Part shown: positions 1 through 64,000 of the stretch, one piece after another
Numbering within the stretch: position 1 is the stretch's first letter
Layout of the letters: each line of letters begins with the position of its first letter
Made by a program: the position numbers and the translations under genes
The notes under the pieces: model-generated
What the model was told of the DNA's origin: nothing
Seen by the model: only the letters and a program-made list of their open reading frames with translations
Databases searched by the model: none
From: a virus
Taxonomy: Duplodnaviria > Caudoviricetes
Reading direction: 5' to 3' (one strand)
IMG/VR virus record: IMGVR_UViG_2862611759_000001
DNA length: 64,000 bases

Positions 1-3000
1 GACAGCGAACGCGGCGTCCGGCGACATCATCGACATCTACTACGCGATGAAGTACGCCGGGCCGGTCGCCCACGGCCTCGGCGTCTCCATGCAGGAAGCC
101 GCCAGCGGCGTCGGCATGCTCGGCAAAGCCGGCATCCTCGGCCAGACAGCAGGCACCACCCTGCGCGGCATCTTCACCAACCTGGCCAAGCCGACCCCGC
201 AGATGAAGGAAGGCCTGAAGGCCCTCGGCATCGAGGCGTGGACTGCCGAGGGCCGCTTCAAGGGCCTGCGGTACGTCGTCGAGAAGCTGTCCGCCGCACA
301 GCACGACCTGACCCAGCAGGACTTCACCGCCGCCGTCGCCAAGGCCTTCGGGAAGCCCGCCATGTCCGGCGCCATCGCGCTGGCCCACCAGGGCGTCGAT
401 TCCTACGACGCGCTCATCCAGGCCGTCTCCCGCACCGGTGCCGCCTCCGACATCGCAGCCGCCAAGGGCAAAGGCCTCGCCGGCGCCATGCTCCAGCTCA
501 AGACCCAGGCGAGGCAGACCGGCCTCACCCTCTACACCGGAGCCGCCCCCGGCCTGGAGTACCTCACCCGCGCCGTCACCTCCGGGCTCGCCCAGGCCAC
601 CCCGAGGATCGAGCAGTTCTTCCAGTACGCCAACGACTTCGCGACCCTGTTCGGCCCCGGCATCGCCGCCGACGCCCACCGCACGTTCGGCGCGGTGCAG
701 GACGCCGCCTCGGACATGCTCGCCCCGTTCACGGACGGCGCGCTCGACCTGGCGGCGACCGCCCTGCACGTCCTGATGACCGCCGGCCGCATGGCCGTCA
801 CCGTCCTGGAGAACCTTGCCGACGGCGCCACCCCCGTCTTCGAAGCGCTCGGCGACATCACCAACGGCAGCTCGGGCGCCGCGACCGCGCTCGACACCGT
901 CGTCTACGTCCTCGACCTCGCCGCCTCCGCGATCGAGGTCCTCTCCACCGTCCTCGGCCCCGTCGGCCAGATGGTCGGCGGCCTGGTCTCGATGTTCGGC
1001 GCGCTGCCCGGCCCAGTGCAGTCCGCCGTCTTCGCCATGCTCCTCATGCGCCGGGTCGGGCCCGTCGCCAGCGGCCTCGCCAGCACGGTCGGCGGCCGGC
1101 TCACCGGCGCCTACCGCAGCCTCGGCGAGCAGATGCGCATCCAGCAGGCCCTCGCCACCGCCTCAGGCACCTCCATCAACCGCTACGGCGCGGCGCTCGC
1201 CGTCCTGCAGACCCGCGTCACCACCGTCGGGCAGATGGGCGCCGCGTTCCGTACGGCCTCCGGCCAGGCCACCGGCTTCGCCAGCAGCCTGCGCGGCGTC
1301 ACCGCCGCCGCCGGGACCGGCCTGCGCACCGCTGTGGGCGGCCTGGTGGGCGCGCTCGGCGGCCCGTGGGGCCTCGCCCTGACCGGCGCCGCCATCGGCC
1401 TCGGCATGCTCGCCTCTCTCCAGCAGAAGGCCGCGGCCGCCGCCCGCGAGCACGAGAACCAGATCGCGAACCTGTCCGCCGCGCTGCGCGAGTCCAACGG
1501 CCTCGTCGACGAGAACGTCCGCCAGGTCGCCATGCAGACCCTCATGGCGACGAAGATCAAGACGACGCTCGACGGCCAGCAGCGCCTCGTCGACGTCGCC
1601 AAGCGCGCTCGGATCCCCATGTCCGAGCTCGTCGACGCCTACACCAACCAGGGCTCCTCCCTCGACGACCTCCAAGACCGCCTCGCCGCGGCCGCCGCGG
1701 CCCAGAAGACGTGGAACCTGGACGCCGAGACCGGCGTCGGCGCCGAGGGCTTCACCGTCGCCGGGCGCGCCGCCGACGACCTGCGGGTCGGCATCGGCGG
1801 CCTCGCCGGCGACTTCCGCAAAGCAAAGGACGACGCCGAGGCCTTCGCCCAGGGCGTCGCCAAGGCCGGGAAGAACACCACCGCCTACGACCTGCTCAAG
1901 CGGTCCGTCGGCCAGCTCGCCGACAAGACCGCCGACGCCGACTCCCGTACCCGCGCCCTACGCGAAGCCCTCGACCTGCTGTCCGGCGGGTCGGTGTCCC
2001 TCCAGGCCGCGCAGGCCCGCGTGAACGAAGCCGTCACCCGCGCCACCGAGGCCATGGCGAACGGCATCGACAAGTCCAAGGGCTACGGCCAGGCACTCAT
2101 CGGCCAGAACGGCACGATCAGCACCGTCACCGCCAACGGCCAGGCCCTCTTCGACACCTACAACACGATCGCCGACTCGTCGGCCGCCGCGGCGATCGCC
2201 GCGTACGACTTCGCCCTCTCCCAGAACCAGGGCGTGCCCGCAGCCATCGCCGCCGCGCAGCGGGAGATGAAGAAGGGCCGCGACGCCGCGCTGAAGGTCG
2301 CCGACGGCTACGGCATCGGCGCCGAGGCCGCCGAAAAGATGGCCGACTCCATGGGCCTGATCCCCGGCCAGGTGACCATCCTCCTGCAGACCAAGGGCGT
2401 CGACACCGCCCTCGCCGAGCTCATCGCCATCCAGGCCGAGTTCGCTCGGACGCCGAAGGCGAAGACCATCAAGGTCGACGCCCTCGGCGCCGACGCCAAG
2501 CGCGAGCTCGAGGAGATCGGCTACCAGATCGAGCTGATCCCCGGCACCCGCGAGTACAAGATCACCGCCCCGACGGCCCAGGCCCGAGGGCAGCTCGACC
2601 TGCTCATCGAGAAGCTTGCCGCGACCGACGGCAAGACCCTCGACATTAAGGCGCCTTCGGTCGCCGCCGTCCGTGAGCTGCAGGCCATCCAGGACAAGGT
2701 GGCCGCCACCCAAGGCAAGACCCTCACCATGGCCGCACCGACCGGCGCAGCCCGCGAGCAGCTCCAGCAGCTCGGTTTCTCCATCCGCGACAACGCCCGC
2801 GACAAGACGGTCACCATCACGGTGCCCACCAACAGCCCCATCTCGGCCGCCGCCCAGATCCAGAACGCCATCGACAACATCCACGGCAAGCAGGTCGGCA
2901 TCGGCGTCTACATGTCGGCGTCGGCTGGCGACCGCGACGCCAACGGCGTCCCGGACATGATCCAGGCCCGCGCGACCGGCGCCGTCGTCGACTACTACGC

Positions 3001-4345
3001 CACCGGCGGCATCCGCGGCCGCGCCGTCGACCCGGGGGACCGGCCGAACCAGCACATCGCGCAGATCGCCCCGGCCGGCTCCTACCGCGTCTGGGGCGAG
3101 CGGGAGACCCAGGGCGAGGGCTACGTCCCCTTCCGGACCGACGCACGCCCCCGCTCCCGCGCGATCACCGAGGAGATCGTCCGGCGCCTCGGCGGCGACC
3201 CCTCCGGCATCCAGTGGAACGCCACCGGGTCCGTCACCGACTGGCGCTACGACCCGCAGACCGGCGCCCTGTTCTCCCCCTCCGACGCCGGGCAGGCCGC
3301 GCACCGCACCAAGAAGGTGAAGGTCAAGGGCAAGGTGAAGGAGGTCGACTTCTTCGACCTCGGCGCCCTGGAGCGCAAGCTGAAGCAGTCGTCCGCGCAG
3401 ATGCGGTGGTGGCAGGGCGACCTCGCCGTCGTCGCCGAACGCGCCGGTTCCGACGTCGCGCAGGCCCTCGCGTCCATGGGCGCCGACGGCGTCTCCCTGA
3501 CCAAGAAGATGGCGCGCGGCTCGACCAAGTACGTCAACGAGATGGCCGCCGCCCTGCGCGGCCTGGCCACCACCGCGAAGGTGTCGCTGACCGACTACAC
3601 CCGCTCCCTGAACGCCGTCACCGCCACCGACGCGCGATTCGCGCAGAACCTGGCGACCCTCGCGGCCCGCGGCTACGGCGACCTCGCACGGCAGCTCGCC
3701 GCCCAGGGCGACGAGACCGCCATCAGCCTCGCCGCGTCGGCCGTCGCCGACCGGCGCAAGGCCGGCACCGCGAACACCGCGGCGAAGAAGGCCAACGCGC
3801 AGCTCACCAGCGAGCAGGTGCAGCAGCTCGTCGCCGTCATCGCCTCCATCAGCTCCTCCAAGACCGGCCTGCACGACGTCGCCGCCACCACCGGCCTCGG
3901 CGAGGACGAGATCATCGACATCGCCAACCGCGCCACCGGACAGATCCGGTCCGCCCTGGGCGCCCGCGCGGGCAAGTTCCTGACCGACCTGGCGAAGGCG
4001 AACCGCGGCCAGGCGTACGCCGACGGCGGCATCCGCGCAGGCATCTACAGCACGAACGCCGGCCTGATGACCTTCGCCGAGCCCAGCACCGGCGGGGAAG
4101 CCCTGGTGCCCCTCGGCGCCCACAAGCGCAGCAAGGCCCTCCCGGTCCTCGCCGAAGCCGCGCGCCGCCACGGCCTCGGCCTGACCGACGTCCGCGGCTC
4201 CCAGCAGGTCGTCGTCCTCAAGGACGCCGGCGACACCAACATCACCGTCTCCACGCTGCGCACGGGCGCCAGCGCCCGCGACATCGCCGCCGAGATCGGC
4301 CACCAGCAGCGCCGAGCGCGTCGAGGGGGAGTGGCAAACCGATGA
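1..4345 (+). CDS. Phage tail tape measure protein (5' end outside window)
   Basis: >1430 aa, Ala-rich. N-terminal TP901-type motifs (MKYAGPVA, GILGQTAGTTLR). Central hydrophobic segment (GGLVGALGGPWGLAL). Two C-terminal GEG/GEA-x-x-P motifs. Followed by tail genes. Confidence 0.92.
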   Translation, partial: TANAASGDIIDIYYAMKYAGPVAHGLGVSMQEAASGVGMLGKAGILGQTAGTTLRGIFTNLAKPTPQMKEGLKALGIEAWTAEGRFKGLRYVVEKLSAAQHDLTQQDFTAAVAKAFGKPAMSGAIALAHQGVDSYDALIQAVSRTGAASDIAAAKGKGLAGAMLQLKTQARQTGLTLYTGAAPGLEYLTRAVTSGLAQATPRIEQFFQYANDFATLFGPGIAADAHRTFGAVQDAASDMLAPFTDGALDLAATALHVLMTAGRMAVTVLENLADGATPVFEALGDITNGSSGAATALDTVVYVLDLAASAIEVLSTVLGPVGQMVGGLVSMFGALPGPVQSAVFAMLLMRRVGPVASGLASTVGGRLTGAYRSLGEQMRIQQALATASGTSINRYGAALAVLQTRVTTVGQMGAAFRTASGQATGFASSLRGVTAAAGTGLRTAVGGLVGALGGPWGLALTGAAIGLGMLASLQQKAAAAAREHENQIANLSAALRESNGLVDENVRQVAMQTLMATKIKTTLDGQQRLVDVAKRARIPMSELVDAYTNQGSSLDDLQDRLAAAAAAQKTWNLDAETGVGAEGFTVAGRAADDLRVGIGGLAGDFRKAKDDAEAFAQGVAKAGKNTTAYDLLKRSVGQLADKTADADSRTRALREALDLLSGGSVSLQAAQARVNEAVTRATEAMANGIDKSKGYGQALIGQNGTISTVTANGQALFDTYNTIADSSAAAAIAAYDFALSQNQGVPAAIAAAQREMKKGRDAALKVADGYGIGAEAAEKMADSMGLIPGQVTILLQTKGVDTALAELIAIQAEFARTPKAKTIKVDALGADAKRELEEIGYQIELIPGTREYKITAPTAQARGQLDLLIEKLAATDGKTLDIKAPSVAAVRELQAIQDKVAATQGKTLTMAAPTGAAREQLQQLGFSIRDNARDKTVTITVPTNSPISAAAQIQNAIDNIHGKQVGIGVYMSASAGDRDANGVPDMIQARATGAVVDYYATGGIRGRAVDPGDRPNQHIAQIAPAGSYRVWGERETQGEGYVPFRTDARPRSRAITEEIVRRLGGDPSGIQWNATGSVTDWRYDPQTGALFSPSDAGQAAHRTKKVKVKGKVKEVDFFDLGALERKLKQSSAQMRWWQGDLAVVAERAGSDVAQALASMGADGVSLTKKMARGSTKYVNEMAAALRGLATTAKVSLTDYTRSLNAVTATDARFAQNLATLAARGYGDLARQLAAQGDETAISLAASAVADRRKAGTANTAAKKANAQLTSEQVQQLVAVIASISSSKTGLHDVAATTGLGEDEIIDIANRATGQIRSALGARAGKFLTDLAKANRGQAYADGGIRAGIYSTNAGLMTFAEPSTGGEALVPLGAHKRSKALPVLAEAARRHGLGLTDVRGSQQVVVLKDAGDTNITVSTLRTGASARDIAAEIGHQQRRARRGGVANR

Positions 4346-5244
4346 CCGACCCGACCCTGACCACCGGGCAGCTCGACCTCGCCGGCGTCGTCATCGGCAA
4401 GGGCACCAGCGTCCAGATCCGCGACATCTCCGGCCTGGGCCGGCCGCCCGTACGCGAGGAGGACTTCGACCAGCCGTCCATGGACGGCGCCTGGCCCGGT
4501 CCGGACTACTACGCCACCCGCGAGATCCGCATCGACGCCGCCATCCGCACCCCCGGTGACCGCGCGGCCGCCCTCGACGTCCTCGCCGCCCTCCAGCAGC
4601 CGCTGCACGCCCCGGCCGTACGCCTGGCCGGCGGCGCCACGCACACCCTGCGCATCGCCTGGCCCGGCCGGCCCGTCAAGCGCCTCCAGGGCCGCGTCCG
4701 GCTCCTCGACGCCGACGTACGCCAGGCCATCCACGGATACGTCCCCCTCGACATCTCCTTCGCCGCCACCGACCCGCTCTGGTACTCCGACACCGAGACC
4801 GTCACCGAGATCCCCCTCGGCTGGCTCACCGGCGGCGGGTTCCGCGCACCCGTTCACGCCCCGATCCACGTGCAGAACGGCACGGTCGCCGCCGACCGGC
4901 CCGGCTGGGTCACCAACACCGGCACTGCCGACGCCTGGCCCGTCCTGCGGATCACCGGCCCGTGCGCGAACGTCACCGTCACCCACGTTCCCACCGGCCG
5001 GACGCTCGCCCTTCCCACCGCCAACCTGACCGCCGGCCAGTGGATCGAGATCGACACCCGCCCCGGATTCCGAACCGTCACCAGAGAGAACGGCGGCAAC
5101 GCGCTCTCTCTGCTTGCCCCCGCCTCACGGATCGACCAGTTCGCCGTCCCGCCTGGGACCAGCGAGATGCGGTTCACCGCCTTCGACGCCACGAACACCG
5201 CCCGCCTGCGCCTGACCTGGCGCGGCACCTACACCGCCCTCTGA
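4342..5244 (+). CDS. Distal tail protein (Dit-like)
   Basis: ATG overlaps the TMP stop. Motifs ISFAATDPLWY and NTGTADAWPVLRITGP resemble siphovirus distal tail proteins. Position right after TMP fits. Confidence 0.8.
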   Translation: MTDPTLTTGQLDLAGVVIGKGTSVQIRDISGLGRPPVREEDFDQPSMDGAWPGPDYYATREIRIDAAIRTPGDRAAALDVLAALQQPLHAPAVRLAGGATHTLRIAWPGRPVKRLQGRVRLLDADVRQAIHGYVPLDISFAATDPLWYSDTETVTEIPLGWLTGGGFRAPVHAPIHVQNGTVAADRPGWVTNTGTADAWPVLRITGPCANVTVTHVPTGRTLALPTANLTAGQWIEIDTRPGFRTVTRENGGNALSLLAPASRIDQFAVPPGTSEMRFTAFDATNTARLRLTWRGTYTAL

Positions 5245-5254
5245 GGAGCGTCTC

Positions 5255-6190
5255 GTGCCCCTGATTCCGCAGCCGATCCTCGTCAACGGCGCTGACCACT
5301 CCGCCCAGTCCTTCCGCATGCTTGTGCGCGACCTGTCCCGCGGCAACGAAGGCGTCACCGAGGGGACCGACCTCAAGGTCACCCAGCTCGGCACCCCGGG
5401 CGCCGCCGTGCAGATCGCCGCCGGGTCCGGAGTGGTCCGAGGCCGCGCCAACGCCTTTCAGGGCTCCTACGCCTTCAGCAACGTCGGCTCGGCCAACGTC
5501 TCCATCGCACCCACCGGCGGCTCGGCGCGCTCGGACATGCTCATCGTCCGCATCGAGGACCCCGAGTACGAGGGCACTCTGAATCCGGCCGTCGACCCGG
5601 TCGTCTACTTCCAGGTCATTTCCAACGTCTCCAGCTCGGCGACCACCATCCCCGACGGCCGCACCGGCATCCCGCTGGCCCGCATCGACCTGCCCGCCAG
5701 CACGGCCACGGTCACCGACGCGCGGATCGTCGACCTGCGGCAGATCGCGAACCCCCGCCGCGACCGCAAGCTGTGGATCGCCTCCCCGGCCTCCATCAGC
5801 AACGAGGTCGGCGGCACCACCGCCACCTACACCAACCTCACCACCGCCCCCGGCTGGGCCGTCCCCGTCCCCCTCTGGGCATCCAAGGCCAACATCAAGT
5901 TCGACGTCGGCCAGATCCGCTTCGCCTCGAACGCCTTCCTCGGCGTCATGCGCGCCTCCTTCGGCGCCTCCCTCGTCACCCAGAACACCCTCCTCGACGA
6001 CAACGCCACCGGCCTGCGCCGCTCCACCGTCTTCGTCGCCGACACCCTCACCCTCCCCGACAACTACCGCGGCACCAGCCAGACCGCACGCATCCAGGTC
6101 GGCGGCGCACCCGGAAACGCCGGCCTCGTCTCCGTCGACTCCGCCACCAGCCTCTGCGCCGACATCGAGTTCTTCGAGGCACCCCGGTGA
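5255..6190 (+). CDS. Minor tail protein
   Basis: GAGGAG RBS. Beta-rich 311 aa with RSDMLIVRIEDPEY and IPLARIDLPA...IVDLR motifs of actinophage minor tail proteins. Confidence 0.7.
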   Translation: MPLIPQPILVNGADHSAQSFRMLVRDLSRGNEGVTEGTDLKVTQLGTPGAAVQIAAGSGVVRGRANAFQGSYAFSNVGSANVSIAPTGGSARSDMLIVRIEDPEYEGTLNPAVDPVVYFQVISNVSSSATTIPDGRTGIPLARIDLPASTATVTDARIVDLRQIANPRRDRKLWIASPASISNEVGGTTATYTNLTTAPGWAVPVPLWASKANIKFDVGQIRFASNAFLGVMRASFGASLVTQNTLLDDNATGLRRSTVFVADTLTLPDNYRGTSQTARIQVGGAPGNAGLVSVDSATSLCADIEFFEAPR

Positions 6191-7281
6191 GCACCCGTGT
6201 CCTGACCCAGCACGTCCTGACGGGTGAGTGGCTCACCCACAACCTTTCGCTACGCGACCTCGCCTATGGGCCCGAGCTCAACGGCCCCGGCGCGCTCACC
6301 GGCGCCCTGGCGCCGAAGCTCGCTGCCCAGAACCTGGCCGCGGTCGACCCCGGCAACACGCTCATCTACGTCGAGGCCGACGGCGAGATCGTGTGGGGCG
6401 GCCTCATCTGGGACATCCGCCCCCAGAAGAACACCGTCCGCCTTGAAGCCGCGTCCTGGTCGTCGTACCTCCACCACCGCCACGACCTCGACGGCAGGCT
6501 CGCCGGCCGCGGCCCCTACACCTACGCCGACCGCTGCACCGTCATCCGCGACATCTGGGCCTACGCCCAGTCCGTCGTTGACGGCAACCTCGGCGTCGTC
6601 GTCGACACCACCACATCGACATCCACGGTCGGCACGCCCAGCGACGTCTACACCTTCAACGCCTGGGAGACACCGAACCTGGGCGAGCGCCTGGACGACC
6701 TCGTCTCCGGCGACGCCACCCCCGACTACACCTGCACCGCCGAGTGGAACACCAGCAAGACCGCCGTGATCAGACGGCTGCGTCTCGGCTGGCCGCGCCT
6801 CGGCGCCCGCCGTACCGACATCTCCTTCGCCTCGGGCGTGAACCTCGTGGAGGACCCCGAGATCGCCCTCGCCGCCGACGAGTACGCCCAGGTAGTCGTC
6901 GCCTCCGGCGCCGGAGACGGCTCGGCCAAGCGCCGCCAGACCTCCGCGGTCCGCAACGGCCGCCTGCGCATGGAGCACGTCCTCGACCTGCCCGACATCC
7001 GCACGAACGACGTCCTCGCGTCCCGCGCCTCCGCCGAACGCATCTCCCGGCAGCGCCTAGGCGCGGTGGAGGAGGTCGTCGTCCGCGACACCCCCGCCGC
7101 TCCGCTCGGCTCCTGGCAGGTCGGCGACGACATCTACACCCGCGTCTACAACCCCTGGACCACCTACACCGGCTGGTGCCGCATCACCGGCTGGACGGTC
7201 CGCCCCGATGCCCCCGGCGGCCCCCAGGCCACCGTGCAGCTCAAGCCCGCAGATCTCTACCAGTACGGAGGAACCTCATGA
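6187..7281 (+). CDS. Minor tail / baseplate hub protein (Gp37-like)
   Basis: GTGA overlap with the previous gene. IVWGGLIW, VVASGAGDG and WQVGDDI motifs typical of siphovirus hub proteins. Confidence 0.7.
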   Translation: MSTRVLTQHVLTGEWLTHNLSLRDLAYGPELNGPGALTGALAPKLAAQNLAAVDPGNTLIYVEADGEIVWGGLIWDIRPQKNTVRLEAASWSSYLHHRHDLDGRLAGRGPYTYADRCTVIRDIWAYAQSVVDGNLGVVVDTTTSTSTVGTPSDVYTFNAWETPNLGERLDDLVSGDATPDYTCTAEWNTSKTAVIRRLRLGWPRLGARRTDISFASGVNLVEDPEIALAADEYAQVVVASGAGDGSAKRRQTSAVRNGRLRMEHVLDLPDIRTNDVLASRASAERISRQRLGAVEEVVVRDTPAAPLGSWQVGDDIYTRVYNPWTTYTGWCRITGWTVRPDAPGGPQATVQLKPADLYQYGGTS

Positions 7282-8696
7282 CCCAGAACATCGGCGCCAC
7301 CCTCGCCTCCATCGAGCGCCGCCTCGCCGCCGTCGAGCGCACCTCCCGGCTCTCCTCGGCCTCCCTCGACGACACCGCGATCGAGATCCGCGACACCGGC
7401 GGCTCGCTGCGCGCGCTCGTCGGCCAGCAGCCCGACGGCACCACCGCCGTCAACGTCGTCAACGGCCCCGTCCCGCCGACACCGACCACGCCCCTCGTGC
7501 AGTCGGTCCTCGGCGGGATCGCCGCAAGCTGGGACGGCGCCTTCGCCGACGGCTCCATCACGCCCCTCGACTTCGCCAGAGTCGAGGTCCACTCGTCCGC
7601 CTCCAGCGGCTTCACCCCGACCCCCGACACCCTGCAGAGCACCATCGAGACCCCACAGGGCGCCACCGTCACCATCCCGGCCGACACCCCGCTCTACGTC
7701 CGCCTCGTCACCCGCAACACCTCCGGCACCGGCTCCACGGCCTCCGCGCAGAACGGGCCCGTCGCCCCCGCACCCGTCGTCGCCGACGAAGTCCCCGACG
7801 ACGTCCTCATCGGCAAGGTCATCCAGACCGGCACCACCGGGCGCCGCGTCGTCATCTCCCCGGACGCCGGCGGCGCCAGCACCCCCGGCGTCGCCCTCTA
7901 CTCCGGCGACCCGGGTGAGACCCAGCCGGGCCTCCTCTCCTCCTCCACCCTCGAATTCGGCGGAGACCTCCAGCCCAGGCTCGAACTCCAGGCGCCCACC
8001 GCCGACTCCGGCGGCGCCAAGCTCATGACGGTGTCGCCCGCCGGAGGCCACGGCGGCCAGTGGATGCTCGACACCAACGACACCCGCTCCTACTGCTTCA
8101 TCCAAGGCATCGGCGGCGCCAACACCGGCGTCTCCACCATCAAGGCGTTCGCCCAGGACGGCTCCGCAGGGACCTCCTCCCTCGTCCAGGTCACCGGAAC
8201 CCAGGTCCTCCTCCAGCGCGGCCTTTCCAGGCTCCTGGTCGAAACAGCCGGCCTCACGGCTGAGGGAGCGCTGACGGTCACCGGCAACCTCCGGGGTGCC
8301 TTCCTGACCGTCGACGACACCAGCTGGAGCGCCTACACCCCGGTTGTCACGGGCGCCGGATCGCCGACGTACACCACCCGCACCGGCTGGTACCGCGTCA
8401 TCGGCAAAGAGGTCTACTTCTGCGCCTACATCGTCGTCGGGTCGACCGCAGGATCCGGCAGCAGCCCCATCAGCATCACCGCGCCGACCGACATCGACCG
8501 CACCACCCGCCAGGTCGTCTCCGCCAACGGCGACTCCATGACCGGCAACAGCGGCTCGCTCCAGGCGGTCTCCCTCCCCGGCACCGTCAGCCCCACCTTC
8601 GACCGCGTGCGGAACTCCACCGGCACCAACCTCACCGGCGCCAGCCTGACCGCCGGCGCGACCATCACCATCCAGGGCTCCTACCGCCGCCCCTGA
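7278..8696 (+). CDS. Tail fibre / receptor-binding minor tail protein
   Basis: ATGA overlap. N-terminal coiled coil (IERRLAAVER), FN3-like segment, Gly/Thr/Ser-rich beta C-terminus (WSAYTP...GWYRVIGKEV). Confidence 0.7.
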   Translation: MTQNIGATLASIERRLAAVERTSRLSSASLDDTAIEIRDTGGSLRALVGQQPDGTTAVNVVNGPVPPTPTTPLVQSVLGGIAASWDGAFADGSITPLDFARVEVHSSASSGFTPTPDTLQSTIETPQGATVTIPADTPLYVRLVTRNTSGTGSTASAQNGPVAPAPVVADEVPDDVLIGKVIQTGTTGRRVVISPDAGGASTPGVALYSGDPGETQPGLLSSSTLEFGGDLQPRLELQAPTADSGGAKLMTVSPAGGHGGQWMLDTNDTRSYCFIQGIGGANTGVSTIKAFAQDGSAGTSSLVQVTGTQVLLQRGLSRLLVETAGLTAEGALTVTGNLRGAFLTVDDTSWSAYTPVVTGAGSPTYTTRTGWYRVIGKEVYFCAYIVVGSTAGSGSSPISITAPTDIDRTTRQVVSANGDSMTGNSGSLQAVSLPGTVSPTFDRVRNSTGTNLTGASLTAGATITIQGSYRRP

Positions 8697-8856
8697 TCCG
8701 GCTCTCGGCGGGTGGAGCAGGGGGATCACTCCGGCCCCACCCGCCTACCCTGTGACCAGGGCGACCCTCCGCCCACGCTCCACCCCCGAGGGACGCACCA
8801 CCGAGTGCGAAGACCCACATCAGCTCTGGGCGCGGGGAAGATCTGGAGCACGGGCC

Positions 8857-8991
8857 ATGCCCGACACCGACACCACCACCGACGAGGTGGCCACCCTTCC
8901 TGTCCACGAGGGCACCACGCCCCCGGAGGGCCAGGTGCGCGGGATGGCCACCGACGACGACCTCGCCGACGCCGAGCGGGGGAACGCCTGA
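8857..8991 (+). CDS. Small acidic protein (44 aa) coupled to the endolysin
   Basis: GGAG RBS. Stop overlaps the endolysin ATG (TGATG). Confidence 0.5.
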   Translation: MPDTDTTTDEVATLPVHEGTTPPEGQVRGMATDDDLADAERGNA

Positions 8992-10052
8992 TGGCCCGGA
9001 TGCCCGGCGCCACCTGGCGCCCCGTCCCGAACTACACGCCGAACGGCCAGCTCGAGGTCCGCGGCCTCGTCGTGCACATCATGGACGGCACCCTCGCGGG
9101 CACCGACGCGTGGTTCCGCAACCCGGCCTCCCAGGCCTCCTCCCACTTCGGCACCAGCCGTGACGGCCGGCTCTACCAGTGGATCGACACCCAGCACCGA
9201 GGCTGGGCCCAAGCCGGCGGGAACAAGAGCTGGCTGTCGATCGAGGACGAGGGGCGCGGCGGCCAGTCGCTCACCGAGCAGCAGCTCGACCGCGTCGCGG
9301 AGGTCTTCGCCTGGGTCGTGAAGACGTACGACGTCCCGCTCAAGGTGGCGACCGGCCCCGACGACCGCGGACTCGGCTACCACGCCATGGGCGGCAAGGC
9401 CTGGGGCGGGCACACCTCCTGCCCCGGCGCGAAGATCGTGGCCCAGCTCGACGAGATCGTGAAGCGCGCCGCAGCGATCGTCGGGAAGAAGCCCACCCCG
9501 GGGACCGGCGGCGGCTCGAAGACCCCCGCCCGCTACCAGGCCAGCATCAACGGGCTGAAGTACGGCTACGGCGCCACCGGCGGCCACATCACCAAGGTGG
9601 GCCAGGCCCTCGTCGCCCGCGGCTTCGGGAAGCACTACAAGTCCGGGCCCGGCCCGACCTGGTCCGACGCCGACACCCTGAACTACCAGGCCTTCCAGCG
9701 CTCTCTCGGTCTCACGGGCGCGGCCGCCGACGGCGTCCCGGGGGAGGGGAGCCTGAAGAAGCTCCTCGGCACCCTGCCTGGCAAGGCTCCGTCCGCGCCG
9801 AAGTACGCGCCGTTCCCGGGCGCCGGATTCTTCAGCCCCGGCCGGCGTTCCGAGCTCATCACCCTGATGGGCCGCCGACTCGTCGCCGAAGGCTGCTCCG
9901 CGTACGCCGTCGGCCCCGGCGACCACTGGACCGAGGCCGACCGGCTCTCATACGCCAAGTGGCAGCGGAAGTGCGGCTTCTCCGGCGCCGACGCCAACGG
10001 CATCCCGGGCCCCACGACCTGGGCCGCCCTCAAGGTCCCCCAGCCCCTCTGA
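8991..10052 (+). CDS. Endolysin: N-acetylmuramoyl-L-alanine amidase with two peptidoglycan-binding domains
   Basis: Amidase_2 motifs (LVVHIM, ASSHF, WAQAGGN, SIEDEG, GYH...HTSCPG) and two PG_binding_1-like repeats (ADGVPG, ANGIPGPTTW). Confidence 0.9.
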   Translation: MARMPGATWRPVPNYTPNGQLEVRGLVVHIMDGTLAGTDAWFRNPASQASSHFGTSRDGRLYQWIDTQHRGWAQAGGNKSWLSIEDEGRGGQSLTEQQLDRVAEVFAWVVKTYDVPLKVATGPDDRGLGYHAMGGKAWGGHTSCPGAKIVAQLDEIVKRAAAIVGKKPTPGTGGGSKTPARYQASINGLKYGYGATGGHITKVGQALVARGFGKHYKSGPGPTWSDADTLNYQAFQRSLGLTGAAADGVPGEGSLKKLLGTLPGKAPSAPKYAPFPGAGFFSPGRRSELITLMGRRLVAEGCSAYAVGPGDHWTEADRLSYAKWQRKCGFSGADANGIPGPTTWAALKVPQPL

Positions 10053-10091
10053 CCCTGCACCTCCACCCCTTCTTCCCTCTGGAGTCCTTCC

Positions 10092-10451
10092 GTGAAGAAC
10101 CCGCTCATCCTCGGCCGGGAGCCGGCCGCCTGGCTCACGCTCGTTGCCGTCCTCGTGAAGCTCGCCGCCGCCTTCGGCTGGGACGCCTCCCCGGAGACCC
10201 AGGCCAACGTGAACGCCGTCGCCGCGGCCGCCATGGGCCTCCTGATCGCCGTCCTCGTCCACGACGGCCTCGGCGCCGCCATCATCGGCGTCGCCCAGGG
10301 CGCCCTCGCCCTCGCCATCGGCTACGGCCTCGACTGGTCCACTGACCGCCAGGCCGTCGTCATGGCCGCCATCACCATCGCCATCGGCATGTGGGACCGC
10401 ACCCAGGTCACCGCGAAGGTCCCCAAGAAGCCCGTCCTGCCCACCGTCTGA
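10092..10451 (+). CDS. Holin
   Basis: 119 aa with about four hydrophobic segments, GREPA N-terminal motif, directly after the endolysin. Confidence 0.75.
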   Translation: MKNPLILGREPAAWLTLVAVLVKLAAAFGWDASPETQANVNAVAAAAMGLLIAVLVHDGLGAAIIGVAQGALALAIGYGLDWSTDRQAVVMAAITIAIGMWDRTQVTAKVPKKPVLPTV

Positions 10452-10507
10452 TCCAGCGCGGCCGGGCGGCGCCACCGCCGCCCGGCACCCCCACCATGGA
10501 GACCTCG

Positions 10508-10909
10508 ATGAACAGCGGCATCTGGGCGGCCATCGCCACCGCGGTGCTCGCCCTGATCGGCACCGCCTACAACGCCCGACAGCAGCGCGCCGCCGCCCGC
10601 GACACCGCGCAGGAGACGGCGGCCGCCACCGTGGAAGCCGCCGAGGCCACGGCCGAAGTCGACCAACGCCAGCTCGACCAGGCCGCCTTCCACGCAATCC
10701 GGACCGCGCTCCAGGACCAGATCGACGGCCTCCGCGAAGAGATCGGCCAGCTCAAGGCCCAGGTCGCCGAGCTCGGCGAGCACGTCGAATCCCGCGAGCG
10801 GCTCCTACGCCAGGCCATGGTCCACGTCCGGGCCCAAAACCGGCTCCTCACCGCACACGGCATCACCCCCGAACCCGTACCGGCGGAACTGATCCCCTGG
10901 AGCATCTGA
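10508..10909 (+). CDS. Membrane-anchored coiled-coil lysis-cassette protein
   Basis: N-terminal TM helix then a long heptad coiled coil. GGAG RBS. Confidence 0.6.
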   Translation: MNSGIWAAIATAVLALIGTAYNARQQRAAARDTAQETAAATVEAAEATAEVDQRQLDQAAFHAIRTALQDQIDGLREEIGQLKAQVAELGEHVESRERLLRQAMVHVRAQNRLLTAHGITPEPVPAELIPWSI

Positions 10910-11073
10910 CCGCGCCGGAGGATCCCCGCCGGCTGTTGTCCTAGGAAAGTTCAAAGAAAATAAGTCGGTCAAGCAGGCCCATGAGCTCCGCACTCTACAA
11001 ATGCCTACAGCACAGTCCGTCGGCACCTGTACCTTCGATGGAACTGACCTCGTAGCGCCTGCGAGAGGGGCAC

Positions 11074-12030
11074 GTGATGACGATGTTGGACGAGCAGTCC
11101 GTGAAACGGCTGGCGTACATCCGGATGCTCTACGAGCAGGGAGTGTCTCAGGCCCGTCAGCCCCTGCCGATGGGATCGTCGAGCTTGCTCTCACTGCACG
11201 ATGCGGTGGAGATGTTCCTGGTTCTGACCTGTGATGTCCGGAGCGTTCCGGTCGACAAGAACACGACCTTCTTGGACTACTTCAAGAAGGCCAAGGACTT
11301 GAGCGGCGCGGCCGGCATGCGCAGGCTGAACGATGCTCGGAACGGGCTGAAGCACGCTGCGGGATTGCCGTCGGCCGACACGGTGGAGCAGGCCGTTCGC
11401 GACACCTTCGCATTCTTCGACGACAACGTCCCGCGCGTCTTCGACGCACCCTTGTGGTCGGTCGACACCTCGTACGTCATCCCTCAGGAGGAAGTCCGGA
11501 AGTGGGTCAGCCGAGCGTCGGAGCGATTCGAGGCGGACCAGGGAGGAGCGGGTCTCGCCTTGCTGCAGTTGGCTCTCCTGACGACCCTTCGGGACCCGTC
11601 CTGGCCTTACGGCTCCCTTCTGTCGAAGATCTCCCGAAGGGAAACGCACCTTCGGAAGCTGAGCGGCACCTTCAGGAAGATCTTCGACAGGAGCAACTTC
11701 CATGTCGGTGAGTTCAGCGGCCAGTTGGACCGGCTTGACGACACGGTCGGCGCCCTGCAGGACGCCATGCAGTGGCTGGTCCTGGGAGGCAGCCTGCACC
11801 ACTACGCCAGGTTCCAGGCTCTGACCCCTCGGAACATCTTCTGGGGAGGGGACCACGAGGACGAGGCCGCCATGGAGCGAGTGCTCACGAGCCGGGATGT
11901 CGTTGGGAGGAAGCCGACCAGAGAGGAGTTCGAATTCTGTCGGCAGTTCGTCGTAACGACTTCTCTCCGGAAGGCGGACATCGATGCGCACGTCGTGCCG
12001 CCGTCGTGGCGAGCGAGCGACGGGGGCTGA
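11074..12030 (+). CDS. Putative HEPN-domain protein (defence/Abi-like moron)
   Basis: Lower GC than flanks, AT-rich upstream region. HDAVEMFL helix followed by an R-x4-H motif (RNGLKH). Confidence 0.55.
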   Translation: MMTMLDEQSVKRLAYIRMLYEQGVSQARQPLPMGSSSLLSLHDAVEMFLVLTCDVRSVPVDKNTTFLDYFKKAKDLSGAAGMRRLNDARNGLKHAAGLPSADTVEQAVRDTFAFFDDNVPRVFDAPLWSVDTSYVIPQEEVRKWVSRASERFEADQGGAGLALLQLALLTTLRDPSWPYGSLLSKISRRETHLRKLSGTFRKIFDRSNFHVGEFSGQLDRLDDTVGALQDAMQWLVLGGSLHHYARFQALTPRNIFWGGDHEDEAAMERVLTSRDVVGRKPTREEFEFCRQFVVTTSLRKADIDAHVVPPSWRASDGG

Positions 12031-12222
12031 GCCATCCTCGGCCTGGCAGTGGATCCCCGCGAGTGACCCTCTGAGCTTAGGATCGCTCTCACAGAAGTCG
12101 TCTGCAACGGAACGACTGGTCGTCAGGTGCCCCCGAATGGTGGATGGTTCGGGGGTATCGGTACGTCTGGCTCCAGATAATGTTTCTTCTCAAGAGCCAA
12201 GATCACAGGAGGGGAGAGCGCC

Positions 12223-12537
12223 ATGAGCACGACCACTCCCGCGCCGGACCGGACGCACGACTTCGGCCCCGGCCGACGGTTCTGGGGACACGACTACTCC
12301 ATCAGCCGGGTCACGGACAGCGGTCAGCGCGTCCAGGCCTCGGGCTGGGGTCACGACGGCACCCTGATCCGCGAGGGCGACTTCCTGCTTCTGGAGGCGC
12401 GCGGCGGCCGGCGCTGTACCCGGTACCGGGTGGAGAGCATCGAGCACGTGATGGACCCTGCGGACATGTGGCACGCCGAGCTGGTCTTCGACCCGCGCAC
12501 GTACGCCACCCAGGAGGAGAAGGACGCCGCCCGATGA
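12223..12537 (+). CDS. Hypothetical protein
   Basis: GGAGGGGAG RBS, phage-like codon usage. Confidence 0.6.
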   Translation: MSTTTPAPDRTHDFGPGRRFWGHDYSISRVTDSGQRVQASGWGHDGTLIREGDFLLLEARGGRRCTRYRVESIEHVMDPADMWHAELVFDPRTYATQEEKDAAR

Positions 12538-12935
12538 GCGAGGTCTTCCTGCGGCTCCTGCCGCACTGCCCGAAGCCGGTGGAGGTCGAGGACCGCGTCG
12601 GGGACCGCACCTACGTCGCGGAGGTGTGCGGATGCCCTGTTGAGCGAGGCCCTGCAACGCCCGTGCACTGGTTGCTGGAGCACGGGCGCGAGATGCACTG
12701 CCCGCATGGTCCGCGCCACCCAGTCCTCTTCACGACCACCGGCCGACCGATGCTGAAGGCGACCGCTGGCGGCACCGCCTGCGCATCGTGCGCCGCCGGG
12801 CTCTACAGCCATCACCGGGTCCGGCGCCTCGACGTCGATGTGCTCTGCTGCTACTGCGGCGGCCCGGCAGAGGCGGGTGACGGATGGTACCTGAAGACGC
12901 ACCCGGCGCTCGGAGTTCCTGGGGCACGCCGGTGA
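12534..12935 (+). CDS. Cys/His-rich hypothetical protein (possible Zn-binding)
   Basis: ATGA overlap. CxxC pairs (CASC, CCYC). Confidence 0.5.
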   Translation: MSEVFLRLLPHCPKPVEVEDRVGDRTYVAEVCGCPVERGPATPVHWLLEHGREMHCPHGPRHPVLFTTTGRPMLKATAGGTACASCAAGLYSHHRVRRLDVDVLCCYCGGPAEAGDGWYLKTHPALGVPGARR

Positions 12936-14101
12936 ACAGCGACGACGACATCGTGGACGCGGAGATCGTCGGCGACCTCGTGCCCGTGCGCGGCCAACTC
13001 GTCGCCCCGCTGGGGGAGCCGGAGGCGGACCCTGACGCCTGGCTGCCTCCGGAGGCGGAGGAGGACGTCCAGGCCGGCATCCCCTGGTCGACCGAGCGGG
13101 CGTATGGCGGGGACATGCTGCGCTTCGCCGAGTGGTGTGCGGTCGTCGGCCGGCGCCCGATGCCCGCGGCGCCGCAGACGGTGACGGCGTACCTGTCGCA
13201 CCTGAAGCGGACACCGCGGGAGAAGACCGGTCTCCCGTACAGCCCTTCCTCCATGGGGCGGGTCATCGCGTCGATCCGGGCCGCGCACCGGGCCGAGGGG
13301 CACAAGCCGCCGGACACGATGGGCGCGCGGAAGGTGGTGCGCGGGTATCAGGCTGAGCTGTCGGTGGCGAAGGACCCGCGCGCGATGCCGAGCAAGGCGA
13401 GTGCCGCCGACCGCACCGTGCTCGCCGACGCGCTCGCGCTGCTCGACCGGCAGACGCTGGCCGGGCGCCGGGACGCGGCGCTGATGCTGCTCGGGCACGC
13501 GCTGATGTCGCGCGGCAGCGAGCTGGTGCCGCTGGACTGGCCGGCGAGCTTCACGGAGGCCGACGGCGGGGGGCTCCTCGTCCGTGTGTACCGGAAGAAG
13601 AGAAAGAAGTGGCAGGAGGTCGAGGTGCCGCTCGACCCGGAGCCCGAGCTGTGCGCCGTGCGGTCGGTCCGCGCGCTGGTCGCCGAGATGGAGGCCGCTC
13701 TGGCGGGCGAGGACCGTACGGCCTTCCCGCTGTTCCAGCGCATCGACCGGTACGGCTACCTGGCGCCGGAGATGACACGGGGCGGCGAGCCGATTGGGGA
13801 CCCGTCGGGGCGGATGACGGAAGAGGCCGCGTCGGATGTCGTCGACCGCTCCATCCGGCGCACGGGCCGGCCGGGGAAATGGACCTCGCACGCGCTGCGC
13901 CGCGGCGGGGTGAAGTCGGCGCGGGACGCCGGCGCGGACATCGTCGACATCGGCCGGCACGGCGGGTGGGACGACCGGTCGAAGGCGCTGATCGGCTACA
14001 TCGACGAGGAGGACAGCAAGGGAGCGCGGAACCCGTTGGTGAAGATCGGCCAGGCTGCCCAGGAGCGAGCGCAGAAGAACCGCGGCGGCACCTCCTTGTG
14101 A
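12932..14101 (+). CDS. Cre-like tyrosine recombinase
   Basis: Core-binding N-terminus (STERAYGGDMLRFAEWC). Complete catalytic set: R (SRGSEL), HALRRGG, GRHGGW, Tyr in IGYID. Confidence 0.88.
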   Translation: MNSDDDIVDAEIVGDLVPVRGQLVAPLGEPEADPDAWLPPEAEEDVQAGIPWSTERAYGGDMLRFAEWCAVVGRRPMPAAPQTVTAYLSHLKRTPREKTGLPYSPSSMGRVIASIRAAHRAEGHKPPDTMGARKVVRGYQAELSVAKDPRAMPSKASAADRTVLADALALLDRQTLAGRRDAALMLLGHALMSRGSELVPLDWPASFTEADGGGLLVRVYRKKRKKWQEVEVPLDPEPELCAVRSVRALVAEMEAALAGEDRTAFPLFQRIDRYGYLAPEMTRGGEPIGDPSGRMTEEAASDVVDRSIRRTGRPGKWTSHALRRGGVKSARDAGADIVDIGRHGGWDDRSKALIGYIDEEDSKGARNPLVKIGQAAQERAQKNRGGTSL

Positions 14102-14168
14102 CGCACGAGGACGCCGTCGCGCGCCCCCGCCCGTACGATCCACTCGGGGTGGGTGGAAGGAGAGTCGG

Positions 14169-15320
14169 GTGGGCCAGACGTACGATGCGCCCTCGGTGCG
14201 GCAGGTCGCGGAGGCCGTAGAGCGGATCGCTCCTCGGGACCGGGAGCTGTGGGACGGCCGGGAGCCGGTTCCCGGCGTCGGGGGTGTCCCTGTGCAGGTG
14301 TCGCGTTCGCGGGCGGATCAGCTCTGGATGGTCGTGGGGATGCTCGACCGGGCGGTCGGCCGCGAGGAGATCCCCGCGCACGCGCGGCGGTCGGCGGCGC
14401 GGTTGTTCACCAGGCCGGCGCTTCGGGCGTTCTGGGAGCTCGCCGAGGCGGGTGAGCTGCGGGCCCGCGCGGAGGATGTGGGCCGGCCCTTGCCGGTGGC
14501 GACGCTGCGGATCGTACGGGACGTCCTGGCGCTGCTGGCCGACCTGGCGGTACCGGAGAAGGCGGTGTGGCTGCCGGTGGTCGAGCAGCCCGAGCTGAAG
14601 GACACGGTGCCGGCGCGGGACCGGGCGGCTCTGTACCGGGGGCTGGCGGACCTGGCCGCGCATGGGCCGCTGCAGCGCGGCGGGATCGGCATGTCGGGGC
14701 CGGAGCGGGACCGGGTCCTGGCGATGGTCGGGATCGTGCTGGACTCGGGCTCTCGCTCGGGGGAGCTGGCGGCGCTGCGGTTGACGGACCTGGCCGAGGG
14801 CCTGGCGGCCGTCGGGATCCGGCGGCGGCCTCAGCGGGCGTCGGCGTCGCGGATCGGGGAGATCGCCGCCCTGGCAGAGGTGCATCCGTCGGCGGTGGAG
14901 GCGGTGCTGTACGGGTGGGGGTCCCAGCGTTCAGAGGCGACGCGGCAGCGGGTGCTGGCGGCGGTCGGCGAGCTGGAGCCGGTACCCGAGGTCGAGTGGT
15001 ACGAGCTGTCTGCAGGCACTCGGGTGGCGGTGCGGCGGTGGCTGGAGTCCCGGCAGCAGGTGGTCGACGCGCTGCCGTTGGAGGGCGGCCGGTCGGGGCT
15101 GTGGGTGACGCTGCGCGCGACCACGGTGGGCCCGCCGGGCGTGACGCTGCAGCACAAGGGAGTGATGGCGGCGTACGCGAAGGGCGTGACGGCACTGAAC
15201 TTCTCGATGGCCGGCCGCTACGGGTGGTCTCCGCTGCCGACGACGATGGAGCAGTTGCGGCGGGCGGTCGACGCGGTGCCGCTGGACGTGCGCCGGGCGC
15301 GGGCGCTCGGGGTGGCGTAA
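14169..15320 (+). CDS. Tyrosine-recombinase-like protein lacking the catalytic Tyr, with an inserted LacI-type HTH
   Basis: Box I DSGSRSGELAALRLTDL. Degenerate box II (EQLRR), then the protein ends with no Tyr. Internal IGEIAALAEVHPSAVEAVL...SEATRQRVLAAVGEL. Confidence 0.6.
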   Translation: MGQTYDAPSVRQVAEAVERIAPRDRELWDGREPVPGVGGVPVQVSRSRADQLWMVVGMLDRAVGREEIPAHARRSAARLFTRPALRAFWELAEAGELRARAEDVGRPLPVATLRIVRDVLALLADLAVPEKAVWLPVVEQPELKDTVPARDRAALYRGLADLAAHGPLQRGGIGMSGPERDRVLAMVGIVLDSGSRSGELAALRLTDLAEGLAAVGIRRRPQRASASRIGEIAALAEVHPSAVEAVLYGWGSQRSEATRQRVLAAVGELEPVPEVEWYELSAGTRVAVRRWLESRQQVVDALPLEGGRSGLWVTLRATTVGPPGVTLQHKGVMAAYAKGVTALNFSMAGRYGWSPLPTTMEQLRRAVDAVPLDVRRARALGVA

Positions 15321-15508
15321 CCCGTACGGCTCGTACTCACGGGCCCGTTGACGGCGGGCGGCATACGGTCGTTGTGACACCCCCCAGGACGGGTGTGCCC
15401 CGAGGGCGGGCCCCGCGTACTTCGCACGGCGCGGGGCCGCTCCTTGAAGGGGGTGGCGGCCTGGTGAAGGGTTCAGCTAGGCTGCGCTTGCGCGATACGT
15501 GTGAACTT

Positions 15509-15545
15509 CGAAGGCCACCTCCCCGGTTCGGGGTGGTGGCCTTCG
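15509..15545. terminator. Bidirectional terminator hairpin between convergent genes
   Basis: CGAAGGCCACC-TCCCCG-GTT-CGGGGT-GGTGGCCTTCG inverted repeat. Confidence 0.65.
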
Positions 15546-15558
15546 CCATGCTGCGTGG

Positions 15559-15936
15559 TCAGCGCGCGGTGCGGATGGTGATGCCGTGCCGCGCGGCCAT
15601 CTCCAGGCACCGCTGGCAGGACACCGTCAGCTCGGGGCTTTCGTAGAGGCCCCAGAACTTCGCCTGGGGCTTGCAGAGCGCGTCGCCGGTGCTGCGGTTG
15701 AGGCGGCCGGAGTGGAGCGGCTGGTCGAGGACGGCGTGCTCGCCATTGTTCATGTTCGGGCCCTGCCGCAGGTGGTAGGCGGTACGTACGTGGGCGGACG
15801 GCACCTGCGGGTCCACGGGCGGAAGCTGGCGGGCCTCCAGGTACGGCGTGGTCGTCGGAGGGATCGGATCTTTGGCGTCCGGGTGGTCTCGTTCGTACGC
15901 GTTCTTCATGGCGTCGAAGATGCTCTGGAAGCTCAT
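15559..15936 (-). CDS. Hypothetical protein with a C-terminal Cys cluster
   Basis: AGGAG RBS just after the WYL gene. ALCK...SCQRC. Confidence 0.6.
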   Translation of the reverse strand: MSFQSIFDAMKNAYERDHPDAKDPIPPTTTPYLEARQLPPVDPQVPSAHVRTAYHLRQGPNMNNGEHAVLDQPLHSGRLNRSTGDALCKPQAKFWGLYESPELTVSCQRCLEMAARHGITIRTAR

Positions 15937-15944
15937 GCCTGCTC

Positions 15945-16394
15945 CTACGCGGCGAGGTCGGCGTCGGTCTGGGTGAGGGGGCGGCGGGGGCGGTAGTCGG
16001 CGTCGTCGCGGTCGCGCTCCAGCTCGAAGTGGATGAGCGCGGTCTCGTCGTGTGCGGGAGCGGAAGGGGTGGGCTCGTAGGTGGTGTTCGTGGGGATGGC
16101 GAGCGTGTGGGCGATGCGGTGGACGGTGTAGGTGAGGATCCCGGCGAGGTGGAACTCGCGGGCCTCGCCTCGCAGGCGGCACATGGCCACGACCACGATG
16201 TCGCCGCCCTTCACGGTGCCGTCCTTGGCGATGCGGGCGGTGGTGGTGCGCAGCTCGTGGATCTCGACGGTGCGGACGGTGGGCTCGGTCTCGCCGGGCT
16301 TGAGGTAGGTGATGGTGACGGCGTGCTGGCGGTCGATGGCGCGGTAGAGGTCGGTGAGGGTGCGGGTGGTGGTCTGGCGGTTGGTGTGCTTCAT
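15945..16394 (-). CDS. Stand-alone WYL-domain protein
   Basis: LYRAIDRQHAVTITY...RTVEIHEL...VVAMCRLRGEAREFHLAGI fits the WYL pattern. No HTH. Confidence 0.75.
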   Translation of the reverse strand: MKHTNRQTTTRTLTDLYRAIDRQHAVTITYLKPGETEPTVRTVEIHELRTTTARIAKDGTVKGGDIVVVAMCRLRGEAREFHLAGILTYTVHRIAHTLAIPTNTTYEPTPSAPAHDETALIHFELERDRDDADYRPRRPLTQTDADLAA

Positions 16395-16427
16395 CGGTGC
16401 CCCCGTCTTCGTGGTGTGACTCCACTC

Positions 16428-16465
16428 TACCCATAACCTATTGCGTGCACAATAGGTTATGGGTA
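16428..16465. promoter_or_regulatory. Palindromic operator O1 overlapping back-to-back promoters
   Basis: TACCCATAACCTATTG-CGTGCA-CAATAGGTTATGGGTA. Rightward TTGCGT-17-TAATCT, leftward TTGTGC-17-TAGAGT. Confidence 0.8.
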
Positions 16466-16505
16466 ATCTTGGCGTCGCAGGGCCACCCCGGCCCGGCACG
16501 TGAGT

Positions 16506-16537
16506 CCATAACCTATGGCTCGCGCAATAGAAGATGG
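16506..16537. promoter_or_regulatory. Degenerate operator O2
   Basis: CCATAACCTATGG-CTCGCG-CAATAGAAGATGG, 75 bp from O1. Confidence 0.7.
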
Positions 16538-16615
16538 GAGACTGTGATGGCCCACGCCCCCACGCGCCCTCCGGCCGGACCTCGGACCCGAAGGCGCATG
16601 CCGGAAGGACCCACC

Positions 16616-17104
16616 ATGGCCCGCTCCACCTCCGAGTCGATCCGCGCCCGCCTCGTCGTCGCCTCCGACAAGCTCCGCCCGACGGACCCGCTCCTCGCCG
16701 ACGCGCTCGACGAGGTTCTGGCCCCCCGCGGCTGGGAACTGCTGAAGCTGAAGCCGGCCACCAGGAGCGGCGGCAACCCCAACCTGGCGATCCCCATGCC
16801 CCGCGACGTGCGTGAGCAGCTGAAGGCCCTGGCCTCCGAGTCGCTGACCGCTGACGTGAACGAGGCCTTCACCGCCTTCCTCGCTGGCAAGTTCGTCCCC
16901 GACGCCCCGGTCCGCGCCCGCCGCAACTCCGGCGCCACCGCCGAAACCGTCAACCTGAACGTCACGCCGGACCGCGACCTGATGCAGCAGGTCAAGGACA
17001 TCGCCCCGGAGCGGACCCAGGAGTACGGCTGGACGGTCACGCCGGCGCGGGTCGCCGCGGCGTACCTGCTGCAGAAGCACAACATCACCACGGCGAAGGC
17101 GTAA
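16616..17104 (+). CDS. Putative repressor / DNA-binding protein (tandem ribbon-helix-helix-like)
   Basis: Two strand-helix repeats (NLAIPMPRDVREQLK; NLNVTPDRDLMQQVK). First gene downstream of O1/O2. Confidence 0.5.
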   Translation: MARSTSESIRARLVVASDKLRPTDPLLADALDEVLAPRGWELLKLKPATRSGGNPNLAIPMPRDVREQLKALASESLTADVNEAFTAFLAGKFVPDAPVRARRNSGATAETVNLNVTPDRDLMQQVKDIAPERTQEYGWTVTPARVAAAYLLQKHNITTAKA

Positions 17105-17189
17105 CGCCGGCGCGCGGCCCCCGGGCCTGGACGCCGACAACCGGGCCCCTTGCCGCACAGCACTGCCACAACCCCATAGGAGAGACCTC

Positions 17190-18188
17190 ATGGCCACGGC
17201 CACCGAGGCCCCCGCCAGCAAGACGGCGGAGGGTCCGACCCAGCACGTCCCGAACCAGCGCGAAGAACTCACCTTCGTGGACGCCACCCGGCCCGCGACG
17301 AACGCCATGATCGCCCTGACCGGCCCGGCCAACGCGGGGAAGTCCTACACCGCCCTGGCCATGGCCGCGGGCATGGGCACGAACATCGGCGTCTGCGACA
17401 CCGAGCGCGGGCGTGCCAGCCACTACGCCAGCCTGTTCCCCTTCAAGCACCTGCGGATGCCGGACTTCCGCCCGCAGACCCTGGTACGGGCGCTCGCCGT
17501 CGGCGCGCGGCAGGGCATCGACGTCATGATCATCGACTCCGGCACGCACTACTGGTCCGGGCGAGGCGGCGTCCTTGAACAGGTCGACCGCACGACCAGC
17601 GCCTCCCGCTCCAACAACGCCTTCACCTCGGGCTGGAAGACCATCAAGCCGGTCGAGCACGAGATGTGGGACGCCGTCATGGCCTACCCCGGTCACGTGA
17701 TCATGACCCTGCGGGTCAAGACGGCGTACGAGCTGGTCACCAATAAGAACGGCGGGGTCGAGCCCAAGAAGGTCGGGCTGAAGCCGGACCAGCGGGCAGA
17801 CGCCGAGTACGAGTTCGACTTCGTCGGCGACCTCGACATGGAACACACCATGACCGTCTCGAAGTGCTCCTACCCGGGCCTGTTCGAGTCCGGCGAGCGG
17901 ATCGAGCTGCCCAACACCGAGACCGGCAACAAGATCGTGCGGTGGCTCAGCGAGGGCACGCCGATGCCCACCGTGCAGGACTACGTCGCCAAGGCCCTGA
18001 ACCCGGAGACGACCTACGAGCAGCTGCTCGCCCTGTACCGGGGCGAGCTGTCCCAGCGAGGCCTCCTGGGCGCTGCCCTGTTCGCCCCGGACACCCAGGA
18101 GCTGACCACTCTCGGCGGGCTGATCAGCCGCATCGGCGGTGCGCGCAAGGCCGCCGCGGACGGGAACGACCACGAGAGGAGTGCCTGA
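17190..18188 (+). CDS. AAA_24 / Sak4-like P-loop ATPase (recombination)
   Basis: Walker A GPANAGKS, DTERG, IIDSGTHYW, EYEFD. Confidence 0.8.
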   Translation: MATATEAPASKTAEGPTQHVPNQREELTFVDATRPATNAMIALTGPANAGKSYTALAMAAGMGTNIGVCDTERGRASHYASLFPFKHLRMPDFRPQTLVRALAVGARQGIDVMIIDSGTHYWSGRGGVLEQVDRTTSASRSNNAFTSGWKTIKPVEHEMWDAVMAYPGHVIMTLRVKTAYELVTNKNGGVEPKKVGLKPDQRADAEYEFDFVGDLDMEHTMTVSKCSYPGLFESGERIELPNTETGNKIVRWLSEGTPMPTVQDYVAKALNPETTYEQLLALYRGELSQRGLLGAALFAPDTQELTTLGGLISRIGGARKAAADGNDHERSA

Positions 18189-19939
18189 TGCCGCCCCAGA
18201 TGCTGAAGAAGCGCCGTACCGCCACACATCGCCCGGCCGTCAGGCGCCGCCGGTTCCGCCACGACGAGGTGACGGCGGTCGACCTGTTCTCCGGCTTCGG
18301 GGGACTGACCAAGGGCCTCTCCCTGGCCGGTGTCACGACGATCATGGCGGCGAACCACAACGCCTACAAGGTCGAGGTCCACGAGGCGAACCACCCCGAG
18401 GCCGAGCACTGGATCGCCGACCTGGTCGACCCGGAGGCCGCGGACTACCACTCGGCCCGGGACCTTCCCCCTGCCGACTTCCTGGCGGCCGGCGTGAGCT
18501 GCGTGAACCACTCCCAGGCCAACACGATCAAGGCGTACGAGCAGGGCGTGGGCCTGTTCGAGCTGGAGGACCCCGACTACGAGGCGCGCGTCACCCGCTC
18601 CGAGCGGGACCGGGCCACCGCGAACTGCGTGCTGCACTACGCCGCGCAGCACCGCCCCCGGCTGATCCTCGTCGAGTGCACGACCGAGCTGACCTCATGG
18701 GGCCCCGCAGTCCAGGGCCGCCGGAAGGTGGGCGACGGGTCGACGTACCGCTGGTGGCTGAAGCAGTTCGACATCCTCGGCTACAACCACAAGGTCCTGT
18801 ACCTCAACAGCCAGTTCTTCGGGGTGCCGCAGTCCCGCGACCGGGCCTACTGGGCGTTCTGGGACCGGTCCCTGCCCACGCCGGACCTGGAGCACCGTCC
18901 GGTGTCCCACTGCCTGCACTGCGACAAGGACGTCGAGGCCGTGTGGACCTGGCGCACGGGTATCCCGCCGACCGGGTCGGTGCGCTACGGCAAGCAGTAC
19001 GAGTACCGGTGCCCGAGCTGCCGCCGGCCGGTCGTCCCGCCGATGACGCCGTCGCTGGCCGCGCTGGACCTGAGCACGCTCGGCACCCGGATCGGGGACC
19101 GGCCCAGGCCGCTCGCGGCCGCGACGATGGCGCGCGCGGAACGCTGCCGCCAGCGGTTCGCCGACTTCCCGGCCGTCCTCATGCCCGCCAAGGCCGTTTA
19201 CGGCTCCGAGCGGCATCCCTGGCAGCCGCTGGCGACCCAGACCAGCCAGCAGGAGACGTCGATCCTCTCGACCGGCGCCATCATGGCCGCGGCCGGGAAC
19301 ACCTTCGAGCGGCCCGGCTCCAACTGCCGCTCGCGGGGCTTCGACGAACCCCTGTGGGCACAGCCGGCCACCAACACCACCGGCATCATCACCCCGCCCA
19401 TCGCGCTCGCCGTGGACAACTACCAGGGCGGTCCGCGCGGCGCCGGGGAGCCCCTGCCCACCCAGGTCGGCTCGGAGACCCTCGCCGTGGTGTCCTCCGG
19501 GATCATCCCGTTCCGCAAGAACACGGTCCCCACCGTGCACGGCGAGGCCATGCCGACGTTCACCTCCGACCAGATCCCCGGCCTGCTCACCGCGGCCGGC
19601 TGGTTCAAGCAGAACGGGCCCCTCGGCAACGAGACCGCACCGCACCCGCTGCTCGACCCGCTCGGCACCCTCACCACCCGCGACACCACGGCACTGCTCA
19701 CGGCCGAGTGGCGGGCATCCCTGGCCGACCTGCCGCTGGAGGAGTGCTACTTCCGCATGATGGCCGCCCACGAGGTCGGCCGCGGCTGCGGCTTCGACGT
19801 CGACTTCGCCGACTACAGCGGCACCTTCAAGGTCTGGGGCTCAGCCCGCAACCAGGTCGACGGCTTCGGCAACGCCGTCTCCCCCCAGGTAGGCGCCTGG
19901 ATCGGCACCCGCCTGCGCGCCATCCTCCACGCCGCCTGA
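18188..19939 (+). CDS. DNA (cytosine-5) methyltransferase
   Basis: Motif I DLFSGFGG, motif IV variant AGVSC, VEC, GVPQSRDR, terminal GNAV. Inserted CxxC pairs. Confidence 0.85.
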   Translation: MPPQMLKKRRTATHRPAVRRRRFRHDEVTAVDLFSGFGGLTKGLSLAGVTTIMAANHNAYKVEVHEANHPEAEHWIADLVDPEAADYHSARDLPPADFLAAGVSCVNHSQANTIKAYEQGVGLFELEDPDYEARVTRSERDRATANCVLHYAAQHRPRLILVECTTELTSWGPAVQGRRKVGDGSTYRWWLKQFDILGYNHKVLYLNSQFFGVPQSRDRAYWAFWDRSLPTPDLEHRPVSHCLHCDKDVEAVWTWRTGIPPTGSVRYGKQYEYRCPSCRRPVVPPMTPSLAALDLSTLGTRIGDRPRPLAAATMARAERCRQRFADFPAVLMPAKAVYGSERHPWQPLATQTSQQETSILSTGAIMAAAGNTFERPGSNCRSRGFDEPLWAQPATNTTGIITPPIALAVDNYQGGPRGAGEPLPTQVGSETLAVVSSGIIPFRKNTVPTVHGEAMPTFTSDQIPGLLTAAGWFKQNGPLGNETAPHPLLDPLGTLTTRDTTALLTAEWRASLADLPLEECYFRMMAAHEVGRGCGFDVDFADYSGTFKVWGSARNQVDGFGNAVSPQVGAWIGTRLRAILHAA

Positions 19940-19994
19940 CCCCGCGCCCCACGGCGGGGCCAACCCACCCACCCCACCCTCTGGAGGCCCCGCC

Positions 19995-20264
19995 GTGGCC
20001 CACCCCGCGCTGCTCACCCTCTCCGTACTGGCCGGCGTCCTCGCCGGGTACGGCGCCGGGACCGTCTACCACCGCCATCGCGACCGGAACCGCGCCGCCG
20101 CCGTCCGCCTCATCCACAGCTCCCTCGACCGCGACGTCGCCTCCCTGCGCGCCCGGCTCGCCGCGCGCACCACCGCCGACGACGTCCTCACCGAGGCCTG
20201 CGACACCGTCGACGCCGCCTACGCCCACACCCGCCACTCCCAGGAAGGGGGCCCCACCCAGTGA
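19995..20264 (+). CDS. Small membrane protein
   Basis: GGAGG RBS, N-terminal TM helix. Confidence 0.55.
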   Translation: MAHPALLTLSVLAGVLAGYGAGTVYHRHRDRNRAAAVRLIHSSLDRDVASLRARLAARTTADDVLTEACDTVDAAYAHTRHSQEGGPTQ

Positions 20265-21118
20265 CCACCACCGAGACCGCCTACACCGACTTCACCGAAC
20301 ACCGCCACTACGCCTACCGCGGCTGCGCCCCCGACCCGGACCAGCCCCGCATGTCCGCGGCCGACGACACCCTTCCTCTCGACGCCTGGGCGAGGTCTAC
20401 CGAGGACGGCGGCCTGCCCCAGGCCCTGCGCCGTGAGTACGAGCGCCGTGCCATCGCCATCTGCAACCGGTGCCCCGTCCTGGCCGCCTGCCGGATCTAC
20501 GCGAACACCGAGGTCCCCGGCGGCGGCCTGGCCGAGCCGGACCACATCATGGGCGGGCAGCGGTCCCTCGACCGGCACCGGGCGCTCATCGCCAGCCGCA
20601 CGGCCCAGCCGGTTCTGCCAGAACCGGCCCCCACCGCCGCGCTGCCCCCGGCCATCGCGAAGCTCTCCCCGGAGAGCCTCGCGGCCAAGCGCCGCCTCCT
20701 GGCCGCGCTCGCCCGCGAGACCGACGAGGAGCTCGTCGCCTACCGGGCCCACATGGACCTCCGCACCGCGAACTGGCAGCGCTCCGCCCTGTGCACGCTG
20801 CTCGGCCTGGACAAGGAGACCGCGAGCCGCGAACTCCTCCTCGAAGCGGCGCGCGCCTGCGGGATCCTCCCGGCCCGCACCCGGGTCGTGCCCGACGGCC
20901 GCTGGCCGATCGTCGCCGCCCCCAGCACCAACGGCGCCCGCCAGCGACGCATCGAGCGCGGCCGACCGGTCCAGCTCGTCATCCCGGGCCTGCCCGACTA
21001 CCCGCGCGTCCGGCCCGTCCCCGCCCCGGCGGCCGCCCGGCACCTGGTGCTCACGCACCGGGCCCCGGCTGCGTCGCTGCTTCCCCTGCCCGTCCGCATC
21101 ATGGAGACCGCCGCGTGA
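20261..21118 (+). CDS. WhiB-like Fe-S transcription factor with C-terminal extension
   Basis: C...AIAICNRCPVLAAC...IMGG. Confidence 0.65.
   Translation: MTTTETAYTDFTEHRHYAYRGCAPDPDQPRMSAADDTLPLDAWARSTEDGGLPQALRREYERRAIAICNRCPVLAACRIYANTEVPGGGLAEPDHIMGGQRSLDRHRALIASRTAQPVLPEPAPTAALPPAIAKLSPESLAAKRRLLAALARETDEELVAYRAHMDLRTANWQRSALCTLLGLDKETASRELLLEAARACGILPARTRVVPDGRWPIVAAPSTNGARQRRIERGRPVQLVIPGLPDYPRVRPVPAPAAARHLVLTHRAPAASLLPLPVRIMETAA
20609..20627. repeat. Distal parS-like palindrome inside the WhiB-like CDS
   Basis: CCGGTTCTGCCAGAACCGG. Confidence 0.65.
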
Positions 21119-21492
21119 CCACCCACCCCACCACCCTGCGCCAGGCCGACCAGGCCCTCACCGCCCGCGCGGTCTCCTCCGCCCAGTTCCTGGCCGGCGT
21201 CCTCGCGGCCGCCGAGCTCGACGTCGTGGGCCAGCCGGACAAGCTCCCCGAGCTCCTCTTCCCCGACCTGGACGCCGAAGCCGTACGACGCGTGTGGAAC
21301 ACCGCCCTGACCGTCGGGTACCGCCTGCGGAAGCTCGCCGAACAGCCCCGCTGGGACGACGCCGCCCTGCGCCGCCTCCGAGGCTCACTGACAGAAGCCG
21401 GGTACACCGGCATGGGGCAGCTGGCCGAGCGGTCCCTGAACACCCTGCACCCGGCCGACACCGACGTGCGCACCGCCCGGGACCGGACGTGA
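21115..21492 (+). CDS. Hypothetical protein
   Basis: GTGA overlaps on both sides. Confidence 0.55.
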   Translation: MTTHPTTLRQADQALTARAVSSAQFLAGVLAAAELDVVGQPDKLPELLFPDLDAEAVRRVWNTALTVGYRLRKLAEQPRWDDAALRRLRGSLTEAGYTGMGQLAERSLNTLHPADTDVRTARDRT

Positions 21493-21902
21493 CCCGCGGG
21501 CGGGGCCGCCCGCCGACGTTCACGCCCGACGCCCGCGAGAAGTTCCTCGCGGCGGTCACCGCCGGGGCATACCTGCGTGACGCCGCCGCCCGGGTCGGCG
21601 TGACCGGGTACGTGCCCACGCAGTACGCCACCAAAGACCCCGAGTTCGCCGCCGCGTTCCTCGCCGCTCGGGCCGCCGGCCAGGCCGCCCGGAAAGAGGG
21701 GATGGCACACGGCGAGCGCCGGTACAACGACGAGAGGTGCCGCTGCAAGACGGTCTGCAGACCTGCGGCCACCCGCGCCCGCGCGAGGCGCCGGGCCCGT
21801 GCCGCCGAGCAGCCACCCACCGACGGCCCGAGCAGCCCGGCTCCTCCTACTTCCTTTTCGCTGCTGGTCTCTTCCGTTGGACAGGGCCGCACGGCTGCTT
21901 GA
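21489..21902 (+). CDS. HTH protein with a CxCxxC motif
   Basis: GRPPTFT...YLRDAAARVGV HTH and HG...Y...CRCKTVC. Confidence 0.5.
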   Translation: MTRGRGRPPTFTPDAREKFLAAVTAGAYLRDAAARVGVTGYVPTQYATKDPEFAAAFLAARAAGQAARKEGMAHGERRYNDERCRCKTVCRPAATRARARRRARAAEQPPTDGPSSPAPPTSFSLLVSSVGQGRTAA

Positions 21903-22314
21903 ACGACCGACTGTCCGATGACCTGGATATCTGATGACAAGTCGGCTCGTACGACACGACCGGACCGATCCGGAAGGGAGGTAGCTCGATGGCGAGCTCA
22001 AGGGATAGGCTGCGCCTGGCGCCAGACGACCACTCAGACACCGAGCGGACCGAGACGCCCGTTGGCCGGAGCCCTGAAAAGGGCGAAGGCCCCGCTGAAG
22101 TCCTTCGCCGGCAAGCGTTGGAGCGGGGCCGTGGCCGACACACCTCGCCAGAAGGTGCCGGCCTCCGTCGGCACACCCACCGGAAGTTAGGTAAGGCCGA
22201 CATGCAGCAGAGTAGCCGCCCTCCCTGGAGGGCGACCAGTGGGACCCAGTGCTCCGCCGTGAAGATCACACCGGCGTCGAGCGCGGGCCACACCACGACT
22301 ACCCCCACCACGCG

Positions 22315-22572
22315 ATGAGCAGCCCGGCCGGGCAGTCCTCGGCCGCCGCTGACCTGACGCTGCCCGAGAGCAGGCGCCAGCTCCTGAAGCTGTCCTCCCT
22401 GACGGGCGCCGCGAGCCCCACGAAGACCGCCGAGGCGCGGCAGTTCGCGCTGGCGATACTCGCCGCCTCTGACCGCGCCGACCATCAGGCAGCCGGGATT
22501 CCTCGCCTCGAGGACCGGCGTGACGAACGAACGAGAGAGAGAGAGAGATCAGATGACGTAGCGACTTCCTAG
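22315..22572 (+). CDS. Hypothetical protein
   Basis: Open frame of 85 aa with weak RBS support. Confidence 0.35.
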   Translation: MSSPAGQSSAAADLTLPESRRQLLKLSSLTGAASPTKTAEARQFALAILAASDRADHQAAGIPRLEDRRDERTRERERSDDVATS

Positions 22573-22781
22573 GCGGGAGGTCCCTGGGCCCCTTGGCGGG
22601 GGCACATCCTCAACCGCCGGCCGCTGGTGTTGGCGCACCGTGCGCGGCCACTTCCTACGGCTCGAAGTTGGCGCTTCGAGCTAAGGCCCGAACTTCAGAT
22701 CCCGTTTGGCGACGGGGCCCGAGTTTCGAGCGTCCTTCAGGTTCGCACCAGAACCAGCACCCACCGAAGCGGGGCTTTTTC

Positions 22782-24104
22782 ATGCCCTCTTCCGAGAGCA
22801 GGAACGGGTACATAGTGCAGTACGACGCTGCTGTTTGTCAGCTTCCGCGCGCCCGAGAGGGCGATTCGCGGCTTATCTCCCTCCCCTCGGGTGACATCCC
22901 GTGCCAGAGAACCGTCTCCGAGCACGTCCTCGTGCGCGGTGCCGAGCAGGAGATCGCGCACACGGCGTCCCGCCGGACGGGCCCCCGCCGGTGGCTCCGC
23001 TCGACCCGCTGGCTCATCCAGGCCGGCTACCACCCACGCGCCAACCGCACGACGCTCGCCGTCGCTGAGGACCTCGCTGCGCGCATGGACTACGACACCG
23101 GGCACGCCCGGTACTGCCTCGACGAGATGGCCGCCCGCCTCGGCATCAACCGGGCGACCGTGAAGCGGCACGTCGCCGTCCTCCGCGAGCTCGGCGCCCT
23201 CGTCTGGGTCGTGCACGGCACCAAGACCAACGTCCGCCGCGCCCTCGGCCTGACCGGCTACGCCGGCACCGCCACCATCTACGCCGCGGTGATCCCCCCG
23301 GTCTACGACCGCGCCATGGGCCACCGGATCATCGGCTCCGGCTACGAGGCCCGCGCCCTCGCCACCCCCCCGAAGCCTGTGGACAACCCGCCTGTGGAAA
23401 ACCGCTGTGCGCCCCCTTCCCTGGTCTCGGTAGATGAGGAGGGTCAGGTGCAGGTAGTGGGTGGTGAAGAAGACACGACGCGCAAGCGCGCGCGGCGAAC
23501 CGCATCCACCTCGACCGACAACAAGCGCAACAGCAACGGCGGGGCCGCCCGCCGTTCTCCCGCTCAGGTCGCCCGGGAGCTCCAGGAGACCCGCCTGGTC
23601 CGCGCCCTGGTCAACTGGACGCAGGGCGAGCGGCGGCTCCGGCGGCTCGCGTTCGTGCTGCGGCCGCTCTTCGACCGGGGTCTGACCGGGCAGCAGATCG
23701 CCGACGAGCTCAGCGGCATGTGCCTGGGCTGGCGTCCGAAGCACCCGGCCGCCTTCATCCGCAGCACCCTGGCCCAGGACGCCGCGCGCCTTGCCGAGCT
23801 CGACTCCGCCTCGCACGAGGAGGGCCCCCGGAACGCCGTCGGCGACTGGGCTGGCTGCGCTCTCCCCGTCGCTGAGGGAGCCGGGATCGACGTCGCCGAG
23901 GGCGAGATCGACCTCAGCACCGAGGACCTCGCCGAGATGCAGCTGCAGGCCACCTCCGACCTCGGCATCGTCCGCGCCTGGATCGCCACCGCGGGCGAGG
24001 ACGGCGCGCGCAAGGTGTACGGCGACCGGCTCGTCCGCCTGGCCCAGCTCGAGATCTCCACGAACATCCGCATCAACCCCTGGAAGGACGCCACCTATGC
24101 CTGA
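22782..24104 (+). CDS. Replication initiator protein (winged-HTH Rep)
   Basis: HTH DEMAARLGINRATVKRHVAVLRELGAL. Internal DnaA boxes. Lies upstream of dciA and parBA. Start uncertain. Confidence 0.65.
   Translation: MPSSESRNGYIVQYDAAVCQLPRAREGDSRLISLPSGDIPCQRTVSEHVLVRGAEQEIAHTASRRTGPRRWLRSTRWLIQAGYHPRANRTTLAVAEDLAARMDYDTGHARYCLDEMAARLGINRATVKRHVAVLRELGALVWVVHGTKTNVRRALGLTGYAGTATIYAAVIPPVYDRAMGHRIIGSGYEARALATPPKPVDNPPVENRCAPPSLVSVDEEGQVQVVGGEEDTTRKRARRTASTSTDNKRNSNGGAARRSPAQVARELQETRLVRALVNWTQGERRLRRLAFVLRPLFDRGLTGQQIADELSGMCLGWRPKHPAAFIRSTLAQDAARLAELDSASHEEGPRNAVGDWAGCALPVAEGAGIDVAEGEIDLSTEDLAEMQLQATSDLGIVRAWIATAGEDGARKVYGDRLVRLAQLEISTNIRINPWKDATYA
23378..23401 (-). promoter_or_regulatory. 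Two DnaA boxes inside rep (probable origin)
   Basis: TGTGGACAA (reverse complement TTGTCCACA, perfect box) at 23378 and TGTGGAAAA (one mismatch) at 23393. Confidence 0.6.
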
Positions 24105-24909
24105 CGCACCGCGCCCCTCCGGCGCCGACCTCGCCCGCCAGGCCCTCGCCGCCTACAAGACCGGCCGCCGACCGGGCACCGGACCGGTCAAGCCCGTCCG
24201 CCGGCTCCAGCGCCGCGGCATCGACGGCCGCGACCCCCAGACCTTCGGCGCCGTCCTCGACCGGCTCCGCACCGAGCAGGGCTGGACCGGCCGAGTCCAG
24301 GGCGGCAACATCCTCGCCCGCTGGACCGAGCTCTACCCGCAGTACGACGGGAACGTCCTGGCCGTCGCCTACGACGCCGAACGCCGCCGCCTCGACCTGC
24401 GTCCCGGATCCCCCGCCTACGCCACCCAACTGCGACTCCTCGGCGGACAGCTCTGCCACCAGATCAACGACAAGGTCGGTGCGGATGCCGTCCGCAGCAT
24501 CCGCGTCCTGCCGATCGGAACGGTCACCCCCGCCGAGCCAGATCGGTTTACCGCGGTAAACCCCGAGGCCGCCCCGGGCGCCGAGGCAAGGTCGGTCCGG
24601 AGCCGGGAAACCGCGTCGGCCGGCTACCACCAAGCCCTCGCCGCCCACCGAGAGGCCTACCGCCCACCGGCCGCCAGCACCGAGTTCGCCACCCTGTGCG
24701 CCGAGGCCGAGGCCCGCCAGGTCGCCGCCCTTCGCGCCCACCGCGAGGCCCCCGAGGCCCACGCCGAGTACCTGGCCCAACTGGAGCTGCAGCAGCGCGG
24801 CCTGCCCAGCGACGACTACGAGACCACCATCCAGGCCGCGCTACGCCGGGCCCGCACCGGCCAGCCCACCGGCAGCCGCGAGCCCCGACAGGTCTTCGGC
24901 GCTGCCTGA
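24097..24909 (+). CDS. dciA: DciA/DUF721-family helicase-loader-like protein
   Basis: SGADLARQAL...RDPQTFGAVL...GW...ILARW...SPAYATQLRLL...IN...G..AVRSIRV fits actinobacterial DciA. Confidence 0.75.
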   Translation: MPDAPRPSGADLARQALAAYKTGRRPGTGPVKPVRRLQRRGIDGRDPQTFGAVLDRLRTEQGWTGRVQGGNILARWTELYPQYDGNVLAVAYDAERRRLDLRPGSPAYATQLRLLGGQLCHQINDKVGADAVRSIRVLPIGTVTPAEPDRFTAVNPEAAPGAEARSVRSRETASAGYHQALAAHREAYRPPAASTEFATLCAEAEARQVAALRAHREAPEAHAEYLAQLELQQRGLPSDDYETTIQAALRRARTGQPTGSREPRQVFGAA

Positions 24910-24996
24910 CCCGGGGGAACGATCGGCTGATCCTCCGCCAGCCTGGAAGCTCACGACACCCGCTGGAGGATCCAGGCACCCATCTCCTGCACCATC

Positions 24997-25109
24997 GGTT
25001 CTGCCAGAACCGGGGTACTCCGTTGTGCGACGTACCTTCAGAACCGGGCATTCAATGGCAATAGGAACGCACTACCCGGACCTGGCGCCGAATCGGTTCT
25101 GGCGGAACC
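24997..25109. repeat. parS-like palindromes upstream of parB (2 copies)
   Basis: GGTTCTGCCAGAACC at 24997 and GGTTCTGGCGGAACC at 25095. Confidence 0.75.
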
Positions 25110-25149
25110 GGTAAGGTCCCCTTCGAATCTCGGCACCACAGGAGGACTC

Positions 25150-26562
25150 ATGCCGCGCAAGGGATCGGGCGGATCACAGAACACGACCGGGGCAGGCATG
25201 TCCGACGTGCCTCTCCGGCCCACCGCGCTCCCCCGGAAGGCGGCGACGAACAGCATCATCGCCAACCCCAGGAACCTGCGCGACGGCGACCTGTGGGAGA
25301 ACGAGAAGCAGATGCAGGACATGGTGCACTCGATCCGCACCGTGGGCCTCATCCAGCCGCTGGTCGTCTGCACCCGCGAGGGATACCTCAAAGCTCATCC
25401 CGCGGATGAAGAACTGGTCGCGGCCGCCGACTTCGTCATCCTGGCCGGCCACCGCCGACACGCTGCCTGCCTCGAAGCTCCCCTCGACACGGTGCGCATC
25501 GAGGTCAACGACGACCAGATCCCCAACATGGACCTCCTCATGCTGGAGGAGAACCTGAAGCGCAAGGAGCTGACGGTCCTCCAGGAGGCCGAGGGCTACC
25601 GTCGCATCGAGGCCAAGGGCGACAGTCACGCGACGATCGCCGCGAAGGTGGGCAAGTCCAAGTCGACCATCACCAAGCGCCTCGCAATGCTTCGGCTTCC
25701 TGACGAAGCCAAGCGGGCGCTCCTCGACAAGACGCTCACCATCGACAACGCCTACAACCTCTACACCGCCCTCGGCAGGGAAGAGGGCGGGAGCCTGCAC
25801 CTGCTGCTCACCGCCAACGAGATCCTCCGCAGCGACCGCACCCAGACCGCCATGGACGCCGTCAACAGGGTCCTGGCCGGTTCTGCCAGAACCGAAGCAG
25901 AACCGTCCTCCGCCACCCCGTCGAACACCAGGCAGCAGACGGCACCCGCTGCGGTGGCGGTTCTGGCAGAACCGGTTCAGGGCCCCACGGGCGTATCTCA
26001 GGACGATGCCTCCGTCCCTCACGCGCGCACCGAACCGGTTCTGCCAGAACCGGAAAGCGGCTCCGAGGACAGCGAGGCCCGCGAGCTCGTGCCCGCCGCC
26101 GAGGCCCCGCCCGCTGGGCAGCCTGAGCACGACGGATCGCCCGCCGAAGAAGTCAACGAGGTCCGGCAGCATGCGCTCGCGGCCGCGAGGCGCAACGAGT
26201 ACTGCAAGGAGCACGTGGCCGCCTACACCAACCCGGTCGTCGACTCCCACAGCAGCCGGGTGGCCGAGATGGCTGTCCGGCAAGCCTCACCCGCTGCCAT
26301 CGCCCGCGCCCACAAGTGGCTCAAGGAGCACGACGCGGACGCCGCCGGCGTTGGCGAGACCAGCTACCGCGACATGGTCCTCATGCTGGGCGAGCCTGCC
26401 CTTTCCCGGTTCGCCTACGCCGTTGCCCTGGGCGAGGCAGAGAACCGAGCTTCCGACCGCCGCCGACGCATCTGGGACTCCAGGGACGTCGCCTACCTGC
26501 AGCACCTGGTCGACGTCGGCTACGAGCCGACGTCCTGGGAGAAGCAGCACCTCAGCCGATGA
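25150..26562 (+). CDS. parB: ParB-family partition protein
   Basis: NPRN, SIRTVGLIQPLVV, ILAGHRRHAA (CTPase box), LEENLKRKEL, HTH IAAKVGKSKSTITKRL. Confidence 0.9.
   Translation: MPRKGSGGSQNTTGAGMSDVPLRPTALPRKAATNSIIANPRNLRDGDLWENEKQMQDMVHSIRTVGLIQPLVVCTREGYLKAHPADEELVAAADFVILAGHRRHAACLEAPLDTVRIEVNDDQIPNMDLLMLEENLKRKELTVLQEAEGYRRIEAKGDSHATIAAKVGKSKSTITKRLAMLRLPDEAKRALLDKTLTIDNAYNLYTALGREEGGSLHLLLTANEILRSDRTQTAMDAVNRVLAGSARTEAEPSSATPSNTRQQTAPAAVAVLAEPVQGPTGVSQDDASVPHARTEPVLPEPESGSEDSEARELVPAAEAPPAGQPEHDGSPAEEVNEVRQHALAAARRNEYCKEHVAAYTNPVVDSHSSRVAEMAVRQASPAAIARAHKWLKEHDADAAGVGETSYRDMVLMLGEPALSRFAYAVALGEAENRASDRRRRIWDSRDVAYLQHLVDVGYEPTSWEKQHLSR
25879..26051. repeat. parS-like palindromes inside parB (3 copies)
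   Basis: GGTTCTG(C/G)CAGAACC at 25879, 25959 and 26037, in the low-complexity linker. Confidence 0.75.
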
Positions 26563-26585
26563 CGCGCCCCCGCCCTGGAGCCTCC

Positions 26586-27473
26586 ATGAACCCCACTTAC
26601 CTGCCCCCGAAGTACGCCCCTCATCTACAGATCCCGGTCTTCCTCGTGATGAACCGGGCCGGCTCCGTCGGCAAGACGAGTGTCGCCAACAGCGTCTTCA
26701 CGCTCGCTGCCCTCCGAGGCTGGACAGGCCTCATCATCGACGCCGACCTGCAGAGCGACATGTCCTTCTGGTTCGGCTACGACGGCGACATGGTGCCGGA
26801 GGACACTCCGACGATCCACGACCTGATGCTCGGCAGCGCCACTCTCGAAGCCGTGACGGTGCCCGCGCGCACTCGGATCGCGGCCGGACAAGGCGACGAC
26901 GCCTTCCAGGAGATCCCCGGCCTCGACCTCGTCCGCGGCGACATCAAGATGAAGCAGGCAGACGGCGAGCTCGTCAGCGCCAAGGACGCTCTCGCGGTGT
27001 TCTGGCTGCAGAACGTCATCCGCAAGCAGGTCCCCCAGGGCAAGTACGACTTCATCGTCATCGACGCGCCGGCGTCCTACGGGCGCCTGTCCGAGTCGCT
27101 GCTCGTGGCCGCCACGGACGTCATCACGATGATGAAGCCGATGCGGAAGGAGCTCCGTGGCGCCGCGGCGCTTGCCAAGGAGATCGTCTCGCTCAACGAC
27201 GACTACGACAGGCACGACGTACGGGTCTCGCCGACCTGGTACTGCATCAACGACGCCAAGGTCGCCAGCCAGGGCCACTTCTTCAGCAACATTCAGGACG
27301 AGGCCCGTGAGATCTACGGCGATCGACTCCTTCCCGAGCTGAAGAACGCGGTCATCGTCGCCGAGGCGTACGACGCTCAAGAGCCGCTGCCGATCTGGGC
27401 GCCGAAATCCGAGTCGATGAAGACCATCGGCCTCATCGCGGACCAGCTGGGCTTCCCCGAGAAGAGGGCGTAG
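26586..27473 (+). CDS. parA: ParA-family partition ATPase
   Basis: Deviant Walker A NRAGSVGKTS, IIDADLQ, YDFIVIDAP. Alternative start at 26559. Confidence 0.9.
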   Translation: MNPTYLPPKYAPHLQIPVFLVMNRAGSVGKTSVANSVFTLAALRGWTGLIIDADLQSDMSFWFGYDGDMVPEDTPTIHDLMLGSATLEAVTVPARTRIAAGQGDDAFQEIPGLDLVRGDIKMKQADGELVSAKDALAVFWLQNVIRKQVPQGKYDFIVIDAPASYGRLSESLLVAATDVITMMKPMRKELRGAAALAKEIVSLNDDYDRHDVRVSPTWYCINDAKVASQGHFFSNIQDEAREIYGDRLLPELKNAVIVAEAYDAQEPLPIWAPKSESMKTIGLIADQLGFPEKRA

Positions 27474-27475
27474 CC

Positions 27476-27660
27476 GGTTCTGGCAGAACCGGTCCGTCGC
27501 ATGCAGCCGGCCGGTTCTCCGGAAGCGTGTGAGCCGCTGGCCTCGAGCACTGCCAACGTCGTCTGGTCGGTTCTGGCAGAACCGACCAGACGACGCGCTG
27601 TTGGTCCGTCGCAACACATCGCCCCGCAGCCCAGCACTGGATGCCGGTTCTGGCAGAACC
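27476..27660. repeat. parS-like cluster downstream of parA (3 copies)
   Basis: GGTTCTGGCAGAACC at 27476, 27569 and 27646. The middle copy is embedded in a perfect 19-1-19 inverted repeat (27557-27595). Confidence 0.8.
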
Positions 27661-28043
27661 GGGGTACCGCCCTGGCGAGGCGTCTGGCTACAATCGCCGT
27701 CATCTGACGGGCGTGCCCCGTGAGGTCTCTGAGCCCCTGTGGGCTGGGTCGTTGTCGGCAAAACTCCGTCCCTTCCTGCAGGGGCTTCTTCATGGCCGGA
27801 ACACGGCGGCCACAGAAACCGACCATTTTCGGCCCAGCGCAGAGCGGTCTGGCGCAAAATGTGTGGTTTGTTTGTGGAGGGTGACGTCAAAAACAGACCG
27901 CGCCTCCCCACGACGGGCGTTTTGGTGCGACAGTGGCGTACCTGGGGCGGGCGGCAGCCGCCCCGGCCCGACGGATCTGGCCAAGGGGAGTGCCAGGGTC
28001 GTCGGAACCCTTCCCGGACTGCCCCCGGAGCGGAGACGCCCCA

Positions 28044-28388
28044 ATGCCCTCAGCAGAGCACGCCCCCGTGCCCCAGCCGGCCGTCCTTGCCCGGCCCGGC
28101 ACAGGAAACGTGATCCCGCTTGCCGACCGCCGGTGCCCGCAGCGCGCAGCGGAGCGTGCCGCCCGCGCCGACCCGAAGTCCGAGCTCGCCTACACCGTTC
28201 AGGCCATGCTCCTTGCCCGGGGCCAGAGTCTCACCGACCCCGCGACCGCTGAGACCTTCGACGCCACGATGGGTGCCGTCCTCCTCATGGTCGACGGCGC
28301 GCGCGCCCAGGCGCTCATGGACGACAGCGGCTGGCACGCCCTGCGCGCGATGTTCGAGGAGATGAGGCAGGCCCCGACGCTCGTCTGA
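28044..28388 (+). CDS. Hypothetical protein
   Basis: GGAG RBS, helical 114 aa. Confidence 0.55.
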   Translation: MPSAEHAPVPQPAVLARPGTGNVIPLADRRCPQRAAERAARADPKSELAYTVQAMLLARGQSLTDPATAETFDATMGAVLLMVDGARAQALMDDSGWHALRAMFEEMRQAPTLV

Positions 28389-28595
28389 GCCGGTGCGGCT
28401 AGGGTCGTGCCGCACCCGGCGGCCCGTTGCTGCCTGTTGATCTTTCTGTACGGTCAGTTCACCACGGGCCCCATCTGTGCCACGATGGGGCGTCCGGAAC
28501 ACCCGGAGTGACAGACTCCGGCCCCGGGCGCGCGTCCCTGGCACTCACCGTCACGCACCGCGCCCTGACGGGGCCGCACAGCGGACGGGGAGACG

Positions 28596-29135
28596 ATGAC
28601 CGCAGGGGACGACACCACGACGCCAGCAGCACGACTCCGGCTCCTGCAGGCCGAGTTCCTCCAGCCCGGCCCGGGCGAGCGTGCCGAGCGCGTCACCACC
28701 AGCACGACGCCGGCGGCGCCGATCCGGCTCAGCGTCTACGAGCACATCCGCGCCAGCGTCGAGGAGGCCGCCGAGCACACCCGCGCCGCGGCCCCCGACG
28801 CGGCCCCCAGGCCCCGTGGACTTGACGAACTGTACGGCTGGATGGTCGCGGAAACTGCGCACCTGGACGCCGAGCGGCAGCAGGCCCGCGACGCCCTGAT
28901 CTACCGGCAGGGCCTGGAGCACGCGATCCTCATGGGCGAGGAGTCCGTCATCCGTCGGCACGCCTGCCCCGGCTGTGCCACCTGGAGCCTGTTCTGGCGG
29001 CCCGAGCGCCGCGCCGCTGTCTGCGTGAATCGTTACTGCGCCGACGACGACGGCGTGTCGACGTACTGGACGCTCGCCCAGATCGCCAAGGAGTACATCG
29101 CCCGGCAGGCGGTCTCCGCCCGCCGTGCAACCTGA
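28596..29135 (+). CDS. Hypothetical Zn-finger protein
   Basis: GGGAG RBS. CPGC...CVNRYC. Confidence 0.65.
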   Translation: MTAGDDTTTPAARLRLLQAEFLQPGPGERAERVTTSTTPAAPIRLSVYEHIRASVEEAAEHTRAAAPDAAPRPRGLDELYGWMVAETAHLDAERQQARDALIYRQGLEHAILMGEESVIRRHACPGCATWSLFWRPERRAAVCVNRYCADDDGVSTYWTLAQIAKEYIARQAVSARRAT

Positions 29136-29274
29136 TGGCCCTCTCGCGGGTCTAACCTGCATCCTCTGTCCGTCCTCATCACCGTGGCCGCCTAAGCCGG
29201 CCGCGCTCAACCGTTTAACCCGCATACCGGCCGCCGGAGCTGCGAACGATGGCCGCCGATACTCGGGAGCCCCA

Positions 29275-29508
29275 GTGGCCAGCACCATCGCCCAGCCCAC
29301 CCTGCCCAAGCTCGACCTGGTGACGTACAAGGAGGCCAAGGCGCTGTTCGCCGAGACTGGTCATGCCGTCTCGGAGAGCACGATGCGCCGATGGATGAAG
29401 GAGGGCGGCCGCGTCACCGTGAGGATGGCCGGCGGCGTCTACGTCTCGTTCTCTGACCTTCTCGTCGCCCACGGGGACTGGGTGGCCGCCGCCGCGACCA
29501 TCCCCTGA
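29275..29508 (+). CDS. Small HTH (Xis/MerR-like) DNA-binding protein
   Basis: LVTYKEAKALF...VSESTMRRW...YVSFSDL. Confidence 0.6.
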   Translation: MASTIAQPTLPKLDLVTYKEAKALFAETGHAVSESTMRRWMKEGGRVTVRMAGGVYVSFSDLLVAHGDWVAAAATIP

Positions 29509-29525
29509 CCCTCCACCGCCTGCTC

Positions 29526-29558
29526 GCCCCGCCCCGCTTCCCGGGGGCGGGGCTTTTT
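29526..29558 (+). terminator. Rho-independent terminator
   Basis: GCCCCGCCCC...GGGGCGGGGC followed by TTTTT. Confidence 0.8.
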
Positions 29559-29571
29559 GCTGCCCCCACAC

Positions 29572-29613
29572 AGCCATAACCTATTGCTCGTGCCATAGGT
29601 TATGGCTTATGGT
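29572..29613 (+). promoter_or_regulatory. Operator O3 with promoter
   Basis: CCATAACCTATTG-CTCGTG-CCATAGGTTATGG. TTGCTC-18-TATGGT. Confidence 0.8.
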
Positions 29614-29679
29614 GGTGGAGCCGACAACGCACCAGCCCAGCAACGGGCAGGTGGGAGTTCCCAGTTCAGGAGCGCAGCG

Positions 29680-30024
29680 ATGAGCGTCATAAGCCCCGCC
29701 CGCCCGACCAGCCAGACCGCCGACTACGGCGAGCTCGGCCCCCACACCAAGGCCCTCCTCGACCACGCCCTGGAGCAGGCCGACAACACCGTCGACAACG
29801 CCGAGTTCCGCATCCTCATGGAGACGGCCGCCAGCCTCGCCAAGCTCGACATCCCGCGCGGCCACGACATCGCCAAGTGCGCCTGCCCCGACTGCCACTG
29901 CGGCGCCCTCTTCGACACCGCCGCCCCCGGCCTCCGCACGGTGGAGGACTCCAACGGCTACAACCTGCCGCTCCTCCAGTGCGCCCGCTGCGCCGACGAG
30001 CACCCCGTCCCCGACGAGGACTGA
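29680..30024 (+). CDS. Hypothetical Zn-binding protein
   Basis: AGGAG RBS. CACPDCHC and CARC. Confidence 0.6.
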   Translation: MSVISPARPTSQTADYGELGPHTKALLDHALEQADNTVDNAEFRILMETAASLAKLDIPRGHDIAKCACPDCHCGALFDTAAPGLRTVEDSNGYNLPLLQCARCADEHPVPDED

Positions 30025-30122
30025 CCCCCAGCACCGGTCCGGCCGCCAGGTCGAGGAACCCGCTCCCTGGCGGCCGGACCGGACCAACCACAGACCCACC
30101 CCGAACGCACCGGGAGACACCC

Positions 30123-30557
30123 ATGTCCGAGACCGCCCGCCTCCTCCGCGCCGCCCAGCAGGTCCTGCACGAGCACGGCCTCCTCGACTCCGACCTCGGC
30201 AACTTCGCCGACCCCGATGGACGCCTCGACATCGTCGCCGCCATCTACCGCGCCGCCACCGGCACCACCCCGGACTGCTTCATCAACGCCCCCAAGATCG
30301 CCCGGCAGCTCATCGACGCGAACGAGTTGGTCACGGACGCCATCCGCTGGGTCTCCGCCGTCCTGCCGACCTACCCCTCGCACGACCAGGGCACTGGCAT
30401 CGACGACCACATCGAGCACCTCGCCTTCTGGGTCCTCGAACCCGACTTCTTCCTTGACCGCTGCCCCAACACCTCCGACGCCATCGGCGTCCTGGGCCGG
30501 GCCGCGCAGACCGCTGACGCGTGCACCGACATCCCCGACCTGCGCCCCGCCGCCTGA
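30123..30557 (+). CDS. Hypothetical phage protein (DUF6197-like)
   Basis: LLRAAQQVLHEHG...GRLDIVAAI...VLGRAA. Confidence 0.55.
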   Translation: MSETARLLRAAQQVLHEHGLLDSDLGNFADPDGRLDIVAAIYRAATGTTPDCFINAPKIARQLIDANELVTDAIRWVSAVLPTYPSHDQGTGIDDHIEHLAFWVLEPDFFLDRCPNTSDAIGVLGRAAQTADACTDIPDLRPAA

Positions 30558-30628
30558 CCACCCGTCCACCGCACGCCGGGGGCCCGCCCGCCCCCGCCCC
30601 CGGCGCCCGCCCAGAACGGAGTTCCGCC

Positions 30629-30895
30629 ATGAGCCTCATGACCCTCACCACGAGCATCACCGGCGGCCACGACCCCGACCTCTACGCCGGCCGCGCCGAC
30701 GCCTACGACGAGCACGCCCAGGGCGCCACCCTCACCGAACTCGCCCACCGCGCCGCCGTCATCGCCGACCTCCACCCCTCCACCGGCTACGCCCTCGGCT
30801 ACGCCGACCGCGTCTTGGAGATCCGCCGCGAGGAGCAGGGTCACGTCGCCGTCGAGACCGAGAACGCCCACACCGAGCGCCCCCGCCCCCAGTAG
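30629..30895 (+). CDS. Hypothetical protein
   Basis: GGAG RBS, C-rich codon usage. Confidence 0.55.
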   Translation: MSLMTLTTSITGGHDPDLYAGRADAYDEHAQGATLTELAHRAAVIADLHPSTGYALGYADRVLEIRREEQGHVAVETENAHTERPRPQ

Positions 30896-30917
30896 CCCAC
30901 GCCCCGAGGACACAGCC

Positions 30918-31325
30918 ATGGCGCACAACCTGCGCATCGACCCGACCACGCCCGAAGGCGAAGCGATCGTCACCCTGTTCAACCTCATCCAGGCCGACGA
31001 GGAGGAGGACGGGACATGGAATGCCGTCGACGCCGTCGACACCCTCTGCCGCTGGTTCCGCGAGCGGGGCATCGACATCGACGCCGGCCCGATCGAACCC
31101 CACGCGACCGGTCCCGAACCGCTCATCGTGTCCCGCTTCGACATCGCCATGGAGCCCGCGCCCGAGGAGGACCCGGTCCTCACCATCGGCGCCATCGCTG
31201 ACAACGCACAGCCCGTGGCGCTGCTCTTCGACCGCGAGGACCGCGTCAAGGTCGCCCACTGGCTCCTCGGCGGAGAGCAGGACGACATCCGGATCCGGCG
31301 TACCCGCCACGCGGAGCGCTCGTGA
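30918..31325 (+). CDS. Hypothetical acidic protein
   Basis: GAGGA RBS. Confidence 0.6.
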   Translation: MAHNLRIDPTTPEGEAIVTLFNLIQADEEEDGTWNAVDAVDTLCRWFRERGIDIDAGPIEPHATGPEPLIVSRFDIAMEPAPEEDPVLTIGAIADNAQPVALLFDREDRVKVAHWLLGGEQDDIRIRRTRHAERS

Positions 31326-31450
31326 CCGGGCCCGCCGCCATCGCCATCGTCCTCGGCCTCATCGCCGCCGCCCTGGTCGCGCTCTCCCAGCACGGCCTCG
31401 GCACCCGCACTCTCCCGCCCCAGGACCCTCCGGACGGAGACCAGCCGTGA
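31322..31450 (+). CDS. Small membrane peptide
   Basis: GTGA overlaps on both sides, single TM helix. Confidence 0.45.
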   Translation: MTGPAAIAIVLGLIAAALVALSQHGLGTRTLPPQDPPDGDQP

Positions 31451-31923
31451 CCACCAGCACCCACGCCGCCCCCGCGCCGATACCCGTCCGCCCCCACCCC
31501 GCCGCCGACCACCGGCCGTTCATCACCGAGGCGCAGACGGCCGCGTACACCGCCGCCCTCCGCGCCGGAGTCACCCGCCTCACCATCACCGGCTGGGAGC
31601 AGCAGGCCGACGGCTCCCTCCTCCAGATCCTCCCCACCGGCGCCGCCCTCGCCTACAGCCCCGGCACCCCCCTCACCGCACTCACCCCCTGCGCGGCCGG
31701 CGTACGGCACCCGCACCCCGTCGCCACCCTCGCCGACCTCCGCAACGCCCAGGCCGACGCCGCCGCCTGCACCTCGGCCCACCGGCCGCCCACACGGCCC
31801 GAGCCGACGCCCGCCGTCCGGCCCCTCGCCGACGCCTTCCCCCACGGCCCCGGCGCGGACACCCAGCCCCTCGACGTCACCACCCTCCGCGCCGACCACG
31901 CCCAGGAGCACTCCCATGGCTGA
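31447..31923 (+). CDS. Hypothetical protein
   Basis: Coupled start, GGAG RBS. Confidence 0.5.
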   Translation: MTTSTHAAPAPIPVRPHPAADHRPFITEAQTAAYTAALRAGVTRLTITGWEQQADGSLLQILPTGAALAYSPGTPLTALTPCAAGVRHPHPVATLADLRNAQADAAACTSAHRPPTRPEPTPAVRPLADAFPHGPGADTQPLDVTTLRADHAQEHSHG

Positions 31924-32908
31924 CACCACCACCATCGAGTGGACCGACCGCACCTGGAACCCGACGACGGGCTGCACCCAGATCTCGGCCGGCTGCGACC
32001 ACTGCTACGCCAAGACCATCGCCGAGCGCTTCCGCGGCACCGCCGCTTTCCCCCACGGATTCGACGTCCGCATCCGCGACGAGAAGGTCAACGCCCCGCT
32101 CTCCTGGCGGCGCCCGGCGAAGGTCTTCGTCAACTCCATGTCGGACCTGTTCCACCAGGACGTCGACGAGGCCTGGATCGCGAACATCGTTGCCGTCATG
32201 GCCGCCGCCCGCCGCCACACCTTCCAGCTCCTCACCAAGCGGCACGCCCGCATGCGGTCCCTGTTCACCGACCCGAACTTCACCGCCCAGGTGTGTACGC
32301 TCGCCCGCGGCAAGGGTCTCCCCGACGCCGACTGGGCCTGGCCCCTGCCCAACCTGTGGCTCGGCGTGTCTGTCGAGAACCAGCAGTGGGCGGACATCCG
32401 CGTCCCCGTCCTCCTCGGCACCCCCGCCGCCGTCCGCTGGATCTCCGCCGAACCCCTCCTCGGCCCCGTCGACCTCCACCCGTGGCTCAAGCGCCCCCAG
32501 CTCCCCGCCTGCGTCCGCTGCGCCCCGCTCGGCCCCGTCGACTACCACGACAGGCACGTCTGGGGCCGCTGCTCCTGCTCCTGCCACCCCGCCTCCCGCC
32601 CCGGCGTCGACTGGGTCGTCGCCGGGGGCGAGTCCGGGCACGGCGCCCGCCCCGCGCACCCCGACTGGTTCCGCACCCTCCGCGACCAGTGCGCCGCCGC
32701 CCACGTCCCGTTCCTGTTCAAGCAGTGGGGCGACTACGCGCCCACCGGCTACCTCGTCATCGGCGGCCCCCGCGAGAAGGGCAACATCGCCTTCGGCGAC
32801 CCCGTCGACGACCTCGGACACCGCGTCGAGATGAAGCGCGCCGGCAAGAAGGCCGCCGGCCGCGACCTCGACGGCCGCATCCACGACGACTACCCGGTCG
32901 GTGCGTGA
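31916..32908 (+). CDS. Phage Gp37/Gp68 (DUF5131) family protein
   Basis: IEWTDRTWNPTTGCTQISAGCDHCYA, FVNSMSDLFH, LLTKR, WVVAGGESG, FKQWG. Confidence 0.9.
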   Translation: MADTTTIEWTDRTWNPTTGCTQISAGCDHCYAKTIAERFRGTAAFPHGFDVRIRDEKVNAPLSWRRPAKVFVNSMSDLFHQDVDEAWIANIVAVMAAARRHTFQLLTKRHARMRSLFTDPNFTAQVCTLARGKGLPDADWAWPLPNLWLGVSVENQQWADIRVPVLLGTPAAVRWISAEPLLGPVDLHPWLKRPQLPACVRCAPLGPVDYHDRHVWGRCSCSCHPASRPGVDWVVAGGESGHGARPAHPDWFRTLRDQCAAAHVPFLFKQWGDYAPTGYLVIGGPREKGNIAFGDPVDDLGHRVEMKRAGKKAAGRDLDGRIHDDYPVGA

Positions 32909-33243
32909 TGGCCCGACGCCGAGGACCCCGTCCGAACAACCGAGGCAACCACAACACCAGCGTCAGCACCCCCGACCGCTACCGCCTCCTCATCACCTGG
33001 CCCCACGGCGCCCACAGCCACAGCGCCATCAACGGCCTTATCGCCGCCATGGCCATGGAGATGCTCCGCCGACACGCCCCCGACATCGCCAACAGCCTCG
33101 CCGACCACCTCGACAGCATCTTCACCGTCGGCGACATCGGCGGCCCCGCCTACCGCACCGCCCAGGCCCTCGGCCACGACCCCGACCAGTGGATCGCCGA
33201 CTACGACGAGCGCGCTGCCGCCAGGAAGGCGGACGCCACGTGA
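32908..33243 (+). CDS. Hypothetical protein
   Basis: TGATG overlap. Confidence 0.5.
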   Translation: MARRRGPRPNNRGNHNTSVSTPDRYRLLITWPHGAHSHSAINGLIAAMAMEMLRRHAPDIANSLADHLDSIFTVGDIGGPAYRTAQALGHDPDQWIADYDERAAARKADAT

Positions 33244-33770
33244 CCACCCCCACCGACACCTGGCACCAGGCCGTCGTCATCACCGTCCAGGGCACGCCCG
33301 CCGGACAAGGACAGATCTCCTTCCTCGGCAAGGGCCGCGGAGCCCGCCACACCAACGAGAAGACCCTCAAGCCCTGGCGGGCCGCCATCATCACAGCCGT
33401 CCGCAAGAAGACCGGCGTCCACGGGTACCTCGACCCCCGCCGCACCGGCACCTGCGTGATCTGCCGCACCGCCAAGGACGCCCACGGCCTCTACGCCAAC
33501 ATCCCCACCGGCGCGCAGATCACCATCACCGTGCCCAAGCCGGCCAACGCCCCCAAGCGGCGCCGGTCCTGGCCCATCACCCGGTACAGCACCGACGTCG
33601 ACCACCACGCCCGCGCCGTCCTCGACTCCCTGTCCGAGTCCGGCGTCATCAAGGACGACTCCCAGATCGTCGACCTCACCGTACGCAAGGTCTACCCCGG
33701 CGAACACCCCGAAGCCCTCCCCGCGCCCGGCGCCGTCATCCGCCTCTACACCCTCGGAGACCCCTCATGA
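33240..33770 (+). CDS. rusA: RusA-family Holliday junction resolvase
   Basis: VQGTPAGQG, PWRAAI, DVDHHARAVLDSL...IKDDSQIV. Confidence 0.8.
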   Translation: MTTPTDTWHQAVVITVQGTPAGQGQISFLGKGRGARHTNEKTLKPWRAAIITAVRKKTGVHGYLDPRRTGTCVICRTAKDAHGLYANIPTGAQITITVPKPANAPKRRRSWPITRYSTDVDHHARAVLDSLSESGVIKDDSQIVDLTVRKVYPGEHPEALPAPGAVIRLYTLGDPS

Positions 33771-34441
33771 TCACGCTCACCCGCCGTCCCATAACACCGG
33801 CCGTTTCTGCCCGGACTGGCGACACCTGGCGGGGCAGCGCTGCCTGCGCCAGCGTCGGGCGGGACGCGTTCTACGACGGCTCCGTGGACGGGCAGAAGAC
33901 CGCCCGGCAGGTGTGCGTTCGCTGCCCCGTGCTGATGCAGTGCCTGAGCGGCACCGCGGCCGAGGAGGCCTGGAGCCAGGACCGGTGGGGCATGGCCGCC
34001 GGACTGACCGCCCCGCAGCGCCTCGCCCTGGTGTGGGAGGAGCGTCTGCACGGCGCCCGGCCCGACGTCACGAAGGCCGGGCAGCTGATCGGCTGGGACT
34101 GGATGAGGAAGCTGCGCCATCTTCACGAGCAGCGCCTCACCCTGGACGAGATCACCAGGGCGATCGGCGGCACGACTCCCCAGCACCTGGTGACGACGCG
34201 TCTGGCGCTGTGGTGGCTGGACCTGGACGGCACTCGGGCGCAGCTGCGGGCGGACGGTGAGCTCACCCCGAAGTGGCAGCGGGTCGCGGATGCACACGGG
34301 CCGGAGATCGCGCGGGTGCTGAAGGCGGGCGGGAACCGGTTCGACGTGTCGGCGTACCTGGGTGTCAGCGTCTCCTGCGCCGAGAAGGCCATCACCTTCG
34401 TGAACAAGTCGATGGTGGCGGCGCTGGAGGTGGCGGCGTGA
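33767..34441 (+). CDS. WhiB-family regulator with C-terminal HTH
   Basis: WRGSAAC...ARQVCVRCPVLMQC...WGMAAGLTAPQR. Confidence 0.75.
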   Translation: MITLTRRPITPAVSARTGDTWRGSAACASVGRDAFYDGSVDGQKTARQVCVRCPVLMQCLSGTAAEEAWSQDRWGMAAGLTAPQRLALVWEERLHGARPDVTKAGQLIGWDWMRKLRHLHEQRLTLDEITRAIGGTTPQHLVTTRLALWWLDLDGTRAQLRADGELTPKWQRVADAHGPEIARVLKAGGNRFDVSAYLGVSVSCAEKAITFVNKSMVAALEVAA

Positions 34442-34998
34442 TGGGCGAGCTCAGCGCGGAGGCACGCGGCGACATGGCGCAGGCGATGCTGCCGGAGGCC
34501 GCCGGCCTGATCGTCGACGTGCACGAGGGGTCGGCGCAGGACATCCGGTCCCGGCTCCAGGGGCTCACCCGGCACGAGCTAGAGGCCCTGGCCGTCGTGG
34601 TTGCCGCACTGGCTGACCCGGAGAGGCCTGTGCTGGACGCGCTGAGGTGGGTGGACTTCGACGAGTACGGCGACCACGTGCCGGTATCGACGTCGCGGTC
34701 GGCGCGCAGGGTGCGGGATGCCGTGCCGAACGCCGCGCCGCGCGGCCATGGCATTGACGTGGTGGCGGTGGACCGGGCTCTGACCCCGGGGGACTCGGTG
34801 TGGCTGTCTTCGCCGGAGCGCGCGTTCGCCGTGGACGTCGGGATCCGGCGCGGCATGCCGTACGAGGACGTCGCGGAGCGCCTCGGGATGACTGTCGCGG
34901 CCGTCCAGAAGGCGTGGACGCGCGCGAAGGAGCGTGCACTCGCGGAAGGCCGGCCTGTTCCGAGGCAGCCGGTGGGACAGATCGGGAACGTCGCCTGA
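34441..34998 (+). CDS. HTH (sigma region 4-like) DNA-binding protein
   Basis: LSSPERAF...[24 protein letters not shown]. Confidence 0.6.
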
Positions 34999-35024
34999 GC
35001 GGCGAGGAGAGAGGAGCAGGACGC

Positions 35025-35570
35025 ATGGCTGGAGAGACCGTGATGACGGTGGTCGGGAACCTGGTGGATGATCCCGAGCTGCGGTTCACGCCGGCGGGGG
35101 CGGCGGTGGCGAAGTTCCGGATTGCGTCGACGCCGAGGACGTTCGACCGGCAGACGAACGAGTGGCGGGACGGCGAGTCGCTGTTCCTGCCGTGCACGGT
35201 GTGGCGGCAGGCGGCGGAGCACGTGGCGGAGTCCTTGCAGAAGGGGATGCGGGTGCTCGTGGTGGGTCGGCTTCGGCAGCGGTCGTACGAGGACCGGGAG
35301 GGTGTGAAGCGGACGGTGTTCGAGCTGGAGGTGGAGGAGGTGGGGCCGTCGCTGCGGTCGGCGACGGCGAGGGTGACGAAGGCCGGCGCGGGGCGTGGGG
35401 CGTACGAGTCGGCGCGGCGGGAGCAGGGGGCGGAGTCGGTGCAGGATCCGTGGACGTCGGGTACGCCGGGTACGGGCGGTGGGGCGGGGGGCGGTTCGTG
35501 GGGCGCCGGTGCTGGGTCCGGTGGTGGCGGGTCGTGGGGTGGCGGGGGAGTGGACGAGCCGCCGTTCTGA
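35025..35570 (+). CDS. ssb: Single-stranded DNA-binding protein
   Basis: [23 protein letters not shown], Gly-rich tail ending DEPPF. Confidence 0.95.
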
Positions 35571-35586
35571 CGGGGTGTTGGTGTGT

Positions 35587-35620
35587 GGCCCGGTCCCGGG
35601 TGGGGCCGGGCCCTTCTTTT
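35587..35620 (+). terminator. Terminator after ssb
   Basis: GGCCCGGTCCC...GGGGCCGGGCC hairpin followed by TTCTTTT. Confidence 0.65.
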
Positions 35621-35631
35621 CCCCTCGAACT

Positions 35632-35671
35632 TCATAACCTATTGTGCGAGCAATAGGTTATGGATTAGGCT
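35632..35671 (+). promoter_or_regulatory. Operator O4 with promoter
   Basis: TCATAACCTATTG-TGCGAG-CAATAGGTTATGG. TTGTGC-18-TAGGCT. Confidence 0.8.
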
Positions 35672-35727
35672 GGCGGAGCCGACAACGACCCAACGGGCAA
35701 CAGCCCAGGGATGGAAGGGGAACCCAC

Positions 35728-35907
35728 ATGGCCACCGTCACCCTCATCGAGCCCAACGGCTACACCGTCACCACCCACCGCGACGTCCCCACCGACCAGG
35801 TCGACACCATCACCACCCACCTGATCGAGACCGTCGCCCCCGAGCACGCCTCCCAGTGGGCCGACTTCGGCTACAACGCCCGCGACTACACCGTCCGCGT
35901 CCGCTAG
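35728..35907 (+). CDS. Small hypothetical protein (59 aa)
   Basis: GGAAGGGG RBS, first gene after O4, followed by a hairpin. Confidence 0.6.
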   Translation: MATVTLIEPNGYTVTTHRDVPTDQVDTITTHLIETVAPEHASQWADFGYNARDYTVRVR

Positions 35908-36144
35908 CCGCCCCAGACCGGCTCCCCGCCCGCAACGGGGAGCCGACCGCCCTCCCCACTCCCCCCACCCGGGGAGGGCGGACCCCGGGCAGGCACCCGG
36001 ATATCGCGGGCCCGCGCGACTCCCCCTTCCGCGCACCGACCCCGCTTCCGACGAGTGCCGCCCAACCCCGGCCGCGCGCCCCGTACTCCCCCTTCCGGGG
36101 CGCGCGGCCCACCCCCGCCGACCTCGACTGAGCGGAGAAACAGC

Positions 36145-36903
36145 ATGGCCACGTACGCGACCGCCCAGAACATCGGGCTGCGCTCCCACCAGTGCGACGC
36201 CACCGCCGTGTTCACCGCCCCCGACGGCACCACCGCATACGCACTCCTCGACGGCATCGGCTCCACGCCCACCATCCGGGACTGGACCCGCACGGCCGCC
36301 CGGAGCCTCGCCCGCGCCGCCGCCCGCACCGGCGACGCCGAGCACGGCCTGCGGACCGAGTACCTGCGCTACGCCGCCGAGCCGGACAGGAACGACCCTT
36401 TCACCCGCGACGGGATGCCCGCGGCCGCCGCCGTCGTCGCCGTCACCGCGCCCGGCGCGCGCCTCTCCCTCGCCTGGTGCGGCGACTCCCGCGCCTACAC
36501 CCTCACCCCCGACGGCCCCGCCATCCGCCTCACCCGCGACCACAACCTCCGCCGCGTCTGGCCGCCCCAGAACGGCCACCGCGGCGGGAACCGCAACGTC
36601 ATCACCTCGTACCTCGGCAGCACCCTCACCGAAGGCGAGTGCACTGAGCACTTCGGACACCCGCCCATCGAGACCCACACCCTGCCGCCCGGCCCCGTCC
36701 GGCTGCTCCTCGCCTCCGACGGCGCCTACGAACCGTACGAGGACGCCGAGCAGGACCTCGCCCCGCTGCTCACAGGCCCCAGCCTGCGCAGCCTCGCCCG
36801 CAAGTTCGCCGACGGCGCCGTCAAGACGTCGCTCGCCGCCCGCCCGGACAACCCGTACGCCGACAACGCCACCGTCCTCATCGCCGACATCCCCACCACC
36901 TGA
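36145..36903 (+). CDS. PP2C/PPM-family Ser/Thr protein phosphatase
   Basis: LLDGIG, WCGDSRAY, LTRDHN, LLASDG and DNAT motifs. Confidence 0.85.
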   Translation: MATYATAQNIGLRSHQCDATAVFTAPDGTTAYALLDGIGSTPTIRDWTRTAARSLARAAARTGDAEHGLRTEYLRYAAEPDRNDPFTRDGMPAAAAVVAVTAPGARLSLAWCGDSRAYTLTPDGPAIRLTRDHNLRRVWPPQNGHRGGNRNVITSYLGSTLTEGECTEHFGHPPIETHTLPPGPVRLLLASDGAYEPYEDAEQDLAPLLTGPSLRSLARKFADGAVKTSLAARPDNPYADNATVLIADIPTT

Positions 36904-36923
36904 ACCGCCCCTTGGAGAACCAC

Positions 36924-37370
36924 ATGTCCCTCGTCACCCGGGACCCCGCCACAGGCCTCCGCCGAGGCGCGGTCGTCTACCCCGACGGTCAGCCGCCGAC
37001 CCCGTACGGCTGCCGCTGGTGCGGCACCGACCAGCGCGCGCACTTCCAGCAGTGGAAGGCGTCGGCCCGCTGGCACACCTGGGCTCCGCCCACCCAGGCG
37101 CCTCGGCCATCGTCCTGGGGCTCGTACTCCGCCCCGCCGTCTGACCGCCCGGTTCCACTACCCGCACACACAGGAGCAGCCATGCGCAGCAACCGCACCG
37201 CCACCATCCAGACCACCTGCGACCACGAGGACTGCACCGGCTACGCGATCACCGCCGGCATGTCCGCGACCCGCGAGGAGCGGGACGCGAACCACCGCCG
37301 GACGCTCGCTGCCGACGGCTGGACGGATGTGGAGGGCCGCGACTACTGCCCCGACCACCCCGCCGCCTGA
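36924..37370 (+). CDS. Cys-rich hypothetical ORF, probably two fused small genes (second start at 37182)
   Basis: GCRWC...H in the first half. Internal AGGAG RBS and ATG at 37182 (CDHEDC...GW...DYCPDH). Confidence 0.5.
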   Translation: MSLVTRDPATGLRRGAVVYPDGQPPTPYGCRWCGTDQRAHFQQWKASARWHTWAPPTQAPRPSSWGSYSAPPSDRPVPLPAHTGAAMRSNRTATIQTTCDHEDCTGYAITAGMSATREERDANHRRTLAADGWTDVEGRDYCPDHPAA

Positions 37371-37443
37371 CCCCGCACGCAAGCCGGCCGCCCCGCGGGC
37401 TAGGCGGGGCGGCCCCCCACCAGCCTTCCACACCACCAGGAGC

Positions 37444-38676
37444 ATGACCATGACCGACCAGACCGCCACCCGCGCCGAGACCATCTCCGCCCTCATGGCC
37501 TCCATCCAGGAGTACCGCGCCCTCCAGCAGCCCCTCGTCGACGCCCTCCGCCGCATCCGCGACGACATGGACCGGGCCAGCAAGAGCGGCGACGAGTGGG
37601 CCATGGAGTGGCTGGGCGACGTCTGGAACGACCTGCCCCTCGCTGCCCGCGCTGCAGGCGGTGACCAGGACGCGGCGCAGGAGCTCGCGGCCACGGTCCG
37701 GGACGCCGCCCGCCAGGCCGCCGGACAGCCGGCCGCCGAGCACCCCATGGCCCGCGCGCTCCGCCTCGGCGCAGCCACCATCCCCGACGAGATCGTCGCC
37801 GAGATCAGCGAATCCACGAACAGTGGCCTCCCGCTGCCCTGGCCGGAGTACACCGACCGTGACGCCGAGGTGTGGCACCTAACCGACGAGACGCACGACG
37901 GTGACCGGGTGATGCTGCCTTCGGCTGGCGACATGGCACCCATGCTGCGCCGGGACGTACAGCGCTTCTTCGGCCCGCTGACCGCCGCCGGACAGCCGGC
38001 CCCCGACGAGCAGCGCGTGGCCGAGCTGGAGGCCGAGATCGTGCAGCTCCGCGAGAAGCACGAGGCCAGCCTGCGCCGGGCCGATCAGGTCAACAACGAG
38101 CTGATGCTGGAAGTCCAGGGGTACGCCGAAGGCACCGAGCGCCCCGTGCTGTGGTCGGTCTACAACCAGATGCACAACCGGGCGATCACTGCCGAGGCCA
38201 AGCTCGCCAGCACCCCCGTTGCCGGGCTGGTCCCGGCCACCAACCATGACACCGACACCACGGCGCGCGACCGCATCGACATCCACACCTACTTCGGTCT
38301 CTCGTACGCCAACTACCTCGTCGTCCCCCGCGCCCTCCTGCAGTCGATGCCGATCCAGTGGCAGGAGCAGTTCACTGGACTGCTCAATGAGCTCGACGAC
38401 ACCTTCCGGGGCGTACCGCAGGCGCAGGCGTACGACGTCACCGCTGGGAAGCACATCCAGCTCAAGGACATGACCGACTCCCAGCTGCGTGCCGCCGGCG
38501 TCAGCGTCGAGAACGACGGCCCCTACGGCCCGACCGACGAGACCCGCTACCACCGTGTCCGCGACGGCCAGGAGATGACCGGTGACGACTACGGCTTCGT
38601 CCCCGGTGTGGACCCGGTCCCGCACTACAACCGCGGCCGCACCCGCGTGCCGTCCACCACCATGAAGGAGATCTGA
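37444..38676 (+). CDS. Multi-domain hypothetical phage protein
   Basis: AGGAG RBS, coiled coil, C-terminal HTYFGLSYANYLVVPRALLQSMP block. Confidence 0.65.
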   Translation: MTMTDQTATRAETISALMASIQEYRALQQPLVDALRRIRDDMDRASKSGDEWAMEWLGDVWNDLPLAARAAGGDQDAAQELAATVRDAARQAAGQPAAEHPMARALRLGAATIPDEIVAEISESTNSGLPLPWPEYTDRDAEVWHLTDETHDGDRVMLPSAGDMAPMLRRDVQRFFGPLTAAGQPAPDEQRVAELEAEIVQLREKHEASLRRADQVNNELMLEVQGYAEGTERPVLWSVYNQMHNRAITAEAKLASTPVAGLVPATNHDTDTTARDRIDIHTYFGLSYANYLVVPRALLQSMPIQWQEQFTGLLNELDDTFRGVPQAQAYDVTAGKHIQLKDMTDSQLRAAGVSVENDGPYGPTDETRYHRVRDGQEMTGDDYGFVPGVDPVPHYNRGRTRVPSTTMKEI

Positions 38677-38678
38677 GC

Positions 38679-39239
38679 ATGACCGTTCGCAGCGTCTACC
38701 TCGACACCGAATTCCTCCCCGCCGACCCCACCAACCGCGGGCTCGTCTCCATTGGCCTCACCGACGACCAGGGCCGCTCGTACTACGCGGTCAACCGCGA
38801 CATGGACGTCGCCGCAGTGCTCGCCGTCCCGTGGATGGTGAACAACGTCGTGCGCTTCCTGCCGCTGAACCGGGGAGCCGACGGCGAAGGCTCGGCCCAG
38901 GACTTGGACTGGGAGCACAACGACATGAAGTCCCTCGAGACGATCCGCAAGGAGGTGGCCCAGTACTTCGCGGACACCGACGCGTCGGAGACCCGGCTGT
39001 ACGCGTACTACGGCGGGCAGGACATCGGCCGGCTGCACATGCTCTGGGACAACAATTGGGCCCTGATGCCGGAGTTCATCCCGCAGTGGTTCACCGAGCT
39101 CCAGGCGCTCATCGTCGACGCTGGGAATCCGCGGCTGCCCGAGCAGCCGGCCGGTGCGCACCACGCGCTCGCCGACGCCGAGCACAACCGGAGGATCCAC
39201 GAACACCTCATGGCCTTGGGGGAGGCGCGCTCGGCATGA
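38679..39239 (+). CDS. DEDDh 3'-5' exo(ribo)nuclease (RNase AS-like)
   Basis: YLDTEF, LVSIGL, HHALADA. Confidence 0.8.
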   Translation: MTVRSVYLDTEFLPADPTNRGLVSIGLTDDQGRSYYAVNRDMDVAAVLAVPWMVNNVVRFLPLNRGADGEGSAQDLDWEHNDMKSLETIRKEVAQYFADTDASETRLYAYYGGQDIGRLHMLWDNNWALMPEFIPQWFTELQALIVDAGNPRLPEQPAGAHHALADAEHNRRIHEHLMALGEARSA

Positions 39240-39550
39240 CGCGTACGAGTCGCACGGCGGGTCCGTCACCGGCTGGTGGCGGACCCGCTGCCATTCCTCC
39301 CACTGTGGGTGCCCCGCACCTGTCGCCGCGGCAGCTCGACATCCTGCGGCTGACGGCCAACGGATACACCGACCAGGCGACCGCCCGCCGTCTCGGGCTC
39401 AGCATCCACACCGTCCGCGATCAGTGGCGGTGGGGGATCCGGCCCAGGCTCGGCGCCGCCAACCACTCGCATGCCGTGGCGCTGGCCTTCAGTGCAGGCC
39501 TGCTCACCGAATCCGACGTTCACCAACACCGGCAGGAGAGTGCCGCATGA
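39236..39550 (+). CDS. LuxR-type HTH protein
   Basis: LSPRQLDILRLTANGYTDQATARRLGLSIHTV...HAVALA. Confidence 0.8.
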   Translation: MTRTSRTAGPSPAGGGPAAIPPTVGAPHLSPRQLDILRLTANGYTDQATARRLGLSIHTVRDQWRWGIRPRLGAANHSHAVALAFSAGLLTESDVHQHRQESAA

Positions 39551-39852
39551 GCCAGTACCTGAACGCGCTCCTCACCCTCGTCGACGAGGCGGAGCACCGG
39601 CCGCTGCGTGCGGAGGAGGCCGGTGTGCTGCGGGACCAGCTGCGGTCCCTGGAGGCGAACCGGCGGCAGGTGTCCGGGCTGCTGGCCTCCCTGCAGTCAG
39701 CGCGGCAGGAAGTCGAGTTGCTCGCCAAGGTGGCCGGCCCGCTGATCGGGGGAGGAGGGGAGGACGCCCTGCGGGCGGTACTCGCCGCCGCACGGCCCGA
39801 CCCGGCCAGGCGCCAGGGCGGAGCTGCACGGCGGTCTACGGGACGCCCATAA
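39547..39852 (+). CDS. Hypothetical coiled-coil protein
   Basis: ATGA overlap, AGGAG RBS. Confidence 0.55.
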   Translation: MSQYLNALLTLVDEAEHRPLRAEEAGVLRDQLRSLEANRRQVSGLLASLQSARQEVELLAKVAGPLIGGGGEDALRAVLAAARPDPARRQGGAARRSTGRP

Positions 39853-39959
39853 GTAACACGCAGTGACCGTTTCTTGATCGAAGTATCCGGATCCCCGGGC
39901 GGATACCCCAACCAGCCTGGCTCCGGTAACTACTCGTCACATCGCGTCCTGGGAGGGAC

Positions 39960-40526
39960 ATGAGTAGGACCCGACATCAGTCAGTGCTTGCCCGCGGGGG
40001 CGAGGACCTGGACGTACGCCGTCGGTATCTCGTCGCGGCCGGCCACCTCCAGTTGCCTGCCGAGCCCGAGGCCGTCCACCTGGCGCTGTACTCGTGGCAG
40101 GACCGCCTCGAGGACTGGGTTGTCGGCCAGGGCCTGTGTGGGCGGTCCGTCGACAGCGTGCCCCTCTTCGGCGGCGCGGCGGCGTCGTGCGGGTCCTGCC
40201 TGTCGTACCTGCCGGCGTACGAGGAGGCGCTGCGGCGGGAGGTGACGGCGCTCGAAGGCCGCGCGGAGGCCCGTACGGCGCGGGCCCATGCCGGGGACAC
40301 GGTGGAGAACGGCGCCTGGTTCACCGTGTGGCTGGAGGCCCGGTGGGAGTGGGTGACGTCGCGGATGACGACCGAGCAGCGGGAGTACGCGGCGGACCGG
40401 GTCGCGGCGTACAGCGCCTACCTGGCCGCGGTCGACGGTGAACCGGAGCGGGGCGAGCCGGCCGGGCTGCGGTGGTGGCGAGACAGCGGTGGCGGCGGAA
40501 GCCGCCGCGGGGGCGGTGACCGGTGA
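39960..40526 (+). CDS. Hypothetical protein
   Basis: GGGAGG RBS. GLCG...CGSC. Confidence 0.55.
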   Translation: MSRTRHQSVLARGGEDLDVRRRYLVAAGHLQLPAEPEAVHLALYSWQDRLEDWVVGQGLCGRSVDSVPLFGGAAASCGSCLSYLPAYEEALRREVTALEGRAEARTARAHAGDTVENGAWFTVWLEARWEWVTSRMTTEQREYAADRVAAYSAYLAAVDGEPERGEPAGLRWWRDSGGGGSRRGGGDR

Positions 40527-40579
40527 CAGGGTCGCGCGGTATGGGCGAGGGGAGCGGCCCGTGTCGCTATCGTGCGGTC

Positions 40580-40867
40580 ATGAGTGAGCCGTTCGCCCAG
40601 GGCGACGATCATCCGGCGTGTGGGATCTGCCCCTCGAAGCGCCTGCCGCGCGACCGTTTCGTGGTCTATGACCGGCCGACGCGCGAGGCGCCGTTCAACC
40701 CCGCGGACGGCTACCGGTACACGGCTGACGGGACTCCGGCGTGTGTGCACCCGGACAAGCTCGGTGTCGAGCCGGACCGGACCGCGCCGCCGCCGGAGCC
40801 CGTGAACCTGGAGCCGGAGGCTACGCCGGCGGGTAAGCGACGGCGCTGGTCATTCCTCGGTCGGTGA
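40580..40867 (+). CDS. Hypothetical protein (possibly leaderless)
   Basis: TATCGT 6 nt before the ATG. HPACGICP...CVHP. Confidence 0.5.
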   Translation: MSEPFAQGDDHPACGICPSKRLPRDRFVVYDRPTREAPFNPADGYRYTADGTPACVHPDKLGVEPDRTAPPPEPVNLEPEATPAGKRRRWSFLGR

Positions 40868-41417
40868 TGCCGATGGACGCGTACTTGGCGTCCAGGATGT
40901 TGCGTCGGCGCTCGGCCTCGGGGGCGTCGATCCAGTACCGCTCGTCAACGGGACCGAACGCCTGCCGGTACGCCTGATGGGTGTAGTCCCCGGCCCGCCA
41001 CGGTGTCTCGACGGTGTGCTCGTTCACCGTCGAGTGGACGAACAGGTGCCCTGTGCGGGCCTGGACGCGCGACAGCGCGGTGAACTGGGCGCAGAGCGCA
41101 TGGGTGGTGACGTCGAGGGGGACCGGGACGGGCAGCTCGGCGGCGAGCTCGTCACCGGTCAGCTCGTACACGGCCGACTTGAGGGCCATGACCTTCAGCG
41201 CGCCGTCCAGGAGGTGTTTGGCGTCGCGGGCGACGCTGTACTCGGAGACCAGCGGGCCGCCGTAGAAGTCGTCCCAGTCGCTGCTGTACTTCGCGCAGCC
41301 GTCGAGGACGGTGCGCATCTCGGGGTCGGCCAGCCACGCGGCGTGGATCGTGCGGGCGTGGGCGGCGGCTGTTTCGGGGGCGGGGCGGACGAGGGCAGCG
41401 TGCACGGCGTTCTCCAT
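40821..41417 (-). CDS. Hypothetical protein divergent from the XRE regulator
   Basis: Good codon usage. PLDVTTHAL motif. Confidence 0.6.
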   Translation of the reverse strand: MENAVHAALVRPAPETAAAHARTIHAAWLADPEMRTVLDGCAKYSSDWDDFYGGPLVSEYSVARDAKHLLDGALKVMALKSAVYELTGDELAAELPVPVPLDVTTHALCAQFTALSRVQARTGHLFVHSTVNEHTVETPWRAGDYTHQAYRQAFGPVDERYWIDAPEAERRRNILDAKYASIGITDRGMTSAVAYPPA

Positions 41418-41630
41418 CCGGTGAGAGCGGGACGGCAGCGGGCCGGGCGGGTGTGAACGGGTACACGGCCCGGCCCGCTGCCTCGGGGCGCCGTCTGGAG
41501 GGTCCTTCAACCTCCGTACGGCGTTCCCTCATTGCACCGGGTGGGCATGAGAACCAGGAGGGCCACCAGGGGGTGCGTTTCGCCGCCGGGGTGCCGCTCC
41601 CAGGGCCAGAATCAGAGTCCCAGCACCTAC

Positions 41631-42890
41631 ATGGCGGGGGTCGTGATGACGCGTGCGGGCGGGATCGGGGAGCTGCTGCGGAGCGTGCGCGAGGCGGCGG
41701 GCCGGACCCGCGAGGAGCAGGCTGAGCTCATGACGGCCGCTGGTGAGCCGTGCGACCCGGAGAACCTGAAGCGGTGGGAGACCGAGCGCCGGTTACCCAC
41801 CGCGGTGTGGCACGACGCCATCGCCGCCGTGTACGGCCTGGACCTGGAGGACATCAAGACCGCCATCGCCGCATCGCGGCAGCACCGCCGAGGGCAGGGC
41901 AAGGAGACCAGCGTGGACCGGCGCCGATTCATAGGGGCTGCGGCAGCGGCAGCGGGCGTTGCCGCGCTGCCCGGCATCGCACAGGCCAGGGAAGGCATCG
42001 ACGGGGCGCTGACGGGCGCCGGCGGCGGTGACATCGACTACCTGGCGAGCGCGTTCGAGCGGCACCGCGGCGGCTACCGGGGCCGCTCACCACACGAGTT
42101 CCTGCAGGAGATGCACGGCGACATCACGTTGCTGAAGGCCGTCATGCAGCAGCCCCACCCCACACGAAGCCGCTCGGAGCTCGTGCACATCGCGGCAGGG
42201 CTCGCCGGCCTGGTCGCGATCATCCAGCACGACCGTGGGGACGAGGCCGACGCGCACCGCTGGTTCCACACCGCCGAACGCGCTGCCCGCGAGTGCGGCG
42301 ACCGGCGCATGACGGCCTGGGTCCTCGCGCGGCACGCCATGGTGCCGCTGAACTACGGCGCCCCCGAACAGGCCGCCCGGCTCGCAGCGCAGGCCCGCCG
42401 CGTCGCGGGGAAGGCTCCGACCGGTGCGGGGGCGCTGGCGGCGGCCGTCACCGCCCGCGCCCTGGCCGCGGTCGGCGACCAGGCGGGCGCCCGGCAGGCC
42501 GTGAGCGACGTCCGCGGGCTCGCCGAGCGCCTGACGGGGAAGGAGGCGGCCGACACCTGGTTCGGCTACCCCCTGCAGAAGCACCACGTCCACCTGTCGC
42601 AGGCGTACACCCTCCTCGGTGACACACCGGCCGCGTTCCAGGCGCAGGACGACGCCCTGGACCTCACCGACTCGCCCTCGGTGATGACCCGCGCCCTGAT
42701 CGCGATGGACACCGCGGCGTGCCTGCGCGCGGACGGCGACCCGGGCGCGGCCGCCGACATGGCTGCCGCCGTCCTGGACCGGCTCCCGGAGAGCTACCGG
42801 CACGGCCTCGTACGGTCCCGCGTGGAGCTCCTCCACCACCGCCTCGACGGCCGGCCGCGTGCGGTCCTGGGGGACGCCCTCGGCACCTGA
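41631..42890 (+). CDS. XRE-family HTH regulator with C-terminal TPR-like helical domain
   Basis: GELLRSVREAAGRTREEQAE...LKRWETERRLP, VDRRRF linker, repeated Ala-rich helix pairs. Confidence 0.8.
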   Translation: MAGVVMTRAGGIGELLRSVREAAGRTREEQAELMTAAGEPCDPENLKRWETERRLPTAVWHDAIAAVYGLDLEDIKTAIAASRQHRRGQGKETSVDRRRFIGAAAAAAGVAALPGIAQAREGIDGALTGAGGGDIDYLASAFERHRGGYRGRSPHEFLQEMHGDITLLKAVMQQPHPTRSRSELVHIAAGLAGLVAIIQHDRGDEADAHRWFHTAERAARECGDRRMTAWVLARHAMVPLNYGAPEQAARLAAQARRVAGKAPTGAGALAAAVTARALAAVGDQAGARQAVSDVRGLAERLTGKEAADTWFGYPLQKHHVHLSQAYTLLGDTPAAFQAQDDALDLTDSPSVMTRALIAMDTAACLRADGDPGAAADMAAAVLDRLPESYRHGLVRSRVELLHHRLDGRPRAVLGDALGT

Positions 42891-42902
42891 GGCCGGGAGG
42901 AG

Positions 42903-43031
42903 CTAGTCCCAGCCGGGGTCGCCGGTGACGTCCCACTCGGGGTCGCGGAGCGAGGGGGCGATGCCCCAGCCGCTGTCGTGCAGGCCCCAGCCGGGGTCGC
43001 CCTGTACTCCCCATCCGATGTCTCGTCGCAT
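42903..43031 (-). CDS. 42-aa peptide with five D-x-[GE]-W repeats
   Basis: GGAGGGG RBS. MRRDIGWGVQGDPGWGLHDSGWGIAPSLRDPEWDVTGDPGWD. Confidence 0.65.
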   Translation of the reverse strand: MRRDIGWGVQGDPGWGLHDSGWGIAPSLRDPEWDVTGDPGWD

Positions 43032-43148
43032 GGTCCCCTCCAGGTGGTGCGGGTTGGGGCGCGCTGGTGTGCGCCGTTGGGGTGACAGTAGCTGCTGGTC
43101 GCGCGGTGATCCATACTCCGGTAATCGAACAGGCGTAGTATTTCGGTC

Positions 43149-43541
43149 GTGGCTGAAACACCGACCCCTTCCCCCTTCCCGGCGGACCTGCTCGACCTCC
43201 AGCGGCGCCTCCACCAGGCCCGCCACGACTTCGCCGCCCTGTGCGCGGCCCTGCCCTGGTCCGTAGAACCCGACCCGGGCTGGCCCGGCACCAAGCACCC
43301 GCACACCGACCAGGTCACCGGCGGACGACCGGAGAGCCCCGGGTGGACCCAGGAGCAGCGGGAGGAGCACAGCCGTCTCCTCGCGCTCGTCCAGGAGCTG
43401 GCGATCAAGGTCTCCTGTCACCCGTACTGGGAGAAGCTGCCGAAGGACGGGAGCCTGGTCGCGGCCCGCAGCAAGCTCAAGCACGACCCGGACGTCCTTG
43501 ACCTGCCCGCCGGCGACACTGCCGAGACCGCCGCGGCGTAG
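43149..43541 (+). CDS. Hypothetical protein
   Basis: FPADLLDLQ...LPWSVEP..GW...HPYW. Possible leaderless start after TAGTAT. Confidence 0.65.
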   Translation: MAETPTPSPFPADLLDLQRRLHQARHDFAALCAALPWSVEPDPGWPGTKHPHTDQVTGGRPESPGWTQEQREEHSRLLALVQELAIKVSCHPYWEKLPKDGSLVAARSKLKHDPDVLDLPAGDTAETAAA

Positions 43542-43551
43542 GGGAGCTGGG

Positions 43552-43938
43552 ATGGACATAGCCGAGCGGCTGGAGAAGAACCGGGCCGTGCTGTCGTGGC
43601 TGGAGTACCAGGTCCAGACGACCCGGGAGACGATCCGGCGCCTGGAGCGGGAGCAGGCGGAGGAGAAGCGGCGGCAGGAGGTCGCGCGCCGCGAGCTGCG
43701 GTGGAAGGTCGAGCCGTCCCGGGCGGAGCACGGCCAGCCCACCCTCCACCGGGGGAACTGCGGCCAGTACGAGCGCGGCGGCGGGCTGCTCGACCGCGAC
43801 GAGGTCATGGTCTTCGCCCAGCAGTTCCCGGCCGCGGTCCTCTGCAGCATCTGCGCGCCATGGGGGAGCCTCGGCGTCGACAAGCCGCCCACCCAGGCCG
43901 GGCAGGCCGCCGGGGCTGAAGGGGTCGAGTTTCCGTAG
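43552..43938 (+). CDS. DUF6233-like protein
   Basis: Coiled coil then W...LHRGNC...CSICAP. Confidence 0.6.
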   Translation: MDIAERLEKNRAVLSWLEYQVQTTRETIRRLEREQAEEKRRQEVARRELRWKVEPSRAEHGQPTLHRGNCGQYERGGGLLDRDEVMVFAQQFPAAVLCSICAPWGSLGVDKPPTQAGQAAGAEGVEFP

Positions 43939-43962
43939 GCCGGGTGAGCCGGCGCCCCCGGC

Positions 43963-44892
43963 CTACGCGGTCTTCCGGCGGCCTGCCGGGGCCGCCGTCT
44001 TCTTCGCCGCCGTCTTCTTCGCGGGGGCCTTCTTGGCCGCGGCCTTCTTCTTCGGCTTCGGCATCTCGTGCACCGTGCCCGGCCCTGCGTCATCGCCGCG
44101 CGACTCCCGCGCCTTCGCGACGGACTCCTCCAGCGCGGCCATCAGGTCCACCACGGGCGCCGCCGGCGCCTCCTCGCCCTCCACGGCCACGGGTGCCCGG
44201 TGCTCGGCCTTCGCGTTGATCACCTCGATCAGGGCATCGGTGTACCGGTCGGTGAGCTGCTCACCGAGGTCGTCGAGGTGCTCGGTGCTCATCGTGTCCA
44301 TCAGCGCGAGCGCCCGCTCGACCTCGTCCTCGGTCAGGTCGGTGTCGGGCGGGACGAGCTCGGCGGGCGAGCGGATCTCGTCGCCCCAGTGCAGACCCTG
44401 CAGGAGCAGCGCGTCGCCCATGGGGCGCAGGATGCCGAGGCGCTCGCGGCCGCGGAGCGCGAACTTCGCCACGGCCGCCTTCTCCGTACGCTCCAGGGCC
44501 TTGCGCAGCAACACGTACGGTTTCGCGGCGACGGGGCCGTCGGCGGCCAGGTAATAGGCGCCCGCGCCGTACTGGGTGGCGTCCACGGTGTCGGAGTCGA
44601 CGAAGGCAACGATCTCGATCGCTTTCGCGGTCGGCAGCGGCATCCCGTCCAGGTCGGCGTCGGTGATCGGGACGATCTGGTCCTTGGAGATCTCGTAGCC
44701 CTTGCCGATCTGGTCCTCGCGCAGCTCCTCGCCGTCGACCTCGCAGACCTTCCGGTAGCGGACGCGGCCACCGTCGGGGAGGTGAATCTGGCGAAAGGCG
44801 ACGCTGTGCGACTCGGTAGCCGGCTCCAGGGCCACGGGCACCGTGACCAGGCCGAACGAGATCGCACCCTTCCAGATCGGGCGGGCAGGCAC
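43963..44892 (-). CDS. ku: Ku DNA end-binding protein
   Basis: RPIWKGAISFGLVTVPV, IGKGYE, KPYVLLRKAL, VVDLMAALEESV, AKK-rich tail. Confidence 0.95.
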   Translation of the reverse strand: MPARPIWKGAISFGLVTVPVALEPATESHSVAFRQIHLPDGGRVRYRKVCEVDGEELREDQIGKGYEISKDQIVPITDADLDGMPLPTAKAIEIVAFVDSDTVDATQYGAGAYYLAADGPVAAKPYVLLRKALERTEKAAVAKFALRGRERLGILRPMGDALLLQGLHWGDEIRSPAELVPPDTDLTEDEVERALALMDTMSTEHLDDLGEQLTDRYTDALIEVINAKAEHRAPVAVEGEEAPAAPVVDLMAALEESVAKARESRGDDAGPGTVHEMPKPKKKAAAKKAPAKKTAAKKTAAPAGRRKTA

Positions 44893-44970
44893 CGTAGCGC
44901 TCCTCCAGGACGCCCCCCCCTGGGCTCTAGGCCCAGGCTATGCAGACCGGCGCCGTGATCGCACCCGCCG

Positions 44971-45654
44971 TCAGCCGACCGGGACCAGGACGGCCGCGTC
45001 GTACTGCCCGACAGCCCAGGGCAGCATCTCGCAGGCCAGGAGGAACCAGTCGTTGTACCGGCGCAGGTCCCACTCGTGCACCGGGAAGGAGAACTCCTGG
45101 TAGTCGCCCCTTCCGAAGGTGGACGTCGGCCTGTGGGCGTCGACGAGCGCCTCGAACCGGCCGAGCGAGCGCATCAGGTCCGCCTCGGTGCTGAAGTCCG
45201 CGCCGGACCAGTCCGAGGACAGCCACTCCTCGGCTTCCTCGGCCGAGACGTGGTCGTACGCCTTGACCGCAGCCTCCACGGCCTCCCGCACGTACGCCTC
45301 GGCCCGCTCGGCGTCGTACTTCATGACCTCGGCGCCGGAGCCGGGCACCAGCTTCTCCGCCCAGTACACGGGGTCGACGCCTTCGTCGGGCGAGGAAGGT
45401 CGGAAGAGATCGAACATGTCCTCGGTGCGGGTGAAGGACCAGCAGCCGAGCCCGCCCCGCAGGATCAGCGCGCCGGGCCAGGTGAGGATCTCGCACCACT
45501 CCCAGGACGACTTCGGGAACCGGAAGGCCAAGTGCCGGTAGACCCCCTCGTCCTTCACAAGGGTCATCGTCGCGCCCACGGAGTCGGAGGCGAACCGCTC
45601 CCTGGCCGCCTCCTTCTGCCGCCGCAGTTCCACGTACGGGTCGATCTCGCTCAC
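44971..45654 (-). CDS. Hypothetical phage protein
   Basis: DEGVYRHLAF...ILTWPGAL..G...DMFDLFR...YWAEKL. Confidence 0.7.
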   Translation of the reverse strand: MSEIDPYVELRRQKEAARERFASDSVGATMTLVKDEGVYRHLAFRFPKSSWEWCEILTWPGALILRGGLGCWSFTRTEDMFDLFRPSSPDEGVDPVYWAEKLVPGSGAEVMKYDAERAEAYVREAVEAAVKAYDHVSAEEAEEWLSSDWSGADFSTEADLMRSLGRFEALVDAHRPTSTFGRGDYQEFSFPVHEWDLRRYNDWFLLACEMLPWAVGQYDAAVLVPVG

Positions 45655-45772
45655 CTGAAAGCCCCTCCCTGCACTGGCCCGTCCCGGTCGACGGGCCCCG
45701 CGCCCTACAACGAGCCAGCCCGGATTCGGTGGCGAACAGGGCTGGGCGCCACCCAGCCCGGGCGCACCCGGG

Positions 45773-46036
45773 CTACCGGCCGGTGACGCGGACTCGCAGC
45801 TCGTAGGGGACGCCCGTGCTGATCGCCTGCGCCTGCTCGGCCAGGTCTGCCGGGGTGAAGCCGAGGAGGGCCCGGTCGGCGGCCGCGCGCAGCAGCGGCA
45901 CGATCTCAGCGGCAGGCCGGCCGCGGTATGTGGCGGCGAGCTCTGCGTAGGCCCGCTGGTAGGGGTGGACGTGCGTGCTCGCGGGGTCCGCGAGGAGGTG
46001 GTCGAGGTGCTCCGGCGTCACGCTGATCTGGCCCAT
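45773..46036 (-). CDS. Hypothetical protein
   Basis: GGAG RBS. Confidence 0.55.
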   Translation of the reverse strand: MGQISVTPEHLDHLLADPASTHVHPYQRAYAELAATYRGRPAAEIVPLLRAAADRALLGFTPADLAEQAQAISTGVPYELRVRVTGR

Positions 46037-46126
46037 GACCGCTCCGTCCGTCGGCGGGCCGGGCCCATCCCGGCCCCGTTCCCCTCGACGCTACGAGCCG
46101 GGTCTGACATCGCCGCCGGCCGGCGG

Positions 46127-46291
46127 CTACTCGCCGGGCTTGACCTCGACGACCTCGACGTCCGAGACACCGTCCTCGGCGGCCTTCCGCGCCTTGTACG
46201 TCTCAGCGGCCTTCTCGCTGTAGCTGACGACCGACACCTTCCGCTCGTCCTGGCCCTGCTGCGCCCACGTGATCCTGAAGACCTTCTGCAT
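46127..46291 (-). CDS. Small hypothetical protein (54 aa)
   Basis: GGAGG RBS. MQKVFRITWAQQGQDERKVSVVSYSEKAAE...VKPGE. Below the ORF-track length cutoff. Confidence 0.55.
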   Translation of the reverse strand: MQKVFRITWAQQGQDERKVSVVSYSEKAAETYKARKAAEDGVSDVEVVEVKPGE

Positions 46292-46411
46292 CCCTGCGCC
46301 TCCGCTCGGTGTGTGCCCGGCGGCAGCATCGGCTCCTGATGGGCGCCGCCGGGCCCCGACAGAATGTCATCCGGCGCTGACACCGGTCTGCGGGCGCGGC
46401 CATGGCGGCGG

Positions 46412-47287
46412 TCAGCGTCGCCAGACGTTGACCTTCTCGGTCGCCAGGAGCGGGGCGCCGTCTGGCCCTTTCACGTGGGCGGGTACCCAGGTCTGCCTTC
46501 GCAGGGCGCGCTCGGGTCCGTAGGCCTGGTTGCGCCAGTGCCCGGAGACGATCCAGCGGTGCTTGTAGCGGCGGCCGAGGCTGTCCGAGGTGGGGTCTTG
46601 GTCCTGCGCGGTGTACTGCCGGCGCAGGTCGACGACGGTCACGTCCGGTGAAGGCAGTCCGTCACGGCTGTAGGCACGGGAGGTGGGCTTGTCAGCGTGT
46701 TCCCGGGTGCGGTCGATCAACATGGGCTGCTGCATGAGCAGCCAGGCGGCGGCGAGTGCGGCAACGATGGGCTGGGGCAGCTTGGGGTCGACCTCGGCCA
46801 TCGAAAGGGGCTCGGCCGTGATGGGGAGGACGCTGCCGAGGATGGGGATGAGGGGCGGAATCTCCTCGGTGACGAGGGTGAACGGGCGGTCAGCGGTTTC
46901 AGCCACGAGCCGGTTTCTCGACATGAGGAGCCACAGCAGCATGCCGCCGTCGTGGGGGCCCCAGGCGCACGCCTCGACCGGGATTGTCACGCCGTGGGAG
47001 TCGATGGCACCGATGCCGTCCTGCCAGAACAGCAGTCCGGCGGGGGCGGGTCGGTCGCCGGTGGCCCATCGCGCCGCGGCGAGCTGCTCCCCGGAGTGCA
47101 TGGCGAGGGCCGCCATGTCCTGCTGAACCCAGAACAGGTCGGCAACCTCAAGGCAGGAAGCGAGGGCTTTGAGTCCCTCGACGTTGCCGTCGTCCTTGAC
47201 GCCCCTACGCAGAGCCGAAGCCGGGTCGGTGAGGTATCGGACGGTCTGGCGGCGCAGTTTCGGGAGGTGGGAGGGGCGGACGTTCAC
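46412..47287 (-). CDS. Hypothetical protein with basic HW-rich C-terminal motif
   Basis: RWIVSGHWRNQAYGP...WVPAHVKGP. GTGA overlap with the upstream gene. Confidence 0.7.
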   Translation of the reverse strand: MNVRPSHLPKLRRQTVRYLTDPASALRRGVKDDGNVEGLKALASCLEVADLFWVQQDMAALAMHSGEQLAAARWATGDRPAPAGLLFWQDGIGAIDSHGVTIPVEACAWGPHDGGMLLWLLMSRNRLVAETADRPFTLVTEEIPPLIPILGSVLPITAEPLSMAEVDPKLPQPIVAALAAAWLLMQQPMLIDRTREHADKPTSRAYSRDGLPSPDVTVVDLRRQYTAQDQDPTSDSLGRRYKHRWIVSGHWRNQAYGPERALRRQTWVPAHVKGPDGAPLLATEKVNVWRR

Positions 47288-47850
47288 TCGCCGGCCTTGT
47301 CAGTGCGGGCTCCCTGCCCGGGGCGGGTGGCGAGGGCCGTGCGGACGTCCTCGGCGCGGTAGAGGGCCTGGGGACGGCCGGAGCCGGGGTGAGGGTGGTA
47401 TCCGTAGGCGGGCTTCACCTGGAGGCGGGACATCGCCTTGGAGGCGGCCTTGGCGGGCTCCTTGGCCGTGGACTTCAGCTCGTCGCGGCCGATGTCCTCC
47501 AGGGTGAGCGGTTCGTTGCGGTCGACGATGGAGGCCAGGTCGATCTCCTGGACCATCGCGGCGAAGTCCAGGTTGTCGAGTTCGTCGACCGGGTAGCCGT
47601 CGAACTCGTCCTCGGCGGGCTGCCACGGGCCGATGAACTCGTCGCCGCACAGGCTGATGCCGGGCGGGAGGACGGCTTCGATCGCGTCGCGGTACTCGGA
47701 CTGGATACGGGAGAGGGCGCCGGAGGCCTCCAGGAGCTCCTGCCAGTCGCTGTCGCCGCCGTTGATGTAGTCGAGGACGTCGGCGTCGGGGCTGGTGGAG
47801 TAGTTGTTGACGCGGTTGGTCCAGGTGCCGTAGCTGGTGGTGGTGCTCAT
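47284..47850 (-). CDS. Acidic protein with C-terminal putative DNA-binding domain
   Basis: AAGGAG RBS. C-terminal LYRAEDVRTALATRPGQGARTD. Confidence 0.65.
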   Translation of the reverse strand: MSTTTSYGTWTNRVNNYSTSPDADVLDYINGGDSDWQELLEASGALSRIQSEYRDAIEAVLPPGISLCGDEFIGPWQPAEDEFDGYPVDELDNLDFAAMVQEIDLASIVDRNEPLTLEDIGRDELKSTAKEPAKAASKAMSRLQVKPAYGYHPHPGSGRPQALYRAEDVRTALATRPGQGARTDKAGE

Positions 47851-47895
47851 CGTGGTTCTCCTTGGGAGGTGTGATGCGCCTGGCGTTCTCGACAC

Positions 47896-47930
47896 CCATA
47901 ACCTTGCCGTACGTACGGCAAGGTTGTCAA
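47896..47930 (-). promoter_or_regulatory. 26-bp perfect palindrome overlapping a TTGACA promoter
   Basis: AACCTTGCCGTAC|GTACGGCAAGGTT (47900-47925). Minus-strand TTGACA adjacent. Left edge CCATAACCT matches the O1-O5 half-site. Confidence 0.7.
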
Positions 47931-48018
47931 CGGCCTTGCCCTGTCGAACTGTTGGGCGGGATTTTCTCTTGGGATGGGGTCCCTGGAGCCGAGAGTGCGC
48001 CTGCGGAGGCGTGACAAC

Positions 48019-48051
48019 GCCCCCTGGCCGGTCCCTGCGGCAAGGGGGCGG
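48019..48051. terminator. Hairpin downstream of the type III PKS gene
   Basis: CGCCCCCTGGCC...GGCAAGGGGGCG. Confidence 0.5.
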
Positions 48052-48066
48052 GGGGGAGTGGCGGCG

Positions 48067-49134
48067 TCAGGCGCGCCAGGTGCCGCGAAGGGCGGCGGTG
48101 GTGAAGCCGGGGCCGTAGGCGACAAGGAGGCCGGCGGCGCCGTCGGCGGGCGGTTCGGCGTGGGTGCGTTCGAGGACGCGCAGAACGGAGACGCCGCCCA
48201 GGTTGCCCTCGTCGGCGAGGGTGGCGGTGGAGTGCCGGGAGTCGTGTTCGTCGAGGCCGAGGGCTTCTGCGGTGTCGCAGATGATGCGGGGGCTGCCAGG
48301 GTGGATCGCGGCCCAGTCGATGATCCGGTCGGGCCCGAGCCAGTCTAGGACCGTCGGTAGGACGTCGTCGGCGGCGGTGAGCGCGGCCTTCGTGGAGTCG
48401 AAGTGGAGGCCGTCGGCGCCGATGCGGCCGGAGTAGCGGTCGACGCTGTCCGGGAGGACGAACTCCAGGGTGTCCTCGGGGCTGTCGACGGTGAGGCCGG
48501 GGCCGAGGGGGGTGTCGGTGACGATGCAGGCGGAGGCGGAGTCGCCGAACAGCGCCTTGTAGATCATCGCCTCGACGGAGGTGTCGTTGTGGTTGTAGAC
48601 GCTGGAGATGACCTCGGCGGCGACGACCAGGACCCGCGCGCCGGGGTGGGCGGCGATGTGGTCGACGGCGCGGATCAGGGCCTGGGTGCCGCCGGCGCAG
48701 GCCATGGTCGTCAAGGCGATGCGTCTGACGGTGGGCCGCAGGTTCAGCCGGCCTATGAGGTGGATGTCGAGGTTGGGGACGGACCAGCCGGTGGAGTGCG
48801 TGGTGATGACGGCGTCGATGCCGGCATAGCCGTCCGGCCCGCGGCTGAGGTGCGCCGCGTCCAGGGCCCGCGCTGCTGCGTCGGCGGCCATGTCGAGGGC
48901 GTCGGCGAACGCTGTGGTGGCGCGCTGCTCGACGTCGGCGTCGCCGGCCACCGTGGGGGAGTGGAGCGGGCGGGTGAAGTAGCGGGTGTTGACTTTCAGG
49001 CTGGCCATGTAGCGCGGGAGCGCGGCGCGGCGAGGGTAGTCGGGGTGGCGAGTGAGGATGTCCTCGACGATCTCGTCGGTGGTCACCTTGTGAGCGGGGA
49101 GGACGGTGTGGGGTCGGGAGATGTAGACGGGCAC
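48067..49134 (-). CDS. Type III polyketide synthase (chalcone synthase superfamily; RppA/Gcs/PhlD-like)
   Basis: GGAGG RBS and GTG start, 355 aa. Catalytic triad Cys (MACAGG), His (IHPGS), Asn (GNLGG). Also AAEVIS, ALFGDSA, AYGPGFT. Confidence 0.92.
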   Translation of the reverse strand: MPVYISRPHTVLPAHKVTTDEIVEDILTRHPDYPRRAALPRYMASLKVNTRYFTRPLHSPTVAGDADVEQRATTAFADALDMAADAAARALDAAHLSRGPDGYAGIDAVITTHSTGWSVPNLDIHLIGRLNLRPTVRRIALTTMACAGGTQALIRAVDHIAAHPGARVLVVAAEVISSVYNHNDTSVEAMIYKALFGDSASACIVTDTPLGPGLTVDSPEDTLEFVLPDSVDRYSGRIGADGLHFDSTKAALTAADDVLPTVLDWLGPDRIIDWAAIHPGSPRIICDTAEALGLDEHDSRHSTATLADEGNLGGVSVLRVLERTHAEPPADGAAGLLVAYGPGFTTAALRGTWRA

Positions 49135-49244
49135 TTGGGCCTCCGGCACAACAGGGGGTTGGCGTGGGGGGTGGGCACACCGTACGTCACGGTGTGCGGG
49201 GTATTCCCCCTGATCAGGCGGTAGACGGCCCTCGTGATGAGTTG

Positions 49245-50078
49245 TCAGGGGGTCTCGCGGGCGCGGAGGACGGGGACGCGGGTGTGCGCTTTCCTGGCGC
49301 CGGGGTGGTAGATGAGGATGATCAGGCGGGCTCCGGGGGCGGTCATGGGCTGGGCGGCGCACATGGTGACGTGGCCGGGTCCGTGTTCGGCGTGGAGTAT
49401 CGGGCGCTCGTCGCCGTCGGGGTGGATGTGAGCGCCGCCGGCTTCCCAGAGCGGGGCGAGGTCGGGGTCGGCGGCGACTTCCTTCGCGATCTGCAGGAGT
49501 GTTTCGTCGTCGGGGCGTACGGCGAGCGCGGCGCGGAGCTGCGGAAGGACGAGCGGGGCCCAGACGGTGTGCCAGTCCAGGAGGGTGTTGCGGCCGTCGG
49601 GGTCGAGGAGCATCCAGCGCATGGTGTTGCGGGGGATCCGGCCGCCGGGGAAGAGCGACGCCCAGCACTGGTTGTGGGCCAGGAGGTTCCAGGAGGCGTC
49701 GGTGACGTACGCCATGTGCGTGATGCCGTCGACGGCCTCCTGCCAGACGCCGGGGACCTCGAGGCCGGAGGCGGCGGTGAGGGGGCCGGGCGGGTCGCCG
49801 ATGCCGGCGTAGCGGCAGAGGGAGACCCACTCCTGCTCGTTGAGGCCGAAGAGGCGGGCGACCTGGCGGAGGTAGTCGACGGGCGGGTTGGTGTAGCGGC
49901 CGGTCTCCAGGCGGTTGTAGGTGTGCGGCGCGCGGGCGGTGAGTTCGTCGACCTGCTGCTGGGACAGGCCTCGGGCACGCCGGCCCTGGCCGGTTGGCCG
50001 GGTCAGGTCGTGGTCCTCGGGTTTGATCAGGGCCCGGCGTTCCTCAAGAAGCGCCTTAAGCGCCCGCTTATTTATCAT
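49245..50078 (-). CDS. MmyB-family XRE regulator with PAS-like ligand-binding domain
   Basis: LEERRALIKPEDHDL...GRRARGLSQQQV...YNRLETGR HTH. AYVTDASWNLLAHN...NTMRWMLLDP...W...QLR. Confidence 0.85.
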   Translation of the reverse strand: MINKRALKALLEERRALIKPEDHDLTRPTGQGRRARGLSQQQVDELTARAPHTYNRLETGRYTNPPVDYLRQVARLFGLNEQEWVSLCRYAGIGDPPGPLTAASGLEVPGVWQEAVDGITHMAYVTDASWNLLAHNQCWASLFPGGRIPRNTMRWMLLDPDGRNTLLDWHTVWAPLVLPQLRAALAVRPDDETLLQIAKEVAADPDLAPLWEAGGAHIHPDGDERPILHAEHGPGHVTMCAAQPMTAPGARLIILIYHPGARKAHTRVPVLRARETP

Positions 50079-50271
50079 CGCTGTCACTTTCTCCCCGTGT
50101 ACCTTGCATGCGCCGCCTGGAGTGTAATTAGTGGCGCCGTGTTTCGTAATAAAAGCTGCGTGTAGAAAACCAGTGCTTGAACGTACAAGCTGTTGGTCGT
50201 GGGCGCGCTGACCTGCCGGGAAGCTGGGCTGAGCGGCCACATTGCAGTACCGCAGGGCCTGTTGCGAGTCC

Positions 50272-50383
50272 TCTGACGAAATCCGTCAGATCGGAGTCGT
50301 TGGGGCAGCCCTGTTTGCCCTCGCCGAAGCTCCGGCGGGTGCTCCCGGACAGTGCCGTAATCCGTACCGAGGTACGGATTTCG
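50272..50383. promoter_or_regulatory. Inverted repeats upstream of the MmyB-like gene
   Basis: TCTGACG-N5-CGTCAGA (50272) and AATCCGTACC-GA-GGTACGGATT (50359), sharing (CG)AAATCCGT. Confidence 0.45.
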
Positions 50384-50577
50384 CAGCTCGGCACCGTCCG
50401 GTAGCGCCTGCCGGGTTTCGAGAGGGCCCCTGAGACTACGGCCCGGTACCGACATCGCCACGATGCCGCGTCCTCGGTACCGGCCGTGTGATCGGCCGGC
50501 GGCGCGCTCCCCCTTGCGCCGCCTGGTCGGCTGTTGGCCCCGGGCACCTTCGGAACCCACCTTTCGCCCGGGGCCAC

Positions 50578-51528
50578 CTACCTCGTCGCCTCGGCCTCGC
50601 GGATGGCACCCAGCACCTTCAGCGCCGCCAGCTCCTGCAGCGCGGCCGGAAGGGCTGCGGCCCCGTCGACGGTCTCCAGCCCGACGAGGACCCGGCGGAC
50701 GACGTCGTAGCGGGGGTCCTGCCGAGCTCCCGCCCAGTCGACCGCGAGGTCCCCGGTGAGCGGCGCCTCGTCCTGCCGGCTGTCGATGACGGCTTCGAGC
50801 TCGGCGATCCTGCGCTTCGCGCGCGCCATGGCGCGGTCCCACCCCCGCTTGAACGCCTCTTCCTCCTCGTCCTTCGGCAGCTGCTTCAGCCACGGCCGCA
50901 GCTCGTGAGCGGCCGCCCAGTGCTCCCCAGCCCGCGCGGTGTCCTCCTCCTGGAGCTGCTCCAGAGGCAGGAAGTCGTACGCCCGCGACAGGTGGTCGGC
51001 GAGGCGGGCGGTCACCCGGTTCGGGACCGGCCGCGGGGAGCCGGCGTTGTCCGGCAGGAGCTGGAGGAGACGGTGCACGAGCCCGGCCGGGTCGAGCGCG
51101 TGGACCCCGAGGATGTGCCCTCCGAGCTGCTGGTGCGCGCTCTGCCGGGTGCCGCCCTCGGCCGGGTTGGTGTGCCAGTCGCACATCGGGCAGTCGTACC
51201 GCACCCGCTCCTCACGCGCCTCGGCGGCCGCCGGGCCCCCGATGGGCGTCTCGGGCCGCGGCGCGCCTGCGGAGGCGGGCAGCTCGATCTGGAAGTGCGT
51301 CAGCCGGGAGTCGAGCGCGCCCGGCTCCTGGGCCGCGTGCTGAGGCGGCCCGCCCGAGGCGCGGGAGGTGATGGTGCCAGCGTCGGCCAGTCCGTGCTCG
51401 ACGGCGAAGTGGTCGCGCACCATCTGCCCGGTGACCGCCATGTCGTGGTGGACCGGGACGTCCAGGTGCCACGCGCACAGCGGGCAGTAGTGGCGCACCG
51501 TCCCGCCGAGCCAGTCAGAGCCGGTCAT
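50578..51528 (-). CDS. Hypothetical protein with two C2H2-like Zn fingers
   Basis: CPLCAW...HFAVEH and CPMCDW...HILGVH. Confidence 0.6.
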   Translation of the reverse strand: MTGSDWLGGTVRHYCPLCAWHLDVPVHHDMAVTGQMVRDHFAVEHGLADAGTITSRASGGPPQHAAQEPGALDSRLTHFQIELPASAGAPRPETPIGGPAAAEAREERVRYDCPMCDWHTNPAEGGTRQSAHQQLGGHILGVHALDPAGLVHRLLQLLPDNAGSPRPVPNRVTARLADHLSRAYDFLPLEQLQEEDTARAGEHWAAAHELRPWLKQLPKDEEEEAFKRGWDRAMARAKRRIAELEAVIDSRQDEAPLTGDLAVDWAGARQDPRYDVVRRVLVGLETVDGAAALPAALQELAALKVLGAIREAEATR

Positions 51529-51860
51529 GGGGTGGGTCCTTCCTCGTCGGCCTGGGCCGTCTCGTCGTCGTGCAGCTGGTGCTCGTCGCGCGGGTAGCCG
51601 CACGCGCCGGCGCCGAAGAACTGGGCGGCGCACGGGCCGGGGCCCTCGTAGGTGTGGTGGGTGATGAGCCGGTGCTGGCCCTCGCAGCGGCGGATCGCGG
51701 CCAGCACGTCCGTGGCGAGCGTCTCCGCCCACCCGCCGGGCACCATCGGCTGCCCAGACGGCCAGGCCATCTTGACCACCTGCTCCAGCGCCGCCGGGTA
51801 CCGCGGGTCCCGGCGGGTGTCGCCGCGGGCGGCCGGGTTGAAGTCGCTGACCGCGCTCAC
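51525..51860 (-). CDS. Hypothetical protein
   Basis: Coupled overlaps. HTY...C...CG...H. Confidence 0.5.
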   Translation of the reverse strand: MSAVSDFNPAARGDTRRDPRYPAALEQVVKMAWPSGQPMVPGGWAETLATDVLAAIRRCEGQHRLITHHTYEGPGPCAAQFFGAGACGYPRDEHQLHDDETAQADEEGPTP

Positions 51861-52294
51861 GCCGCTTCGCCGGAGCTGTGCATCGGGTCCAGGCCGTCCG
51901 CCGCGCGCTGCCGGTCGACGTGTTTGCGCGCCTTCGCGATCCGCTCGTCCAGGTCCGGCGCTGTGGCCCACTCCAGCAGGACGTCGGCGTGGCAGAGCGC
52001 GCGCGGGGCGCAGGCGCATGCCAGGTCATGCCCGACAAGCAGGGGCAGCCCTGCGAGGATCCGCTCCCGCTTTCGGTCCGCCTCCTCGCTCGTCCACTCC
52101 GCGCGGGAGCCGGCCAGCCACTGCTTGAACGCCGACACCGTGTACTGGCGGGCCTCCGACTCGGTGTAGCTGCGGGCTTCGATCGCGGCGACGACGGTGA
52201 ACGGGTTCCCGAAGCGGCTGGTGCGGTCGACGATCACGCACCCTTCGGGCTTTCGCCATCCGGCGGTGCGGCGGCGCTGGATACGGGACGGCAT
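51857..52294 (-). CDS. DUF4326-family protein
   Basis: RIQRRRTAGWRKP...VDRTSRFGNPF...GHDLACAC...CHADVLL. Possible upstream start at 52417. Confidence 0.8.
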   Translation of the reverse strand: MPSRIQRRRTAGWRKPEGCVIVDRTSRFGNPFTVVAAIEARSYTESEARQYTVSAFKQWLAGSRAEWTSEEADRKRERILAGLPLLVGHDLACACAPRALCHADVLLEWATAPDLDERIAKARKHVDRQRAADGLDPMHSSGEAA

Positions 52295-52400
52295 GGTGGC
52301 TCCTGGCGTGGTCGGGAGGGGGATGGCAGTCTGCCCAACGATCGGGGCGGGGGACGGCGCGGTGCGCTGCGTCTCGAGGGCGCGCAGCCGCGCGTGCGTC

Positions 52401-53180
52401 TCAGGTGTTGTCACCATCGTCCTCCCGTGCCACAAGGCCGTTGACGACCAGCCGGAGGCGGGCGCGCTGCGGGGGCGGGTCTTGGCCGGGGACGGGCCAG
52501 TCGTCGGCGCGGTAGCCGTACGAGGGCGGCTCCCAGGCGTCCCAGTCGTAGGCCCATCGGTAGAGGCTGACCCAGTCGGTGTCGAAGTAGCAGGGGAGCA
52601 GGCCGCCACGGTTCGGGACCGGGTCGGGTGCCGCGTCGTTCTGCGCCTGGACCTGCTCACGAACACGGAGGAGTTGGTCGTGGTGCCGGCTGCAGAACCA
52701 GTGGTTCGTGAGCCAGCCGGTGGCCGGGTCCTTCTCGACGACCTTGTTCTGAGCGGGGGCGCCGCAGACCTTCATGGCGTTGCGGAAGTCCTCGGGGCCG
52801 TCGGGGTGGGGCCGCATCCGGGGGCCGCGGCATACCCGGTCGAGCGGGTCGGTGCCGTGCCGGTAGCCGGGCGGCTCGTAGCGGGGGACGTCATCTCGCA
52901 CCAGCTCGCGCAGGGAGGTACGGCGCCAGTGATGCGGCCGGGTCCCCAGCGCCTTCCCGGTCGCCTTCCAGACCGTGGTGTCGTCGTCGAGGGGGACCAT
53001 GGTGAGGACGTAGGCGATCGTCAGCAGCAGAAACCGGGCCGAGGCGTCGGCGCGCTCGTCCTGGTAGATCCGCTGGGCGTACTCAGCGAACTTCGGGCCG
53101 TCGCCACCGTCTTTGCGCTTCGGCTTCCGCTTCTTCTCCAGCGGCTGGTGAGCGTGGGCCAGGTGCAGGGCTGCTCCCAC
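52401..53180 (-). CDS. Hypothetical protein
   Basis: Part of a contiguous leftward operon. Several Cys/His. Confidence 0.6.
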   Translation of the reverse strand: MGAALHLAHAHQPLEKKRKPKRKDGGDGPKFAEYAQRIYQDERADASARFLLLTIAYVLTMVPLDDDTTVWKATGKALGTRPHHWRRTSLRELVRDDVPRYEPPGYRHGTDPLDRVCRGPRMRPHPDGPEDFRNAMKVCGAPAQNKVVEKDPATGWLTNHWFCSRHHDQLLRVREQVQAQNDAAPDPVPNRGGLLPCYFDTDWVSLYRWAYDWDAWEPPSYGYRADDWPVPGQDPPPQRARLRLVVNGLVAREDDGDNT

Positions 53181-53181
53181 T

Positions 53182-53496
53182 TCATGCCTCCTTCGCGTGG
53201 TGGTTGCGGGGACGGTGCATGGGCCAGCTGTGGGCGGCCCACAGGCGGTCGGTGTCGATGTCGATGAGCCCGAGCTCCAGGAGGTGGAGGAGTGCTTCGC
53301 GTACGGCGCCGTCGACGGCCTGCATGAGGGGCATGGGCTTCGCGAGGGGACCGTCGGGGCTGTTGACGGTCCAGGACGACGCGGCGAAGCCGGCGATGCG
53401 GTTGATGGCTGCGAAGTCGCCTTGGTCGGCAGTGTCGACGGCGATGCGTGCCCAGTCCGCGAGGCGGTCGGTGGGCAACGGCGGCTTGGTGGTCAC
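53182..53496 (-). CDS. Hypothetical protein
   Basis: GAGGAGG RBS. Confidence 0.55.
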   Translation of the reverse strand: MTTKPPLPTDRLADWARIAVDTADQGDFAAINRIAGFAASSWTVNSPDGPLAKPMPLMQAVDGAVREALLHLLELGLIDIDTDRLWAAHSWPMHRPRNHHAKEA

Positions 53497-53499
53497 GGG

Positions 53500-54648
53500 T
53501 CAGTCCTCCTCGGGGTCGTCGCGGCGGGCGGCGGCTTCGGTCTCGCCGTTCGGGCCGGCCAGGGCGAGCGCGGCCCGGTGCTTGCGGGTGCGCGCGACGC
53601 GGCCAGCAGACCAGCCGTGCTTGGCCGCCACCTCGTCGAGCCCGGCCCGGCAGTCGTCGGTGTGCTGGTGCTCCTGCTCGCAGTCCCAGCCGTAGAGGAC
53701 GGCGTACAGCCATGCGTCGCTGGAGTCCTGGGCCCAGTCGCGGGAGCCGGTGGCCATGTGCGTACGGACGAGCAGCAGGGCGTTGTGGACGCGCGCGGCG
53801 AGGGTGGCATGGTCGGCGAGGAGCGCGTTGTGCTCCTTCCAGCAGCGGTAGAACTCCTGGAGCGCGTCCCGGGTCTCATCGCGGTCGGCTTCGGCGTCCC
53901 AGAGCCGGTCGTACAGCTCGTTCAGGGACTGGGCGGTGTGGTCGGCGAGGGGGGTGCGGTGTTCGGGGTCGGTGAGCGGCGGCGCGGGCGGGAGGTCGCC
54001 GTGGGCTTCGAGGAGGTGCTCCTGCCACAGGGCGGTGACCAGGCGGTGCCAGCGCTTCGGCGCGGGCGTCCAGCCGCAGGCGCAGTCGACGGTGTAGCGG
54101 CCGCTGGGCGTCGTGACGAGGCGGGGGAGGTGGGTGGTGACGATGTCGACGTGGTCGGGGCACAGGTGCCCGCCGTCGGTGAAGATGCTGCTGGTCTTGA
54201 GGATGTGCCAGCCGGCGCCAGACCAAGTGGGGCGCGGCGGCGGGGTGCCGTTCATCCAGGAGATGGCGTCGTACTGGCGGATGCAGCCGGGGAAGAGGCA
54301 CGTGCGCAGGGCGGGCTGGTTGCGGAACGCTTCCACCTCGGCGTGAAGGATGGCCAGCTGCTGGCGCAGATCGGCCTGTTCGGCGTCGGCAAGCTCCATG
54401 AACGGCTCGGCGCACGAATGAGAGGAGACCCCGAAGGCTCCCGTGATGGGGCGCATGTAGCGAGCAAGGCGGGCGGGGTCAAGGACGGAGCGCGCGTGGT
54501 GGGGGCAGCTCTGACCTCGCTCCCAACCGATGATGCGGTCAGCGGACTCGGCGGGCCAGAGGTACCGGGTGTCTCCGTCCTCGTCTCGGGTCAGAGGGAG
54601 GCACAGGCAGCCCTCTACGCCGAAGGAAGTGGAAGGGGCGGCGTTCAC
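53500..54648 (-). CDS. Mosaic Cys-rich hypothetical protein
   Basis: GTGA overlap, several Cys clusters and a coiled coil. Confidence 0.55.
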   Translation of the reverse strand: MNAAPSTSFGVEGCLCLPLTRDEDGDTRYLWPAESADRIIGWERGQSCPHHARSVLDPARLARYMRPITGAFGVSSHSCAEPFMELADAEQADLRQQLAILHAEVEAFRNQPALRTCLFPGCIRQYDAISWMNGTPPPRPTWSGAGWHILKTSSIFTDGGHLCPDHVDIVTTHLPRLVTTPSGRYTVDCACGWTPAPKRWHRLVTALWQEHLLEAHGDLPPAPPLTDPEHRTPLADHTAQSLNELYDRLWDAEADRDETRDALQEFYRCWKEHNALLADHATLAARVHNALLLVRTHMATGSRDWAQDSSDAWLYAVLYGWDCEQEHQHTDDCRAGLDEVAAKHGWSAGRVARTRKHRAALALAGPNGETEAAARRDDPEED

Positions 54649-55079
54649 GAGGCGGCTCCCGGGACGGTCGGGGTCGGCTCCCAGAACTGGGCCTGGACGT
54701 CGTGGAGGACGGCCGCAGGCGGTACCCAGAGGCCGAGCAGGCCGTCGGTCGGGACCGGGCGAGGCAGGGGCCGGATGTCGCGCAGGGTCCAGTGCCAGAA
54801 GCTGACCATGCCTCACGGGGCGCAGCAGCCGGCCGGGTCGGCCTGGTGGCAGGAGTCGAGGACGGCGGTGCCGATGATGGCGCCGCGGACGTCGGGGGCG
54901 TGGGCCAGCTCGAGGTCGGCGGCGGTCACCTTCGAGTTGTGCGGGGCCTTGGCGGCGTGGATGAGGATCGTGGTCCCGAGGTGCATCGCGGAGACCGAGC
55001 GGGAGCGGTTCTCGCAGCGTTTCGTCCCGTGGACGATGGCGTCGGCGTACGGCTGGCGGACGGTCAGGGCGCGCATCAT
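54645..55079 (-). pseudogene. ASCH-domain gene interrupted by an in-frame TGA
   Basis: ALTVRQPYADAIVHGTKRCENR...ILIHA...GAIIG. TGA at 54813-54815, then the same frame continues HWTLRDIRPLPRPVPTDGLLGLW. Confidence 0.75.
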
Positions 55080-55504
55080 GCGTCTCCTTCGGCGTTGGTG
55101 TTCTCGAAGGCGGCGCTGAACGCGCGGGCGACGCCCAGAGCGTGCTCTTCGGAAGCGCAGGCGTGGCAGTCCTCGGAGCACTCGCGGGGCTCGCCGGGGT
55201 AGGCGACCTGGTCGTGGAACGGCTCGTCCTCGAGGAGGTCGGCCTGCTGCTCCAGCAGCGCGGCGACGGCGAGGCCGACCATGGGGGAGCCGAAGGCGGC
55301 AAGGTAGTCGTTGACCTGCTCGCGGTGTTGGGCCCAGCTCTCGATGAGGACGGTGGGCTTCTCGTGGTTGTCGACGACGACGGGAGACTTGCTACCGAGG
55401 GTGTGGCCGACCATCCATCGGGTGCGGTCCTCGTGCGCGGCGGCAGTCGCCAGGGAGCGCAGCCTTTCGGCGGCGTTGCGGATCTTGGTGGCGCTGGAGG
55501 TCAC
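55076..55504 (-). CDS. Hypothetical protein
   Basis: Coupled overlaps. Confidence 0.6.
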   Translation of the reverse strand: MTSSATKIRNAAERLRSLATAAAHEDRTRWMVGHTLGSKSPVVVDNHEKPTVLIESWAQHREQVNDYLAAFGSPMVGLAVAALLEQQADLLEDEPFHDQVAYPGEPRECSEDCHACASEEHALGVARAFSAAFENTNAEGDA

Positions 55505-55803
55505 GGGGTCGGCTCCTCAGGGGTGGGGGTGATGCGGTGGACGCGGACGGGCGGGGACGGGATGGCGGCGAGGCGCTGGGCCTCGCGCCAGGAGCGGACG
55601 TTGGCGAGCGTCCGGCGCGGTCGGAAGGTCCACATGTAGGCGAGGCCGATGGCGAAGATGACCTGGGCGGCCCAGTTCCCGGGGTTCCGCCATCCGCCGT
55701 GGGCGTGGTCCTCGGCCCAGGACAGCAGCCGGGGCGCTGGCTGGGTGCGGCCGAAGACGTAGCCGACCGTCAGGGCGGCGAGGGCGAGAACGGCGGTGGT
55801 CAC
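55501..55803 (-). CDS. Small membrane protein
   Basis: Two hydrophobic segments, GGAGG RBS. Confidence 0.55.
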   Translation of the reverse strand: MTTAVLALAALTVGYVFGRTQPAPRLLSWAEDHAHGGWRNPGNWAAQVIFAIGLAYMWTFRPRRTLANVRSWREAQRLAAIPSPPVRVHRITPTPEEPTP

Positions 55804-56414
55804 GAAGCGACCTCCGCCTCGGCCGGGGCGACGGTCCACTCGTCGCCCTCGGCGTCGCGGTAGACCACCTCCGGCAGGTAGTACAGCGAGGACGACGAAG
55901 CGACGGCGTCGCGCGCCCGTTCCTCGCTCGGGTACTGGTCGATGTGGTCGAAGCCGTTGCCGCGCTTCCGTGTGGCCCACTGTCGCTGGCCGCGCCACAG
56001 GTACCAGCGGAGCTCGGCCGGGAGGTGGTGGAACCAGGCGGCTTCGGTGGCGTGGCTGGGGTAGCGGCCGACGACGTGGGCGGCCGGGGCCAGGCGAACG
56101 CGGGTGCCGCAGGAACAGCTGACACCGACGTCGTTCTTGTAGCCCCGGCCGTCGGTGATGGGCTGGTGGGCGGTGAAGGCGTTGGGGTGGTCGGGGCAGA
56201 GGTGGAGAGAGAAGCTGCCGTAGCAGCGCTCGCGGTACGACAGGGTGCGCGTCCGGCGGCGGCCCGGGAACGGGTCGTCCGTGGTGGCGGGGATGTGCGC
56301 GGTGGACTTGAGCTTGGTCCAGCCGTCGGGCGGGGTGATGTTGTCGTGGCCGATGCCGTTGGCCTCGCAGTGCGGGGCGTCGCAGCGGAATCGGGTGAGG
56401 GTCTCGGTGCTCAC
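55800..56414 (-). CDS. Cys-containing hypothetical protein
   Basis: CDAPHC...PDGW...HLCPDH...CSCG. Confidence 0.55.
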   Translation of the reverse strand: MSTETLTRFRCDAPHCEANGIGHDNITPPDGWTKLKSTAHIPATTDDPFPGRRRTRTLSYRERCYGSFSLHLCPDHPNAFTAHQPITDGRGYKNDVGVSCSCGTRVRLAPAAHVVGRYPSHATEAAWFHHLPAELRWYLWRGQRQWATRKRGNGFDHIDQYPSEERARDAVASSSSLYYLPEVVYRDAEGDEWTVAPAEAEVAS

Positions 56415-56551
56415 TCGGCCTGGCCTTCCTGGTTGTCGGGTGTGCACTCGTGGTGAGACCAGAGCAGCGTGCCGTCCTCGACCGGCTCGAACGCCCACGT
56501 CACGTCGCAGTCGCCGCAGTGGAAATCGCCGTAGAAGCAGACGTCAGCCAC
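56411..56551 (-). CDS. Small CxxC protein (46 aa)
   Basis: Fills the operon gap with overlaps. FHCGDC. Confidence 0.4.
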   Translation of the reverse strand: MADVCFYGDFHCGDCDVTWAFEPVEDGTLLWSHHECTPDNQEGQAE

Positions 56552-56801
56552 GGCGGGTCTCGCTCTGGCTCTCGGCGGCCGCGAGGGCGATGAGCTCCTG
56601 GCACAGCTCGGGCATGGAGAAGATCTCGCGGAGGACGGCGACGAACCCGTCGCGTTCCACCGGCGCGAGGCGCTCCCACACCGTGTGCGCGTCGCGGTGC
56701 GCGGCGATGGCCTTGATGTGTTCGGCCTCGGTGGCGGCGGTGCGTTCGGCGCCGCACTGGCCGCAGCGGTAGGTGGCCTGGTCCCAGCCCTGGGGTGTCA
56801 A
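56544..56801 (-). CDS. Hypothetical protein
   Basis: GGGGAGG RBS and TTG start. YRCGQCG. Confidence 0.5.
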   Translation of the reverse strand: MTPQGWDQATYRCGQCGAERTAATEAEHIKAIAAHRDAHTVWERLAPVERDGFVAVLREIFSMPELCQELIALAAAESQSETRRG

Positions 56802-57003
56802 CGTGCCTCCCCGGTTCCGTGCAGGAGCGCGCGGGCGACGATGACGGCGGCCAAGTCGCCGTGGGTGGCGTTGGTGATGGTGAAGGTGTGGAGCGGGGTG
56901 GGAGTGGTCAAGGCGACTCCTCGGGAAGGGGTGGGTCAAGCCTGCCGCGTCTGGGCGCGGTTGTTCCCCCTGCTCGGGTGCGGCCGGGGTGCCCCCATCA
57001 TAT

Positions 57004-57043
57004 CCATAATCTATTGTGTAGGCCATAGGTTATGGGTTAGTCT
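57004..57043. promoter_or_regulatory. Operator O5 between divergent transcription units
   Basis: CCATAATCTATTG-TGTAGG-CCATAGGTTATGG. Rightward TTGTGT-18-TAGTCT. Leftward TATGAT next to the left arm. Confidence 0.75.
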
Positions 57044-57108
57044 CTGGGTGTCGGAACGGGGCAAAGCGCCTCAGAACGGCGACAGAAAAGAGAACAGGGG
57101 AGCCCCAG

Positions 57109-57270
57109 ATGGCCAAGGTCTGTGTGGAGATGTGCTCGTGCGACCGCGGATACATCCGTGACGCCGTCCTCGATGAGGACACCGGCAAGTCGATCCCGAT
57201 CGACTACCTCTGCCGGAAGTGCGACGGAACCCAGTGCATCGACTGCGCCTACGGAGATGGCTGCGCGTAG
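57109..57270 (+). CDS. Cys-rich mini-protein (53 aa, 8 Cys)
   Basis: GGGGAG RBS. MAKVCVEMCSCDRG...LCRKCDGTQCIDCAYGDGCA. Confidence 0.55.
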   Translation: MAKVCVEMCSCDRGYIRDAVLDEDTGKSIPIDYLCRKCDGTQCIDCAYGDGCA

Positions 57271-57397
57271 GAAGGGACGAAGCAAATGAGTGGGCCCTCC
57301 CGGGGTAAGCGGGAGGGCCCACGCGCAGCATATGGAGGCCACGATCTACTGGGGCGTACCGGCCCCGCGCGAGGGTCCGGCGGCGTTGAATATGCCT

Positions 57398-58066
57398 ATG
57401 GACATAGTTGAGGGCGGAATCGCCGCCGTCGCCGCCGCGTTCAGCGGCTGGGCCGCGTACAGCGCCATGAAGGCCGCCGATGCCGCCGACGACAACTCCA
57501 AGGTGGCGAACCAGACTGCGGAGCTGGCGCGGCAGACCGCAGAGGCCGTGGCCCAGATCGAACGGGACCGCTGGCACAAGGAACTGACGCCGCGCATCGT
57601 CTGCAGGCTGACGCAGGAGCGCGGCATGCTGGAGCTGGTGGTGGCGTACGAGGGGCCGACCACCCTCGGGAAGCTGAGCGTCGTGTCGTTGACCATCCGC
57701 GACGACAGGGACCGCAGCACCGCGCCGGCCCTCGGTGGTGGGCTGCCCCTCGAGGAGGTCAAGGCGACGATCTGGGGGCCCTACCGCTTCACCAGCCGCA
57801 CGCCGGAGGACAACACTGGGCGGACGGCCACGCCGTTCTCCGTGGAACCGGGCGATGAGATGCGGTTCTCGGTCACCCCCACCTTCCCGCACCGGCTCTA
57901 CGGGGGCGACGGGAACACCGCTCAGTGGAGGGCGGAGTTCCTGCCGAAGGACTTCCGACTGTGGGTCGGATGCGAGGCAGAGGGGCACAAGCCCTGGAAG
58001 CTGATGGCGGATGTGCCGCACGAGGACGGGGTCTCGCGGGACCCTGCCGGGGTGCTGGCGTCCTAG
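57398..58066 (+). CDS. Membrane-anchored hypothetical protein
   Basis: N-terminal TM, coiled coil, beta-rich domain. Confidence 0.6.
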   Translation: MDIVEGGIAAVAAAFSGWAAYSAMKAADAADDNSKVANQTAELARQTAEAVAQIERDRWHKELTPRIVCRLTQERGMLELVVAYEGPTTLGKLSVVSLTIRDDRDRSTAPALGGGLPLEEVKATIWGPYRFTSRTPEDNTGRTATPFSVEPGDEMRFSVTPTFPHRLYGGDGNTAQWRAEFLPKDFRLWVGCEAEGHKPWKLMADVPHEDGVSRDPAGVLAS

Positions 58067-58172
58067 GCGCTGCGGGGGAGCCAGCGGGACGTTTCTCCGG
58101 TGAACCACTTCGCCCGCCTGGACCAGACTTCGGCTGATCGGCGGACAAACGGCAGGCCAGGGCGCTATCCAC

Positions 58173-58862
58173 GTGTTCGTGATCAAGAACATGGCCCGCG
58201 GCCTCGCCGCGCTCTCCCTCGCCCTCGCCCCGCTCGCCGTCCCGCACACCGCGCTCGCCGCGCCCCAGGCGCCCGGGGCCGCCGTGGTGCTGCCACTTGC
58301 CGAAGCGATCAAGCAGATCCCCGTCGCCGCCGAGTCCCGAGACGGCTACGAGCGGACCAAGTTCAAGCACTGGAACGCCGGCCTGGATCCGGCCGACGGC
58401 TGCAACACCCGCAACGAGGTCCTCCTCGCGGAGGCGATCGAGTCGCCGACGGTCGGGGCCGGCTGCAAGCTGACCGGCGGCCGCTGGTTGAGCTACTACG
58501 ACGGCCAGGAGGTCACCGACCCGGCCAAGCTCGACATCGACCACGTGATCCCGCTCGCCGAGGCCTGGGACTCCGGTGCGAGCGCCTGGACCGCCGCGCG
58601 GCGCGAGGCCTACGCCAACGACCAGGGCGCGGCCAGCTCGCTGGTGGCGGTGACCGCCCGGTCGAACCGGTCGAAGGCAGACCAGGACCCGGCGCAGTGG
58701 ATGCCGCCGGCCCCGGAGGCGATCTGCCGGTACATCGAGGAGTGGACCGCGGGCAAGAGCCGCTGGGGCCTGTCCGCGGACCAGAGCGAGATCGACGCCC
58801 TCAGCGTGTACGCCGACGGCCCGTGTGACGACTCGGTCGTCCACTACACCCCGGCGCCGTAG
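58173..58862 (+). CDS. Secreted HNH/DUF1524-family nuclease
   Basis: Signal peptide, GYER..F.HW, CNTRNEVL, LDIDHVIPLAEAWDSGA, NRSKADQDP. Confidence 0.88.
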   Translation: MFVIKNMARGLAALSLALAPLAVPHTALAAPQAPGAAVVLPLAEAIKQIPVAAESRDGYERTKFKHWNAGLDPADGCNTRNEVLLAEAIESPTVGAGCKLTGGRWLSYYDGQEVTDPAKLDIDHVIPLAEAWDSGASAWTAARREAYANDQGAASSLVAVTARSNRSKADQDPAQWMPPAPEAICRYIEEWTAGKSRWGLSADQSEIDALSVYADGPCDDSVVHYTPAP

Positions 58863-58885
58863 TGGCAGCGGAGCAGACCGCCCCG

Positions 58886-58913
58886 GGCCGTGACAGGGGT
58901 GCCTGTCACGGCC
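58886..58913. terminator. Hairpin terminator
   Basis: GGCCGTGACAGG-GGTG-CCTGTCACGGCC. Confidence 0.65.
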
Positions 58914-58993
58914 TGGCCAGCGCATTCGCCCAGTCGGGTACAGCTCGACGGAACACCGCGTCGCGCTTCACGCCGCTCGCTAGGCTGCGCGCC

Positions 58994-59563
58994 GTGATGA
59001 GGAGACGGTTACGTCTGCTGCTTGCCGCGGCAGCCTGCACAGCCCTCGTCGGCGCTGTTCCGGCCCCGGCAGCTCGCACCGCCGCGGCGGCCGCGTGCGT
59101 GGGCGGCGAGACCGAGTCCAAGGGCAACTCCGCCGTCGACGACGGGGAGATCCGCTGGACGGACAACACCGCCTACGACGACGCCCGCAAGTACGCGATC
59201 TCGACGTGGCAGTACTCCGGATCGAAGATCAAAATCGTCGCCGACTCCGCGCTCACCTCCAACGACGTCGAGTTCAAGGACGCCAACCTCGGCACCCGGG
59301 CCACCGACCCCCTCGGCCGGTACGAGCGGCACGGATCCTTCGGGGCGACCGACTACATCATCTTCAACAAGCAGAAGCTCGCCGGCGCCTCGAAGGACCG
59401 GCTGCGCTACGTCGCGCTCCACGAACTCGGCCACGCCCTGGGCCTGTGCCACAAGAGCGACACCGTCGTCTCCCTGATGTGGAAGACAGCGCCGTCGCCC
59501 GGCTACGAGATCACGTGGATCCCCGACGTCGACAAGACCAGCTACAAGAAGCTCTGGGGCTGA
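58994..59563 (+). CDS. Secreted zinc metalloprotease (metzincin, matrixin/snapalysin-like)
   Basis: Signal peptide, HELGHALGLCH (HExxHxxGxxH), Met-turn SLM. TAGGCT just upstream. Confidence 0.85.
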   Translation: MMRRRLRLLLAAAACTALVGAVPAPAARTAAAAACVGGETESKGNSAVDDGEIRWTDNTAYDDARKYAISTWQYSGSKIKIVADSALTSNDVEFKDANLGTRATDPLGRYERHGSFGATDYIIFNKQKLAGASKDRLRYVALHELGHALGLCHKSDTVVSLMWKTAPSPGYEITWIPDVDKTSYKKLWG

Positions 59564-59564
59564 G

Positions 59565-60056
59565 ATGAACAAGCTCGTGCTCGGGACCGCCCTCGCCGTG
59601 ACGCTCGCCGCGGCCGGCGCCGGCGGCCTCGCCTACTACCAGCAGGACGACACGGTCCAGGTGGAGTCGCTGTGCGCGGCGACCGCCTCCGACGCGGCCG
59701 AGGCGGCCCGCGCGCAGAACCTCGCCCTGGTCGACGTCGTCGAGCGCGGCCCGTTCGTGGCCAAGGGCGACGGCGCCGGTCTGCAGACGTTCAAGGTCCG
59801 CACCCTGTCCGTGTTCAAGGGGGCGCTGCCGGCCGAGGCGGAGATCGGCCTGCCACAGGGCGCGGAGACCCAGATGCAGACCGGCGGCCGCTACGAGGTG
59901 TCAGTCCTCGGCCCCGAAGGCGGCACCTGGCTGGCCCGCTTCACCCGCGCGGTTCCGACGGGCCAGACCTCCGCGGACGTCGCCGCGCACTGGAAGACCG
60001 AGCTCGACAAGCGCTTCGTCGAGCCGCCGTGCAACGACACCACGGCCGCGCCCTAG
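59565..60056 (+). CDS. Exported partner protein of the metalloprotease
   Basis: Signal/TM helix, two Cys, beta-rich segment (FKVRTLSVFKG...GGRYEV). Starts 1 nt after the protease stop. Confidence 0.65.
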   Translation: MNKLVLGTALAVTLAAAGAGGLAYYQQDDTVQVESLCAATASDAAEAARAQNLALVDVVERGPFVAKGDGAGLQTFKVRTLSVFKGALPAEAEIGLPQGAETQMQTGGRYEVSVLGPEGGTWLARFTRAVPTGQTSADVAAHWKTELDKRFVEPPCNDTTAAP

Positions 60057-61294
60057 GAGACTGCCCCCGCCTTCCATTCCGCCGGGGCGTCCGGGGTCTC
60101 CACGTCGTCGTACAGGCCTCGGTAGGTGTCGAGGTGCGTCGCGTAGTGGGTGCGGCCAGCGTCGGTCAGGTGCAGGACCGTCAGCTGCAGGTCGGGGGAG
60201 GAGTGGCGGGGGAAGAGGTGCGGCGGAACGTCCTTCTGCGCGGCGAGGGGCCCGTCGCGGAACTCCAGGAGCTTGGCGGGTGCTGCGGCGCTGCGGGTGA
60301 TGTGGCGCACCGCGGTGTTGGTCAGCCCGGAGGGGAGCGCTGTCAGCTCGGCCGGCGGCGTGCGCCCGTAGTCTGTCCACCGCCTGGACCACTCCTGGCG
60401 GATGTACAGCTCGTTGGCGATGTCGGCCTCGGCGAGGGCGGCCAGGAGCAGGAACGGCGGCCGGGCGAGGAGACCGCGCGGCTTGCTGATCTTGTGGTCG
60501 TCGAGGCTGCGGTGTGCGCCTTCGGGCAGCTCGTCGGGGACGGGTGCGTCGACGCCCGGCCACAGCTCGGCATAGCAGCGAACGTGCTGCTCGTAGTGCG
60601 CCCGCCCGGCGGCCGTCAGGAGCACCCGCCTCTCGGTCGGGGTGACCATGTGCCCCATGTAGCTCTTGAACGGCTCCGCGCCGGTCGTCATCTGCTTGGT
60701 CTCGACGAGGCGGCCGCCCTGGCGATCCATCTGCTGCAGGAAGAACAGCGCCTTGTGGGAGGGCGTGCGCTCCTCGGGCGGGGTGCCGCGGGGCGAGTAC
60801 TCGGGCATCCCGTCCGGGCCTGCGCGGAACAGGCGCACCAGGTTCTCCCACAGCCACTCGGAGAGCAGGCCGCGCGGAGGGGACTTCGGCGCGGTGTGCC
60901 CAAGGCCGGCGCGGGCGGTCGCCCGGCCGAGCGTCGTCATCTTCACCCGTACCCGCGGCACCGGGCCCAGCACGGTCTGGACGATGTCGTCCTGGACCTC
61001 GATCAGGGCCCGGCGCCGCAGCGCGGCCAGCGAGGAGCCGGCGCCCTGGTCGTGCTCGTCCTTCGCGGCCAGCGCGGACTGGATCGGCGTCCGGCCCACC
61101 AGCGCGGCCGGGGCCTTGATGGAGAAGGGCAGCCAGCGCCACTCGCTGGCCGGCGTCCGGCTCCAGGTGAACGCGTCGCCCTTGTGGCTCGCCTCGGCGT
61201 TCTGGTCAGCGCTGTAGATCACCGTGAGGTAAGTCTGCTGGCGGGGGTTCAGCCCGGCCCACAGGTCAGCGGGCTGAGGACGCCGGTCGGTCAC
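60053..61294 (-). CDS. Hypothetical protein with repeated winged-helix-like modules
   Basis: Three repeats of [ML]T-x-[LA]GR-x (MTTLGRA, LTAAGRAHY, LTDAGRTHY). Confidence 0.6.
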   Translation of the reverse strand: MTDRRPQPADLWAGLNPRQQTYLTVIYSADQNAEASHKGDAFTWSRTPASEWRWLPFSIKAPAALVGRTPIQSALAAKDEHDQGAGSSLAALRRRALIEVQDDIVQTVLGPVPRVRVKMTTLGRATARAGLGHTAPKSPPRGLLSEWLWENLVRLFRAGPDGMPEYSPRGTPPEERTPSHKALFFLQQMDRQGGRLVETKQMTTGAEPFKSYMGHMVTPTERRVLLTAAGRAHYEQHVRCYAELWPGVDAPVPDELPEGAHRSLDDHKISKPRGLLARPPFLLLAALAEADIANELYIRQEWSRRWTDYGRTPPAELTALPSGLTNTAVRHITRSAAAPAKLLEFRDGPLAAQKDVPPHLFPRHSSPDLQLTVLHLTDAGRTHYATHLDTYRGLYDDVETPDAPAEWKAGAVS

Positions 61295-61321
61295 AAGGCC
61301 TCCTGGGATTGGCTTCGGCCG

Positions 61322-61618
61322 TCAGCGGTTCTCGCCGAGCCGCCGGGCGGTCTCCTGCGCCCCGATGCGGACGCCTTCGAGGAAGGCGTAGGCGTCGCTC
61401 AGCGACATGGGGCCCAGCCCGGACGAGCCGCGACCGCCGCTGATGTCGAAGTGGTAGCCCTGGCCGGACTCGATGACGCGGATGGTGAGACCGCTCTCGA
61501 TCGAGGCGACGCCAGCACTCCACTCCACCTCGGTCAGCGGGGGCCAGGTCTCGTCGTAGGCGGGGCTGTAGCTGCCGTCAGCGTTCCGGGTGACGGTGAG
61601 CGGCTGGCGGTCGGTCAA
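61322..61618 (-). CDS. Hypothetical protein
   Basis: GGAG RBS and TTG start. Confidence 0.55.
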   Translation of the reverse strand: MTDRQPLTVTRNADGSYSPAYDETWPPLTEVEWSAGVASIESGLTIRVIESGQGYHFDISGGRGSSGLGPMSLSDAYAFLEGVRIGAQETARRLGENR

Positions 61619-61655
61619 CAGGGTCTCCAGGGGCGGGAAAGGCCAGGCTGCGCGG

Positions 61656-61913
61656 TCAGTCGACCTCGACGTAGGTGACGATGAGGATGCTGCCGAGCGC
61701 GGTCGCGTAGAACACGACCCGAACCCCGTCGTGCTGGTAGTCGCGCAGTGCGGACGCGGTGGCGTGCGGCTTCACCGCGTCCGGGTCCGCCGCGATGGCG
61801 TTGAGGGTTCCGTCCAGGATGGCGGCCTGCGCGGGGGTGAGGAGACGGACCTGGGTCTCGGCCGGCTCGATGAACACGATCCGGGGCCGCCGCCCGCGAG
61901 TGTGCCTAGGCAA
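61656..61913 (-). CDS. RelE/ParE-like toxin
   Basis: About 85 aa. IVFIEPAETQVRLL...IAADP...RDY...VRVVFY...ILIVTYV. Overlaps the upstream small acidic gene. Confidence 0.55.
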   Translation of the reverse strand: MPRHTRGRRPRIVFIEPAETQVRLLTPAQAAILDGTLNAIAADPDAVKPHATASALRDYQHDGVRVVFYATALGSILIVTYVEVD

Positions 61914-62112
61914 CTTCGGGGGCCTCGGCGTTCCGCTCGGGCAGGCCAGCCTCCACACGGAGGTCCTCCCAGTCCCTGCCCCGGTCCAGGTCGATACCCT
62001 CCGCCGCCAGGTTCTCCAGGACGTACGCGAGCGCCGGATTCCCGGGGAACTCCGCGCGCGCGGCCTCCCGCAGCTCACGCTGTTCGTCCTCGCTGAAGAT
62101 GAGGTGCGCCAT
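61906..62112 (-). CDS. Putative antitoxin
   Basis: 68 aa, acidic, C-terminal WEDLRVEAGL, directly upstream of the toxin. Confidence 0.55.
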   Translation of the reverse strand: MAHLIFSEDEQRELREAARAEFPGNPALAYVLENLAAEGIDLDRGRDWEDLRVEAGLPERNAEAPEVA

Positions 62113-62233
62113 CAGAGGCCTCCGCCGGTCGGGTACACCGCTGAGGCTAGCGCAGCAGCGTCGCCCCGGGCGGCCGGTCCGGTCAGGTCACGCCCTGCCC
62201 GCGGTCTTCGGTCGCGCGGTCCCGCATGCCGGG

Positions 62234-62728
62234 TCAGGCGGTCGCTGAGGGCAGCTCCACGACGGTGCCGCCCTCCAACCGCTGCTCCGCGTCCATCGCG
62301 TGCCCCCGGCAGGCCGGGAACGAGGTGCCGGCCGCGTCGGTGATCGTGTGCGTGACCGGCTCCCCGCACGTGGTGCCGAGCTTGTCGTAGCCCCACGACC
62401 TCGTGCAGCCCGGGTCCGTGCACCAGGCGCGGCCGCCGCTGCCCCGCAGGGTGTTGCCGTGCTCCGGGCACACGCCCCACGGCACACCGCACAGCCGTGG
62501 GTCCCGCCTGGTACGGATCCGAGCCAGGTCGGCGACGGTCAACTCCAGGGCATCCCGGCCACGGCGCATGTTCTCTGCGGCGTCGGCCAGGCGGAAGGCG
62601 GTGTCCCGGGTCTCCTCGCTCGCGCGGAGCCGGTCCTGGATTTCGGCGATGCGCTGCTCAAGTGCTTCTGTCTGGGCCGCCAACATCCGGAGCTCGGCCG
62701 GTGTCGGCTCTTGCTGCTCGTCGCTCAC
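62234..62728 (-). CDS. Coiled-coil plus Cys-rich hypothetical protein
   Basis: CGVPWGVCPEHG...CTDPGC...C...CRGH. Confidence 0.55.
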   Translation of the reverse strand: MSDEQQEPTPAELRMLAAQTEALEQRIAEIQDRLRASEETRDTAFRLADAAENMRRGRDALELTVADLARIRTRRDPRLCGVPWGVCPEHGNTLRGSGGRAWCTDPGCTRSWGYDKLGTTCGEPVTHTITDAAGTSFPACRGHAMDAEQRLEGGTVVELPSATA

Positions 62729-62799
62729 GGGGGTCCTCTCGGGGTACGGCGGTCCGCCGAGTATCCCAGCGACCACCGACACCGCGGGCGGGATCGCGC

Positions 62800-63456
62800 C
62801 TAGACGACCAGCTCAGAGTCGGAGCAGCCCGAGTCTGATGTGCCGAAGCACTGGTCCACGGACCCCCGGTCCAGGGCGACGTGGTAGTGCTGGCCCGGCG
62901 TGGCCGTGTTGACGACGATGTTCGGATCGCCCAGGTCCAGGCCGCGCCGGAACCCGTTCATCACCCAGGTCAAAGGCGCACCGAGGGCCGAGGTGTCGGT
63001 CCTGCGGGTGTGGAGCCGATCGCCAGCCTCGTCCTTGTGCGAGCAGCGGTTCGTGCGCCCCGCGAGCTCGGCGCGGATGTAGGCGATCGCCTGCTCAAGA
63101 ACCTCCGGCTGGCGTACGGCCTCGTCGCGCAGCTGTCGTATCTCCCGCTCGTCGGACTCGGTGTACTTGGCGCCGTCGAAGAGAGCGTGGCAATTCGGGC
63201 AGAGCGGCAGGACGTTACCGATGTTGTGGAAGAGCGAGTAGGTGTACTCGTCGATGACCTTGGTGAACTTTTCCGTCTCCGGCACGGAACCCTTCATCTT
63301 GGTGGTCACGACCTTGAGAGTCCCGGGCCAGTTCCGGATGTGCGCCATCACCGGGTCTGGCCGGCTGATACCGCACCGCAGGCAGGACACGCCGAAGATC
63401 ATCCGGACGGCGCGGAGCAGGACATCGGGGTTCCGCGGCCGGACGGTATTCATCAT
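62800..63456 (-). CDS. HNH endonuclease-like protein
   Basis: CLRCG...AHI...NVLPLCPNCHALFD. Confidence 0.75.
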   Translation of the reverse strand: MMNTVRPRNPDVLLRAVRMIFGVSCLRCGISRPDPVMAHIRNWPGTLKVVTTKMKGSVPETEKFTKVIDEYTYSLFHNIGNVLPLCPNCHALFDGAKYTESDEREIRQLRDEAVRQPEVLEQAIAYIRAELAGRTNRCSHKDEAGDRLHTRRTDTSALGAPLTWVMNGFRRGLDLGDPNIVVNTATPGQHYHVALDRGSVDQCFGTSDSGCSDSELVV

Positions 63457-63462
63457 GCCCCC

Positions 63463-63485
63463 ACCGTAGGGGCGCCCACTGACAA
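63463..63485 (-). promoter_or_regulatory. RecA-NDp-type DNA-damage promoter (leaderless)
   Basis: TTGTCAGTG-GGCGCCCC-TACGGT, then 6 nt, then ATG. Confidence 0.7.
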
Positions 63486-63518
63486 CGCCTCCGAAGTGCG
63501 GCCGGGCCTGCGGTGTTC

Positions 63519-64000
63519 CTACAACGCGACGCCCACCGTCACGGGCTCGTTGACGAGGGTGACCCCGAAGGCGTCCCGTACCCCGGCGACGACCTCGCGG
63601 GCGAGCGCGAGCAGGTCCTCGGTGGTCGCCTCGCCGCGGTTGGTGAGGGCGAGGGTGTGCTTGGTGGAGATCCGGACGGGCCCGGTCCCGTAGCCCTTCA
63701 CGAAGCCGGCCTTGTCGATCAGCCAGGCGGCGGAGGTCTTCACCTGGCCGTCCGTGGTCGGGAACGCCGGCGGCGCCACCTCGTCGCCGAGGCGCGCGCG
63801 GGCCTTAGCGGCGAACGCGTCGAAGGCCTCGATCGTGAGGATCGGGTTGGTGAAGAAGGAGCCGGCCGACCACGTGTCGTGGTCCTCCGGGTCCAGGACC
63901 ATGCCCTTGCCCGCCCGCAGCCGCAGGACGGTCTCCCGGGCCCGCGTGAGGGGCACCCGGTCGCCGGCCTCGACGCCGAGGGCGCGGGCGGTCTCCGGGT
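63519..64000 (-). CDS. murB: UDP-N-acetylenolpyruvoylglucosamine reductase, 3' part (host gene)
   Basis: KGMVLDPEDHDTWSAGSFFTNP, KTSAAWLI, ISTKHTLALTNRG, LVNEP. Confidence 0.95.
   Translation of the reverse strand, partial: PETARALGVEAGDRVPLTRARETVLRLRAGKGMVLDPEDHDTWSAGSFFTNPILTIEAFDAFAAKARARLGDEVAPPAFPTTDGQVKTSAAWLIDKAGFVKGYGTGPVRISTKHTLALTNRGEATTEDLLALAREVVAGVRDAFGVTLVNEPVTVGVAL

Follow-up and report, generated by a model that had tools for sequence, protein, structure and literature searches.

A linked type III polyketide synthase and MmyB-family regulator gene pair on pZL12-type phage-plasmids of Streptomyces

Introduction

Phage-plasmids of the pZL12 type combine tailed-phage morphogenesis genes and partition genes on one replicon of ~85-100 kb. 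The closest named relative of the element described here is ZL12 (GQ919031), a ~90-kb phage-plasmid that encodes ParAB along with tailed-phage structural proteins. It harbors a gene annotated as transcriptional regulator (pZL12.99) and a type III polyketide synthase (PKS) gene (pZL12.100), which show the same order and the same orientation as the pair studied here. The occurrence of PKS genes on pZL12 and on pSLE1 of S. leeuwenhoekii is already in print, and the PKS has been described as devoid of neighbors typical of a biosynthetic cluster (PMC4487206). The tie between PKS and regulator is absent from the literature searched; this body of literature, to which the original pZL12 paper did not belong, contained no functional study of the PKS, the regulator, or their link.

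Characterised bacterial type III PKSs include germicidin synthase (Gcs; PMC4573997), the tetrahydroxynaphthalene synthase RppA/THNS, and PKS11 of M. tuberculosis. On the regulator side, MmyB from the methylenomycin cluster of SCP1 and MltR (3pxp) combine an XRE helix-turn-helix with an MLTR domain. According to PMC3406030, MmyB-type regulators usually control an adjacent gene, 15 of the 16 MmyB paralogues of S. coelicolor show a divergent layout, and the crystal structure of one regulator of this type contains a fatty acid in the pocket. The present pair, a synthase gene beside that of a ligand-binding transcription factor on a temperate element, can be compared with LuxI/LuxR and the phage arbitrium system AimP/AimR by way of working alone; neither is homologous to it. 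Arbitrium relies on a peptide, and a regulator of lysogeny is under the control of the peptide receptor, whereas the only target visible in the element studied here is the synthase gene.

The element and its gene pair

The window, i.e. the whole stretch of 64,000 nucleotides that was analysed, stems from a single virus record of 95,688 bp that is rated 100% complete. This 95.7-kb element encodes terminase, portal, scaffold, major head, tape measure, and tail proteins together with ParA and ParB. It is thus a complete tailed phage with partition genes on one replicon and a relative of the Streptomyces phage-plasmid pZL12, which bears out the phage-plasmid context proposed in the earlier note. 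Its terminase is 57-79% identical to the terminases of 34 Streptomyces/Kitasatospora plasmids, and its major head protein is 51% identical to the ZL12 counterpart. Compared with the ZL12 pair, amino-acid identity amounts to 70% for the regulator and 67% for the PKS; for the pSLE1 pair, the values are 65% and 58%. Nucleotide similarity between the window and ZL12 is confined to the PKS gene, and the flanking genes differ.

The features of the locus are the following:

48018-48050, minus strand: G+C-rich hairpin with 13-nt arms and a 7-nt loop, terminator-like without a T run, starting 17 nt past the PKS stop codon
48067-49134, minus strand: stand-alone type III PKS gene, 355 aa plus stop (Pfam, triad alignment, AlphaFold model)
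49140-49144, minus strand: PKS ribosome-binding site GGAGG (CCGGAGG kept across loci)
49175-49197, no strand: 9-5-9 inverted repeat GCACACCGT-N5-ACGGTGTGC, overlapping the -10-like element (inverted-repeat search)
49179-49190, minus strand: extended -10-like element GTGnnnTAnGnT (here GTGACGTACGGT), predicted PKS promoter without a good -35 (conservation)
49202-49221, minus strand: conserved box, consensus about TGA(T/G)CAGGGG(G/C)AA, candidate operator (alignment of intergenic regions)
49245-50078, minus strand: MmyB-family regulator gene, 277 aa, XRE helix-turn-helix plus MLTR ligand-binding (PAS-like) domain (Pfam)
50079-50208, minus strand: A+T-rich stretch of ~130 nt upstream of the regulator gene, presumed promoter and leader, kept in all clades (27 loci aligned)
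50209-50534, minus strand: additional non-coding stretch containing several hairpins (among them 50356-50383), kept only in the window's own subclade
50535-50576, minus strand: terminator-like hairpin that immediately follows the stop codon of the upstream gene; relatives show compensatory changes in it

The PKS gene starts with GTG at 49134. Its product exceeds the Pfam gathering cutoff of 27 bits for both halves of the chalcone/stilbene synthase domain (Chal_sti_synt_N, 67.9 bits; Chal_sti_synt_C, 30.3 bits), and its length lies within the range of the class (about 350-400 aa). The catalytic triad Cys146/His278/Asn311 is in register with 1u0m and 4jao and invariant in all 29 aligned homologues. 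The AlphaFold model (pLDDT 87.7, pTM 0.91) displays the thiolase-type fold of type III PKSs and superimposes on Gcs (3v7i) and THNS (1u0m) with a TM score of 0.88 each; with PKS11 (4jao) included, the range is 0.85-0.88. The triad, the LFGD-motif Phe, and the GPGF loop are likewise common to it and all three enzymes, and THNS 1u0m is the best solved relative by sequence (E 1e-39). Judged by identity and active site, the protein is an intact type III PKS, for which catalysis is predicted. As with Gcs and RppA, a final product could be formed by this one enzyme without partners. In contrast to this common architecture, sequence identity to Gcs, RppA/THNS, and PKS11 reaches only 26-29%, so that the product is not predictable, and an adjoining P450 or methyltransferase gene is absent.

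Assignment to the RppA/THNS, Gcs, DpgA, or FabH subfamilies was rejected owing to scores below the cutoffs and low identity to characterised members. The DpgA NCBIfam model gives 90.9 bits against a cutoff of 425, and the FabH models 54-60 bits against cutoffs of 249-292 (best 59.8 vs 249). By sequence comparison, the PKS is placed in an uncharacterised type III subfamily that is widespread in Streptomyces.

The regulator gene lies 110 nt upstream of the PKS gene and is co-oriented with it; this co-directional arrangement with the presumed target differs from the divergent layout typical of MmyB-like regulators. Its start codon is ATG at 50078 (MINKRAL), with an alternative GTG at 50087. The protein matches HTH_31 (34.8 bits, residues 36-87) and MLTR_LBD (70.8 bits, cutoff 26.3, residues 124-269), i.e. 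it possesses the N-terminal XRE-type helix-turn-helix and the C-terminal MLTR domain of MmyB and MltR. As in the case of MmyB, its gene adjoins the presumed target on a mobile Streptomyces replicon. No PDB sequence matches the regulator at E values up to 0.01, and the pLDDT of its AlphaFold model, built from 23 sequences, is too low (59.8) for fold comparison. Control of the pair by bldA was considered and rejected: TTA codons occur in only 2 of 25 regulator homologues and neither in the window's copy nor in any PKS homologue examined.

The earlier note had described an intact stand-alone type III PKS with a Cys-His-Asn triad, an MmyB-family XRE regulator directly upstream of and co-oriented with it, further palindromes upstream, and no ACP, P450, methyltransferase, or transporter gene nearby. 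The two genes and the palindromes (e.g. 50356-50383) are indeed found, and the flanking ORFs scanned (43966-47895 and 50581-53180) are free of ACP, P450, methyltransferase, and transporter domains as well as of carrier-protein or other PKS domains.

Borders and the intergenic region

Both ends of the pair are marked by hairpins. Downstream, many phage-plasmid copies have a similar hairpin of -21 kcal/mol or stronger after the PKS gene, with modest z scores (-1.8 or lower in 10 of 27). Upstream, the hairpin at 50535-50576 shows four stem positions (alignment columns 28/69, 34/63, 37/60, and 39/58) at which two sequences keep pairing after changes on both sides; being terminator-like, it probably separates the regulator-PKS unit from the upstream operon. 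For the non-coding region between this hairpin and the regulator gene, RNAalifold predicts many hairpins with a net covariation term of +0.69, on account of which a structured RNA is not claimed; the Rfam search of this region returned no family and just one chance-level miRNA match.

The conserved box is centred at about -41.5 from the predicted PKS transcription start. It encloses the palindrome CCTGATCAGG (49209-49218), which is found nowhere else in the window; among the loci, just some boxes are palindromic. A weight matrix of the box was built from 22 loci and scanned over the 95.7-kb element and over shuffled genomes. The site before the PKS gene scores 23.4 bits, the next best site of the element 13.7, and the best sites of shuffled genomes 11.6-17.7. 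The element therefore has no other strong site of this kind. The scan revealed no second box at the regulator's own promoter, so that autoregulation is not supported. Two things, position and conservation, link the box to the regulator and suggest that it is the regulator's binding site. A strict sigma-70 consensus scan found zero promoters, and the PKS promoter is hence predicted from conservation alone.

The earlier note had put forward the 9-5-9 inverted repeat as operator. The repeat is present and unusual, with an arm as long in only 1 of 300 shuffles. As an operator of the family it was rejected: arms of at least 6 nt are found in 5 of the 26 loci scored (the window, L002, L005, L011, and L030), which makes the repeat specific to the window's copy and a few relatives. 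The sequencing runs in which this DNA was found are DNA runs; no RNA sequencing run containing it was found.

Distribution, linkage, and selection

In all 21 genome loci, two non-duplicate viral loci, and three annotated records that contain a full PKS, the regulator gene is located directly upstream of the PKS gene and shares its strand. Of the 35 best PKS-bearing plasmids, 32 show this arrangement within 1.2 kb, and the pair persists while the flanking genes vary among loci. Among the 34 plasmids with a pZL12-type terminase, 26 contain both genes, eight contain neither, and none contains a single one. Five of the eight pair-less plasmids were searched again with profiles, and neither gene was detected (positive controls 3/3 and 4/4). 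Pairwise distances of PKS and regulator correlate with r = 0.80, a value reached in none of 2000 permutations. The pair is retained in phage-plasmid clades whose protein sequences are up to ~40% different from each other. These observations support the view that PKS and regulator behave as one functional unit that is gained or lost as a whole, and they dispel the concern that the copy in the window might be a one-off insertion.

The PKS family resides largely on contigs sized like pZL12-type phage-plasmids. Within 50,697 phage records, the PKS matched only ZL12, and no PHROG family covers it. The pair also occurs on chromosomes and on other plasmids without pZL12-type phage genes. One clade of six loci lies amid ordinary genes (TetR, oxidoreductase, GNAT, acyl-CoA dehydrogenase) and away from any pZL12-type terminase; such a terminase is missing altogether from five of the six genomes, and the sixth (L024) carries one on another contig. 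The pair is thus not exclusive to phages. Regulator homologues of 63-65% identity are encoded on six plasmids without a PKS among the matches listed, one of which was confirmed to be PKS-free by profile search. A linear plasmid of S. anulatus carries a PKS homologue (41% identity) beside a regulator of the ScbR-family autoregulator-receptor type, with another MmyB-like regulator 1.3 kb away.

Reading frames are open in all 23 PKS and all 23 regulator genes extracted from genome and viral loci. dN/dS ranges from 0.07 to 0.49 for the PKS and from 0.03 to 0.28 for the regulator. PKS values are higher in phage-plasmid copies (0.30-0.49) than in copies on chromosomes or large contigs (0.07-0.25), which suggests that constraint may be relaxed in the former. 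Damaged copies exist: in CP042280, the PKS is matched in four pieces (a frameshifted copy), and in the QHH-9511 plasmid, an intact PKS accompanies a regulator split over two reading frames.

Possible functions of the unit

We consider it somewhat more likely than not that the two genes constitute a self-contained accessory unit of pZL12-type Streptomyces phage-plasmids, in which a ligand-responsive regulator activates the PKS and a trait of the carrier cell results. The unit would be expressed from its own promoters between the terminator-like hairpins. Most likely, the regulator binds a small hydrophobic ligand and then activates the PKS promoter, with its weak -35, from the box near -41.5. 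The PKS would condense a host acyl-CoA with malonyl-CoA to a small product of the pyrone, resorcinol, or naphthol type in carrier cells. Since the two genes are passed on, acquired, and lost together and are present on chromosomes and other plasmids as well, the product most likely alters a carrier-cell trait (lysogenic conversion) and not the phage's own lysis-lysogeny switch; chromosomal settings without pZL12-type phage genes favor a host-level trait over a phage-specific signal. Several observations count against this explanation, namely the regulator homologues without a listed PKS, the split regulator of QHH-9511, the eight of 34 plasmids without the unit, the co-directional layout, the higher dN/dS of the PKS in phage-plasmid copies, and the fact that just position and conservation tie the box, palindromic in some loci, to the regulator.

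An unlikely alternative is a self-sensing loop, in which the PKS product, diffusing between cells, is itself the ligand of the regulator, and a LuxI/LuxR-like positive feedback would allow the phage-plasmid to gauge its own density and to adjust induction, lysogeny, or the development of its host. Spore germination is affected by germicidin-type products of stand-alone type III PKSs, which would suit such a role, as would the strict linkage and co-inheritance of synthase and regulator, the ligand-binding domain of the latter, a box position from which the synthase gene could be activated in the manner of autoinduction, and the receptor-type regulator beside the S. anulatus homologue. Against it, the sole strong box of the element lies at the PKS and no lysis or lysogeny target is visible, the pair is also found in chromosomal settings without a nearby pZL12-type terminase, and MmyB itself is not known to bind the furan signals of its own pathway. 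Provided that the conserved box is rightly assigned as operator, no receptor control beyond the synthase gene, the hallmark looked for in comparison with LuxI/LuxR, is found. For the tuning of lysis versus lysogeny inferred in the earlier note, no direct wiring is accordingly visible, as the candidate operator occurs once in 95.7 kb, before the PKS gene; of the note's two-gene model, the co-inherited linked pair stands, and the phage-specific signal is weakened by the ordinary chromosomal copies.

Quite unlikely, too, is that the polyketide serves as a chemical weapon or shield, blocking superinfecting phages or competitors or altering the envelope and thereby protecting carrier and element. 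Small molecules of Streptomyces are known to block phages, the unit, flanked by hairpins and equipped with a promoter region of its own, looks independently expressed, and about three quarters of the phage-plasmid family have kept it. No known defence-system model speaks for this role, however, as PADLOC matched no defence family to either gene of the pair or to six further ORFs of the window, five of which flank the pair and one of which lies ~8 kb away. Genes for resistance, export, or tailoring are not present nearby, and no sequence feature points to an anti-phage product.

It is improbable that the two neighbors are not wired together at all, with the regulator serving the element's own programme and the PKS being a separately expressed passenger. 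Regulator homologues without PKS, the intact PKS beside a frameshifted regulator in one plasmid, and the separate conserved upstream region of each gene would agree with this, but the joint gain and loss (none of the 34 plasmids with one gene alone) and the persistence of the pair through changing flanks, including non-phage settings, argue against it. Equally improbable is neutral or decaying cargo without benefit to phage or host, to which the eight relatives lacking the unit, the dN/dS of up to 0.49 in phage-plasmid copies, and the frameshifted PKS and regulator copies might point, and which conflicts with the invariant triad, the open frames of all 23 extracted copies of each gene, dN/dS below 0.5 in all comparisons, and retention of the pair across divergent clades.

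Implications

Genes of secondary metabolism are very rare in phages. Here, about three quarters of a phage-plasmid lineage have retained an enzyme capable of acting alone together with a predicted ligand-sensing regulator. It is a quite unlikely but far-reaching prospect that a family of Streptomyces phage-plasmids makes its own diffusible polyketide and reads it via a dedicated MmyB-type receptor. The number of carrier neighbors could then determine induction or lysogeny, or keep the spores of the host dormant; if true, this would be a virus-encoded system of chemical communication without a peptide signal, and the first of its kind.

Among Streptomyces, there is a host that lacks type III PKS genes (PMC4573997). 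As the unit comprises two genes only and pZL12-type elements are present in cultivable strains, what a temperate phage gains from a polyketide is directly testable in such a host. Identification of the product would be a first for this uncharacterised type III PKS subfamily with its wide distribution in Streptomyces.

Phage-plasmid element and its type III PKS

The window (G+C content about 71%) comprises bases 31689-95688 of one 95,688-bp virus record with a completeness rating of 100%. Since this record combines structural genes (large terminase, portal, scaffold, and major head protein), tail genes (a 1,745-aa tape measure and minor tail proteins), and genes for ParA and ParB, besides an integrase-like protein, the element is a tailed phage that carries genes for plasmid partitioning. 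The sole nucleotide match in 50,697 phage records is the Streptomyces phage-plasmid ZL12 (pZL12), confined to the PKS gene; the major head proteins of both elements share 51% protein identity. Further cargo encompasses a DNA methyltransferase, a DUF5131 protein, a PP2C-like phosphatase, and a GmrSD_C/HNH nuclease-domain protein (window 18188-19939, 31916-32908, 36145-36903, and 58173-58862).

The earlier note described an intact type III PKS directly downstream of a co-oriented MmyB-family XRE regulator, with a 9-5-9 inverted repeat in between. This observation is confirmed as a whole: both genes and the repeat are present, and Pfam models, the aligned triad, and coordinates agree.

Features of the PKS-regulator unit
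48067-49134, minus strand: type III PKS; GTG start, GGAGG 8 bases 5' of it, both Pfam type III PKS models passed
49245-50078, minus strand: regulator; XRE helix-turn-helix and MmyB-like ligand-binding domain (70.8 bits, cutoff 26.3)
110-nt spacer: box, approximately TGA(T/G)CAGGGG(G/C)AA, here including the palindrome CCTGATCAGG
110-nt spacer: extended -10-like element GTGnnnTAnGnT, conserved across clades

By sequence, the closest relatives of the PKS with solved structures are THNS 1u0m (E 1e-39), PKS11, and Gcs, with which its catalytic Cys, His, and Asn are in register. None of 29 PKS homologues deviates in the triad, the LFGD-motif Phe, or the GPGF loop, and a confident structure model (pLDDT 87.7) reaches a TM score of 0.88 to both Gcs and THNS at an identity of only 28-29%. 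The protein lies far under the NCBIfam cutoffs for DpgA and FabH. It is a genuine type III PKS whose subfamily has no characterized member, so no product can be assigned to it.

The start of the regulator is the ATG of MNKxAL, fixed by homologues. Domains of carrier proteins, P450s, methyltransferases, and transporters are absent from the flanking ORFs scanned, in agreement with the earlier note; among these ORFs, Pfam domains are limited to a Ku protein and a DUF4326 protein, and the remainder belong to PHROG families of unknown function or have no match. The Ku-family end-binding protein (Pfam Ku, 144.7 bits; 43963-44892, minus strand) is encoded in the same leftward gene block, and Ku homologues also occur near the pair in several relatives (loci L003, L005, and L016).

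Linkage and selection

Among 23 loci recovered from species-representative genomes, 21 harbor a full-length PKS, and in all 21 the regulator lies directly upstream on the same strand; the remaining two are a copy that has both genes but is frameshifted, and a spurious 40-residue match. The same gene order is found in two non-duplicate viral contigs, ZL12, the S. leeuwenhoekii plasmid pSLE1, and the QHH-9511 plasmid, and in PLSDB the regulator is located upstream, on the same strand and within 1.2 kb, in 32 of the 35 best PKS-bearing plasmids. Intergenic distances are 78-254 nt (25 loci with both gene ends placed correctly by script), and the flanking genes vary widely. Pairwise protein distances of PKS and regulator correlate with r = 0.80 (0/2000 permutations as high), as expected for genes travelling together. 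The pairing exceeds chance, and its presence across related loci shows that the window copy is not a one-off insertion.

Throughout, dN/dS stays below 0.5 (PKS 0.07-0.49, regulator 0.03-0.28), with phage-plasmid PKS copies at the high end, these ratios being rough, as third codon positions strongly biased to G+C compress dS.

Distribution

The window terminase matches 34 Streptomyces or Kitasatospora plasmids (57-79% identity), all of 85-94 kb except one of 152 kb. Both genes are present in 26 of these and neither in eight; whole-record profile searches of five of the eight yielded neither PKS nor regulator, and the same profiles matched positive controls (3/3 and 4/4). HNH or LAGLIDADG homing-endonuclease genes interrupt or overlie the terminase gene of several related plasmids (H145, H149, H163, H165, H166, H172, and G013), where it is matched in two pieces.

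Eleven genome loci reside on contigs or plasmids of approximately 90-102 kb, eight with the terminase on the same contig; the other three are plasmid CP042280.1 with a terminase, a 102-kb plasmid (L011) without, and L006, left out of the terminase search. For the best 120 PKS protein clusters (all at least 63% identical, all Streptomyces where the source is named), the longest contig measures 84-108 kb in 43 cases, is larger in 34, and short or of unknown size in 43. For ten further loci, the carrier is a larger contig or a chromosome; the pZL12-type terminase is absent from seven of these genomes, and the other three have matches on other contigs only. Six loci, which form a well-supported clade (99/99), are flanked by genes of the TetR, oxidoreductase, GNAT, and acyl-CoA dehydrogenase types, and other large-contig copies are nested within the two phage-plasmid clades. 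The pair thus also occurs outside these phages. From this distribution, the unit is a mobile two-gene cassette long kept by this phage-plasmid lineage.

The major head protein was not found in the QHH-9511 plasmid or the genome holding L011. The 91-kb plasmid NZ_CP046906.1 (L002) and the 102-kb plasmid of the L011 genome carry the pair and lack both pZL12-type terminase and major head protein; the former has several neighboring early genes in common with the window and a regulator split over two reading frames. Regulator homologues (63-65% identity) also occur on NZ_CP108296.1 (L034, 4953-5789) and five other plasmids for which no PKS match is listed; the plasmid inspected is linear, with a small ORF, DUF3995, sigma factor, and SRPBCC protein genes as neighbors.

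Regulatory sequences

Both spacer elements, box and extended -10, are conserved across clades; a good -35 was not found in the spacer. Assuming a transcription start about 7 nt downstream of the -10, the box would be centered near -41.5, the position of class II activators. A weight matrix from 22 loci identifies the box as the single strong site of the whole element (23.4 bits, next best 13.7; top scores in five shuffled genomes 11.6-17.7), and CCTGATCAGG occurs once in the window. The 9-5-9 repeat is real and overlaps the -10; as a family feature it is rejected, since arms of at least 6 nt are found in only 5 of 26 loci scored.

A separate A+T-rich upstream region, about 130 nt long and kept in all clades, precedes the regulator gene. 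A hairpin with compensatory changes lies 3' of the gene upstream of the regulator, and a G+C-rich hairpin 3' of the PKS. A strict promoter scan returned no promoter. The conserved promoter-like elements, this upstream region, and the hairpins on both sides suggest that the unit may be transcribed on its own, which is typical of lysogenic-conversion genes.

Upstream of the regulator promoter region, about 370 non-coding nt (50209-50577) with several hairpins are conserved in the window subclade (8 loci); they show no Rfam family match and no net covariation, and could be a DNA-level site, e.g. an origin or binding array. A perfect 26-bp palindrome (13+13, no spacer; 47900-47930), occurring once in the window, overlaps a perfect TTGACA hexamer on the minus strand by one base immediately 5' of the next gene (47284-47895, minus strand) and could be an operator or terminator.

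Comparison with known systems

Most probably, the PKS is under the control of the regulator. The neighboring gene is the usual target of MmyB-type regulators, one of which was crystallized with its pocket occupied by myristic acid (PMC3406030). The usual layout in this family is divergent, whereas the window pair is not; the window regulator copy contains no TTA codon. On the S. anulatus linear plasmid NZ_CP109342.1 (L032, 6800-9952), a distant PKS homologue (41% identity) and a gene for a ScbR-family, TetR-type protein resembling autoregulator receptors are arranged tail to tail, with another MmyB-like regulator 1.3 kb from the PKS homologue, a layout that recalls the methylenomycin signaling circuit.

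The PKS genes of pZL12 and pSLE1 were noted as lacking biosynthetic neighbors (PMC4487206), and in a survey of prophages, type III PKS genes were reported solely for those located on plasmids (PMC10023795). In the literature searched, to which the original pZL12 paper and supplements did not belong, neither a functional study nor a mention of the PKS-regulator link was found. The window pair is a further case of a gene pair annotated before but unstudied. The PKS product may feed back on the regulator, protect the carrier cell, or change host development; with just one operator-like site in the element and copies of the pair also on chromosomes, we lean towards a host-level trait. The observation widens from one copy to a whole phage-plasmid lineage.
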